Part shown: piece after piece, positions 1 through 64,000 of the stretch
Layout: every line of letters begins with the position of its first letter
Numbering within the stretch: position 1 is the first letter of the stretch
Origin: Podarcis tiliguerta
Taxonomy: Eukaryota
Reading direction: 5' to 3' (one strand)
DNA: 64,000 nt
Assembly (NCBI GenBank): GCA_965153285.1
Contig: OZ229116.1
Program-made: the position numbers and the translations under genes
The notes under the pieces: model-generated
What the model was told of the DNA's origin: nothing
The model's input: the letters and a program-made list of their open reading frames with translations, nothing else
The model's database searches: none

Positions 1-192
1 TCTGGCACCTACTGAAGACTTTTTTTTAATTCTAGCAGGCATTTTAACCGAATTCTGGTTTTATAATTTAATAACTTACAGTGTTTTTTTTATTTGCATC
101 GTTTTGAGTTTCTTGTGCACCGCTTAGAGACAACTGTAATTAAGCAGTATATAAATTGTTGGAAGAAATAAAATAATAAATAAATAAAAATA
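1..192 (+). mobile_element. L2-type LINE 3' end
   Basis: tgtgcaccgcttagag...aagcagtatataaat followed by an (AATA)n tail. Confidence 0.55.
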
Positions 193-1842
193 ATGAGATG
201 TATTTTTTAGGTGTTTCGGTGCCCACTGGTGGTTGTTTTTACCCAGAAGTCCAGCAGCTGGATTTATAGGTTGGCACATTAAGCTCAACAGATGCCTTTA
301 ACTTGGTGCTTTGGCTTGTCTTAAGTGGTTAAGAACTATACCGTAACAAACGTTGGACTAAAGGGTGAAGGGTGGTGTTTGATGATACTATCAGGATGTC
401 TAGATAATCAGTTCTGAAGATAGCTGGCTCAGAAACTTTCACATGCTGCTACTGCAGTGCTTGAAAATAGACTGTTAATGCACTGTTCTAACACATACTT
501 AAAACTGTGTGGTGGGAGGGATAATGCTTGATATCAAGTGCTGAATTGGAATTATGGGGGTGAAACTAGCCATAAGGTTTGAGAATGCATAGCTAGGCTT
601 TCGATCAATCTGGTAATGGGTTCTCTTTTTAAAAAAATCAATAAATCAGAATAAAAAGAACAAGCTGCATTTTGTGGCAGCCATAAGGGGAAACTTTAAG
701 AGAGCTGGATAAAAATAATGTCTAAGTCATGCTAAGAACAGCATTTTTATAGGTGTATGGAGCAAAACAAGGAGGAAAATATAAAAAGAATTACCCAAAC
801 AGTCCTATTTCAGGGAATGAGATAGTCTTGGTTTTTCCAGGTGTTTCAGCAGGTATGCGTGAAGATCATTCCCAGGGAGTTTGTTAGGGCCTGAGAGTGA
901 TATTCAGAACATGCCTGATGTATTTCTGTCTGTACCCTGAGCTGGCATTCCATTGGGCAGGGTGACTGGCTTTCCTGCTTAACATATTCTCTCATTTCAG
1001 TCATTTTTAATATGTATAAACTCCCTTTCCAAGGCAACACACAAAGCATGCGTATACACACAGAGAGAGAGTTTAACAACCAAAATCTTGAAATAAGAAT
1101 TTCTCAACTTTGTTGTCAAGACTGATTCTAATTCAGCAAAACCCACAGCGTCATTTGTCAGGGGGACAATCGGCTGCATTCTTAGCAGAATATTTTTGGC
1201 AATGTGTAAAATCAGAATGTTTAACCTCGACTGGATTATGCCCAAAGTTTGCCAGCACTGTTCTTTCCCGGCAATTATATTTGAAACAAATGACTATTGT
1301 TTCTTTGTTTAAAACTCCTCTGTTTGTTGCCATTGTTCTTTCAACAGCTAGTTTATATGGCTCCCATTTGGGCTGTTGAGAGGTCTCTGCCTTAGCTTTA
1401 TCTATCACTTTTGGTTCCGCTCTCCTCTTCTCAGAGCCTTGTGAGGAGGGAAACAGTTGCCATAAACCACCTCTGAGGTAAACATGGAACTTTAGTCAAA
1501 AGGCTATTTAAAGCAATTTTTAAAAAGGTTTTATATAGTTCCTCTTGCTGCAGAAGCGACATAAACAACCTCAGTATCTAGATATATGCAAAATAATGAG
1601 CAGAGATATGGAACCTATCTCATAACCCAGCTCAGACCAGCCTTCTGATTTAACCACTGGACACATTCATGCCAAATAAACATAGTGAGTGTTCATTTCA
1701 GTACACTTAAGTGTGATGTTCTTGGCTAAGTAAGTAATAACGTCACCATGGATGCAAGTTAAGAGTCAAAGTTACTATGCTTCCTAAATGCACTATATTT
1801 TATTACACATTTTACATTTCAGCCATGGTAAATGCAACTTGA

Positions 1843-2218
1843 GGGGCGTGTGTGGCGCTGTGGTCTAAACCACTGAGCCTCTTGGGCTTGCCGATCGGAA
1901 GGTTGGCGGTTCGAATCCCCGCGACAGGGTGAGCTCCCGTTGCTCTGTCCCAGCTCTTGCCAACCTAACAGTTTGAAAGCATGCCAATGCAAGTAGATAA
2001 ATAGGTACCACTGCGGTGGGAAGGTACCGTCATGCGCTCTGGTTTCCGTCATGGTGTTCTGTTGCACCAGAAGAGGTTTAGTCATGCTGGCCACATGACC
2101 TGGAAAGCTGTCTGTGGACAAATGCCAGCTCCCCTGGCCTGAAAGCAAGATGAGCGCCACAACCCCATAGTCGCCTTTGACTGGACTGGTTAAGTCCAGG
2201 GGTCCTTTCCCTTTACCT
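1843..2218 (+). mobile_element. Sauria SINE
   Basis: tRNA-like head with GGTTCGAATCC B box and ACCTTT-type tail. TSD TAAATGCAACTTGA. Confidence 0.93.
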
Positions 2219-2835
2219 TAAATGCAACTTGAAGGGAAGGTAAACACTACAAACAGGAACAGTTTCAGGCTTTACTGCAGCCATGACTGGGTGTGTGAGC
2301 AGCAAGGCGTTTTTAACAAAACTGCTGCAAGCAATGCATTTTGGGGCAGGAGACAGACGTTTCTTCGCCCAGGCATGATTTAATAGGTGGAGAAAATGGT
2401 TAGGGAGTCTCTCTCTAGTAGAGAAGGTTGCAACATTTGAGACAAGCTTCTTCCTGGTGCTCCCCCTCTTGAAGTCAGGCACACAGGGCAGCCATAAAAG
2501 TATCTGTTTTTGATGTGCTGCCACCTAAAACAATGCAAAACAATGGCACCTGGAACATAAGTTATGTATGGCAAGTTTAAGTTGCAGTTTGCCATGTCTT
2601 GACTTAAGGCAACCCTTGACTGTAAATATAGAGAGAAAGGGCTTGTTTATAGATCCAGTCTATAAACTGCGGGAAACCTGGCTCCTAAATCATGTCACTT
2701 TTATGTATTATTTATGGTAGCCTTTCCAAAACAACTTATAATTAGAGGACACTTTTTTTTTCTGAAGTGAAATTGGAGGCTTGCTCACTCTTATGCTAAA
2801 GACGCTCACTCTTATGTTAAAGACAAACTTTTTAG

Positions 2836-3040
2836 NNNNNNNNNNNNNNNNNNNNNNNNNNNNNNNNNNNNNNNNNNNNNNNNNNNNNNNNNNNNNNNNN
2901 NNNNNNNNNNNNNNNNNNNNNNNNNNNNNNNNNNNNNNNNNNNNNNNNNNNNNNNNNNNNNNNNNNNNNNNNNNNNNNNNNNNNNNNNNNNNNNNNNNNN
3001 NNNNNNNNNNNNNNNNNNNNNNNNNNNNNNNNNNNNNNNN
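2836..3040. other. Assembly gap (205 N)
   Basis: Run of N. Confidence 1.
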
Positions 3041-3145
3041 TAGGTGCCGGAGCTCACCATGAACTTCTTCATTGTTCTCTTAGAATGGCAGTGGTGTCCA
3101 CCTGAGAGGTACTGAAGCTGAGCTCCAGCTGAAAACCCCCCAATA

Positions 3146-3184
3146 TGTGTGTGTGTGTGTGTGTGTGTGTCTCTGTGTGTGTGT
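3146..3184. repeat. (TG)n microsatellite
   Basis: Read directly from the sequence. Confidence 0.95.
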
Positions 3185-5513
3185 AAAATATGGTGGTGTG
3201 CACAGTTCCTTCCTATTTAATCCTCACAACAATTCTGTGAGGTATCATAGGCTGACTGATGGTGTCTGACCCAAGGACAGTCAACAAGCTTCACTGCTGA
3301 ATGGAGATCTGGGTCTCCCTGGTCCTGACTGTAACCAGTACAGCATCCTCTCTCTCACTCTCTCTCTCTCTCCCCCCCCCCTCCAGTCCCTGTGGTTCTG
3401 CATGTCATGAGCCTGGGCACACCTCCAGGGTGAAAGGAGGCACAATCAGTTCAGTGACTCAGACAGAGACACAATGGACACCCTACTCTGAGGAGATTCC
3501 ATGGTTCACATGAGGAAAGAGAAGAAGTCACTAGGTTATTTTGCTTATTTCACTGCAGGACTGCTGTTGTCAAACTAAGACTAGTGTTTCGGGATCCAGG
3601 GTCTGTGAGTGAAGGCTTCCTACCTCAGGTGACCATACCTGTGCATGCAAGTGGGACAAGATGGAGCCATGTGTAATTGGCGGCAGGGCTCAAGGCATGA
3701 CCCCATAAGCCCCTTTCTACATAATTTGCCTCTTTGTTGTGAATCATGTGTGAAAGGGGACTTAGCTACCTTAAGCACCATCCAGTGTAGTGAGACTTAA
3801 TTCTGATTAAATATGCCTAGCTTTTGGGATCTGGCTTCTAGGTTCGTTCTCAGGGCTTTCTCAGGCAGCTAAGTGCATTTTTGCAAAAATACAAGACGCT
3901 GGGTAGCAACTTAAAAGCATTAAAACCTCACTGGTGGTGTACTGTTCATTGCACAGTGTGGCATTGTTGCCTGGATACATGGCAACACAAAGCAATTGCC
4001 AGAACATTGACCAAGCTGGCAGTCATTGTTCCCTAAATGAGAATGGGACAATAGTAAAATCTCAGAGCTAACAGTTTGGTATTGCTGGAGGTGAGGGGAA
4101 GACTTATGGTTGTGTTGTTTAAACTTCTGTTGACTAAAAGTCATAAGGTTGGGATTTCACACCCATAGATCCAAACACACGCTGACAGTACATTTAATAA
4201 CCTGTGCAAGGTCGTTAAGATAATCCCTTTTTGGTTTTGCCTTGAGCCTCTGTGAATGATGTTGTTGTGACACTTGGCAGTGCAGCTCTCTGAAGGCTAG
4301 TTCATGGTAGCCATAGGTAGATGTAAAACACTTTGAAGTTATTTGCCAAGGTTCATATTTTAACCTGAGTCTCATGATGCTTAATGCTATTCTCTAAGCC
4401 TTAATTCCTGGAGTTATATAATTGGGTGGAACTATGAGTTATCTTTTTTTTTTTTCCTTTTTCTTTTAAGAACCTTGACCTCATAGTTGCCAAGAAAAAT
4501 TTGGAAAACCTGACTCAAGTGTAAGCGAAACATTTAAAAATGAGAAGGCAAATAAAGTCCACTCTGTGAATGCTAGGCTGCTTCCACACTCAGCATTTAC
4601 GGAGGAATAGCTACTCCTTGTTCACTCACCTTTTGTGGGCATCTGCATGATATCATTAAGAAAACTTCCCCATCACACGTTTTCCCTGTTCAGCTTCCAT
4701 TTCTTTTCAGAGCTCAGTAAATCTGACTTTTGTTCTTTTGTTTTTAGCTCAGTGGCATATCTGTGGAATTTCCCCAGGTATAGATGGCCTTTATTTCTGC
4801 TGTTCTGATTTCTCTACCCATTTCCTTTTCTATGACCTGTCTCTCCTGTCTAGGAATCAGCTTTAACATATCACTTCTATCACTTTAACCCTTCCCATAC
4901 CAAATAGGATTGCCTATGTATCCATAACAAAAAACAAAATGCTTAGGAATATGGCTGGGAGTGTCAACAATATTTAACCCTTTCCCCCACAGACAACATT
5001 TACGTGGCTGGGGAAAGGAGGACTGACTATTTCATTTTTTAATTTGCAAAGGTATTTGTATGCCACTCCATAAAGATCGATGGGTGGCTTAAACCCGTAA
5101 AATCATAAACAGTATAAATACAGCAAGAAAACAAAACTCACTGCAACCCCAAAGTTAAAGCACTGACATAAATACTCAGAGGTCAATGCTAAATAAGTTA
5201 TTTAAAAGGCCTGGGTGAACAGAAAGTTCATCATCTGGTGCCATAAAGACCATAATGAAGGTGCCAGGTGACCTCAGTGATGACTTTTCAATAACCAGAC
5301 TATCCCTACTGAAAAGCCCTTTCCCCTGGTGTTTAGCAAACTTACATAATTTGACTGGTGATTTTGGAACAAGGCCACCGAAAGTGTTCACATATAGAAG
5401 GCGGCTTTCAAGTAACCTGGCCTAGTATGGGGCATTAGAAATCTGGAAATAGAGTTGATGCTCCACTTCTAGCTTAAAGTAGAACAGCAGTGATTGAGAG
5501 CTGCTGAATAGTC

Positions 5514-5649
5514 CAGGCATAGGCAAACTCGGCCCTCCTGATGTTTTGGGACTACAACTCCCATGATCCCTAGCTAACAGGACCAGTGGTCAGGTATAAT
5601 GGGAATTGTAGTCCCAAAACATCTGGAGGGCCGAGTTTGCCTTTGCCTG
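5514..5649. mobile_element. Palindromic ~136-bp hAT MITE
   Basis: Long inverted arms CAGGCATAGGCAAACTCGGCCCTCC... Perfect 8-bp TSD GAATAGTC. Confidence 0.92.
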
Positions 5650-7445
5650 GAATAGTCAATGTCTGGAAGCAGCCTTAATTTCCTCATTTTTGAGGAGGGA
5701 AGCCGGCTTGTGGTTTTTAAACATGTGGAGGAGGCCTGTGCCTCTGACATGATATTGGCACAAGCTGGTGCAACTAGGATAAGGCAAGCAATTGTGTTGC
5801 TTCTGGAATGCATATACTTCGAGTTGGACCCAGACAAAATGAGTCAGCTCCCATTGAAATCAATGTGCCTTGGGACTAGCTCTTGACCTTGATTTCAATG
5901 GGACCTCAGTGCAACCAGCATGTAGCACAAGCCTCTTTGAATACAGAAGGGACTTACTCCACAGATAAGATTTCTGCTTTATCCTGAATCCATCGCTTTG
6001 TTTAAACATGCATGGTCTTGCGGGGAGTTTGGCACCATTCGTTCAACATTCTTTGCAGACTTGGGAGCTGCCTCCTCTATTGCTGGCTTTCTTGCACAAG
6101 CCATGCAGGTATTTTCTCTTTAAACACACTTTTGCCGCCCCGGTTTCTCTAGCAACACTCTTACTCTCTGATTCTGATGAACTACAAGCTCAATGCTGGA
6201 GGAGGCCTTTCCGTTAGTGCCATTCGGATATAGATATAAAGGAGGCACTGTATGGGCCTGGACCTGGTGACCTCTGGCTATCTTCCACCTGCCCAGTTCT
6301 GTGTGAAAGTAAATCGCACCTCCAAAGCATATCAGCAAGTGCTGCAACCTTTCACAGATAGCATCAGGTGAGTGTCCTATACCAGAGGACACAAATCCAT
6401 GATTTAAGAGAGAGGCCTGCAAACAAAAATTCTACTAGGTGTTTCAAATCAATACATGAACTTTAGTCCTCCTCCCCACTGCGGTTCCAGGTCATTCACA
6501 CCTCATCTCCTTTGCCTGTTTGCCCTCCCAGATTCATTTGCTCTCTGTAGCCTTCTTCTCTAGGGCCACGATCTTACCTTCCTTTCTCTCCTTCCCTTCC
6601 TCTCCTCTGATCTGTGGCTTTCTCTCCTTCCCTTTGCTTATTTTGCTTGCGTTGCCTTTAGAGGGGATTTGAACACTCAGCCGTTGACAGTCACAAGGGG
6701 TACTTTGCCTGTCTCATGTTTGCTGGGGCTGATGGGAGTAATAGTCCAAATTGTGTGGAGGGCACTATGGTAGCTACTCATGATATAGAATAGAGAAGGG
6801 TCTTAAAGCAGACCTGCCTACATTTCTGTTTGCGGGATTAAAAATGAATCTTAACTCAGTAATTCTAGGTATTTTATCTGTGACGTCAGCTTCTTCTTCT
6901 TTTCTTTTTTTAAAAAAATGAATCCCCCCCCTATTTTATATACACAAACATGAGGAACAGGAAAAGCTTGTTTAGATTTGCTAAGAAAAACAGACAAATG
7001 AAGCCAAGTCCAGGATACAGAACGTTCAGGTAGAGTCTAGTTTCCAGTCTCCACTAAAAACAGGCCCTCTTCTTCTATTATTTTAAACTTTTCAGCCTCT
7101 GTATGAAATAAAACACAGAGGGCAATTCAACACAGCCCTGGTAACAAAACTAGCTCCTTCATCAAAGGCTGTTTTATAACCAAATGGGTGTCCTAGTTTC
7201 CCCTATGCTGGTGGGTATAAAGATCTCATTCATTGTTAGTGAATCTCTATTTAATGAGAGACAAGTAGGTTGGGTGATCAAAAGAGAACCATATTCATGA
7301 TTGGTAGCCTTGGTAATAGGGGAACGTTTGGTTTAATCTTGCCTTTGAGTGAGGTACTAGTTTCAACAACTGCTTTTTTATTCACTTGGGGGCAGGGAGG
7401 AGGAACCTTTAGGCCTCCATTTGTTGTTGTACTGCAGATTCCACT

Positions 7446-7578
7446 ATAGAATCATAGAACTGTAGAGTTGGAAGGGACCACAACGCCTGCCTGCTCCAAC
7501 CACCTGTAATGCCCAACGTGGGGCTCGAACCCACAACTCTGAGATTAAGAGTCTCATGCTCTGCTGACTGAGCTAGCC
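7446..7578 (-). mobile_element. SINE with tRNA-Lys(CTT) head and CR1-type 3' tail
   Basis: 7511-7578 is the reverse complement of a near-intact tRNA-Lys(CTT). It is joined to the CR1 tail atagaatcatagaactgtagagttggaagggacc. Confidence 0.8.
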
Positions 7579-7900
7579 ATCAGGACCATTGGCTATGCTG
7601 GCTAGGCCTGAGAGGAGTTCCCAACAATGTCTGGCTACAGTTCCTCCATGCTTGACTTAGACATCCCTGTTATATCCCTGCTATATCAAGCTATTTTGAA
7701 ATGACCTCAATTTGCCCTGAATTCAAGAGGTTATATGAGTTGCTAAAAAGAGAAGCAAAAGAAAAAAAGAGTACACCAGAATGTGTCTGTACAGTGTTTA
7801 CGTGCATACAAGCGAATGCTTACTTATTTATTAAAATGTTTAGAAATCACACTTTCAGAAAAATATAACAAGGTGGTGTTCAGCAAGGAGCATAATACCA

Positions 7901-8142
7901 CAGTGGTACCTCGGGTTAAGAACTTAATTCGTTCTGGAGGTCCTTTCTTAACCTGAAACTGTTCTTAACATGAAGCACCACTTTAGCTAATGGGGCCTCC
8001 TGCTGCCGCCGTGCAGCTGCTGCACGATTTCTGTTCTCATCCTTAAGCAAAGTTCTTAACCTGAGGTACTATTTCTGGGTTAGCGGAGTCTGTAACCTGA
8101 AGCGTCTGTAACCTGAAGCGTATGTAACCCGAGATACCACTG
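7901..8142. mobile_element. Tigger/pogo-like MITE (CAGTGGTACCTC family)
   Basis: TIR CAGTGGTACCTCGGGTTA. Same family as nine other copies in the window. Confidence 0.9.
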
Positions 8143-9034
8143 CATAATAATAACATCAGTAAAGACATCTGCATTTCCAAAACACCCCCCCCCCCAAAAA
8201 AGAGCGCATGTGAGTTGGGAGCAGGGCTTGGCACTGTGATCCTCCCCCCTCCTCACGCTCATTCACCGTATGCGCCATAAATGTATAAAGCGTGCTAAAG
8301 CCACTTCCCCAAGGCCACTGAGTGAATTCATGGCTGAGGTGAGATTCAAAAAACCACAGACTTCCTGGCTCACAGTTCATTCTCTTTAACTCTCTGCTGT
8401 ACTATGTACGTACTAAATTAAAGCAGGATGTTAACCTGCTATATATATATATATCCACACACACACAAACACACACATCCCTCCACCCCTCCTAATTCAT
8501 TCATCTCCCAGGTGTTCAGAAAAGCAGAGGTTGCTAGGTATTCTCATCATGCCCTATCTCAAGGTATTGATCAGTTCCTGCAATCTCGGCCTTATCTGTT
8601 TGCTCAGCAACGAATCTCTTTCATTCACACCAGCGACACACAGGAACTGAATGGATCCTACAGTACAGAAAGACATCAGTCGGCTATTTAACCCCCCCCC
8701 CCGCTTTTTTTTGAATCCTCTTCATTTGAATCCTCTTTGGTTTCCATAAGAGGGACGTGCCTGCTTTGCTTGACATCAGAAACCATTCCCACCCCCCCAT
8801 TGTGTCTGTGGGATGGTTACAATATGAAAGATGTTAACTGTAGGACAACGTAGTCATACACTGAACCAGGTGGGGATGCATTTCTTTTCGTGGCAGAATG
8901 TATGCAGAAAAAAGAGGGGGGGTGAGGACAGAGCACAATAGGGGAAGAGGAAGCAAAGAGGTGCTGCCCTAGAAACATGCATTGTACCAAATTTGATGGC
9001 CTTCTGGTCTCAGACACAGTGTGTCCCATTGGTA

Positions 9035-9391
9035 AAAGGTAAAGGTAAAGGGACCCCTGACCATTAGGTCCAGTCGTGACCGACTCTGGGGTTGCGGCGC
9101 TCATCTTGCTTTATTGGCCGAGGGAGCCGGCGTACAGCTTCCGAGTCATGTGGCCAGCATGACTAAGCCGCTTCTGGTGAACCAGAGCAGTGCACAGAAA
9201 CACCGTTTACCTTCCCGCCGGAGTGGTACCTATTTATCTACTTGCACTTTGACGTGCTTTCGAACTGCTAGGTTGGCAGGAGCAGGGACTGAGCAACGGG
9301 AGTTCACCCCGTTGCGGGGATTCGAACCGCCGACCTTCTGATTGGCAAGTCCTAGGCTCTGTGGTTTAACCCACAGCGCCACCCGCGTCCC
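9035..9391 (-). mobile_element. Sauria SINE
   Basis: Full length. TSD TGTCCCATTGGTA. Confidence 0.95.
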
Positions 9392-9841
9392 TGTCCCATT
9401 GGTAGCTTGCTAAGAAAAGCCTTCGAGAATGGCCCACCTTTGAGTATACATCCTTCTTCTTCTGTAATTGCCAGTTCTCCATCCCTCCATTAACTGATCT
9501 TTTCGAAATAGAAATAAAATAATAATAGTAATAATAATAATACTGATGGTTCCAGGCATTGAATCAGGGTCTCTCTTGCGCGCAGAAGGCTTGCAGGTTC
9601 AACCTCTGACTTCTTTTATTTCTCATTTTTGTTAAAACAAACAAAACAAACAAAAAGGGGACCAGATAGTAGACAATGGAGAAAAAATCAGTGCCCAAGA
9701 CCCTGATGAGCTGCTATCAATCACCTGCTAAGGCAACTTTCTATGTCCCTCTAGTTTAAATTCAAGCCCTATTCCCTACCAGTTGTTTGTAGTGAGAAAA
9801 ACATTGGATCTCCAAGGGACCTGTATGTGTGGTTTAAAATA

Positions 9842-10084
9842 CAGTGGTACCTCGGGTTACATACGCTTCAGGTTTACATATGCTTCAGGTTACAGACTCC
9901 GCTAACCCAGAAATAGTACCTCGAGTTAAGAACTTTGCTTCAGGATGAGAACAGAAATCGTGCTCCGGTGGCATGGAAGCAGCAGGAGGCCCCATTAGCT
10001 AAAGTGGTGCTTCAGGTTAAGAACAGTTTCAGGTTAAGAGCAGACCTCCGGAACAAATTAAGTACTTAACCCGAGGTACCACTG
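9842..10084. mobile_element. Tigger/pogo-like MITE
   Basis: TIRs and TA TSD. Confidence 0.92.
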
Positions 10085-11454
10085 TAAAAGCTAAAATGGG
10101 TGAAAGCTGCTAACGTGCAGTTCTTCCTCTTCCTTCTTCCTTCTTTCCCAGTATCAAGACTTCAGGCAAAGAAAATGTGATTGGCTAGGAGTCCGCTAAC
10201 ACCAAGCTGATTCTAAGAGAACCAGAAAAAACAGTGCTCAGAGAAGCTTCTTTTGATTTCATTTTACTCAATATAAATTCAATTAACAACAACAACAACA
10301 ACAACAACAATAATAATAATAAGCATAAATCTTTGACTCCACTGACTTTAGGTATTTGGAATATTGCAGGGATTGTCCCTGAAGCTCATGGTATGCATTA
10401 AAGATTCTCAGTTCATTGACTTCACAGGAATGACTCCTAAATTGGACTTTTATGAAACTGAAATGTTAGGCAGTCATCCCAGTGCAGCAACTCTGGTGTG
10501 TGCCATCTGCGAAGGCTGCTCTGTTCATTCCAGTGGGGGCACAGCTATGGATGGTCCTTTGTATGATGGAACCAGTTGCCCTTTATTGACATAAATGGGG
10601 CACCCCATATGTGCAAGTAGCTTTCACATGAACACAGCAGGAAGTACAGCTCATCAGGGTGGTTGACTAGATTTTACATTCTTTAGTACTGTAAAAATTT
10701 ATATCTAATCATGATTGTGAGTAAAACATTGGTCAGAAAAGACCTGCGTGGTTGTTAAATTTGTACCACATAGCATTTCTGGTTTAACGGAGTGTCTTTG
10801 GAATACTTTTGTCTACATCATGAACCAGTTGGAAAGAATTCTTTTCATGTTTAAGGATTTGATTCAATTAAAAAACATTGCTTAAGTTGGGGTTTTGCTT
10901 TAATTTATTTTATTGAGTCCAGCTGACTGGACTGAATATTGTTAACAATGGCACTTCCTCTCTTCGACATAATGTAGCATTTTAAGTAGCTAAACCACAT
11001 GTGGATCCAATCAAATGTTGTCTCATTCCCATTCTTGTGGGAATGGGTATGCCCTTCTACAGAACAATACGCTATATATACACTCACAATTGTCTTTGCT
11101 CCTCATTCCTACACACTTTGTATATACAAACCCACACATTCTACTGCAGCTTAGCTTGTGCATGGTTTTAGTTTAACCTTTTTTCTTTTCTTTTTTTACA
11201 CCAAATATGTTATGTTGTAGTAGCCACAACATGTCCTTAGGCAAGCTGCTATCTCTGACCCAAACCCTCATTCCCTACATCAAGAATTTTGGGATATTTG
11301 TACTCCAAAATTCATAGTATTCCAAAATTCATAGTAGGGCAGTGCCTTTTATTAGGCTAACTAATGAGCAGTCCTCTAAGTTCTTTTGAATTCTTCACAA
11401 GGGTAGATGTTGAGCAAAGCAGGGAGTGGGGAGGAGAAGAGTTATAGAGAGGTA

Positions 11455-11693
11455 CAGTGGTACCTCGGGTTACATACGCTTCAGGTTACATACGCTTCAG
11501 GTTACAGACCCCGCTAACCCAGAATTAGTGCTTCAGGTTAAGAACTTTGCTTCAGGATGAGAACAGAAATTGTGCTCCGGCAGCGCGGCAGCCAGAGCCC
11601 CCATTAGCTAAAGTGGTGCTTCAGGTTAAGAACAGTTTCAGGTTAAGTACGGACCTCTGGAACGAATTAAGTACTTAACCCGAGGTACCACTG
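11455..11693. mobile_element. Tigger/pogo-like MITE
   Basis: TIRs and TA TSD. Confidence 0.92.
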
Positions 11694-12506
11694 TATTTAA
11701 ATTGTAAGGTCTGCATTGGTGGTACATTCTATCCAACCACTACCTAATTCAGGTTCTGTTGACTTTTCCCACTTAGTACACCACCTAAAATTAATCTCAG
11801 AGGTGGTATTCAGCTAAGTTGTACCAGGGAGTGCACCAGACAGGCAGACAGGGAGCACAGAAGAAATACCCGTCTGTAAGCCCTTTAAATACTGTAGTTC
11901 TCAAAAAGTTGTGGAGCCCAGTAGACATGGACTGAATGCAGAAGCTCAAATGGCTTCCCTCCACCTTGATTCTTGGTCAGAACAAGGTGTTAACTCTGGT
12001 GCTGCCTTGGGGGTTCCTCTGCACGACCAGAACAGCATAATTCACCATCAAAATCTCTAACTTGTCTCTGTTCTGCTTCTGATTATTGGCCCCCATCCAA
12101 TCTGTTCCTTTTCTCAAGACACCTGTTCTGAACACATTGCACAATGTAGTTCCGATAAAGCTCCACTGATTTCAATGAGAGAAGTGCAAACCCATGCTTA
12201 CATTTTCATTGAAATCAGTGGGACTCAACTGCTGCAATCCTATGCACATTTACCTGGGCATGAGTCTCACTTGGCTTAGCGGGAGTTACATCTGAGCAAT
12301 CATAGATAGCATCATGTTGAAAAGGGGCTTACATTTGCCTAGATTTTGCCCATTGTGAGATCCTTAACATTCTGTGGAATAGATAAAGCCAATCCCCCAC
12401 TTTCTCTTGTGCTGAAATCCTATTTTCTTTGGGCTCTATTGTGAATTGCATGCATGCATGCATGCACACACACTCACACACCACATATTGGTGAGGGTTG
12501 CATGTG

Positions 12507-12674
12507 CTGTATTTTTCCATATATAACACGCCCCCGTGTATAAGGCGCCCCCTATTTTGGGGAGTTAAGAAAATGGGGAGAGATTGCCCCTGCGTATAAG
12601 ACTACCCTCCCTTTTTTAACAATATTTTTCAGTTAAAAAAACCCAACCCTAGTGTTATACACGGAAAAGTACGG
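12507..12674. mobile_element. TcMar-Tc2-like MITE
   Basis: Inverted ends CTGTATTTTTCCATATATAACAC / GTGTTATACACGGAAAAGTACGG-TA. Confidence 0.7.
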
Positions 12675-12962
12675 TATTTGTTTCCCCCTAATGCTCATTA
12701 TGTTCTGAGTTTATGAACCACAGAGCAACCTCATGCCTTTCCTTCTGAAATGAAAAATAATCCTAACTTACTGAAACAAGTGAGGGAAATGTGTACTGGT
12801 CATAGACACGTCATTTGCAAATCTAGATATGTGTCTTCTGCTTCCCCGCTAATCATATGATCTCATAAAACTACAAAGTTCCCCACGGTTAGGTGCTGTC
12901 CCCAGAGAAACAACAAGAACATCTAAGAGAATGGCTGTTTCTAGTGTTACCCTATGTTAAAG

Positions 12963-13321
12963 GTAAAGGTAAAGGTAAAGGGACTCCTGACCATTAGGTC
13001 CAGTCGTGGCCGACTCTGTGGTTGCGGCGCTCATCTCGCTTTATTGGCCGAGGGAGCCGGCATACAGCTTCCGGGTCATGTGGCCAGCATGACTAAGCCA
13101 CTTCTGGTGAAACAGAGCAGCACACCGAAACGCCGTTTACCTTCCCGCCAGAGCAGTACCTATTTATCTACTTGCACTTTGATGTGCTTTCGAACTGCTA
13201 GGTTGGCAGGAGCAGGGACCGAGCAATGGGAGCTCACCCCGTCGCGGGGATTCGAACCACTGACCTTCTGATTGGCAAGTGCTAGGCTCTGTGGTTTAAC
13301 CCACAGCGCCACCCGCATCCC
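12963..13321 (-). mobile_element. Sauria SINE
   Basis: Full length. TSD TACCCTATGTTAAAG. Confidence 0.95.
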
Positions 13322-14051
13322 TACCCTATGTTAAAGTGTATAACAAATTGTTACCAGTGAGTAAAGCAATTGTATGGCTTCCTTTCCCCCCCAAAGTGAA
13401 GAAAAGTGAAACAAAACTGGACAGTATATGGCTGTACCCAACTAACCTCCACAGACAGTGGACGCATTGAACTTAATGGACCTAAGTTAGACATGTCCAC
13501 GAATTTCATTGCATCCTGCTCTGACTATGACACGAAGTGGGTTTTTTCCACCAATGGGTACTCAAGGGTACATAGTACTGGCACCTCTTTTTTTTGTTGT
13601 TGTTGTTAAAAAGTGTGGCACTTACTGTAACAACTTAATGGTGAGTACTGGTACCTCTTTTTGTAGGAAAAAAAAGCGGATGCACTGAAATTCATGGACA
13701 TGTGGGTTGTATGACATTAGATACAACACACAGTATGTAAAACAATAAAAATAAAAAGATTCTTTACTATGTATAAGACATCTAGGGTCACCTTGCCCAC
13801 CATGCTTCACTCTTAGTGGCAGCTGCAGCAGTGGGCATCTTTGTGGGCAGGCACGGCAGCGGTGCACAGGCCGAGGAGATACAGATCTGCTGCTCCTCTT
13901 GAACCGCCGTCTGAGGCAAGGGATTCACCTCGGCTATTAGGTGGGCCAGCACTGCTCCCAGGAGGTGCAGGTGTGTGGTGAAACTGTGGCCTGGTTGTGC
14001 TTGGATAAACAGCAGACCAAGCAGTTACATGCCCTCTATTACCCTGCTAAT

Positions 14052-14290
14052 AAGAATTTGGACTTGATACCCCACCTTTCACTCCCCGTAAGGAGTCTCA
14101 AAGTGGCTAACAATCTCCTTTCCTTTCCTTCCCTACAACAAACACTCTGTGATGTGTGTGAGGCTGAGAGACTTCAGAGAAGTGTGACTTGCCCAAGGTC
14201 ACCCAGCAGCTGCATGTGGAGGAGCGGGGAAGCGAACCCAGTTCACCAGATTACGAGTCCACTGCTCTTAACCACTACACCACACTGGCT
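14052..14290 (-). mobile_element. tRNA-derived SINE with L2-like tail (Squam3-like)
   Basis: Reverse complement of the AGCCAGTGTGGTGTAGTGGTTAAGAGC family seen at 15255 and 38770. Confidence 0.85.
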
Positions 14291-15254
14291 AATAGTTGTT
14301 TGTACTGACTCTTTAGTTCAACTGGTAGGGAACCTACCGTGGATGGTCAGAGCTGTAGCAGCTGAGCAACACTTGAAGGGTCATAGGTCTCCAGCCCTGT
14401 TGTGCCCAGTTTTGGTAAATCAGTTTAGCATGAATGAAAGGCCAGCGGAGGCATCAGCTCAGTGCTCAGTATAGAGAGCTTGCAAGGATTTGTTAAAATG
14501 ATGCAACAGCTGTTCCCTTGTGATTTTTTCCCAGTTAGATTAACATCCTTCCACTACTGATTATCTGACTATATTTCCTGTTGGGAGGATGCAAAAAAAA
14601 GAAAAAAAAGAAAGAAAAGAAATGTACCAGAGACTAATGTCTATATGTATGTTTTATAGCTCTCTTCGTCGGAGGATCGCAGGGCAGTTTACGGCATAAA
14701 AACACAAAAATTCATAATGACAAACAAAACATTACCCACTTTAAAAGGCCATTGATTGCTTAATTAGCCAAAAGCCTGGGAGAAGAGGGATGTTTTCGCC
14801 TGGCAGTTATCTGCTGCTGCTTGTCTCCCCTTCTTCTTTTTCTTCTGAGTGTCTGCTAACCCACATGTTTATAACAGCAAAAGTCGCACCATGGATGATT
14901 TAGCAAGGCAGAATGGGGTGAGTGTTTGTTTTAGAGAAGCACAGCAGCTGCATTTAGAAAGTACGTATTGCCTAGGGAGATAATTGGTGCGATACTTGGT
15001 TACTAAATTGGGCCCACGCAGGGATTTCACCAAATGCAAATGAGACAATGCACAATACGTATGAGTCAATGTGTGTCCTCTATGCTTTCAATGTTCAGGG
15101 GTGGAAGGTGGCTGGTGATGGAGCTGACCTTTCAAAGCAACACATTTGAAAACCACATTGTTATGATCACCAGAAGTTCCTGAGGGGCTCTTCTGAGAGA
15201 CGGGCTAGGACATTGCCTTGCTTAGATGTGTTGCTGCAGTGTGCAGCCTTTCTT

Positions 15255-15506
15255 GAGAGCCAGTGTGGTGTAGTGGTTAAGAACGGTGGATTTGTAATGT
15301 GGGGAACCGGGTTCGCGTCTCCACTCCTCCACATGCAGCTGCTGGGTGACCTTGGGCCAGTCACACTTCTCTGAGGTCTCTCAGCCTCACTCACCTCACA
15401 GAGTGTTTGTTGTGGGGGAGGAAGGGAAAGGAGAATGTTAGCCGCTTTGAGACTCCTTTGGGTAGTGTTAAAGCGGGATATGAAACCCAAACTCTTCTTC
15501 TTCTTC
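15255..15506 (+). mobile_element. tRNA-derived SINE (Squam3-like)
   Basis: A box TGGTGTAGTGG, B-box-like GGTTCGCGTC, (CTT)n tail. Confidence 0.85.
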
Positions 15507-15811
15507 TTTCTCTTCAGCAGACCTGGTCCTTGTTCTTCCCCTCAATCTAAATCTCCCCTTAACATACAATCAATACTGGTTTCTCTCATAGAAGCACAGA
15601 AAGGTTTCTTACAGGTCGTTGTTTGTTCTGTCTCACTTCTGGCAGTGGCTCTTTTGGAGCTTTAGGCAGGTTCCCCTCCCCCCCCCGCCCCCAGTCTTAT
15701 CTGAAGATCCCAGGAAACTTTTTGCAGGAAACGCATATACCCTTCCACTGAAATGCAACCTTCTTCTCATAAATAAGGAGTTTTGTAAGGAAGGGAAGAC
15801 TTCCTCTAGGG

Positions 15812-15944
15812 CAGCTGTGAGGAACCTTTGGCCCTCCAGATGTTCCTAAACTACAACTCCCATCAGCCCCAGCAAGATTCAGGGATCATGGAAGTTGTAG
15901 TTCGGCAACATATGGGGGGTGGGGCAAAAGGTTCCCCACACCTG
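15812..15944. mobile_element. Palindromic hAT MITE
   Basis: Inverted arms. Perfect TSD CTCTAGGG. Confidence 0.85.
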
Positions 15945-17319
15945 CTCTAGGGAATGCTAGGAACGAATTTTATTGTTCGTTTTTCAAATTGTGGGGCCAA
16001 ATAATAGATGATGTGCGGGTATGTGAAACAAAACTTGGAAGGCTGGATTTAGGAGTGGGGAAAGAAAGTGCTTAGCATGCTCGTTTATGTGCAGGGGTTG
16101 GTTTGCAGCTGGGGAACATCACATCATGTGATCCCCCTCCTCTATCTGCAGTTGGGGTGATTCAGCTGGCAAAACCACATGGTGGGTTTGATGCATAGAG
16201 GATGTTGAAGGCAGTCTCCACATAGCGATTGTACTGCATAGAAAGACCCTCAAGCAGCTTAAACATAGCAAGGAAACATCTAGCAGCCTTCACACACCAT
16301 TTCCAGCAATGACCAGCTTTTAGAGACCCCACAACTAGGGCATGAGGGCAACAGTCCTTCTTTGTTGTGTCTTCTCCACTGCATGACTGGTGTTCAGAGG
16401 GACTCTGTCTCTGAATATTTCGCTTTTGTGGATAATGGCCATTTAACCCAAGCCTTCAGTGGATCTGTGTCATCTCCCTTTACATTCAGCAAAGGCAGTG
16501 ACCACCACCACATCTTATGGCAACCAATTCCTTAATTGGTGGGAAAGTCTCATTTTTGCTCTCCACCAAATCTACTAACAATCAGTTTCAATGGGTGATC
16601 CTGAACTCTAGTGCTGAGTGGGAGAATGCATTCTTTCTCCCTTTCTCCCTACCAATCCCTACAATTTTATAAAGCTCTATCCTATCTCTGCTTAGTCATC
16701 TTTTTCTCCACCATGGCAGTCACATTTGCCACAAAGAAATGGGCATTACAATTTTCACGGCAGAATCATAAAAGCATGAACAATAGAAAAACACCCTGGA
16801 GCCCTTGTGTACATGTGGAGGGGAGCTGTGATCCAGTCAGGGTTCCTGCGTACGTGCATTTCTGGTAGTGTTCCTTTCATTCGTACTTCATGTATTCACT
16901 GTAGGAAACAGTGCGGACCTCTGGCGAACACAAGAGCTTCACGAAGCATGGAAGTGCTTTGAGTTTGATGTAAAGCTGTCCATTGAATGCCTAAAGCTTA
17001 GCTCATGAGAATAATGTAATTTCACCCATGCATATGTGATTACTGTGCCCCCACAATTCTAATTTATCAATAAGTATTTATAGTCTCCTACACATCCCAG
17101 GTGGGATACAAGCCAAAGATTTCAAGCAAGTGACCCAAACAGGAACAAAATCTCCCTTCATGTTTGACATGAGTAGCCTCCAAGAATGACTTCTGCTTGC
17201 TTTTTGATAGCACCCCGTTGAATTATAAGAGAGCAAGACTCATAGCTGTGTAGATTAGGACTTGATGATTGGGCAAGGCAGTTCTGAAATATACCAGCAG
17301 CTGAATTTTGCATCAGTGC

Positions 17320-17490
17320 GTAAGAACATAAAAGGCCAAAGACCCATCTAGTCCGGCTTCCTGGTCTCACAGTAGCCAACCAGATGTCTCTTGGGAAACC
17401 CAAAAGCAAGACCGGAATACAGCAGCACTCTCCCCAGCTGTGATTCCCAGCAGCTGGTATTCAGATGCATGTGGCGCCCAACACTGGGAA
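17320..17490 (-). mobile_element. CR1 LINE 3' fragment
   Basis: taagaacata...cccatctagtcc...ctcacagtagccaaccagatg resembles a squamate CR1 3' end. Confidence 0.55.
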
Positions 17491-19191
17491 GTTTACCAGT
17501 TCAGTGCGAATCCATCAATCGTGGATTCTAAAAGAATACCACTTCCCTCTTTGACCTAAGAAACCACAGTGGTCTCCTTGAGGTCCTCATTCACCAAACC
17601 ATCCCACATGAATCCTTAGAACCTTTACTCATCCGTGCTTTCCCATGCCAGCTGGAAGAGTTGCAACCTTCAAATCAGTCTGGTTCAAGCAACTTAAATC
17701 AGCCCAAACATGTCAGATACACTGAAAGGGAGAGCAAGCAAACACAAGGAATCAAATGCAACAGTTAATATAGTTTGTTGTGGCCACAGGGGAGGGGGGA
17801 CTTTTTTTTTAAGCTTGTTTGCAGACATGGGAATCCCCTAGGTTGGTATGCAGCAATTTGCAAATTAGTTCAGGCAGTTTCATTTTTTTTAATGACAAAT
17901 CAGCCTTTTAAAATACTCTCATTTTGAAACTAGAAAGACTGCTAATATAAGTGGCTGCTGGAAATTCCCCTTTTTCAGATACTCTAATTTACCGTGGTTA
18001 CTTGTTGCACTGGTTTCACTACAAAAACAAATCACTTATTAACATGATCTGCTCTGGTAAAAAAATTAAATGGGCTTCTTTCTGGTGTTTCTTTCCAACA
18101 TACTGCATTTCTTTAAAACATTGTGAGCAAAGTTAAGCACTATTAAGCCCCATTGATTACAGTGGAAAGTATGCCGGCCTGTGAATCGCTTGACTTTTGA
18201 AGTTAATGAAACTTAAAAGTACTTAACTTTGACCAGATCATAGCCTTAAAAACAACAACAGTAATAATGCTATAATAATGAACACGCGTTAAAGTACAAA
18301 GTGCAATGTGAAAGTGGGGCAGGTTTAAAATACATCATCTTAGCATATGGCAAATGTGTGTATTGAATAAAAACACATCCATCTGGACGTGCCTGTTGTC
18401 AGCCAGTTGCTGCCTGTTACCACCCACTGTTTACTCAGAAACACTCGCCCTAGTTGCTGACCCAAATCGTAAATCCAGGTTAAACAGATACATCTTCTGG
18501 CTCTTTCTCCTGTGGGTGCACAAATCAGCACAAATCAAACTAGACTTTGGTTTTAAATTAGCTAAGCAACCCAAACACCTTAGCATTAAAGCAACATCTT
18601 TTTAAACATTCAAGGCAGATACATTATCTCAGTTATGTTCAGTTAAGATGATGATAATAGTGATGATGCTGGATGCTGCTGCTGCTGATGATGATGATGA
18701 TATAATCCTTCCCACATTGATTCGGGTTCTGAGTTTGAGTTAACCTGCCCAAGACCACCCAGTTAAGTTCATGTGGCTGGAATGAAAATTGAGGTAGGGA
18801 TTTATGGACTCACTTGGGATGGGCAACTAAAGACCTACCTGGTGTCATTACCCCCCTGCTGCCCAACAACCAGAAGTTCCTAGCATAGCTCATGATCCAG
18901 TGTCACACATGCCATTCTGCACCTCAGCCAATTTTCTTAAAAGAGTATAAGGCATGGGCAAAGGGCTTTTCAATCCCCTTCCCCAGTGGTTCCATTAGAG
19001 TCCTTCCTTTACACACCTTTGCCTTTGTGCAAGCAAAAACCCAAAACATTGGTGGGAAGTTGAGGTACCTAAAGGAAGAGCTCTTCCAGGTCTCTGCTGG
19101 TGTCCACACTGGTCAAAGTGTCCTTTGGAACATAGGAGACTGTTGTCTATATGGACTCCTTGTTCTGTATAAATACCACTATAAATACCAC

Positions 19192-19433
19192 CATGGCTAG
19201 CCAACCTGCTACCCTCCAGATGTTCTGGAGTACAAGTCCCATCATCCATTGTTTCTCAATCTTGGGTCTCCAGCTGTTATTGGGCTACGACTCCCATCAG
19301 TGGTCAGGGATGATGGGAGCTGTAGTCCAACAGCAACTGGAGACCCAAGATTAGGAAACCCTGCCAGTGACCATGCTGGCTGCAGATGGTGACAGTTGTG
19401 GTCCAAAATATCTGGAAGCATTGGCTACAGCAT
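19192..19433. mobile_element. Palindromic hAT MITE with a second palindromic MITE (~19246-19363) nested in it
   Basis: Inner arms gtttctcaatcttgggtctccag / ctggagacccaagattaggaaac split an outer ctccagatgtt...aatatctggaag element. Confidence 0.6.
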
Positions 19434-19780
19434 GGACACTACGGTCCCTCTTAATGTCTCAGATTTTGGAAGTTCATCTGTGGCAGCAGCCAATGAGGCT
19501 GCTCCTTGGCCTACTTCATTTCAAATATGGCTTAAATATGGTTTAAAATCTGTTGCTGGCCAGAGGCTCTTAGGAACTGAGCAACACCTGCTCCCGTGTG
19601 CGTTCTTATTAGTCTGTATAAAATCATAAAGCACAAATGAGCATTCTTAGCAGCCTGTGAAATAACTTAGTGGTCAGATTAACGGAACTGTAGAGAACAG
19701 CAATGATCCAAAGATTTGCATGTATGATTGCTGACAGTTGCATCTTTGGGAAAGGAGGCAGGAGGCTTAATTCAACATAT

Positions 19781-20138
19781 AAAGGTAAAGGTAAAGGTAC
19801 CTCTGCCCGTACGGGCCAGTCTTGACAGACTCTAGGGTTGTGCGCCCATCTCACTCAAGAGGCTAGGGGCCAGCGCTGTCCGGAGACACTTCCGGGTCAC
19901 GTGGCCAGCGTGACAAAGCCGCATCTGGCGAGCCAGTGCAGCACACGGAAACGCCGTTTACCTTCCCGCCAGTAAGCGGTCCCTATTTATCTACTTGCAC
20001 TTAGGGGTGCTTTCGAACTGCTAGGTTGTTAGGCGCTGGGACCGAGCAACGGGAGCGCACCCCGCCACGGGGATTCGAACCACCGACCTTTCGATCGGCA
20101 AGCCCTAGGCGCTGAGGCTTTTACCCACAGCGCCACCC
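19781..20138 (-). mobile_element. Sauria SINE, second subfamily (GCCCGTACGGGC tail)
   Basis: Sauria core with a distinct 3' region. TSD TTCAACATAT. Confidence 0.92.
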
Positions 20139-21951
20139 TTCAACATATTCAACATATACCACCAAATTAATTAGCTGTTATCAAGACCAACAAAGTTGGT
20201 GATCTGCCTGGCATTCTATACGCATTTTGCCTGTTCTGTAAACACAAATGGGGGAGGCATCATCTAGTCCTTTGCCTCAAGCAGCAAAACATCTTGGACT
20301 AACCCTGCACCCCTGAAGAGGACATACAAAGATCTGTGCATCCTGATAAATACTGTACCTATTTTCAACAGGTGGTTACATGAAAATACGTTTCCATTTG
20401 GTCAGGAAGGTGAAAAGAGTTATGCTGATGCCCTCAGTGGAACTGCGTCACATTTTTTAAATTCTAGAACAGTATCCCCTTCCCTTTAGCTTTTCATTTG
20501 CAACATGCAAAGCAAGTGATGAATTTAACTTTCGGAGGTCCCGTCCGCAGTAGCTTTCCCCCCTGGTGCTTCTGCTTCTGTCTGGCAAAAGCACTTGATT
20601 CACATGATACATGCCCCGGCCTGCAGTGATGCTATCGCTTTTTCTTCTGAAATTTCTCAGACTGCTGTTAAATTTGCTGCATACTTGAGCTGTTGATCTC
20701 CATGTGATCTAGCCACCTGCGAATACTGCTGTTTTCAGTGGGGGTGGGTTTGATTCTGCAGAACTCATGTTTAGCTTCTGTGGCATAGTTATCCCAAACT
20801 ATCCTATGGCAACCTATAAGGTAATACTGCGGCTTGAGCTTTTGTAGGCACCAGATTTTTAAAAAAGAAGAGTCTTTCCTAGAGTTATCCAGTTCTGTCT
20901 TGTGAAACCGTAATGCTTCCCTCGCCTTCCTATCTCTACGGAAAATGTTTCAGACATGCATGGCTTTTAATGGGCAGAAATCTTTATCCAGTCTCCCAAA
21001 CCGAATCTAAATTTATTGTCCATGGATGTTGTTTTCTGTCTCTACAGGTGCTTGCAGTGCAGACAGTGATATAATCATCTTTATGAATGGTTAATTAGCT
21101 GCAAAGAATGAGTGTAATGTTTTGCATTTTGCTTCCATGATTAATGCCGAGCGGAGGGGGAAAGACTTGGCAGAACAAACACATCTTTTGTTGTAAGTTG
21201 TGCAGAACAATGCTGCCAGGCAGATCATTTTTTCCCCTCCTTTTAAGGTATCCGCTGTTATTCCTTGTCTAAATTAGATTCTGAAGTGCTTCCATTATAT
21301 CGCTGCCCATCTGAGTTCACAAATAGCTTTCTGTCCTTGTGAAATACGAAACACATTAGTTAATTGAATGGAATGCTTGATAGCGGACTGCAAAGAACAA
21401 ACTTGGCATTATAATAAATTCGCAGCGAGCATCAGAAACCTGAGAATCGCCTTGTTGAATCAGACTAAGGACCTTGCAGTCCAGGGATGCCGTAAACTGT
21501 GGCTCTCCGAAAGCTGGGCTCTTAATTCCATCAGTCCCAGACAACGTAGCCAGTAGAGAGGATGGGAATTTAGGGACCATAGGTTTCCATTCCTGATGTA
21601 TGCCAATGTTCTGTTTCCACAACAATGCAAACACAACACGTGGGCTAATAGTTAGCAGAAAATATATAACAGAATAATGATATCATTCAAATTACTCTAT
21701 CTAGTGAGCACTGATCCTTAGCATGAATCTTACTTACATATTCTGTTGCAAAACATTGGCTGATGAAGACTATTACGAAACGGTAGTATCATTCCGGAGA
21801 CACTGTCCTTTTGAGGCTTTTGAGACGTCTTCCGTTGAAACTTTTGAAAAACTATTGAGAGACTTTACATTTGAGACGTCTTCGGTTGATACTTTTGAAA
21901 GACTATTGTGAGACTGTCCTGTTTTGAACACACGGCTTGACGGTCCTCGCT

Positions 21952-22135
21952 TTGTTGTTGTTGTTGTTTAGTCGTTTAGTCGTGTCCGACTCTTTGTGAC
22001 CCCATGGACCAGAGCACGCCAGGCACTCCTGTCTTCCACTGCCTCCCACAGTTTGGTCAAACTCATGCTGGTAGCTTCGAGAATACTGTCCAACCATCTT
22101 GTCCTCTGTCGTCCCCTTCTCCTTGTGCCCTCAAT
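21952..22135 (-). mobile_element. BovB (RTE) LINE 3' end
   Basis: (CAA)n tail plus gtcgtgtccgactctttgtgaccccatggac, the typical BovB 3' terminus. Confidence 0.88.
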
Positions 22136-22188
22136 CGCTACCACTCTGTTATATTGTATATATAAACTTTGATTGGCTTGCTCCTATA

Positions 22189-22413
22189 CAGTGGTACCTC
22201 AGGTTACATACCCTTCAGGTTACAGACTCTGCTACCCCAGAAATAGTGCTTCAGGTTAAGAACTTTGCTTCAGGATGAGAACAGAAATCATGCTCTGGCG
22301 GCGCGGCAGCAGCAGAAGGCCCCATTAACTAAGGTGGTCTTCAAGTTAAGAACAGTTTCAGGTTAAGTACGGAACTCTGGAACGAATTCAGTACTTAACC
22401 TGAGGTACCACTG
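22189..22413. mobile_element. Tigger/pogo-like MITE
   Basis: TIRs and TA TSD. Confidence 0.92.
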
Positions 22414-23510
22414 TAATTTGAATGATAACATTATTCTATTATATATTTGCTACTAACTATTAGCCTACGTGTTGTGTTTGCATTGTTGTGATTAGTACTT
22501 ATTGCAACACAGTGGTTTGTTTTTGGTTCAGTATTCTGTTTTCAACAGTGGCCAATGAAAGAGAGTAGTAATAATAAAATGCAGAATACCTCTCAAGGCT
22601 GGAGCAGAGGTGAGGTGGGTGGGAGATCTAGCTGCAGAATGGAACTCCTGAATCTTGTCTGTTTTCTGCATTTTATATAAACCTACACACAAAATAACCC
22701 CTTTTGAAAATAGCCCCAGACTCACTTGATCAAAATTTGCTTTCTCCTGGGCCTGACTTGGATCACAAGACTCCAGCTGGCCTTTTCTGAGATACACATC
22801 CAGGTATGTGTTTGTCTTTATATAGAGTATACAATATATATTGTATACTATATAAATCAATGCAGTGGATTAGCGCCCATTATAAATTACGCATTCACAA
22901 GAGAGAGAGAGAGAACAAGAACAAGGTACTAAGGTTAAAGATAAAGGAATTAGCTATGCAGACTTGAAGCACTTAGTGCGTGAAATCATCTTGATGGATG
23001 GCTCGAAATTGTAAAGTTGTGTTTGTTCATGTAGTACAGAAACCGCATCTGACACTATGTTGATATACATGCCATATATCTATTTCTTTAATTGCTGGGT
23101 TTTGAGCTATTCTTGGTTCTTTGTGTCTCGCCTTCTTTTTGATCCGATATCTAGTATTAATCATTTATTCACGGTGGTAGAAGCCAGACAAATGAGATAA
23201 ATTATGCCGTGTTCTCTCGACAGGATAATTAAAGTCAACTGAAAGATCACAATGGCAGGTTTAGATAATATTATATGTATCCACCCCTGATTTGTCTCGC
23301 CAAGGACCCCATTTCACAGTATTAAGCACAGCTAGCCTTTTTTGTCCAGCTTTGTAAAGGCCTAGTAGGGGGACACATGGTTAGAAAAGAGGAAATTCAT
23401 CAATGAAAAAAGAGGACATAGGTTGGCATAACATTTAAATATGAGGAATATCCTCCATAAAGTATAATTGGCCATTCTACGGCCTAGCTTAGGGCCATTC
23501 ATTAAGAGTC

Positions 23511-23720
23511 CAGGTCCCTCACACCTTGTGGGGGCCGGACTATTTTTTTTGGGGGGGGGTATGAATTCCTATGCCCCACAAATAACCCAGAGATGCATTT
23601 TAAATAAAAAGACACATTCTACTCATGTAAAAACACGCTGATTCCCGGACCGTCCGCAGGCTGGACTGAGAAGGCGATTGGGCCGGATCCGGCCCCCGGG
23701 CCTTAGTTTGCCTACCCATG
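23511..23720 (-). mobile_element. hAT-Charlie-like MITE, one end deleted
   Basis: Reverse-orientation copy of 24684-24941. Ends GTTTGCCTACCCATG. Confidence 0.8.
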
Positions 23721-24267
23721 ATTAAGATGGTCAGTGCTATTCCAACTTTTTAAGAAGCAGAGGCACTTATATTCATAGAGAAGGTAGTCTCTCGTACAGA
23801 ACTTTCCTCATCCATGCATGCCTTAGTGCAGTTAGGTAATTTTAGACTTTTGACTTCACAGCCTTACACTCATCCTTCTCTACATTGCAATGTCTCACCT
23901 CACATACTTCATTATGTGGTAAGCCAACTCTGCTCCATTTGGGGGCCTTGCTTCTCATTCTGCTGGGCATCAACACCAAAGTCCTGCTCTGGCAACATCT
24001 CTATATGTATGCATTGAGTAATGTAGATAGCATCTGTGGATATGCTGCCTTTCAGTGCAGTTGGTGTTAGCTTGCCTCTATTTTCTGTCTGTCTCACTTT
24101 CACCTTTTTCTCCATACTTTGGTTCTGCTTCTGCATTAATCTGCAGGGGGTGAAATATCAAAGTATGTATTTACATACTATTTTAAAATGTGTTTAAGTA
24201 TGTTAAACACACACACACATTTTGACATGTATAAACTGTTGAGAACTGCACCACAACATTCAAAGTA

Positions 24268-24485
24268 CAGTGGTACCTCTGGTTATGAACTTAATTCATT
24301 CCAGAGGTCCGTTCTTAAGCTGAAACCGTTCTTAACCTGAGATACCACTTTAGCTAATGGGGCCTCCTGCTGCCGCCACACCACCGGAACACGATTTATG
24401 TTCTCATCCTGAAGCAAAGTTCTTAACACGAGGTACTACTTCCGGGTTAGCGGAGTCTGTAACCCAAAGTGTTTGTAACCCAGGT
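24268..24485. mobile_element. Tigger/pogo-like MITE lacking its terminal bases
   Basis: One intact TIR with TA. The other end is cut at aacccaggt. Confidence 0.85.
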
Positions 24486-24675
24486 CGGAGGAGCACCGGA
24501 AATAGCTTGTGCGCATGCTCGTTATTTCCAGTGCACATCCGGGGCAGAAGAGGCCCATGCACATGCACACAGGCTATTTCCGGTGCTCCTCCGACTCGGA
24601 AGGGCATGCGCTCCCCCGCCGTGTGATTGGCGCTGGAGACACCGGTCCAAGGCGTAGTAAGTTTGCTGACCCCTG
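24484..24675. mobile_element. One end of a hAT-Charlie-like element with an internal inverted repeat
   Basis: Ends GTTTGCTGACCCCTG. Internal arms gtcggaggagcaccggaaatagc / gctatttccggtgctcctccgac. Confidence 0.65.
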
Positions 24676-24683
24676 AATTAGAA

Positions 24684-24941
24684 CATGGGTAGGCAAACTA
24701 AAGCCAGGGGGTCAGATCTGGCCCAATCGCCTTCTAAATCTGGCCCGCGGACGGTCCAGGAATCAGCATGTTTTTACATGAGTAGAATGTGTGCTTTTAT
24801 TTAAAATGCATCTCTGGGTTATTTGTGGGGCATAGGAATTTGTTCATTTCCCCCCCCCCAAAAAAAAAATATAGTCTGGCCCCCCACAAGGTCTGAGGTA
24901 CGGTGGGCTGGCCCACAGCTGAAAAGGGTTGCTGACCCCCG
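24684..24941 (+). mobile_element. hAT-Charlie-like MITE
   Basis: Ends CATGGGTAGGCAAAC / GGTTGCTGACCCCCG. TSD AATTAGAA/AGTTAGAA (7/8). Confidence 0.85.
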
Positions 24942-25444
24942 AGTTAGAACGTACAGGCATCTGGAAGTGAATCCACGAAGAGGTTATCTCTAATCTGCTC
25001 TGTTCCTAAGTGGCAGGTGGGGAAAGATCAATCAGGGTTTCAAATTACCCTTTCCAATTAGGTTGGCACATAAGGCAAACCGCAGGTTACAAGGTTAAGC
25101 AGGTACAGAACAGGCAAGATTATGCGGCTAAGTGCTAGCTCAGACAGAGCTCCAACAAGCGCCACACCCTCTGTACTTTCCTTTTGAAGTTCAGGGTAGG
25201 CATCAGCTATTTGCATAGCAAGCGTCTGGAATCCTGGGCAATCAGGTGCGCACTCCTTCAAGTGCAGGGGTTTGTTTGTGCCACCACTTGGAGATGAGGG
25301 TGGAGTGAGAGCCAGCTTGCTATCAGACATGCTGCACTAAATAATAAGCACTTATTTAGGTCTTACCTGTTGAGGAAGGCTCTTTGGTGACAGGAGGTAC
25401 CTCTGGAATTCCAGCCCGTGGGGTGCTTCCCTAGGATCAGGAGA

Positions 25445-25720
25445 ATAAAAACGTCTTCAGCTGATGCCAGAAGGACAACAGTGTTAATGCCAGGTAGGCC
25501 TCTTTGGGGAAAGGAATTCCACAAATGGGGCACCACCACTGAGAAGGCCCTGTCTCTGATCACCTCACCTCATCTCAGATGGGAGGGTCACATGGAAGAG
25601 AGTTTCTGAAGAGGACCTTGGCACATCTGTAGGTTGGTACAGGAGCAGGCATCCTAAGGGTACCTGGGTCCTAAGCCGTATAGGACTTTAAACAGAAGCA
25701 TCAGCTCATTGAATTTTGCT
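25445..25720 (-). mobile_element. L2 LINE 3' fragment
   Basis: The minus-strand translation RAFSVVVPHLWNSFP matches the L2/CR1 RT C-terminal RAFS..P.LWN.LP motif. Confidence 0.7.
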
Positions 25721-26826
25721 GGATCATGAGTGATAGGTTCCTACTGACACGGGTGCCTGCCTTATTATTCCTCGTTGGATCTGTGGATCCTTCTAACTCA
25801 GTATTGTCTCCATTGACTGGCAATGGCTTTTCAGAGTTTCATACAGGATCTTTCCCAAGCCCTACTTTGGAAAATGCCAGGCACTGAACCTGGGACCTTT
25901 TGCAAGCTAAGCACATGCTCTATGACCACTGAGCCTGAAGGAAGCACCACAGAACAAATATTCTGGCTGCAATCTTAAATTTGCTCACAAGGGCGTAGGC
26001 CTCTTTGAATTCAGCGGGACTTGCTCCTGGTTGCTTAGGGTAGCACTGTCAAATGCTCGTGTTCACGTACATGTAATGACTAGTTTTTGTTCTTGTGAAT
26101 TTATTCTGTTTTCCAGCTACATTAATTAATCAGAAGGAAGCCTGTCTAAAGCTTACAGGGTTGTAGTTGGCTGATTGTGCTTCTTCTTGTTGTTGTTTTA
26201 AGAAGCAAAGGATAACAAATGTCTTTGCAGTGAAACTAAAATTGCATTTGTAGGCTTAAAACCTGCATACAACCAATCCAAATAGTAAGGTGTGTGGAGG
26301 TATCGCTGTGCCTGATGCAACAGCCTGGTCATTCAGCTGTTTCACTCCAGGCTATATAATTGTCAGAACAAATTTGGGGGATGCTCACGAGCCAAGTGAG
26401 CAACTTTGCTTTTCCACGGAGGTTGCACCAGTAACTTGGCAGGATTTGATGTTAAAAGATGTAAGATTAAAAGTGCATTTGCCCCCTTGAAGCCAAAGGA
26501 GCAGCACAGGCCACAAGCTAAATAATTAAATAGTAAAGCTTCAGATGTAGATTGTGCCAGTTTTTAAGGGATGGGGAGAGTAGGAAGGATGAATATATTA
26601 ATAATGAGCACGTATTTAGTTCATATGATATTTATATAGTTCTATAGAGCATCCAAAGCACTTCACATACATTTCGCACAATCCTCAGAATATTGTTGTT
26701 GTTGTAGGTTAGGCTCAGAGATGGTGACTGGCCCAAGGTTATCCAGTGAGCTTCGTGGCTGAACCCTGGTCTCCCAGGTCATTGTCCAACAGCTTAACTT
26801 TTACACCACACTATGAATTAGGTTGA

Positions 26827-27176
26827 GGGACGCGGGTGGCGCTGTGGGTTAAACCACAGAGCCTAGGACTTGCCGATCAGAAGGTCGGCGGTTCGAATCC
26901 CTGCGACGGGGTGAGCTCCCGTTGCTTGGTCCCTGCTCCTGCCAATCTAGCAGTTCGAAAGCACGTCAAAGTGCAAGTGGATAAATAGGTACCGCTCCAG
27001 CGGGAAGGTAAACGGCGTTTCCGTGCGCTGCTCTGGTTCGCCAGAAGCAGCTTAGTCATGCTGGCCACATGACCTGGAAGCTGTACACCGGCTCCCTTGG
27101 CCAATGAAGCAAGATGAGTGCAGCAACCCCAGAATCGGCCACAACTAGACCTAAAGGTCAGAGGTCCCTTTACCTT
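26827..27176 (+). mobile_element. Sauria SINE
   Basis: Full length. TSD TATGAATTAGGTTG. Confidence 0.95.
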
Positions 27177-27246
27177 TATGAATTAGGTTGGTGCTTTTAT
27201 CCCCATATTACAGAAGTGAGGTGGGGAATGCTGAGGCCAAGAGATA

Positions 27247-27603
27247 AAGGTAAAGGTACCCCTGCCCGTACGGGCCAGTCTTGACAGACTCTAGGGTTGT
27301 GCGCCCATCTCACTCAAGAGGCCGGGGGCCAGCGCTGTCTGGAGACACTTCCGGGTCACGTGGCCAGTGTGACATCGCTGCTCTGGCGAGCCAGAGCCGC
27401 ACACGGAAACGCCGTTTACCTTCCCGCTAGTAAGCGGTCCCTATTTATCTACTTGCACCCGGAGGTGCTTTCGAACTGCTAGGTTGGCAGGCGCTGGGAC
27501 CGAACAACGGGAGCGCACCCCGCCGCGGGGATTCGAACTGCCGACCTTTCGATCGGCAAGCCCTAGGCACTGAGGCTTTTACCCACAGCGCCACCTGCGT
27601 CCC
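27247..27603 (-). mobile_element. Sauria SINE, second subfamily
   Basis: Full length. TSD GAGGCCAAGAGATA. Confidence 0.95.
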
Positions 27604-27659
27604 GAGGCCAAGAGATAGTGGCTAGCAAATTCTTCATAGCTCCTAAGATGATACGTTTA

Positions 27660-27735
27660 TATTCCTGCATTGCTGGGGGTTGGACTACATGATGCTTGGG
27701 GTCCCTTCCAACTCTACTATTCTATGATTCTATGA
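27660..27735 (+). mobile_element. CR1-type 3' tail
   Basis: gtcccttccaactctactattctatgattctatga, with (ATTCTATG) terminal repeats. Confidence 0.75.
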
Positions 27736-27938
27736 ACCAGGGGTTTTCTAGGTTGCACTGAACCGTAAGGCACCATGCCTAACATATAACATACCACAGC
27801 TTCAGAAAATTTGGAAATACATCATACAAAAAATACATGTCTGCCCTACAATATATATTTACAACCAACCAGCCAATTAACTAACCAACCAACCAACCAA
27901 CCGTCTTAGTGTTTCAGTTAGTAGAGGACAGCCTATTA

Positions 27939-28164
27939 CAGTGGTACCTCGGGTTACATACGCTTCAGGTTACAGACTCCGCTAACCCAGAAATAGTACC
28001 TTGGGTTAAGAACTTTGCTTCAGGATGAGAACAGAAATCGGGCTCCGGCAGCGCAGCTGCAACAGGAGGCCCCATTAGCTAAAGTGGTGCTGCAGGTTAA
28101 GAACAGTTTCAGGTTAAGAGCGGACCTCCGGAACGAATTAAGTACTTAACCTGAGGTACCACTG
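27939..28164. mobile_element. Tigger/pogo-like MITE
   Basis: TIRs and TA TSD. Confidence 0.92.
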
Positions 28165-29366
28165 TATAGAAGAAATGAATATATCAGTGACAAACCTTCA
28201 AGAGTGGGTAGTTGTAGAGCTCCTAAAGTGATCTCTGGAATGGTCTTGGTTGTCATCATTGCAGAGTCAGGTGGTATATTTCCAAGGCAGAGATACAAGT
28301 TTTAGGGTTCAACTTCCGCAGGCAACAAGAGAGGAGAAGCAGGATGTTCTGGACCACAGTCTCAAAGCTAGTTGTGGGTTGGCCTGTTGCTCAAGAGTGT
28401 TGCGGGGTGGGTTCAGGTTGTCTCTTTCACAAGGCAACTCACATCAGAGTACAAGAGGAGCAGCACAAGGAATCAAGAGGCAGAGAATGCAAGGCGGGAG
28501 TTTCATGCTGCTCAGCTAATAATTCATTCCTGCTCAGGCTGCTTCTGTTCCACACTGTCCATATTGTTAGTGCTGGCTCAGAGTCCAAATTCAGCAATTT
28601 CAGATGAGGAACCAAAAAAGAGCCGCTGATTTCTTTTGCATTGATTTTGTATTCCTTTTCTTTTTGTTTTAATCAAACTTTATTCTGTGCCTGCAGATCA
28701 CAAACCATTCATTAGTTGAGCAGGGGTGGCACTTAAATTTTAATTATGTGTGCCCAGTTGTTGGAATGAGCAGAATCCGGAGCAGAATATATTTTGAAAA
28801 TATATTGTAGGACAGTTGTGTCTTAATTGCAATAGCTTTACAAAATGAAAAGCCCGAAAGCTTTAATATTGCAGATGTGAGATGTAATAACTAGAAAGCT
28901 GGAAAGATGCATAAATAGAAGCACCTTCTGTTTTAAGTAAAATATTCCAAAAATTATTTGCATGGGCATGCCACTAGTCCCCATGAAGGTGGCTTGCAAA
29001 GGTTTTATTTTCTTCTCTGCAGTTGAAGCCAGTGGCTTGATGTAAATACTGGGTGTAGTCAATGAATTTTTTTCCTTTTCTGTAGAAACAGCCTACTGGT
29101 GGCAACATCGAATCCAATCTGCCTTTGGGGCATTTGATGTTATGGATGCTTTCAGTCCCTAATTCTCAAATTGCTTTGTAAATTAAATCATTTCATGATG
29201 GTTTAAAAGTACTAGGCTCTGACACTAGGAGTTTATATATTCTGTGTTTGGTCAACAGAATGCAGGAAAGGCTCTCACACTTCAGCTGCATTTCCTCATC
29301 TGGAAAAAAGAAACCAAACTAACACTTCAGCATTGATTTGGAACTTATCTTTAGTGGTGTAGCCTT

Positions 29367-29370
<4 letters not shown>

Positions 29371-29423
<53 letters not shown>

Positions 29424-29431
29424 TGTGTGTG
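29371..29431. repeat. Compound (CT)n(GT)n microsatellite
   Basis: Read directly from the sequence. Confidence 0.95.
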
Positions 29432-29826
29432 TTATGGCAGTTGTTGCAGTTGACTCATGCAACAACGCAAATAAACTTTCACAGTTTTGAGGGCATTATG
29501 CTATCTTGAGCCAACACTGGGATATCTCAGGGTAGCAAAATGTTGTTCCTGTGTGGTGTCAGAAGAGAAGTATTTAAAGGGTTCCCAGAATCAATTTTGT
29601 TTTAAAAACTCCATGAGACATTACTTTTTCTCCAATACTTTCCATTGGCTGGGGCACAAAATCCTCCCAATGTTAAACATCAATAGATTTATTGGGTATG
29701 TAATATGTCCTGACCTCTTTTTTGCTTTCTGAAAGAAAACTCTGTGTGGGGTACATTAATATGCTTCCTTGTATTAGGTTCTTGGTTGTTTTTTCCTTTT
29801 GTCACCCCCCCCCCTTTTTTTTTCTT

Positions 29827-29994
29827 AAGTAGATAAATAGGTACCGCTCCAGCGGGAAGGTAAACAGCGTTTCCGTGTGCTGCTCTGGTTTCGCCAGAAG
29901 CGGCTTAGTCATGCTAGCCAATAAAGCAAGATGAGTGCCGCAATCCCAGAGTCGTCCGTGACTGGACCTAATGGTCAAGGGTCCCTTTACCTTT
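29827..29994 (+). mobile_element. Sauria SINE, 5'-truncated with internal deletion
   Basis: 3' half only. The segment between two GCCA motifs is missing relative to the full copies. Confidence 0.88.
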
Positions 29995-31651
29995 GCTTTA
30001 CATTACCCCAATAGCAAAAGGTAATACATCTCTTAGGATGTTTTACATCCTGGGCTCTTTTTTGCTTCCAGAAAGAAAACTTAAAATGGTAAGTGGTTGA
30101 AATTTGATGGCCTTGTGTTACTACTGCGCAGGTGACAAAATGTCCTGGAAGGATTATGCTGTAGGGCTTTTCCTGTGTAAGTTCTGCGACGAAACGTGCG
30201 CCTGGGGTAAAACTTTGCCCCAGGGTTAATGCTGATTTCACCAAAGCGAATTTTCATCCTCGGACAACCATGATTAACTGCTGGTTTTGTAACACCACTG
30301 GCAGCTGCTACGCCGGTGTCAGATGCATAGCCTTATTTCCCGAGTTGGCTTGTCAAAGAATGGAGACAAAAAGAAAAAAAAGCAACCCCCACAGGAGCTG
30401 TCTTTTGGGTTATTGCAAAACAGTGTGTAAGTGAATTAAGTCGGAGACGCCAAGACTAATTGCTATAACGTTTCCCAGGCGGGCCTAAGCTTAGCAAGCC
30501 CCAGAATGGAGCGGGTGTTCCCAGACTGCCATATAAATAGCCCCGCCTCTTAATCAAGGGAAAGTATTTCAGTCCCTGCAGACATTCCCTGCCGGTCTCG
30601 CAACCCCAGAGCCTTCCAGCATTGCTCCCAAGGAACAAGGGCAGCAGGAGTTCCCTCTTGTCACGCGACCAGAGGCTTCAAATGTTTCCCAGTCTATGAC
30701 TTCAGCTTCCACCATGCTGGTAATTTCTGATAGCTCCTAGGCAACATGGAGTCAGTGGGGCAAAACACTGAAATAACATTGGTGTAGCTCTGCTATGGCC
30801 CTCCTGTTAACCTCTGAATGCAGGCAAGGAGGTAGAAGCTGAAAGATGGTGGAAGCTCGTGGCTGAGGTCACATTTCAAGTGGAGCTGGCACGCATCACA
30901 CAAGGCCAGAGTAAGGCTGGAACCCACGGCTGTTGGTTCGTAATGCAGTTGCGCTAGAAGGAAAGACAGGAAGCATGAAGACACAGCTACGCATGTTGGC
31001 TGTGTGTGTGTGTTTGATGCATAAAATGATGCACATGTTCTCAGCTCCTTTGTTCTAGCAATGTAGAATTTGCCAAAAGGTACTTGACTATGGCAGTGCC
31101 CTGCCAAAAAGCTATTTCCTTGCAGCAGTGCTCCAGATGTGTCACCCCACTTGGTGGGGTGGTACCCCAAGTGGTAATGAAGTTTCAGCTGTTTAAAATG
31201 TACTGTGTGGGGGTAGGGGGTAGAAGGATCTGTCAATTTCAGCCTTCTCAGGTTCTCATTTCCCTAAGCTTAAATTCAGTTCTGCACATTTCTGCAATAA
31301 TCTCTTATTTTAAAAAAAAAATCCCATGAAATTTATTCAGTGTTTTAGCGTATTATTATTATTATTGGCATGTCACCCTTTATCTGTAGATCTCAGGGCA
31401 GTTTATCCTAATAAACACATTTTGTATGCACTTTTGACTATTGTACACATTTTCTGCAAGCAATTTCTCCCGATCAAATGCATTTTGGTGTGGTAATTTT
31501 CATTGATAGATGCATTTTCTGTGGTTGGCAAATGTGTACAATTTCCTCCTAACATAGGCATTTTTGTAAAACTTGTTTGGTTGGAGAACTGCAATCACAA
31601 CATTTGGATGAGTGCAAAATTCAAAGAATAGATTTCACTCTCTTACCTCTG

Positions 31652-31779
31652 TCATAGAACACAGAATTGTAGAGTTGGAAGGAACCACGTCCAAACCCCT
31701 GTAATCTTTCACCCAGTGTGGGGCCTGAACCCTCGACCCTGAGATAAATGGTCTTATGCTTTACCTACTGAGCTATCCC
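31652..31779 (-). mobile_element. Degenerate tRNA-Lys/CR1-tail SINE
   Basis: Same head and tail arrangement as 7446-7578. Confidence 0.7.
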
Positions 31780-33299
31780 TCAGGTGTGTTTCAGTTTGTT
31801 GTTTTGGAAAGTGCAAATCTGATACATTCAGCTGAACTGAATCTAATTTCTCCCCTATCCCTAGTGTGGAATAACAAAGCGTGAAAGCATTTGTTGGTTG
31901 CCACCATATGAAACCTGTAAGGTTTTAATTAAGCCCAGAGGAGACAGAGACAGACAGTTGCTCAACACTGCAACAGCTTGTCTTTGGAGGAGAGGTGTAT
32001 CCTTCTTTATCGGAAGTATTTAACCCAGAGATAGATGACTATCAAGGAATCTATACTTGGATTTATTTGCATGTCCTGATTTGAACAGAGGGTTGTGTTA
32101 GATGACTTCTGAGATCCCTTCCAAATGTAGAATCCCATGATTCTATGAAAGTTTTGCTTTGCATCAACCAGATAGTTAAAAATTGCCAATTGTAGATCCC
32201 AACCATAAGGAACTTTGCCTGTCTCCCCTTGATATTAATATCCTGGTTTTCTGCCGAGGGGTATAATCTCAGGAGGTCTAAACCATCTTTTTCTTCTTCT
32301 TCCGAATGCATCAATCAGCCACATCAGTGACATTCTAAATATCTGGACCAATATTTAATTAAAAGGATGGATTGCATCAAAATGCAGTTGTAAACAGAAA
32401 CTACTTTGTTGCTTTGATGTTTTGGCAGCATCCAACAGAACAACAACAACAACAACAAAGGCCTGTTTGCTGAATTTCATTGCCCCAATGTATGTGAACT
32501 GCAAAGCTGCCAGTTCAAAATCTGACCTATAAAGCAGGCACTGATATTAAGTAGAGCTACTTACCCTGTTCTATGGAGCCGCAACATTTTGAAAAAAGGG
32601 CTTTCAAAAATCCTTTAAAGACAAAGAACATGTGTGCATACATACTTGGTACATTTACCGTGTGTGTGCGTGCGTGCGTGCGTGCCTCACTTACTTTCAA
32701 AGTGGACAGTGCCCAAAACGCCCCCACTCCTTTCATGGTCTCCCAAGATAGAAACATGCCAACGAGTAATTGAGGTGTTGGCACCCAGAGAAACTGAGGT
32801 GTGACTCAAATCAGTTCTCTGTGAATATCAGAATTATGAGACACCAGAGCAAGCACAACACAATGTCAGGCAGTTGGATCCTAATTGACACAAAGTCTGA
32901 GGCAAATATTCGCCTTAAAAATGTACACATACATACAATGTTATTGTTAAAGCAACACTTGGGTCCCAGTACAAGTGTGTCATTTTCAGGGTGTCACGTT
33001 ATCAAGGTTTTGGTCCATAAAGGCAGCGGCCTACTAAGCTAGCTTTCCCGCCTCGCAAAAGCATTTCTGAACTCAGTTACTATTTGAGGGGAGATCACGT
33101 GGGCCCACTGCTCATATTGTTTATTTTTTGCTTCTAAAATGGCGTAACTGCAGCTCAGTGATAGGGACCACACTTGGCAGAAGGTGTCCTGCTCAGTTTT
33201 CTAGGTCTCCAATTTAAAGCATCTCTAGTAGCAAAGATTTCTGCAGGGCCTTGGAAAGCAGCTGCCAGTCAGGATAGGTGGGGGAAATGGTATAGATGT

Positions 33300-33300
33300 A

Positions 33301-33335
<35 letters not shown>

Positions 33336-33366
33336 TACTACTACTATTACTATTATTACTATTATT
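33300..33366. repeat. (ATT)n/(ACT)n microsatellite, likely the tail of a minus-strand L2-like fragment extending to ~33460
   Basis: Read directly. It explains the poly-Tyr and poly-Ile ORFs in the track. Confidence 0.9.
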
Positions 33367-34234
33367 TGCTGCCCATCAGACTCAGTTGCCCCAGCCACTC
33401 TGGGCAGCTCCCAACAAAACAATATTAAAAACATAATACATTACACACTGAAAACTTCCTGGCCCAGAGCATTCTAACAGAAGCTTTCAAAGAATTCAAA
33501 AATACAGCTCTGTAGAACAAAACAAATCAAAAAGTAGCAAGACCATGCAGCATCTCAAATGCAGTTACACACAATCAGAGATTCTTATTTTTTATAATTA
33601 GGCTCCTGTACGAAATTATGGAGGAAAGTGGAAGGAGACATAAGCTGTTATTCTGTCACTCACAACTAGTTCTGCCTTATTATGAAGTGAGCTAGAACCA
33701 CGTCACACGAGTTTCCTCAAAAGCTGGCATTAGCATTGTTTACTTGTGTGACTGAGTCATGCAGAGGGCAGCATAAAAGAGCAGCAAGGTGAGTAGCTGC
33801 TCTCCGCCAAGCCTTGGGAAGACTTGCCAGCTTTTCATTCAGTGCAGTGTGGCTGAAGAGGATATCCTGTTGGACCAGTGATAACAAGGGAAATAAAATC
33901 ACTTCCTCACCAGCTGTTTGATTCAGGTAGAGAGAGAAAGAGAAAAAAGGAAGTCGACTTCCTCTGGGTGTGCACTCTGCCCACCACCCCCTCACTCATT
34001 AATGCAAAGTGCAGCACCAGAGAAACCACTCACTCCCCTATTTTATATGCAGCACAGATCAATAACAGAGCACTGAACTAGAGCAAATAGGAAGTTCTGG
34101 GTCTTCGCTGCATAGGAGCTGCATTTTAGTCCATGGCAGCCAATGGTACAGAACAGGGTGCTGACACTGATCTATTGTAGTGCTGCCTGTCTGTGGCATA
34201 GTGTGGGTTGCCACTGCCCAGCGCAAGGAAAATA

Positions 34235-34763
34235 TCGCATTTACTTGAATCTAATGCACACCTCAAGGGGACACGGGTGGCGCTGTGGGTTAAACCACAG
34301 AGCCTAGGACTTGCTGATCAGAATGTTGGTGGTTCGAATCCCCGTGACGGGGTGAGCTCCCGTTGCTCGGTCCCTGCTCCTGCCAACCTAGCAGTTTGAA
34401 AGCACGTCAAAGTGCAAGTACATAAATAGGTGCCGCTCCAGCGGGAAGGTAAACGGCATTTCCGTGCACTGCTCTGGTTCGCCAGAAGCGGCTTAGTCTT
34501 GCTGGCCACATGACCCGGCAGCTGTACGCCGGCTCCCTCGGCCAATAAAGCGAGATGAGCACCACCACCCCGGAGTCGGTTACGACTGGACCTAATGGTC
34601 AGGGGTCCCTTTACCTTTAATGTGCACCTCAATTTGCAAAACCTTGAAGCCAAAAGAGTATTTGCTGGCGAATGTAAATGTGCCATCAAATCGAATGTGC
34701 ACCCTAATTTCCAATACGTAATTTGGCCAAAAAGAGGTGTGCATTACATTCGAGTGAATACGG
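34235..34763. mobile_element. TcMar-Tc2-like MITE, interrupted by a Sauria SINE
   Basis: Inverted ends TCGCATTTACTTGAATCTAATGCACACC / GGTGTGCATTACATTCGAGTGAATACGG with TA flanks. Confidence 0.7.
34268..34618 (+). mobile_element. Sauria SINE (nested in the Tc2-like MITE)
   Basis: Full length. Imperfect TSD TAATGCACACCTCAA/TAATGTGCACCTCAA. Confidence 0.95.
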
Positions 34764-35825
34764 TATTGCACCCCCTAAGGCAAGTATTGTGCCCTCTACA
34801 GGGTGTCTCTATTCGGCACTGCTGTTGCCAGATGTAGCAGTGGCAGGACATGCATGTGTGTCTCCTTGGGCTAGGGCACCACCATGAGTCCCGCTGTCTG
34901 CCCACCTCCCCTGCTGGTGGGGGGCACTGTGCAGCCAATGGATGCCAGGAACCGTCCTCTCCCAGCTCTTGTTTGGTGTGCTGCTCAAGTGAGGCGGGTG
35001 GGCAGGATGGGGAGAGTGCCTCCAGTTGGAGTGGCAGCTGCAGAGGTGTGCCTCTAACCAATTTTCTTTTGTGCCCGAGGCAATTGCCCCAGTAGCCCTC
35101 CTCAAGCTATGCCTCTGCTGTCTGTTCCAATCGGCAAAGGTCTTCCAAGCTTATTGCCTATTTTCAAACAGAGATGCCAGTGTTTGAACTGTATACAGAT
35201 AACATGTGCCTCTCCCTTTTTTGGCACCTCATTTAAGTGAAACTAAATCACGTGAAGATAATTGAGGATAGGGACTAATTTTAGACGCAACACCTGCCGT
35301 GTAAAACATCCCTTCCCCAAACCTGTACTGATGTAGCCCCTTCACCCTTTAAATGTGATGCTTAGCATAAGAGGGCTTCAACGGGAAACAGTTTTTTTAT
35401 GGTGGTGATGCATGAGGAAGGCACCACATCAAAATGTTCCTGTGCTTCCGAGTAAATATATTTAAGAACAGGGATGCAAATCCGTACATCAGTAAAATAC
35501 AGTCTTAAAAGCTACCATCCAAAAACCAACAGCGGCTTACAAAAAGCAGCATCTCAAATAATTAAAGGTTGGAGCTGTGGGTTTGCATACGCCTTCCAGT
35601 TGGCTCGGATTTCTCCTGTCGGGCTTAAGCAAGGCTCTCTTAACCAAGATCTGAAACCAGGATTTGAGGCTCCTTCCATAGTTAAGAGGGAACCTCATTA
35701 ATTGACCGTGACCTTAATGCCAATGTAAAACTAAGCTAGAGGCTGGTGGTGTGGAGGGCTGCTGGGAGACAGAGAAGAGGGCTGGGTCTCTCAGAACCAT
35801 GACTCAGAGCTGCATTGGTTGTATA

Positions 35826-36177
35826 AAAAAGGTAAAGGGACCCCTGACCGTTAGGTCCAGTCGTGGACGACTCTGGGGTTGCGGCGCTCATCTCGCTTTA
35901 CTGGCCGAGGGAGCAAGTGTACAGCTTCTGGGTCATGTGGCCAGCATGACTACACCGCTTCTGGCGAACCAGAGCAGAGCATGGAAACGCCATTTACCTT
36001 CCCACTGGAGCAGTACCTATTTATCTACTTGCACTTTGATGTGCTTTCGAACTGCTAGGCTGGCAGGAGCAGGGACCGAGCAACAGGAGCTCACCCCATC
36101 GCAGGGATTCGAATCACCGACTTTCTGATTGGCAAGCCCTAGGCTCTGTGGTTTAGACCACAGCGCCACCCACGTCC
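35826..36177 (-). mobile_element. Sauria SINE
   Basis: Full length. TSD TGCATTGGTTGTATA. Confidence 0.95.
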
Positions 36178-36966
36178 TGCATTGGTTGTATACCTTGTCC
36201 TTTTTAGTACATTCCATTTGTCAAACATATGAATTAGGTGGCCAGAGGCAATGCCATTTCGAAACCTTTTCTCCTGGCTTTCCCAGAGCAATCGTTCAGC
36301 TGTTCCGTAACCCTTCCCTTGCAAAGCCCCTGCTGGCTTGCCAAGCCAAACTTAGGAAACAAATATGCTGTTAGCTGTTGGAGAGCTACAAATCTTTTAC
36401 ATCTGAAGCTGCTCCCTTGAACTCAGTGGGGCTTACTTTTGAGTAGGCAGCGTAGGACTGTACTGCACATCTCTCTCATGGGCCTTTAGGCTTTGTGCTT
36501 GCACTCAGGCCAAAACATTTGCGCCAGATATTCCTCAGCTCTAGCAGCATAAATAGTTGTGGTGGACCACAGCTCAAGGGATGGGGCAGAAATTAGACTC
36601 AGTTTGCATTTAAAGGCAGACTTACCCACTCACACTTTTCAAAACAGTGTGCAAACTGTTGCACAGCCACCCTTCAAAATTCACACTTCTTTAAATCTTG
36701 CAATGCAGTTCCCCAGCCAAGAATTGTGCATGCAAAACAGAAGGCTTATACAGGGATAAAGTGTGCATAAAAATGCACACATTAGTGAAAATAACATACA
36801 AAAGTATGTTATTACTTGGACTCATTCCAGTCTGGCTTCAGTCTGACTATGGAACTGGAACTGCCCTGGTTGATGACGTTTTAGGCCCTGCCTTATTTTT
36901 GCTACTGCAAACCATAAATGAATGGTTTTTATCGTTGTGTTTTAACAATTGTAACTCTCCCTAGGA

Positions 36967-37103
36967 CAGGGATCCCCCAAACTCTTCCCCCCAGCTGTTT
37001 TGGGACTACAGTTGCCATCATCCCTGACCACTGATCCTGTTAGCTAGGGATGATGGAAGCTGTAGTCCCAAAACAGCTGGAGGGCCGGGTTTGAGGGTGC
37101 CTG
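36967..37103. mobile_element. Palindromic hAT MITE
   Basis: Same core as 5514-5649. TSD CCCTAGGA/CCCTAGCA. Confidence 0.85.
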
Positions 37104-38769
37104 CCCTAGCACCTTAGGGTGAAGGGTGAGTTATTTTTTATTATTAATTCTATCCTATCCTATTCTTATATTATGTTTGGAGAAATTGCTTTGCAAAAAT
37201 GTGCATGCATATTGGGCAAAAATGCATACAAAAATTAGGAGAAATCTGCTGATGAATTTTCTTGAGTTTGGTTTTTTAATTGCAAACTGATGTGGAAAGG
37301 TGGAGAACTGAACCTGAGAATGGAAAAAATGAGAAACAGAAACGGACAAGTTTGTCAATTCCTACAATGCTCGTACAAAAACAACAACCTTCTCTCTGCC
37401 TAAGGCCTTGGAGAACCAATGCCAGTCAGAGAAGAACAGTACCAGGTTAGATGGACCAATGACCTCACCTGGTATAAAGCATCTTCATATGTTTTGATGG
37501 GATCAGTCTAGGAAGTCAGCAATGGTTCGTGTCTGCTCATTTCCTCTCCTTCCATGGGACAGAAGAAGGAGACACCAAGTGTGTAGCTGGTTCCCAAGTG
37601 TGTAGCTGTTCCCCCAAACATGTCCCTCCTCAACCCTGCCCTCCCAAAGACTCTGCTTGCGAGACATCACCTATGCAAATCAGTGGGTCTTTTTCAGCTG
37701 CCCACCTCCCACTTCCCTGTTGGTTTAGTGCATAAAATGGGTCCGGGTGTTTGTTTAAATCAGGTTTTCAGACTTAAACAAATAGTGACAGGCTGTTCAA
37801 ACAAGCTTCGGAAATAGGTCTAATCAGGATGTTTGAGAAAGCACCAAAGAGGAAAGGAAAGGACCCATAAAACAGTTACTTAGAATATATGGCGCAGTCG
37901 CCATAAGGTAGACGTTGATGTTATTGTTGTCATAGTCTCAATAAGAACAGGGATTTCCCGCTGTGCATTTTCTGCTTATGTTTCTTTACCCGTCACCATA
38001 ACTCAGAGCTTTAACATTGTCTCAATGTCACTGCAGCCCACCCTCGCTCGGTCTGCCCTCTTTCATGCTTAGCACAGACAACCCACTACCTATGAGATTA
38101 AAAGGGGGGGGGGGAGGCGAAACTGACAAATCAGAAAACAAGTCAATCTAATTTTGCAATGACTTCATCTTCTTGTTGACTTCCGTAGCTTTAGAAATCC
38201 ATAGATGAGCACCAATACTTGCATTTCCTCTGTTTTTATTTTTTTAAAAATAACCTTATTGGAATTGCATCTCACTTGCCATTTTTAATCCAACTTGTCT
38301 ACTCCATTTCCAAAGCAAAGCATTGGCTAAAATGATCAAGAGGAAAACTCTGCAGCAATGACATCAGAGTTCTGCAAGGTTTGCTTGCACTCCACATTAT
38401 AGCGCTGGTATATAGTATTCAGAAGTATTGGGGGGTTTTTTTTGGGGGGGGTGACTCAATTAGTTAAATAGTGCAGGAAAGTACATGACTTACAGTCCAG
38501 CATTAGTGCAGCCAAATATTAAGGCTATCATTACAAAATAAAATAAAATTGTGGTGGTTTCTTTAGTTGAGTCATCCTGAATAGGACTTTCTTTGGGGCA
38601 GTTTTACCCATGCCCGGTTTGTCACTAGATTGCTCAACACTTCGCTGATTGTGTATGTATTTCCCCGACTTGAATAGGGCTTTTCACAAAACAGCTCCAA
38701 CGCATTAAAAATCATAGAACAATTTAATTGGCGTAAAAAACCCCCACCATAAACGCAAATCAATAAACT

Positions 38770-39017
38770 GAGCCAGTATGGTGTAGTGGTTAAGAGCGGT
38801 AGTCATGTAATCTGGGTAACCGGGTTCGCGTCTCCGCTCCTCCACATGCAGCTGCTGGGTGACCTTGGGCCAGTCACACTTCTTTGAAGTCTCTCAGCCC
38901 CACTCACCTCACAGAGTGTTTGTTGTGGGGGAGGAAGGGAAAGGAGATTGTTAGCCGCTTTGAGACTCCTGAAGGGGAGTGAAAGGCGGGATATCAAATC
39001 CAAACTCTTCTTCTTCT
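38770..39017 (+). mobile_element. tRNA-derived SINE (Squam3-like)
   Basis: Same family as 15255-15506. (CTT)n tail. Confidence 0.85.
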
Positions 39018-40194
39018 GAAAGAATGAGCAAGCAACCAAAGGCATGTTGTCCTTCACCCTGCTTGTTGAGAGGAAGGTCCATAAAATGTGGAAGAAATGG
39101 TCCATAGCAGTGTTCCTTGTAGAGGCCAGGCTCGCCTCTAAAAAGTAGGGCCATAGGTCTCTTTGAATTGAAATAACCCAGGACTCAAGGCACTTAGGGT
39201 TTTGTGGGTCAAAGGCAACATCTTGACTTGAACCAGGAAGCCTCCCGGTAACCAGTGATGACTTGCTCATCAATACGAGGAAAGATTCCATTGGACAGCT
39301 GGTGTCTGAGGTGATGTGGAAGCCTGATCATATGCAGGTCAACACCATAGCTGTCAAGTACTAAACACACATGTGTGAATGAGCTCCTTACCTCCAATAA
39401 CAGCTTAGAATATATGAGGCGAAGTCCTTGCACAACTTTATGAGGAGATGCGAAGCACCTGCACACATCTAACCAAGCAAATCCCTTCGAGGCCCAGACT
39501 TCAGCCATCTTGTAGCCATTGCTCATCAACACTGTAGATGGTTCTCGCATGCCCAGTTGTCCCTCATCTCCCCTCCTACCCAACTTTTCAGGAGAAAGCT
39601 AGGGACCAGTGGAGTACATTTAAAAGGCTATTTCCTTGTAACTCTAGAAGCACATGTTAAACCATTTCCCCCCTGACATCAGGTGAGGAGACCAAGGAGA
39701 TGACAAGGGTCTGGTTGTTGGCTTTTGAACCATGACCTGTGCACTGCCTTGTTGATACTGTCTGTACATGCGCAGGCAAAGACAACTCAGCAACTCTCTG
39801 GGTTGCAACCTGGCAGCAGATAAAATGAAGGGCTATTTTGGAAATGTGTTGTTTGCTCTTTCCTCTTATTTTAGACATTTTATTCTTTTGATTGTTTTAT
39901 TAATGATACATCTTAACTAGCTGGAACATAATGTAACTTAACTAATTCCAAATACAAAAGATTAACCTTTTATGCCAGTTCATTTTTCTTTGTAATCCAA
40001 AACAACAAACAAACCTTAAATGATTGCGCTTAAGCTTGCAGATGTTCGATCTGTTGGAATCACAGCTGAGAAACTGCACTTAGGGAAGCCACAATCCAGA
40101 AAAGAAAAAAAAAAGGCAGTCTTGAAGCTGTTTCTTTCAGTGAGGATATCTAACCCTGACTTCTGCAGACTCGTGTGTAGGACTGTGGCCAGTA

Positions 40195-40420
40195 CAGTGG
40201 TACCTCAGGTTACAGACGCTTCAGGTTACAGACTCCACTAACCCAGAAATAGTACCTCAGGTTAAGAACTTTGCTTCAGGATGAGAACAGAAATTTCGCA
40301 GTGGCAGTGTGGCGGCGGCGAGAGGTCCCATTAGCTAAAGTGGTACCTCAGGTTAAGAACAGTTTCAGGTTAAGAACGGACCTCCAGAATGAATTAAGTT
40401 CTTAACCTGAGGTACCACTG
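40195..40420. mobile_element. Tigger/pogo-like MITE
   Basis: TIRs and TA TSD. Confidence 0.92.
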
Positions 40421-40716
40421 TAACTTTTATATTTTGTATTAAAGGCAGTTCGTGCTTGCTTTTGTTAAAAGGATAATAATAGAAACAACAGGATATAAGC
40501 CAGTCTGTTTTTGTTTGTTTGTCTGTCTGTCTTTTTGTAAAAAATAAATTGTGGAAGATAACACTATTTCCCTGTTTGTCTCATTAAAAGTCTAGCTGCA
40601 CAGGGTTTGAGTTGCATAATGTAAGAAGCCTGATGCGCCATCTTGTGTCAGATGTTAGATGCGTCAATAATTGCTGTATCCAGAATCGGATGTCTGGCTT
40701 CAACCACTGTTTATAA

Positions 40717-40852
40717 CAGGCACAGGCAAACTCGGCCCTCCAGATGTTTTGAGACTACAGTTCCCACCATCCCTGGCCACTGGTCCTGTTAGCTAGGGAT
40801 GATGGGAGTTGTAGTCCCAAAACATCTGGAGGGCCGAGTTTGCCTGTGCCTG
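40717..40852. mobile_element. Palindromic ~136-bp hAT MITE
   Basis: Near-perfect long arms. Perfect TSD GTTTATAA. Confidence 0.93.
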
Positions 40853-41105
40853 GTTTATAACTTTGTACCTGTGACACCACCAAGCTCTGCACCTCCTAAT
40901 CCTTAACCTGTCGGGTTCTGCTGGTGGGAGTAGCTTGGCAGGGTAAGCTGAATTTGTAGCACCCATCATTTTTGGGAGGCACTGTAGCGATAGACCAACA
41001 TGTCCAGAGTTCTAGACTGGGAAGACTCTGGGATTACAGGGTGAAAAGGCATGTTATGAGTATTAATAATAAACAAATAATCCTGCCCTCTCTCTTTTAC
41101 TTTAG

Positions 41106-41240
41106 GATGCTTTTGTGGAGCTCTACAGCAACAACATGAGGCCTTTGTTTGATTTCTCGTGGCTGCCTCTGAAGACAATCCTGAGTCTGGCTGTTGTGGG
41201 TGCCTGCATCACCCTTGGAGCTTATCTGGGGCATAAGTGA
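41106..41240 (+). CDS. BCL2: BCL2 apoptosis regulator, terminal coding exon (end of BH2 plus C-terminal transmembrane anchor)
   Basis: After the acceptor AG, phase 0 reads [44 protein letters not shown]. This closely matches the BCL2 C-terminus (DAFVELY...[34 protein letters not shown]). Confidence 0.98.
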
Positions 41241-41389
41241 CTTCAACCAACTTGTGGCGAACTGATGAAAAAGTCTTTTTTTTAATTGAAAAGAGAGGAT
41301 CAGAAAGCATGAGAGCTTTTTTTGTTTTGTTTTTCCTGTAGCATAATGCTATTATTTTATGAGCCAAGTATCTTTCTGTCTAAATATTA

Positions 41390-41460
41390 AATCAGCTATT
41401 ACTGCCAAAGGGAATATTCATTTATTTTTTACAGTGCAGGAGAAGAGTTATTTATTGAAG
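41390..41460 (+). promoter_or_regulatory. Proximal 3'UTR control block: miR-34/449 seed (ACTGCCA 41401-41407), miR-204/211 8mer (AAAGGGAA 41407-41414), AU-rich element (TTATTTATT 41448-41456)
   Basis: Motifs read directly from the sequence. Context aatcagctatt-actgccaaagggaa-tcatttattttttaca resembles the mammalian BCL2 ARE region. Confidence 0.75.
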
Positions 41461-43794
41461 ATATTTTACATTTAACCTGCTATTTTCCTGAAATTCTGCA
41501 AGTTATACCCACGTGCATCTTTATAACGGAAGTTTAAGGACACTCCAAAGATCTTCAGCTTTCTTGCAAAATGCCGCTCGACAAGACTATTTTTATCACA
41601 TTGGACTGTAGGGCACAAGAGACTGAGGTGTTTTATCTGCAGGAAAGACAGTAAATGGGCTACTTGCAGAGGTGTAAATTTGCAGTTTATTGCTCTGCCC
41701 ACTGAAGGAGGAAGTAAATCGCAGCATGGATGAGATGGGAGCAATTTCAAGCCAGTAACGCCTTTGGGATATAGCAATTCGACATGGTACCTATCCAGAG
41801 CGAGAAACGACGCGAGGTTCAGGCCAGTAATAAAGCCCATGTAGCTCGTCAGCTCAGGCCCAAAGCTGACGTCTGGGAATACGATTTCATCCCAACTTGT
41901 GAAGCATCCCGATATGTACTGTTTTGTGCCACTCGACACCACCATAGGTCATCGTTGGGAGGATACCATTTGTGCATCCTCAAAGCAACGATTTGAAACG
42001 AAATAACTTTGGAACTGCAGAACAAATATTCTGTTTATAGAGTATATTCTTCAATCCTCACTTTACCACATGGCCATCAGGAAACCGTAAGTGCCTGCCA
42101 CCTGCCTTGCAGGACCCGGAGCCTGGATGTTCTGGCTTGCATCCCCCACTGGAGCAAGAGTTTATCCACAGCCGATCCTACTTTTACTGTCTGATTTCTT
42201 CTTTGCCAGGGAGGGTGGGGTGGTGGTCTTAAAAGCAATCCACCGTTGGTTGCTGAATAATACATCTCGAAGCCAAGAGAGGCCCAAGAATTGAAATCAG
42301 GTGACAAGAGATTAGCTCGGATCCGCCATCTTTATTAAAATGGACCACCCCACCCCCCTAAATTAAGTTCTTTGCATTTTATTTTTCTCTTAAGTGGAGC
42401 TTTATTCCCCTCAATAGTATTGCGTCCTGGTTATTTCTTTAAGACCGTCTTCAAAAGGATCAAGAATGCATCCATTGCCTCCATCTGCAGAGGCTCACAG
42501 ACATCATCCCGTTCCCTAAGGTGCCTATTGCCTTTTGTATGGAAACCTGGGGAGGAAGAGGGGAGGGAGGGGGAAATCCTTGTTTAAAATCCTTTTCAGT
42601 AAGATGAAAGCAGAGTAAGACCACTTTTCTGAGAGTACCTTATTTTGTTTTTTAAAAATCCTAAACACGTAGCATGAGATAGATCACTAGGAGCACGGCT
42701 GTCATCGTGGTTGAGCATCGATGAGAGCCTGCCATGACCCACTGCTGACCACCAGAGCCCCCAGGCCCTATACCTGGCTATTGCTGCGAGCTCACCTGTC
42801 CTCCCAGGTGTGCAAACAGCAGAAAAAGAAGCACCATTCGCTTCCCTTGGCCTTCTCCTTCTGGGCAGGTGTGTGGATTGTATCCAGAGGAAAAGGGCAA
42901 TTGAATGGGCAGTGGTGACAGCAGCAAGGAGGTGGGCTTCCCCAAATATGTGAGGTCCCTTGAGAGCTTCTTGGTGTACTGCAGCTTTGTAAATAACGGA
43001 AGTTACTAGCCTGCAAAAAAGAAGAAGCATTAGCTTACTAAGGGCCTAGTAGCCCATTCTTCCATGCTGGCTGCAGAGGGAGGGTCATATGCTACTAGCC
43101 AATCAGCAAGCTAGTAAAATGAATAGCCTTCTCCCAAGCAGACCATTGATGGAGTGAGCTGTCCTTGTTCTGCCAGGCCACTGACTTGCTTGTAGGGAAT
43201 TCCTGGTCACCTACACTGACCAGGCGAGCTGTTATGAGGCTGGTGTTGCGGAATCTTCATTGCTGAAGGTATTTAAGAACAAGTTACAGCTGAATGGGGT
43301 TGGGTTGCCTGAGGTGGGCTCAACCCCTAAAGTCAAAGAACTGGCAGGGTGGTCTCTTCCTCAGTGCTTCCAAGAGGGTGCTTACAGTGGGTTCAGTGCT
43401 TCTCAAACATGCAAACATGTCTGTATTCACCCCCCACCTATATATATATATAGAGAGAGAGAGAAAGAGAGAGAGATTGAGAGAGAGATTTACCCCTTCT
43501 GAGGAAAGTCCAATAAGAGGGGGAGAAACCTGTTAGTAATGACATGTTTGTGATATCTCAATAACCTTTTAGCAACTTAAGCTCCCTCTGGTCATGTATT
43601 CAAATATATCTACCACTTTAACAAAGGCAACTCTAGATTGGATGCTTTGCCGTAATGGCCAGTTGTTGATATCAGTGTAATACATTAAGTGGGGAAAAGG
43701 CCAAGGGGTCAAAAGAAACTCACACACACAACAAATGCTTTCCTGCATGCTCAGGACAGTTTTTGTCACTAGCATCAACCCTTATTACAGTATA

Positions 43795-43956
43795 GGGCTG
43801 GATCTACATTGATCTGTTAAACATTACTAAATAAAACGTTATGTAACGTTCAGTGCTTTTTTGCATTGCCAGTGGTTCACTGCTCTGCAGCACCCTCTGG
43901 TGCCACATTTTAATAACACATTTTTAACATTATAAACCACAAGTGTAGATCTGCCC
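43795..43956. mobile_element. PIF/Harbinger-like MITE in the BCL2 3'UTR
   Basis: Inverted ends GGGCTGGATCTACA / TGTAGATCTGCCC. Confidence 0.6.
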
Positions 43957-46151
43957 TGGGATTCTGCATGGGGCGGGGGGGGGGATGCCCCACCAGCCCT
44001 CACGAGCAGTTTTGTGATGTTGCAGTGGGGAGCCAGAATAGTCTAAGCATATACAAAAAGCCAACTCTCCATTAGTTCTTTGGATCCAGCCAATGAGTTT
44101 CGGGCCATATTAATGCAAGGGCTTTTTATTTTTATTTTATTTAAACAATACATGCCCCAAAGGAACAAAATCTAAATTAGATGTGGTGGACATGTTTGAC
44201 TTCTGTAAATTTCCATCTTTAAAAAAACCCTCACCTTTTTATTTTATTTTTCTGTTTATAAAACTGTACAGAAATGGATTTTATACATTAATATGCATCC
44301 AATAATAAATATCTGGGCTGAAGTACAGTTGCTTTAACACTTAAGATGACATAGATAGATAAATAAGTAAATAAAGCGAAAGAAAGAGAAGAAGGCTTAT
44401 CAGATCTGCGTGAAATATCTTAATTTTGTGGCATTATATGCAAAAAAAAAAAAAAAATCTAGGGAATGTAATATTTTCATTGCTTAAGGCTGTAGTTTAT
44501 ATCATGTCTTCAAAGCTGCTTTTTAAAAGATGGGCAGAATCCACCAAGGAGCTACTCTTGTTCAGCTCCCAGTCATTAAAACGGAGCATGTGCAAGAAAA
44601 GTTCCTTGAGGAGTGCGCCCAATGTGTTAATGCATCTCAGCATCGCTGTAGCTACTCTACAGTTATGGCACTTGTACCCGTCATTTCAGGAGCGACAGTG
44701 AACTAAGCTTTTACGCTTCACGACAGAAATAAATGTATAAAGGCATTTGTTCAAACTTATGTACCCTCGATACCATAACTTCACCAAGCTGAAATGCTTA
44801 GCTTTGCAAAAGCTGAAATGCTTATGAATAAATGTCAAAAGGAGGAATTCAGAAGAAGCTAGGCTCACCTTCATCCTATGGTTTAAACGTTTCTAACATT
44901 TATTGCATTGTCCGAAGAGTAAAAAACAACAACACAACAACATCATATGGGGGTGGGAATTAATTGTCTAACAAACCACATCCTTCTGAGATTCCAAGTA
45001 ACTATGCTGCGAAGGAGGTACCTATGTGTTGCATAACGCATAGGTTTCCATGCGCCAGTGAAGCTGCAGTATTCAATGGTTTTCATCAGTGTTGCATGCC
45101 AATAACTTCACCAAGGGCTGGTTCACATATCACTTGATCTTTCCTCATTTGTTTGCTTAGTACTTAGCAACTCTCACAGCCCGGGGGTTCTATGCTAGGA
45201 TAGGTGTGTTTAGTGGTTTAAGCATGCCTAACTCTGCATAAGATGAGGCTGTCCCGTTCAATATGCAATCTGTCTCTGTTGTAAAGTACTATTGTTTGGG
45301 TTGGCATCAAGTTATGTGAAATTTCTGTCAGTGGCAAGTATGCACATATATCGCCACAGCCGATAAGTAATGGTCATATGTGTTTGAAATGGCCCTAAAT
45401 TCAACTCACGGTGCAAACATACCCTAGGACAACATCCTTCAATCTTGGGTCCCTAGATGCTGTTGTATTACAAAACTCTCATCATTCTTGACCGTTCGCC
45501 AGCAGCATCTGGGAACCCAAGACTGAAGACACTGCCTTCAGCATGGGAACAACCAGTAATAACATGGGAACAACCAGTACTGCACCATATCCTAAACCTG
45601 CTGAGACATGTTACAGTATGACATGGGAGAAGAAAAGGCATCCTGTGCCCAAGATCTGTATCTGTATCTGTACCAAGATCTACGCTTGAACTGTTGCAAC
45701 ATGCTTGGCAGGCAGAGAATCTGGTGCCATACTTCCCAACTTGTGCAAGGCAACCATTATGCATGGGTCAAGACGACAGCAGCTTTTGTTGTTCTGAGCC
45801 AGCAAATAGGCTGGGCAGCCTGACCCTAAGCAGCTGCATTATCTGGAGTGGCAGAGATGGAACAAAAGCAAACAGATTCTGCCTTCCACTGTTCTGTGCG
45901 ATGCCAATACCCTGGTGCCACTTCTGTGCCATCCCAGCACAGAGGCATCGCAACATGGAGCTAGGTTCAAGCTCTCTATTTAGCACGCTTCAAACGGTAG
46001 CTGCAAACTCCTCATCGCAAATAGTGGGTTCCGGGCCTCAAACGTTACCAGCAAAGAAGAATTGGGTCTTTTTTTTCTTTTCTTTTTTTAGCTGAAGGTT
46101 TACAATTGTCAAAATGAAATGGTAATGAGAATGAACTATATGATATGTCTG

Positions 46152-46159
46152 TGCTGCTA
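46152..46159 (+). promoter_or_regulatory. miR-15/16 family 8mer site (TGCTGCTA)
   Basis: Exact 8mer inside a block (gaaggtttacaattgtcaaa...ctgtgctgctat...aagctgctttag) resembling the human BCL2 miR-15/16 site context. Confidence 0.8.
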
Positions 46160-46504
46160 TTCAACCATGATTCTTTGAACAAAGTTTTATTTTGTGGCAT
46201 CACCCAGTTCCGAGACTTTTCAAAGCTGCTTTAGGTGTAATTTGAAGTAGTCACGTTACAAGGCATTTAGCTAGATGCTGACAATTGATGTTTTATTGTG
46301 TCTCTGTCCGCTGGGCTTCACAGTATCTTAATAGGTGTATGCCAGAGAAGGCCAGGTGTGCTGTTGATAGTCTATATTTTATGCAGGTGATCTTCGGTGT
46401 TCCCTCCTCCCATCTTTGCTGCAGAATTGTACAGTGTTGTGGCTGCACTAGCTATAAGGACAGTTGATACTGCTAATAGTCATGTTAAACATATTTAGAA
46501 AGGT

Positions 46505-46512
46505 TGAATGTA
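46505..46512 (+). promoter_or_regulatory. miR-181 family 8mer site (TGAATGTA)
   Basis: Exact 8mer in tgaatgtatataaaagc, matching the recalled human BCL2 context. Confidence 0.75.
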
Positions 46513-46854
46513 TATAAAAGCTTGAAACTGCCCTTTCCCTGAGCTTTTTCACCGTGACTGGCAGCCTTTCCTGGATTCACCTGGTACATTGTTTTGGTTT
46601 AGGGGTGGGGAAGCCCTGAAAAACATTGAATCAGTAGCACTTTGTCCTTGCACAAGGAACCAAGACTCAAGTGACTCTCCCTAGGCTGTGCCATAATTCC
46701 ACAGCAGAACTGACGTTTCCACAGGAGTCTCTTGCTTGTGTGCTCATTTATACTTATGCACTCAACCAAGCTGGCTCCCATTAACCTTGTGCATAATAAC
46801 TCAGTTCTGAGGGGCCAGTTCTAAAAAAAATGACAGTGCTAAGAAAATAACTGC

Positions 46855-46990
46855 ACATAGAATGAATTACAGAGTTGGAAGGGACCCTGAGATTCATCTA
46901 GTCCAGCGCCCTGCAATGCAGGAATATGCAGCTGTCCCATACTGGGATCGAACCTGCAACCTTGGCGTTATCAGCACCATGCTCTAACCG
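46855..46990 (-). mobile_element. SINE with tRNA-Ile-derived head and CR1-type tail, antisense in the BCL2 3'UTR
   Basis: The minus strand reads GGTTAGAGCATGGTGCTGATAACGCCAAGGTTGCAGGTTCGATCCC (tRNA-Ile-like), then the CR1 tail gtcccttccaactct. Confidence 0.75.
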
Positions 46991-47605
46991 TGCCACAGGA
47001 CCTACCATGTGAAACTGCTGGAGGTAGTTAACAGTGAAGCTTTTGCTGTCTCTGTGAATGGGAAGAAGTAAGAAAATGCCTCCAGAACGGCCCTCCCTGG
47101 CCAAATACATTGTGTGCAGGCTCAAGAAAGAAAGAGCCCTGGAAGATGGACCAAAAGAAAGAGCCCTGTAGGATGGACCAAACTATCCTGCCCAAACACA
47201 TACACACACAACACACACACAGTGTAATCTTCAGTGCCTGCACACACAAACCAGTTTGGTTAGGTTTCATTCCAGAGCTGTGCTGCTCCGGTGTTAACAA
47301 TGAGCTGCAAGCAAATACACAGGCACCCCTCTTCCCTTCTTCATCAGTTTCAGGTGTAATGAAGCTAGCATCTAAAGATGGCAGAGTGGCTCTCAACGAC
47401 AAATGGGTCAGAGTGCATTGGGTTTCAGCTTTGTTTCTGGAGGTTTTTGTTTTACCCCATATAGGCTACTAAGGACCAAATTATAAATGATCTTAACTGA
47501 TTGAATGTATTTGACATACATATTTTTCACTGATACTGGGATGGGGAGGAACGTGAACCATTCCCTGTTCCTCCATGGTTCGGATGAAAATAGCCAACCC
47601 ACAGC

Positions 47606-47899
47606 TAGGGATGAGAGAGAAACTCCCATTTGCTTTTTCCATTTTGATTTGCACTTCCCCAAACAATATGCGAACTGGAACGCAAGCTATCCTTCAGAAT
47701 TCACATGTCTCCAACCAAAATGTATTATGTATGGGGAATGTACAGGCTTGCAAAGCAAAGAAACGTGTACAATAGGAGAAGCGTGCCCTAAAATGCTGGT
47801 GAATATTTGTGAGGACTTCTAAAAGTTTCTCAGATTTATCAATGTGACAAACTGGACTTAAGGTTGGAAATCAGAGCTGACAGCCTTGTCCCATCCCTA
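47606..47899. mobile_element. Old MITE with TAGGGATG...CATCCCTA ends (hAT-like); relatives near 31220-31863, 36580-36810, 37160-37360 and 50221-50641
   Basis: Short inverted ends, plus degenerate internal similarity among copies. Confidence 0.55.
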
Positions 47900-49185
47900 T
47901 CTACAGCTGCTTCCCTAGGAGGAAGGCTTCCATTAAGTGCCAATGGAAGCTTCCCCGCCAAGTCTGCTAGCAGATTTTGGGGAGTGATTTCCACTGGGAA
48001 AACGGCAAGTGGGAAGAGTTACCCATCACCCCTTCCCTGAGCACCACTCTCCTTCCCCTGATCACAAGGCCAGGGCCGTTATGCAGAAGAAGAAACAGCT
48101 TGACCCTGGACCAGAAGTGTTTACTGATGTGGCACTGGGGATTCGTTTCTGCAGATATTGAATGGCTATGCAACTGTGGTTTATGTAAGCCGCTTTTCAA
48201 CAGCAGTTATGGAGGCAAACCCAGTTCCATTTGACCCCAGATCACTGTGGTATGACAAGCCACTAACTACTTTCCAGTGCTAAACAACAACAGCAAAATG
48301 GAAGCGGCGTACATGGCTTGGGTTCTAGCGGAAGAGTTAGACAGACCTTCCATGTTCAGAGGCAGTGATGCAGGAGGGCTTCATTGCACAAGGAGAACCA
48401 CCAGGGTTTGCATCAATAGGAAGGCTGAAACATTTCTGAAAGCGCCAACATTTTCTTTTCTAACTGGATAGAGAGAAAACAAAAGATGAGTTAATTTAAT
48501 TAGCAGGTTGTTGTTTTTTAAATCTGCTTAAAGTTAATGCAGCTTCATCCATACACAACATCCAGCCACGCTGGAACACTCTCTTAATCCTGCAAAGGTG
48601 TCTGCTTTTCGCTCAGTTAAACCATCAAGGAAGGTCCACGCATGAGGGCTGCTGCAACAGTGATGCACAGATGTTCCAAGCAGGGCTCAACTGAGGCCTG
48701 CTACCACCTCCCTCCCTCCCCATCTATCCACACACATGCAGGCAGCAATCATGGGACATTATGTATGTTTCTCTCATCTCCCCACCCAGCCATCCCTCTA
48801 TGCACCTTGCAAACATTTACTTGCAAGCACAAGTAACTTGCACTGAGCAGAGAGGAAGGCTTGATGATGAAATTGGAGCCTCTCACACAGTTGCTACTTC
48901 CCAGTGCACTGCAAGCAGGCTAGCTGTGCAGATTAGCCATGCAAGTGGACCGTGCTCCTATTTTTCTTCTGTTTGGATTTTAATTAGCACCAGCATTGCT
49001 GTAATACACAGATCTAGTTTATTTCCGTGTTTTGGATGTTGTATGTAATGGGTTTTTTTTAAAAAAAAATGTTTGCCTGTATATTACCATTTATTAAAAT
49101 AATCACATCGTTTTATTTTAAAGTCGACATAAATCATGCTGCCATTAAACGTTCCATGTCTTCAGCTAATTTTGTGTGAGAGAGA

Positions 49186-49196
49186 AATAAAATAAA
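49186..49196 (+). terminator. BCL2 polyadenylation signal (two overlapping AATAAA)
   Basis: AATAAA at 49186-49191 and 49191-49196, in a block resembling the human BCL2 mRNA end (tgccattaaac...aataaag.aca.tgtgagat). A GT-rich tract (ggcttttggtttg) follows. Confidence 0.85.
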
Positions 49197-49406
49197 GCAC
49201 ACTGTGAGATGTCGGCTTTTGGTTTGATTCCGAGTACTGGAAAATTAACGTGCTGTTTCCATAGACCGTGGCCTAATAATTAAAGCGAGGCCAAAACATC
49301 CATTTCCACTTGGCAATATCATCAGACATGTTTTTTGAACCTGTGGAAAATATATTGCATCACTAATATTGCACTCTGCTTTGGTCAGTTTTCTTCCTTA
49401 TTTATA

Positions 49407-49648
49407 CAGTGGTACCTCGGGTTACAGATGCTTCAGGTTACAGACACTTCAGGTTACAGACTCTGCTAACCCAGAAATAGTACCTCGGGTTAAGAACTTT
49501 GCTTCAGGATGAGAACAGAAATAGCACGGTGGCGGCACAGCGGCAGCAGGAGGCCCCATTAGCTAAAGTGGTACCTCAGGTTAAGAACAGTTTCAGGTTA
49601 AGAACGGACCTCCAGAATGAATTAAGTTCTTAACCCAAGGTACCACTG
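49407..49648. mobile_element. Tigger/pogo-like MITE
   Basis: TIRs and TA TSD. Confidence 0.92.
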
Positions 49649-49654
49649 TACGGT

Positions 49655-50170
49655 GCAAGCTGCTGGCATCTGTCTGTCTCAAGATAGACAATGGAGTGCC
49701 CCTCCAGGGTGAAATCAAACCACTTCAATAACAGCACCAAAGTGACCTCCCTAGGGTGCAAGCCTGGCCAGTGTGTATAGAGGTCCTGGGCTGCCAGACA
49801 AAAAGACCCCCCTCTTGGCCTCCTCCTCCTAGATGGGCTACCTTCCCAGGTTGAGGAGCCCCATCTGCTCCTTGCTTCCCTCTACAGCACATGCAGAAAC
49901 TGCCTTCTTGACCGTTGGACCCACTACTGGTCTCAATTGCTCAACCCCCCAGAGCCTGTCTTCACATGCAGGGAAAGTCCCTAACTCGCTAAAGGTTTGA
50001 GATCCATAAGCTCCCCTCACCTGGTTTAGCCGGCCAGTCAAAGCTGGGGTGTGGCCACTGTCATATACTGACATCTACTAGGAGCCACAGGTGAGAGCTG
50101 AGTGCAGGATGGGGATCAAAGTTGGACAAACTACCCCAGTAGGAGAATGACATGCCCCCCACAAGAGGTG
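49655..50170. mobile_element. Probable RTE-type retroelement fragment
   Basis: Resembles a recurrent squamate repeat as I recall it. No diagnostic ORF seen. Confidence 0.35.
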
Positions 50171-51299
50171 CTACTTCTCACTTGATTGTGGGCAGCAGGG
50201 CTTTGCAGGGGACTCTTGGGTAGGGATGGAAGAGAGATTTGATTTTTGTTTGTTTGTTTGCATTTTAATCAGAAACTACCTATTCACACTTCTCAAACCA
50301 ATATGCAACCCGAAACACAGCTTTCCTTTGAAATCTGCACATCTCCAATCAAATATGATGTGCAAAAGTGCGTATATTGGGTGTAAGTGTGCATAAAAGA
50401 GCACATGTTAAATGAAAATAACATGTACTGGGGGAAATTGCTTGCAAAAGTACTGTACATTAGTTAAAGCTACATATGAAAAAAAATGTGTTTATTAGGA
50501 TAAATTTGCACTTCAAATGCTGATGAATTTTCAATGAGGAGTTCACCAGAATCAAGTAGCTGAAAAAAACGTGGAGAACTCAATTTAAGCCTGGAAAAAT
50601 GGGAAACTTTGAGAACCAAAATGGACAGATTTGTCCATCAGTACTCTTGTGGAAGCTTGGAAAAACAGCAAGAGGCACAAGCCTAATTTGATCCACTCCC
50701 CTCCATCCCTGGGTGCCTTAGCTGAAGTTGAGTATCAGTTGGAGAAAGCTGGGAAAGAAGACTGAGAAAGAATGATTCACATATATATGACTCAAAGCAC
50801 TAAGCAGCCCAAAACATTTCTTTTTATGATTACAGGCCTTGCGCAAATCTCATGTGAGGAGCATACAGGCCACCCATTGAAACATCACCACATGGATGAC
50901 AAATTCCCCCCTCCCAAAAAACCCCCAAAATGTTCTCAAGAGATTCCATACCAGGAGTGACTGCAAATGTACAACTGGTTAGGCTTACTTATCAGATTTT
51001 GCATGGTAAGAGAAAATCCAGATTAAACAAAGTACAGGTGGGCATTTTGATGATCTTGTGTGGACACACTCAGTGGCGTAGCGTGGGTTGTCAGCACCCG
51101 GGGCAAGGCAAGTAATTTGTGCCCCCTAACCTGTGGATTTGCGCCCCCTAACCCTAACCCCCAGATGTTGCGCCCAGTGCGGCTGGCCCCCCCTGCACCC
51201 CCCACGCTACGCCACTGGATGCTCCCACTGGTGCAACCACCCTACCCCAACCTCGCTACTATCACCCTGTCCCAACGCTGTCCAAATATGGAGCAGTGA

Positions 51300-51462
51300 C
51301 AGAGGTGGATTAAGGGACGCGCAACTGGTTATCACACTAGTGAGAGGGCACTGCAGGGGGGCTGCAACAATGACTTATAATGAAAGTCGAGAGATGTGGA
51401 TGGGGGTGCCAATTTTTGTTGTGTTGCGCAGGGCGCCGTTGAAATTTGAAAGTCTGCCTCTA
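51300..51462. mobile_element. Degenerate small hAT-like MITE inside the captured segment
   Basis: Imperfect inverted ends CAGAGGTGGATT ... AGTCTGCCTCTA, with subterminal gcgcaac/gttgcgc. Confidence 0.45.
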
Positions 51463-51579
51463 GCAGACTGCGTTGTAAGGAGGTTGGCTCACCACACATG
51501 CCTTAAGAATAATGAGTCTTTTTCAGTGTGGACTAAGTAATTATAAACCAGGTCTTACCTTTCGGCAGGACCACTGTAC

Positions 51580-52274
51580 CCAACCTTCTCGGCGCTGCAG
51601 GTGAGGGTTTCTGGGGCAGAGGAGGTGCCTTGCCAGGCAACCCTAAGCCCCAGCACCTCTCCTTTCCTCGACCCTTTGCCGCCTGCCGTCTAGAAAAGGA
51701 CTCCATCCCTCTCGCTTGCTCCCGCCCGCCCCCTTCCCACAGACAGCCGCGTTTCCTTCCCGGCTCCCCGTGGGAACAAACGGCCCCTTCTCCGCCCTCC
51801 CGGCGAGGCCAGCGCTTCCTTCTCTTAGCCCCCGCCCCGTCTGCGGGAGGCCCTCCACCCTCCTGGCCACCCTCCCCGCCCCGCGCCCCTTCATAGGCAC
51901 GGCTCGTTCGGCCGCGCCGCCCCACACGCGTCCCGCCCTGCCCGCCCCGTCGAGGCGCACGCTCTCGCCCGCCGCCGGCTCCATGGATGGCGGCGGCGCT
52001 TACCGCTGCCACGCCAACCGGCACCTGGAGGGCGGCCAGTCGGCGCTGCCGGGCTCGCTGCTCTTCGCGGCCGGCCTGCTGGGCAACGTGTTGGCGCTGG
52101 GAATCCTGTGGCAGCACCAACTCCGCGCGCGGCTGCGGCGCGCCCGCGGCGCGCCCGCGGCTGGGGGCGCCCAAGGGCGTCCGCCTTCTACCTCCTTCCC
52201 TCTGGACTTGCGCCCCCCCAAATGTTGCGCCCGGTGCGGCTCGCACCCCTGGCACCCCCCACGCTACGCCACTG
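51580..52274 (+). promoter_or_regulatory. CpG island with multiple GC boxes (probable captured promoter/5'UTR)
   Basis: The only strongly GC- and CpG-rich stretch in the window. Several CCGCCC motifs lie between ~51720 and ~51975, upstream of the ATG at 51983. Confidence 0.75.
51983..52197 (+). pseudogene. PTGDR: 5' fragment of a prostanoid receptor gene, most similar to prostaglandin D2 receptor DP1 (N-terminus, TM1, ICL1, start of TM2); frameshifted and truncated
   Basis: MDGGGAYRCHANRHLEGGQSALPGSLLFAAGLLGNVLALGILW aligns with recalled human PTGDR [37 protein letters not shown]. Adding one G to the G5 run at 52163-52167 gives GGRPRASAFYLL (human SVFYML). Homology stops at the transposon right end. 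Confidence 0.85.
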
Positions 52275-53291
52275 GACACACTGAAAGAGTTCTGGACATA
52301 AGCAGCACAAAGTCCACAACAAGCTGCTGTGTGAAAGCACCCACTGCCTGCTGGCCAGCAACATCCCTAAATATAACCGCAGCAGCTACCCATGCGACAC
52401 AATCGGGCTGAGCAAAAAAATAGCATGTTAGGACATTACAAGCGTAGGAGGAGGAGAGTTTTCTATGGGAGTTACAGTGGCAGATAACCATCTCCTTTGC
52501 TAGAATATCCAGGATACCGTAAATCCAAGATCTCCTTTTAAGGCTAATTAAGAGAGTTTTTTTCATGACCCCCAGAGGTCACTAGGAATGTACAGCCAAG
52601 ACATGAAGAAGACTCACTATGTGGTGGCAAAGTTCCACACAATAAATATTGCTAGACACCAGTGAGAGCTGGCTGCAGTTTTGAGGGACACCCTTTGTGG
52701 GTCTTTGCCCTATGTTAGTGGGATACCCCCCTACACATAAGCTTGCCTGGTAGCTACAAGCCACCATCTTAAGTTCCCACATTATCCTGGAGCACTCGTA
52801 ATGTCCATCTGAGACATATGTTCCAGGAAGGACCCAGAGGAGGCATCAGCACAGGTGGGCCCTGACGCAAGGCCCAATGTCAGGGACTATTTGTTCATTT
52901 ATAAAAGTATATACCTGCCCTCTCACAAAATATCAGGCTGCTGTAAAATACCAGGTTAGTGTAAAAAAAAAAAAAGGTTTTTTGTAAAAGCTTTTACACG
53001 GCGAAGCAATTTTTTGTGGCATTCCCAGAATTATTTTAACCTTTGGTCATCAAGATCTGCCCTGAATAGCACAGAAAAGTGGTTTTCAAACACTAAGGGA
53101 GCCTTTCCCATGTCAACTTGGCTGTCGGAGGGAGACTTGCATGGACACCTCGAAAACCTTGCCATGTTGTAAAAAGTTCTTGGGCACAGTTTGGGGGCTG
53201 GCAACCCAGGACAGGACGTTCTCTGGGGCAGCCCTTAAGCTGAGGAATTCTCTCTCCACAGAGGCTCATCTGCCACCTTCATTGTTCTATA

Positions 53292-53506
53292 CAGTGGTAC
53301 CTCAGGTTACAAACACTTTGGGTTACAGACGCCGCTAACCCGGAAGTAGTACTTCGGGTTAAGAACTTTACCTCAAGATGAAAACAGAAATTGCACGGCA
53401 GCAGTGGGAGGCCCCATTAGCTAAAGTGGTACCTCAGGTTAAGAACTGTTTCAGGTCAAGAACAGACCTCCAGAATGAATTAAGTACATAACCAGAGGTA
53501 CCACTT
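53292..53506. mobile_element. Tigger/pogo-like MITE
   Basis: TIRs and TA flanks. Confidence 0.9.
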
Positions 53507-53662
53507 TACTATACCTTTCATTATATGCCAAAGACACACCTCTTTTCCCTAGCCATGGACACCTGAGGGAGAGAGAGAGATTTATGGCCCACCCTCTTTT
53601 TCTGATTATAGTTTTACCTGATTTTACCATTGTGTTTTTAAATATTAGTAACCCGTACTGGA

Positions 53663-54006
53663 GGGACGCGGGTGGCGGTGTGGGTTTAACCACAGAGCCT
53701 AGGACTTGCCGATCAGAAGGTCGGCGGTTCGAATCCCCGCAATGGGGTGAGCTCCCGTTGCTCAGTCCCTGTTCCTGCCAACCTAGCAGTTTGAAAGCAC
53801 ATCAAAGTGCAAGTAGATAAATAGGTACCGCTCCAGCGGGAAGGTAAATGGCATTTCCATGAGCTGCTCATGGAAGCGGCTTAGTCATGCTGGCCACATG
53901 ACCCAGAAGCTGTACGCCGGCTCCCTCGGCCAATAAAGAGAGATGAGCGCCGCAACCTCAGAGTCGGCCACGACTGGACCTAATGGTCAGGGGTCCCTTT
54001 ACCTTT
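53663..54006 (+). mobile_element. Sauria SINE
   Basis: Near full length, GGGACGCGGGTGGCG...ACCTTT. Confidence 0.93.
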
Positions 54007-56078
54007 TTAACCCGCCCTGGGGCCTTAGGGTAGGTGAGACATCCAAATAATAGTAATAATGATTGCACAACAATATAACAATTAATTGATTAATTTGAAA
54101 AAAAAAGACTGCCTGGTCAGTTCTCATTGAACACTGTGCCTCCATAAATACTCCCCAGAATGCCCTTGAAAACTCCCTTGTGGCTACACACTGCCAAGGA
54201 AGTGTAATAGCAGGAGGCAATCTGAATTACAGGAAACCTTGCCAGCTATTCCTGACCTGGTCCTTCAGGAGCCTCTTATAAAGAGTCCTCTTCTTAAAAT
54301 ATTGGGGCAAAATGTCCATCTATCTACTAGTCTTGCCTGCTGAGCCTTTTAAGGAGACCCCAGGGATCAAACCTGCATGCAAACTATATGTCCTTGTCAC
54401 CGCGCCACCATTTCTCCCCAATATGAAAGCCACTTGCTTCAAACTGGTCCCCCCTTGCCACCCATCTCCTTTAATATGGAGCCCTAAGTCAACCCCATGT
54501 TATGGGAAACTCGCTGGATGCAAGGAGAATTTTGCATTTCAGCTCCCGCCAGTGTGAGCTAACTAATCCTACCAGGCAGATGATATCTCCTAATCTCAAA
54601 TCTTCCTCTGGAAGGGATTGCTTGCCTGCAAGAGCTTCCCTTCCATTTGCAGTTATGCAAAGATAGAACTGGCGATGGACCAAAGTGCTCTCTCGTGTGG
54701 CTGTAAATTAACGTTACTAGTGGAAACTGACAGGAAACTCCTGCAAATTGGGGTTTTGCTCAACATCTGGAGCCCAAACTTTTGAATTCCCTCAACGTGT
54801 ATGGATAAAGCAGGTGATGCCTATTTCTCCCTTCTTAACATCCTCTCCTCATTACTGACTTCCTCATGTCCGAGCCCTTGAATTTTACAAGGCAGGATTT
54901 CTTTACTCGTCAGTTTTCTGTGTTCACAAAAACAGCTGTTATTTCTCCAAAAAGAACTCCCCCCCCCCAAAAAAAAAACCCCACACATCCACCATGCACT
55001 TTCCATTGTATAATTCAGTTGTTAACAGAACACAAATGCTTCTCCCATCATCTTCCCTAGCAAAAGCTCTTAGACTTTAAACATTTAAACATGGCTTGAC
55101 GTGAGAAAGGTGTATATCTGACATAATTTTGTTACAACACCATAATGGAACTTGTTTTGCAACCTTAATCATCTGAATTCTCTGTCTGTTTTCCCATGTA
55201 GCCTCCGGCACACCGTCATTCGTTTGTTTAAAACAGTTACATACCACACTTCATCGTACTAGCAGTTGTACAAGCATGAAGAAATGAACAGTACAATGAA
55301 ACACAACCAGAATAAAAGCAACAGATGAAACTGACAGATAACTCCTTAACCAACAAAGCTGGCTCACAAGCCAATTAGGGCTTTGAAAGTAATATCAAAC
55401 AGCACCCCAAATGCAAACAGGTAGGGCGAACCTCTTTCAGGACTGGAATAATGTAGACAAAACCAGCTGTACCAGTCAGTTCAATGTTTGAGGGTGTATG
55501 ATTCTCTTAAGCTAAGCAGATTTCCAATGTGAACACCACCAGGTAAGATGCATAGATATTTCCAAAGAGAGTGGAATTTCAGTGTGGAAAAAAAAGAATT
55601 AACCTTATGGTGACTGGCTCATCCTTCACTATGAAATATTATTGATGTTCTCCCTTTTGCTTTTGTTATCCACTCATTTTCTTCTAATATCACATCTGTG
55701 CTAAGGATTTACAATACTGCTATTTCTTATCTTCCTCTCTTTTCACTTGCCCAACTTTCTATTGTTTGCCTATTTCCCTTGAAAACTCTGCCAAAACCAA
55801 TATTCTGGATTTTCATGTTCCTCAGCCTCTCTCAACAGAATCACTTTAACTTGTTTGGCGGGGGGTGGGGTGGGTGTTGTTCTCAAGATCAAAATATTGA
55901 GAAACTGTTTACTTCTTCTTTCCCCCCAATGTGTCCATCTGGTTGCAAAGTCCTTCCACTTTCAGCTTGTCAATATAGCAAGGAGTTTGCTCTTTTCTAT
56001 TTACAGAGACTCCCAACTTTTCAATACACAATTTTATTATTTCTCAAGTCGACTACTGCAGCATTCAGCCTCCCTGCT

Positions 56079-56430
56079 AAAGGTAAAGGTAAAGGGACCC
56101 CTGACCGTTAGGTCCAGTCGCGGGCAACTCTGGGGTTGTGGCGCTCATCTCGCTTTGCTGGCTGAGGGAGCTGGTGTACAGCTTCCAAGTCATGTGGCCA
56201 GCATGACTAAGCCGCTTCTGGCAAACCAGAGCAGCGCATGGAAACGCCATTTACTTTCCCACTGGAACGGTACCTATTTATCTACATGCACTTTGATGTG
56301 CTTTCGGACTGCTGGGTTGGCAGGAGCAGGGACCGAGCAATGGGAGCTCACCCCGTCGCTGGGATTCGAACTGCCGACCTTCTGACCGGCAAGCCCTAGG
56401 GGCTCTGTGGTTTAACCCCCAGTGCCACCC
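56079..56430 (-). mobile_element. Sauria SINE
   Basis: Near full length. Confidence 0.93.
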
Positions 56431-58152
56431 TTTGGACTTAGATGCTGCCACCTATTCAGGTCATTCCTGAGCTTTTCACGGGAATCTCCACTGGAGATTG
56501 TACTTCCCAGTGCTCACAGATACGTTCTCCTCTCTAATCCTCTTATTTATGATTTCTGTGCAGTCTTAGCAGTGAGAACTGCATAGGAACAGATCAGCTA
56601 CAAAAACTTCCAAAACTCTCCCCGATTGTCATGTGGGATGTCCCATCAGGGTCATGGCTGAAAGCAGTTTTGATTCCTGCTCATGACAGGAGGATAGAAA
56701 ATAAATACAAAAGGGAAGATGGTTCCCTTTTTTTTCAACTACCCTCCATCAAACAGGAACTAAAAAAGGCAAAAATAGACATTTTGCGCATTTTATTCCT
56801 GTGGATTAAAAAGGGAGAAAACAAGAGGTTGTTGATAGGATAGCTAGTCTTCTTCAGTGTTGGCTTTAAAAAAAATAAATACCAAACTACCTGACTTTTG
56901 CAGCATGGGATGGTTTTTACAGAAACACATGTCACCTTACCTGAGTTTAATGGCAAGGGACAAAAGGTAAATGGCTGAGGTTTTGCAGGATGAAGCATTA
57001 GGTTGTCTACGCAGAAAATTAATCTATCTCGTCCCCTGGAAGACTATACAGCCCATTGCTGCATTCAGTACATGGAAGCTTCTTTATTCTAGATTATTGG
57101 GTGAGAGATATACTCATTAGTTTCCAATGCATAGGTTCAGATTATCAACAAATATGACGATACTTTGGAGCAGTAGTTCCATTTACTTTGGATTGCGCCC
57201 AATGTACGACTCAGAATAAAACCCCTGCAAATGTTGCTTGCTTGGCCACTTGACCTTTGAGGGATGTTCCTCCTCAAAACCTTCGTTCTGTGGTTTTAAC
57301 CTTTAAAGCCATTTGTGGTCTGGGACCTTCATAGCCTGGGACTCTTATCCCTAAAAGAGCTTGCCTACCAGTTGAGCCAGTCCTATCAAGCAGGCTTCAC
57401 TGCCCTAAATTTACAGCCTGGTTAAGATGGTGACAATTGGAAGCAGGGCCTTTTTGGTCAAGGCCCCAAAGATTCAGAATCACCTGATGAGGTTAAGAAA
57501 CTACCCTTCTTATGAGGATTTCTGAAGGGCTCTAAGATCCTCTTTTCTCCCTTAGTATTTAGTTGCCTAAGTCCTCCTCCTTCTCTTTTAGCAGCAGATG
57601 CTATTTTTTATGTTCTATTTGTGGGATTTTGCAATCTTAAAATTGCATTATTTTATTTTTGTGCACTGCTTTCAGCTAATTTGGGGATAGGCATGTATTT
57701 TAAGTAAACAAATCTAAAATTACCTTTCCTGTTCCTGCACATTCCTTTTCCGCTGCAGCTGCCTAGCACCAGAATTTACTTCCCCTGGGCATCCAATTCC
57801 CTTCTTCTGTTATTACGTTCAAGCACCTCCTCCAGATACAAATTCTTACCTGGGCTTTCCCTGACAGGACTTCCCTTCCCCTTGCTCTCGAATCTTTCTT
57901 TGTCTTTAAATAAACCTTGGGCAGAACTGGTTTCATCTTGAATGCCAGTGTCTTGTGCTCTTGCTTGTTTTATAAATATGCCTTAAGGCCAAGTCGCTCA
58001 AACATGATCCCTTGTTTTCGGATCTGCAGCTCTGCTACTTGAAACAGAGCAATTTTGTTGTTTGGCACATTCCAAATTACATTTACATTACAAGTGTATC
58101 CATTCATTTGTTGCATTTGGAACATATGCCCCTCCGCACTAAGGGTGATAAA

Positions 58153-58393
58153 CAGTCGTACCTTGGAAGTCAAACGGAACCCGTTCCAGAAGTCCGTTCG
58201 ACTTCCAAAACATTCGGAAACTAAAGTGCGGCTTCTGATTGGCTGCAGGAAGCTACTGCAGCCAATCAGAAGCCATGGAAGCCCCGTCGGACGTTCGGGT
58301 TCCAAAAGAAAGTTCACAATCACTTCCAGGTTTGCAGCATTTGGGAGCCAAAACGTGTGAGTACCAAGGCGTACAGGATCTAAGATACAACTC
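58153..58393. mobile_element. Tigger-like MITE (CAGTCGTACC family) with internal 19-bp perfect hairpin
   Basis: Starts CAGTCGTACCTTGG, degenerate opposite end. Stem 58230-58248 pairs with 58256-58274. Confidence 0.7.
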
Positions 58394-58395
58394 TA

Positions 58396-59092
58396 CAGGC
58401 ATACCTCACTTTATTGCGCCTCTTTATGAGGATGCAGGTACAACTGCAGGCAGTTGGGGAGTGGAGCTGGCTAGGGATGGATCCGGGTTTCCCCCCCCCC
58501 TCTCACCCCTGCAGCCAGGGGGCCTGGCCTAATACACTACAGTATAGTGTAAGCATAACTTTTATATGCACTGGGAACCAAAACAAAACAAATTGTGTAT
58601 GCATGCAGGCTCTGTGCCCACTCCTGCTTACATTCCAGCTTCTTAGACTTCCATCCCAGTGCTTGTTTGGGCTCTGGGGATGCCCTCAGCAGGTAAAAGG
58701 GTCACAGGGTGAGTGGTTTGCATTCTGTATATGCACCATGACCATATGGGAGTCATAGGAGCTCCCTGCAGAATTTTAAAAATAATAATATTGTGTGACT
58801 CACTTTATTGTGACATTTGCTTTATTGTGGTGGTCCGGAACCACAATACAGTGGTAACTTCGAGTTACAAATGCCTCAGGTTACAAACTCCGCTAACCTG
58901 GAAGAGTTACCTCAAGTTGAGAACTTTGCCTCAGGATGAGAACGGAAATTGTGTGCCGGCGGCACAGTGGCAGCAAGAGGCCCCACTAGCGAAAACACGC
59001 CTCTAGTTAAGAACAGTTTCAGGTTAAGAACAGACCTCCGGAACAAATTAAGTTCGTAACTAGAGGTACCACTGTAATCCAAGGTATGCCTG
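58396..59092 (+). mobile_element. Tigger1-like internally deleted element
   Basis: TIR CAGGCATACCT / AGGTATGCCTG with TA TSD. 3' subterminal text tatagtgtaagcataacttttatatgcactggga...ctttattgtggtggtccggaacc resembles Tigger1. Confidence 0.8.
58849..59074. mobile_element. Tigger/pogo-like MITE nested in the Tigger1-like element
   Basis: TIRs and TA TSD. Confidence 0.9.
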
Positions 59093-60133
59093 TACATGGA
59101 ATTCTATTTTCTGCTGCGAAAATAACATAAGGCAGCAACCTTATGCCTGTTTCTTTATTTCTGAGTAGACGTATAGAGGATTATACATCAGCAACAGTCA
59201 TTTTACAAAGATTGGCCTACCATTGTGACTCCAGTACTAGCTGCTTCTGCAACCATGTACATGCCTACTCAGACACTGAACCGCACTGAGTTCAATGGGA
59301 CTTACTCCCAGGTAAGTAAGCATAGGACTACTTCTGAGCTGGGGCCATTTGCCCAATAGATATAATGTCCACCGGACTTGGAATCTGAGACACAAACTCC
59401 CCGAAGAGGTCTCTGAAGAGGAAAACAACTTAGCAGGGTCAAAACTAGGAGAGGCAACGCAGACTTTTCAGAGTCTGAATTGGGACACATGCCACTCTTG
59501 CCAGTTTGCTTCCAAAGAAATATCCCAGGGGAAAGACAGAGAACTTTTAAGTTCTCTGCAATTTCGCCAGAAGGACAGGCAAGGAAGGCCCACTCGTGAG
59601 GCAAAGTGAGGCAACCGCCTCAGGCGGCAGAATCAAGAGGGGCAGCAGATCCCAATGTAGATCTTTATTCCTCAACTTGTTCATGATCTAGATCTTCGCT
59701 CACCCCTTCTTCCCTGGTGAGGTGGCATTTTGTGGTTCATCTCATGTGCCAAGATGTCTCAGGCCGTCTCTGGGCTTTGTCATCAGGCCCTACTGAGGGA
59801 TGTGAGGGTTTGGCTAAACTCTAGACATGGCTGGAATATACCTTCACAGGGAACTCCCATAAGTCTTGGTCCTAGTCCTGAGGCCTGCTTCTGTTAACCT
59901 TTTACTCCACACCTGATACTTTGGGGCTGAAATGGAATGATTCCCATCTGATGGCCATGACCTGCCAAGCTAGGTTTTGTGCTCTCTGTGGTTTTCTAGT
60001 CTGGCTAGAATACGGCGGTTTCATTAGAGGTACTTGATAATTCTGCAAGTTGATAATGCTTCAGTCTCTCTCAGCTATATTTTCCAGCAGAGGCTGATTC
60101 TAACTTGGTTGCTATTTAATCTGATGATTAGAT

Positions 60134-60466
60134 AAAGGTAAAGGGACCCCTGACCATTAGGTCCAGTCGTGGCCGACTCTGGGGTTGCGGCGCTCATCGC
60201 ATTTTATTGGCCGAGGGAGCAGGCGTACAGCTTCTGGGTCATGTGGCCAGTATGACTAAGCTGCTTCTGGCAAACCAGAGCAGCGTATGGAAATGCCATT
60301 TACCTTCCCGCCGGAGTGGTACCTATTTATCTACTTGCACTTTGACATGCTTTCGAACTGCTAGGTTAGCAAGAGCAGGGACCGAGCAACGGGAGCTCAG
60401 ACCGTCGTTGCGGGGATTCAAACCGCTGACTTTCTGATTGGCAAGTCCTAGCACCACCCGCATCCC
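60134..60466 (-). mobile_element. Sauria SINE with a small deletion in the head
   Basis: Matches the other copies. Confidence 0.92.
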
Positions 60467-61174
60467 TTAATTAATTAAGATGATTAATTTCATCTTCATC
60501 TTTTTTTCTTTAAGTTTTAAAATAGTTGTTTAGTTGTGGTGGGAGGGCAGGAGATTGAGCTACCCAGAGCAAGGAATTTAATGAAAAGGGGAGATACAAT
60601 TTATTAATGAATTAAAAATAAAACATTGCAGTTAGGCCTACACAGCATCCCATTTTCTAGGATGGCATAAGAGTAACTACCCAGGCAGTGGCATTCTGTG
60701 CTGACATGCCTGTATGATCAGACCAAGATTCGGTGCTTTTCTTGTTTTTGTTTTATTTTATTTTATTGGAAGAACCTCCCGGTGGAAATGCAGAAAACAC
60801 ATGTAATTGCAAATGCAGTACAATTTTTCAGACTCGTGTCTCTTGCACCAAATCTGGTATTTAACTGGAGCTGGGAGTCATCACTGCCAATTATACTGGA
60901 GCTGCAGACGCCACTTTTGTGTTTAGGTCAAAAGGCCAGTTTCTTTAACAAGAGAACAACTCTGCAACAGAAATCAGGTTGAGGTGATACCTTTTACTGG
61001 GCCAACCTGTTGGTGGATTCCACCGCTCTCCCCCCCCAAAAAAACTCCACCCCAGAATTGTTTCAAGCTACACAAAAAATATTATGGCAAACAGGGCTGG
61101 AGGGAGGAAAATCATAGAATCACAGAGTTGGAAGGGATCATCTGGTCCAACCCTCTAAGGAGGTAGATTGGGAT

Positions 61175-61692
61175 TTGTTGTTGTCGTTTAGTCGTGTGTG
61201 ACTCTTCATGATTCCATGGACCAGAGCACGCCAGGCACTCCTGTCTTCCACTGTCTCCCACAGCTTGGTCAAACACATGTTGGGAGCTTCAAGAACACTG
61301 TCCAACCATCTCGTCCTCTGTCGTCCCGTTCTCCCAACATAAGGGTCTTTTCCAGGGAGTCTTCTCTTCTCATGAGGTGGCCAAAGTATTGGAGCCTCAG
61401 CTTCAGGATCTGTCCTTCCAGTGAGCACTCAGGGCTGATTTCCTTCAGAACGGATAGGTTTGATCTTCTTGCAGTCCATAGACTCTCAAGAGTCTTCTCC
61501 AGCACCATAATTCAAAAGCATCAATTCTTTGGCGATCAGCCTTCTTTATGGTCCAGCTCTCACTTCCATACATCACTACTGGGAAAACCATAGCTTTAAC
61601 TATAAGGACCTTTGTTGATAACGTGATGTCTCTGCTTTTTAAGATGCTGTCTAGGTTTGTCATTGTTTTCTCCCAAGAAGCAGGCGTCTTTA
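61175..61692 (-). mobile_element. BovB (RTE) LINE 3' fragment with decayed RT C-terminus
   Basis: MTNLDSILKSRDITLSTKVLIVKAMVFPVVMYGSESWTIKKADRQRIDAFELWCWRRLLRV and LKEISPECSLEGQILKLRLQYFGHLMRR are BovB peptides, split by frameshifts. (CAA)n tail. Confidence 0.93.
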
Positions 61693-62161
61693 CTGTTTTA
61701 GGGTAGATCAGCAAGGGGACTGTGCACAAGGCGTTATGTTGGGAGAAGTGAAACGCAGCCAATTTTATTTTCCTATTTGCTTCCTCTAACCTCCCTGCAC
61801 GGTGCCACCTATTGGCCCTTGTGTTTATACAACTAACACCACAATGTGCAAAGGGGTTAGGACTTGTTCACACTTCCGCTTTTCCTGTGCCTAGAAAGCA
61901 TGGGTCTGAAAGGTTTTTGGCTTGTCCCACAGTTTTCCCTAGGAAAACCCGGTCTTTCCTGCTGAATCAAAAATCAATCTGCAGAAAACCAATTGATGTT
62001 TGCTGCAAATTAAGCAAAGACTGGGTTTCCCCATTGGGGGAAACAGCAGGAAGAGGGAAGTGTCAGTGAGCCCTTAGACTCACAACTGCTTAACAATATC
62101 AACAAGAAGATTGAAAGCTGGCTTGCCTGACCCAAGGCCAAGACCTCAGCCTTCTCAGCTT

Positions 62162-62517
62162 AAAGTAAAGGTAAAGGGACCCCTGACCATTAGGTCCAGT
62201 CGTGACTGACTCTAGGGTTGCGGTGCTCATCTCGCTTTACTGACCGAGGGAGCCAGTGTACAGCTTCCGGGTCATGTGGCCAGCATGACTAAGCCGCTTC
62301 TGGCGAACCAGAGCAGCGCACGGAAATGCCATTTACCTTCCTGCCTGAGCGGTATCTATTTATCTACTTGCACTTTGACGTGCTTTCGAACTGCTAGGTT
62401 GGCAGGAGCAGGGACTGAGCAATGGGAGCTCACCCCATCACGGGGATTCGAACCGGCGACCTTCTGATCAGCAAGTCCTAGGCTCTGTGGTTTAACCCAC
62501 AGCGCCACCCACGTCCC
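62162..62517 (-). mobile_element. Sauria SINE
   Basis: Full length. TSD CTTCTCAGCTT. Confidence 0.95.
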
Positions 62518-64000
62518 CTTCTCAGCTTGCTGATCCTTAAAAATGAGTCCCTGTTAGGGGAAAAGGCAGGAAACAACAACAACAACGTGTAAACAACAAC
62601 AACACTTAGGTATAGATTTGTACTTACTTGTATTTGCCAGCATTTCCAGTGCAAGACTTACGAGTTGCAAAATGGCTGGCGGGGGCTAAAGGAATGAGTT
62701 GCAAGCAAAGTTGAAGGGCTTACGTCAAGGAATTGGGCTGCACAGCATCGGACCCTGCAGCTGGTAGCCAATATAAAACCTCTGGATTGACCAGGCTTGG
62801 TGTAAATATTAGGTGATTGGCATTGCCCAGGCCCATACAGCTCAACCATCCCAGTTTGAGTGGAACATCCCAGAATTACAAAAGACATCCTGGCTTCTGA
62901 TTGGATCCTGGAATGTCCTGGTTTTTGGTCCAGCACTCTTGGGAGAATCAGCTGGCTTGCACCAGACCAAAATACCTTATTCTTTGGTCTCATACTCTTA
63001 CATGTGTCAGCTGGCTCCCATGAGAGCTTGAGACCCCAAAAATGACCAATTTTGATCCGTGGGGTGGTGGAGGGTATGGAGGCCTGTCCAACACAGTAGT
63101 ACCTGCCAGTCATTGGATTTCCACTCCCTCTTCTTCCAGTTCCTTCTCACCCTCCTGGCACAGATTTGGGTATGACCACCCACTTGCCTCCCTGGTCAAA
63201 AGTCGCAAAGCCCATCATTTAAAACAAGCAAACAAACCCCCTTTGCACTCAGTCCTTCCCAAATGTTTACGAGGACAAAAAGCATTCAAGCCTGCTTAGG
63301 TCATTAGAGATGCAGCTAACTGATTGGACTTTATCTTTTTCCAAAAAAGGTGCTGTGCACTTTAGCTAGGCGTAGGGGTGGCGGCGTGGAATAAAAAGCT
63401 CTGTAGCTTGACAGTAAACAGGACAGCTTGCAAGGAAGGAGGGGAAAGATGGTGGGTTGCCAAGGAGAGGGGAGGAAAAAACTCAACAAAAGTTGGGCAC
63501 GTTTCAACCATAATCAAAGAGGTCTGAAAGATCAGAGAGAAGAAGACAGACCAGTTATTAACTTCAGACTGTTGGGTTTTGGGGGTTTTCACTGCGGCTG
63601 CTGTTATATATTTAAGCGCAGCTGCATTTAATGAGTTTGTGCAAAAGCAGACGTCGTCCAAATTGAAGAAAGCAGGAGTTTTTCATCCAATTAGATAACC
63701 GACTTGGCTGCCAGCCTCTGGTGAATCAAAAAAGGTCTCGTCCAACTTTCGAGACAGAAGCTAATTGCAAATATATTTTCTATGTCTATACATCTGCGTG
63801 TTTGGGTCCACACATTATTATTAAGAAATAGCATTCTGTCAAAAACCCATTTTCTGCATGCGCTAATTTGATTATTTGAGATAATGCATTTGCCAAGGGC
63901 AGAAATTGCTAGCGATAAACTTTAACGGCAAGATAGGAGCTGTCATTCTGCTGGTGAGCTTCAACAAGCAGTAGGGGTTATCTCTGCACATTTCCTCCCC

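What the first reader, a model, noticed from the sequence alone, without database searches (positions are those of the whole stretch)
51063..52282. Pack-type hAT transposon that captured the promoter and 5' coding region of a prostaglandin receptor gene (PTGDR-like) and landed beside BCL2
Seen in the sequence: a 1204-bp unit bounded by perfect 17-bp TIRs (CAGTGGCGTAGCGTGGG) and a perfect 8-bp TSD (GACACACT), with no transposase. Its interior is a CpG island running into ~70 codons of a prostanoid GPCR (YRC...GQSA.P...LFAAGLLGNVLAL...SAFYLL) that stop at the element's right end (~52198). Established: 8-bp TSDs and CAG-starting TIRs are typical of hAT elements. PTGDR normally lies next to PTGER2, not BCL2. 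Gene capture by TIR elements (Pack-MULE/Pack-TIR) is well known in plants and much less documented in vertebrates. Inference: DNA-level transduplication, since upstream promoter-like sequence is included and there is no poly(A). Intact TIR CpGs and a perfect TSD suggest it is recent.
Basis: partly seen in the sequence, partly recalled or inferred. Interest (0 to 1): 0.9.

Follow-up and report, generated by a model that had tools for sequence, protein, structure and literature searches.

The report
Lizard hAT transposon carrying PTGDR 5' end
A 1.2-kb dead cut-and-paste (hAT-type) transposon about 10 kb downstream of the lizard BCL2 gene carries a DNA copy of the promoter-like CpG island and first 68 codons of the prostaglandin D2 receptor gene; this kind of gene-fragment capture is already known in animals, and here the element's structure shows how the fragment was picked up.

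Summary
A 1204-bp unit (51071-52274) has perfect 17-bp inverted ends and a perfect 8-bp target-site duplication. It encodes no transposase.

- **Cargo.** It holds a GC-box-rich CpG island and codons 1-68 of a PTGDR (DP1) receptor, 93-95% identical to Podarcis muralis PTGDR. An 11-bp tandem duplication breaks the frame. The rest of the receptor is absent from the window.
- **Location.** The last coding exon of BCL2 lies 9.8 kb upstream on the same strand.
- **Three ends, not two.** The unit is a complete 147-bp MITE, then 980 bp of cargo starting exactly at that MITE's end, then the 3' 77 bp of a different copy of the same family. The cargo joins that partial copy in a 12-nt zone of imperfect microhomology.
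- **Best reading (inferred).** Replication or repair read through from a MITE next to PTGDR into its flank, then switched into a second MITE. This resembles abortive gap repair and maize Ac/fAc composite insertions.
- **Earlier scan notes.** The scan noted a second PTGDR-like Pack-hAT on other DNA of this genome (s1-830559, unchecked) and several other exon-1 captures.

This is a new member of a known kind (animal Pack-TIR elements).

The parts
51063..51070 (.). Left copy of the 8-bp target-site duplication, GACACACT
   Evidence: (D18)
51071..51217 (+). MITE-A: a complete 147-bp non-autonomous element with both 17-bp inverted ends (51071-51087 and 51201-51217). Its terminal CAGTG fits the hAT YARNG motif.
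   Evidence: (I1, I2); hAT criteria from PMC3014272
51218..51560 (+). Cargo part 1: 343 bp, 49% G+C, CpG o/e 0.43. It starts exactly at the outer base of MITE-A's right end. Origin unknown: either the distal upstream region of PTGDR or filler from a third locus.
   Evidence: no match elsewhere in the window; ORF without a Pfam family
51561..51982 (+). Cargo part 2: a promoter-like CpG island and presumed 5' UTR (71% G+C, CpG o/e 0.88), with eight CCGCCC boxes at 51722-51942, running into a Kozak-like CCATGG
51983..52197 (+). Cargo part 3: PTGDR (DP1) coding fragment covering parental codons 1-68 (N-terminus, TM1, first loop, first residues of TM2). It differs from P. muralis at R10H, Q52R and G55R.
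52135..52156 (+). 11-bp tandem duplication (2 x GCGGCGCGCCC) that shifts the reading frame. After it, GWGRPRASAFYLL reads in the +1 frame and is identical to the parent.
52186..52197 (+). Right breakpoint zone. These 12 nt encode FYLL of the receptor and also align 8/12 with MITE-A positions 51117-51128 (imperfect microhomology).
   Evidence: (D2)
52198..52274 (+). MITE-B fragment: the 3' 77 bp of a second copy of the same family, in direct orientation, with a perfect end at 52258-52274. It is 90% identical over 62 nt to the 3' half of MITE-A and lacks 12 bp present there.
   Evidence: (D1)
52275..52282 (.). Right copy of the 8-bp target-site duplication, GACACACT
   Evidence: (D18)
34191..35117 (+). 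Context: an older, longer member of the same family. Its ends are CpG-decayed (CTGTGGCATAGTGTGGG on the left). Its duplication is 7/8 matched (CTGCCTGT / CTGTCTGT). A tRNA-derived SINE is nested inside and the interior is unrelated.
41106..41240 (+). Context: last coding exon of BCL2 with its splice acceptor and stop codon, 9.8 kb upstream of the element on the same strand

Best explanation
What it is. This is a non-autonomous hAT-type composite ('Pack-hAT') element holding a dead DNA-level copy of the 5' end of the prostaglandin D2 receptor gene. The copy comprises upstream DNA, a GC-box CpG-island promoter, the 5' UTR and codons 1-68.

How it arose (inferred from the anatomy). A MITE of this family sat, or still sits, about 765 bp upstream of the PTGDR start codon. 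During transposase-induced repair or replication, DNA synthesis ran through that MITE (MITE-A). It passed the MITE's right end and continued for 980 bp into the PTGDR promoter and exon 1. It then switched at a short stretch of imperfect homology into the 3' part of a second MITE (MITE-B). Candidate processes are abortive gap repair with template switching, or reversed-ends transposition with re-replication as for maize Ac/fAc composite insertions. The product has a 5' end from MITE-A and a 3' end from MITE-B, so hAT transposase can treat it as one element. The 8-bp duplication of GACACACT marks its insertion, most likely as a loaded unit, 9.8 kb downstream of BCL2.

What it does. The coding fragment cannot make a receptor: it holds one transmembrane helix and is frameshifted. 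The only plausible activity is that of an orphan CpG-island promoter pointing away from BCL2.

Shown: ends, duplication, three-end architecture, identity of the cargo, absence of the rest of the gene, CpG and GC-box content.
Inferred: the donor MITE beside PTGDR, the read-through and switch, arrival as a loaded unit, any promoter activity.
For: - The ends and duplication are far beyond chance. The terminal CAGTG and 8-bp duplication fit the hAT criteria given in PMC3014272.
- The cargo is PTGDR. It is 93-95% identical to P. muralis proteins P0001-P0003 and matches named squamate PTGDR orthologues. The best solved structure is human DP1. tblastn of P0002 finds only 51983-52254 in the 64-kb window.
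- The cargo begins exactly at the last base of a complete MITE. This is the natural boundary between a MITE and its flank at a donor locus.
- The flanks of MITE-A (GACACACT / GATGCTCC) do not match, so it is not a later nested insertion.
- The two 3' MITE halves differ by 10% plus a 12-bp indel, so they come from two different copies.
- The right junction lies in a 12-nt stretch that fits both the gene and the MITE, 8/12.
- Known precedents share this architecture and its junctions. Maize composite insertions are a full Ac plus flank joined to fAc, with an 8-bp duplication and 0-3 bp microhomology (PMC4270019). Such macrotransposons excise and reinsert (PMC9910405). 67.6% of animal Pack-TIRs have microhomology at a breakpoint (PMC8277862).
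- For arrival as a loaded unit: the parent is not within the window, and multicopy transposed Pack-TIRs were always distal to their parents. Unchecked scan notes list a second PTGDR-like Pack-hAT on another piece of this genome. They also list multicopy SPR and CRPPA exon-1 Pack-hATs.
Against: - No DNA of this genome outside the window could be read. The parental locus, the predicted MITE beside it, other copies and the orthologous empty site are all untested.
- The second PTGDR-like element in the scan notes is 1779 nt, not 1204 nt. It could be an independent capture rather than a transposed sister.
- The 8/12 microhomology is imperfect and could be chance.
- The 343 bp next to MITE-A (51218-51560) may come from a third locus rather than from upstream of PTGDR.
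- Most animal Pack-TIRs described so far are single-copy products made in place.
- GACACACT does not fit the common hAT target consensus nTnnnnAn (consensus stated from my own knowledge, not checked here).
Confidence: 0.58

Rival explanations
1. Capture in place, without transposition of the cargo. A plain MITE (MITE-B) inserted here first and made the GACACACT duplication. Later it excised or broke, and the gap was repaired. The nascent strand switched from the sister chromatid to an ectopic homologous MITE next to PTGDR. It read through into the PTGDR flank and annealed back by microhomology to the remaining 3' part of MITE-B. The cargo never moved as part of a transposon.
For: This is the main route inferred for single-copy animal Pack-TIRs. 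94% of 97 primate cases had a plain TE at the orthologous site, and 67.6% had microhomology at a breakpoint (PMC8277862). It explains all three ends, the exact MITE/cargo boundary, the divergence of the two 3' halves and the junction zone equally well. It needs one event fewer than formation elsewhere followed by transposition.
Against: Gap-filling Pack-TIRs show a strong bias to parents within 15 kb (56.9%). Here no parent lies within 51 kb upstream or 11.7 kb downstream. Scan notes (unchecked) report a second PTGDR-like Pack-hAT and amplified exon-1 Pack-hATs in this genome. TE sequence is duplicated here rather than slightly lost, unlike the typical small internal gap (median 4.6% of TE size).
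Confidence: 0.3
2. Macrotransposition from the donor locus. At the PTGDR locus of some ancestor a complete MITE lay upstream of the promoter and a fractured MITE lay inside exon 1. The transposase used the outer 5' and 3' ends and moved both, with the DNA between them, to this site.
For: The architecture (full element, host DNA, fractured element in direct orientation, 8-bp duplication) is that of Ac macrotransposons, which excise and reinsert (PMC9910405).
Against: It requires a MITE fragment inside the coding exon of the donor allele, which would be a null allele. Yet P. muralis has an intact PTGDR (P0002). MITE-B meets the cargo at an internal MITE position with no end and no duplication of its own. 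So it did not insert into exon 1 as an element.
Confidence: 0.06
3. Assembly chimera. Reads from the PTGDR locus and from a plain MITE at this site were wrongly joined through the shared MITE repeat.
For: MITEs are repeats, GC-rich islands are hard to sequence, and no reads could be laid on the region.
Against: Two false joins would be needed. The second (52186-52197) lies in unique coding sequence with only 8/12 similarity to the MITE, which assemblers do not bridge. The unit is 1.2 kb, well within single long reads. A frameshifting duplication and 3 amino-acid differences from the P. muralis gene show an independently evolving copy, unless they are differences between species.
Confidence: 0.03
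4. A native or segmentally duplicated receptor locus with two independent MITE insertions at its borders.
For: None beyond the presence of receptor sequence.
Against: The same 8 bp flank the outer ends of two different MITE copies, which independent insertions would not give (chance about 1 in 65,000). The inner sides carry no duplications. Exon 1 stops at codon 68 and no further receptor sequence exists in the window. In amniotes PTGDR is a neighbour of PTGER2, not BCL2 (established knowledge). The merged PTGDR/PTGER2 gene models of P. muralis, P0001 and P0003, agree with that.
Confidence: 0.01

Closest known systems
Animal Pack-TIR elements, especially Pack-hAT (Tan et al. 2021, Nat Commun, PMC8277862), e.g. 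Pack-hAT-N8_XT carrying the CAPSL 5' UTR in Xenopus tropicalis
   Same: Non-autonomous TIR element ends and a target-site duplication enclose a DNA-level copy of a host gene fragment from the 5' end of a gene. hAT is the commonest carrier (208 of 370). Microhomology at breakpoints is common.
   Different: That survey found no Pack-TIR in its only lizard (anoCar2; supplementary file 4). Typical cases have filler inside one TE with a small gap. Here a complete MITE plus a fragment of a second copy flank the cargo, so part of the TE is present twice in two diverged versions.
Maize Ac/fAc composite insertions and macrotransposons (Zhang et al. 2014, eLife, PMC4270019; Sharma and Peterson 2022, PMC9910405)
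   Same: Same superfamily (hAT) and same layout: full element, then the host DNA that flanked it at the donor site, then an internal junction with little or no homology, then a fractured element. The whole is bounded by an 8-bp duplication and can move as one unit.
   Different: The maize cases are 10-28 kb, arose under observation from a known Ac/fAc pair, and carry flank on both sides of the junction. Here the unit is 1.2 kb and built from 147-bp MITEs. The donor configuration is unknown, and the second arm carries no flank.
Abortive gap repair / filler DNA in Ds formation, and plant Pack-MULEs (from my own knowledge: Rubin and Levy 1997; Jiang et al. 2004)
   Same: Template switching during repair of a transposon-induced break builds chimeric non-autonomous elements. 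Pack-MULEs favour GC-rich 5' gene ends.
   Different: Different superfamily for Pack-MULEs (9-10 bp duplications, long TIRs).
Other Pack-hAT notes of this scan in the same genome (SPR exon 1, CRPPA exon 1, SORCS2 exon 1; s1-821216, s1-821220, s1-830565) and a second PTGDR-like one (s1-830559)
   Same: hAT MITE ends around a CpG-island promoter plus first exon of a host gene. One follow-up reports dozens of copies in several related lizards.
   Different: Those are on other DNA, and I could not see their sequences. Whether they use the same MITE family or share junctions with this element is unknown.

Membership tests
hAT superfamily, non-autonomous element | 8-bp target-site duplication | tested here: met
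   GACACACT at 51063-51070 and 52275-52282. The older sibling has CTGCCTGT / CTGTCTGT.
hAT superfamily, non-autonomous element | Terminal motif YARNG and short terminal inverted repeats | tested here: met
   The ends start CAGTG and form a 17-bp perfect inverted repeat. The criterion is as stated in PMC3014272.
hAT superfamily, non-autonomous element | An autonomous partner with the same ends that encodes a hAT transposase | not testable with these tools
   None in the window. Element ORFs have no Pfam family. No Anolis family in PMC3014272 has this TIR.
hAT superfamily, non-autonomous element | Target consensus nTnnnnAn | tested here: inconclusive
   GACACACT does not fit and CTGCCTGT fits only at position 2. 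Two sites are too few, and family-specific patterns vary. The consensus itself is from my own knowledge.
Pack-TIR (transduplicating TIR element) | TE termini on both sides of a non-TE interior, with no transposase | tested here: met
Pack-TIR (transduplicating TIR element) | The interior derives from a host gene | tested here: met
   93-95% identity to P. muralis PTGDR over the N-terminal 53-56 residues; DP1 is the best PDB match
Pack-TIR (transduplicating TIR element) | A parental copy exists elsewhere in the same genome | not testable with these tools
   The rest of the gene is absent from the window.
Pack-TIR (transduplicating TIR element) | Multicopy with shared junctions and different duplications (transposition of the loaded element) | not testable with these tools
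   Only an unchecked scan note of a second PTGDR-like element (s1-830559)
Composite insertion / macrotransposon of the Ac/fAc type | One complete and one fractured element in direct orientation form the two ends, bounded by one 8-bp duplication | tested here: met
   MITE-A 51071-51217 is complete. MITE-B 52198-52274 is the 3' 77 bp only. They form direct repeats D1/D2.
Composite insertion / macrotransposon of the Ac/fAc type | The interior is the DNA that flanks the complete element at the donor locus | not testable with these tools
   The cargo starts at the exact end of MITE-A, as predicted, but the donor locus could not be read.
Functional PTGDR (DP1) receptor gene | Complete seven-helix open reading frame | tested here: not met
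   Only codons 1-68 are present and an 11-bp duplication shifts the frame. There is no 7tm_1 Pfam match.

The most novel reading that the evidence does not exclude
This element is one copy of an amplifying lacertid Pack-hAT system. MITEs that sit next to CpG-island promoters repeatedly pick up 'promoter plus first exon' modules (PTGDR, SPR, CRPPA, SORCS2 and others) by read-through. They scatter these modules as orphan promoters. This copy, whose CpG island is still undecayed, would be unmethylated and start a new transcript downstream of BCL2.
Probability: 0.2. Interest if true: 0.75.

Novelty: new member of a known kind. Interest (0 to 1): 0.45.

Why it matters
Gene-fragment capture by cut-and-paste transposons is well known in plants and was catalogued in animals only in 2021. 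That catalogue had no squamate case and only four multicopy cases. This element adds a clean lizard example.

Its three-ended layout preserves the steps of capture: a donor MITE, read-through into its flank, and a switch into a second MITE. It links animal Pack-TIRs to the composite insertions seen forming in maize. That gives sharp, cheap predictions for the parental locus.

If the scan's other notes hold, this genome may be a good natural system for asking why first exons with CpG-island promoters are picked up. It could also show whether the scattered islands stay active. By itself the element is most likely a neutral, decaying insertion.

Tried and rejected
There is therefore no read support, no allele test and no expression test.
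No lizard DNA outside the window could be fetched: not the parental PTGDR locus, not the orthologous BCL2-downstream sites.
- Exact look-up of nine window ORFs, including junction-spanning ones, found none in the collection.
- An exhaustive HMMER search of the 142-aa chimeric ORF found only ordinary receptors and one 73-aa fragment. There was no second chimeric ORF.
- The search of earlier findings by sequence was blank.
- Rfam on 33.5-53.5 kb found nothing.
- Pfam on the five element ORFs and two ORFs of the sibling found nothing.
- Literature searches for Podarcis or lizard hAT capture found nothing specific.
- Considered and rejected: a retrocopy (no poly(A); 765 bp upstream of the ATG are included; the borders coincide with TE ends). 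Also a nested insertion of MITE-A (its flanks GACACACT / GATGCTCC do not match), the native locus, and two independent MITE insertions.
- I did not scan metagenome or bacterial collections, since they cannot hold lizard loci.
- The species was not determined. The best protein matches point to a lacertid close to Podarcis.
Full report
**Observation.**
The sequence is as described. The 17-mer CAGTGGCGTAGCGTGGG stands at 51071-51087 on the + strand, and its reverse complement at 52258-52274. The two are 100% complementary (I2). With up to three mismatches the window holds four matches where 0.06 are expected. GACACACT directly abuts both outer ends, at 51063-51070 and 52275-52282.

As a control I scanned the whole window for inverted 11-mers within 6 kb flanked by an 8-bp direct repeat. 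Only this unit and a 136-bp MITE at 40717-40852 qualify with non-palindromic repeats. The same test with the repeat window shifted by 3-11 bases gave no hits. Five ORFs of the unit have no Pfam family, so there is no transposase.

**Anatomy.**
The unit has three transposon ends, not two. The same 17-mer occurs a third time at 51201-51217 on the - strand. So 51071-51217 is a complete 147-bp MITE, which I call MITE-A.

The right arm, about 52198-52274, is the 3' 77 bp of another copy of the same family in direct orientation (MITE-B). It is 90% identical to the 3' half of MITE-A over 62 nt and lacks 12 bp present there (D1/D2, 35). The two therefore come from different copies and are not a fresh duplication.

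Between them lie 980 bp of cargo, which begins at the very first base after MITE-A's right end. MITE-A is not a later nested insertion, because its own flanks (GACACACT and GATGCTCC) do not match.

An older, longer relative lies at 34191-35117. It has CpG-decayed ends, a 7/8 duplication, a nested tRNA-derived SINE and an unrelated interior. The family has therefore been in this genome for a long time.

**Cargo.**
- From 51561 to 52197 the DNA is 71-76% G+C with CpG observed/expected 0.88-1.04. The flanks have 0.11-0.22.
- Nine of the window's 13 GC boxes lie there, eight of them as CCGCCC between 51722 and 51942.
- From the ATG at 51983, in a CCATGG context, the sequence reads the N-terminus of a prostanoid receptor.
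- The best database matches are three Podarcis muralis proteins at 93-95% identity, followed by proteins named prostaglandin D2 receptor from many squamates.
- Among solved structures, human DP1 scores best (E 5e-7), ahead of EP2 (4e-4) and IP (0.12).
- The alignment covers parental codons 1-68: the N-terminus, TM1, the first loop and the first residues of TM2.
- An 11-bp tandem duplication (2 x GCGGCGCGCCC, 52135-52156) shifts the frame. After it the +1 frame reads GWGRPRASAFYLL, identical to the P. muralis protein.
- Apart from that, the copy differs from the P. muralis protein at R10H, Q52R and G55R.
- tblastn with P. muralis, Elgaria and Sceloporus receptors finds nothing else in the 64 kb. 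Exon 1 is cut at codon 68 and this is not the native gene.
- The first 343 bp of cargo (51218-51560; 49% G+C) match nothing in the window and no protein family. They may be the distal upstream region of PTGDR or filler from a third locus.

**Right junction.**
The 12 nt at 52186-52197 encode FYLL of the receptor. They also align 8/12 with MITE-A positions 51117-51128. The switch from gene to MITE therefore lies in a short zone of imperfect homology.

**Surroundings.**
The last coding exon of BCL2, with its splice acceptor and stop codon, is at 41106-41240 on the + strand. The element sits 9.8 kb downstream of the BCL2 stop, in the same orientation. In amniotes PTGDR is the neighbour of PTGER2, not of BCL2 (established knowledge). 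Two P. muralis gene models (P0001, P0003) merge a PTGDR N-terminus with a PTGER2 body. That is what one expects from adjacent paralogues.

**How it most likely arose.**
The exact MITE/cargo boundary on the left is the natural border between a MITE and its flank at some donor locus. The right side is a homology-poor internal junction into a truncated, diverged second MITE. Together they point to copying that started in a MITE next to PTGDR.

Three known processes give this product:
- abortive gap repair with template switching after hAT excision (from my own knowledge of Ds formation);
- fork stalling and template switching followed by transposition, proposed for multicopy animal Pack-TIRs (PMC8277862);
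- reversed-ends transposition with re-replication. In maize this yields composite insertions made of a full Ac with its flank, joined by 0-3 bp of microhomology to a fractured Ac, all within one 8-bp duplication (PMC4270019). Such structures later excise and reinsert as macrotransposons (PMC9910405).

I cannot separate these three from the window. All of them predict a MITE abutting the cargo's left end at the native PTGDR locus.

**Did it land here loaded, or was it built here?**
For arrival as a unit:
- The parent is not nearby. In-place gap filling in animals is strongly biased to parents within 15 kb, and multicopy transposed cases are always distal.
- TE sequence is duplicated rather than slightly lost.
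- Earlier notes of this scan, which I could not check, list a second PTGDR-like Pack-hAT of 1779 nt on another piece of this genome. They also list several exon-1 Pack-hATs (SPR, CRPPA, SORCS2). One of these was reported by a follow-up agent to have dozens of copies in related lizards.

For in-place capture:
- It is the rule for animal Pack-TIRs described so far.
- It needs one step fewer.
- A donor MITE beside PTGDR could seed several independent captures of different length, which would also explain a 1779-nt second element.

I put arrival as a unit near 0.58 and in-place capture near 0.30.

**Age.**
All six CpGs of the three ends, the island's CpGs and the duplication are intact, while the flanks have lost most of theirs. 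The insertion is therefore much younger than the sibling at 34 kb. It is not brand new: it carries a frameshifting duplication and three amino-acid differences from P. muralis. Those three may partly be species differences, since the species of the window is not known.

**Function.**
The fragment cannot make a receptor. The ORF from the ATG runs 142 codons through the MITE end and the duplication into the flank. It has no relatives as such. The only plausible activity is an orphan CpG-island promoter firing away from BCL2. The nearest AATAAA is at 52641. This is untested.

**Artefact?**
A misassembly would need two false joins, one of them in unique coding sequence. I rate it at 0.03. It could not be tested with reads.

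**Comparison and novelty.**
Animal Pack-TIRs are described: 370 in 100 genomes, of which 208 are on hAT elements. Only four are multicopy, and none was found in the single lizard surveyed. This is a new member of that kind, in a lineage not covered there. Its architecture ties it to maize composite insertions. No Anolis hAT family listed in PMC3014272 has this terminal sequence.

**Limits.**
The parental locus, other copies, the empty site, read support and expression therefore remain open. The assembly gap at 2836-3040 was left untouched.

Noticed in passing
window 40717-40852: A 136-bp palindromic MITE starting CAGGCACAGGC, with a perfect 8-bp duplication GTTTATAA. It lies in the last BCL2 intron, about 250 bp upstream of the last coding exon. 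It carries two inverted ACTACA..TTCCCA-type motifs that resemble the ZNF143 site (from memory), as in other notes of this scan on hairpin hAT MITEs.
   Followed up: partly
window 34191-35117: An older, longer member of the same MITE family, with CpG-decayed ends, a 7/8 duplication (CTGCCTGT / CTGTCTGT), a nested tRNA-derived SINE (about 34270-34600) and an interior unrelated to the PTGDR cargo. Two ORFs of the interior have no Pfam family.
   Followed up: partly
window 1819-2160, 12954-13271, 34318-34689, 35751-36128, 55855-56385: At least five copies of one SINE, in both orientations. They are visible as near-identical spurious ORFs (…LAGAGTEQ.ELTPS.GFE…) in the ORF list.
   Followed up: no
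proteins P0001 and P0003 (Podarcis muralis, UniRef): Public gene models named 'prostaglandin E receptor 2' are chimeras. They join a PTGDR N-terminus (53 or about 115 residues) to a PTGER2-like body. They probably merge the two adjacent paralogues, so the names mislead.
   Followed up: partly
window 7991-9994 and 24358-28074: Pairs of inverted 11-mers (TGGGGCCTCCT) next to the palindromic octamer TTAGCTAA. These are inverted copies of one repeat, not target-site duplications. A similar case lies at 14214-15334 with GCAGCTGC.
   Followed up: no
window 2836-3040: A run of 205 N (assembly gap or masked). Left as it is.
   Followed up: no
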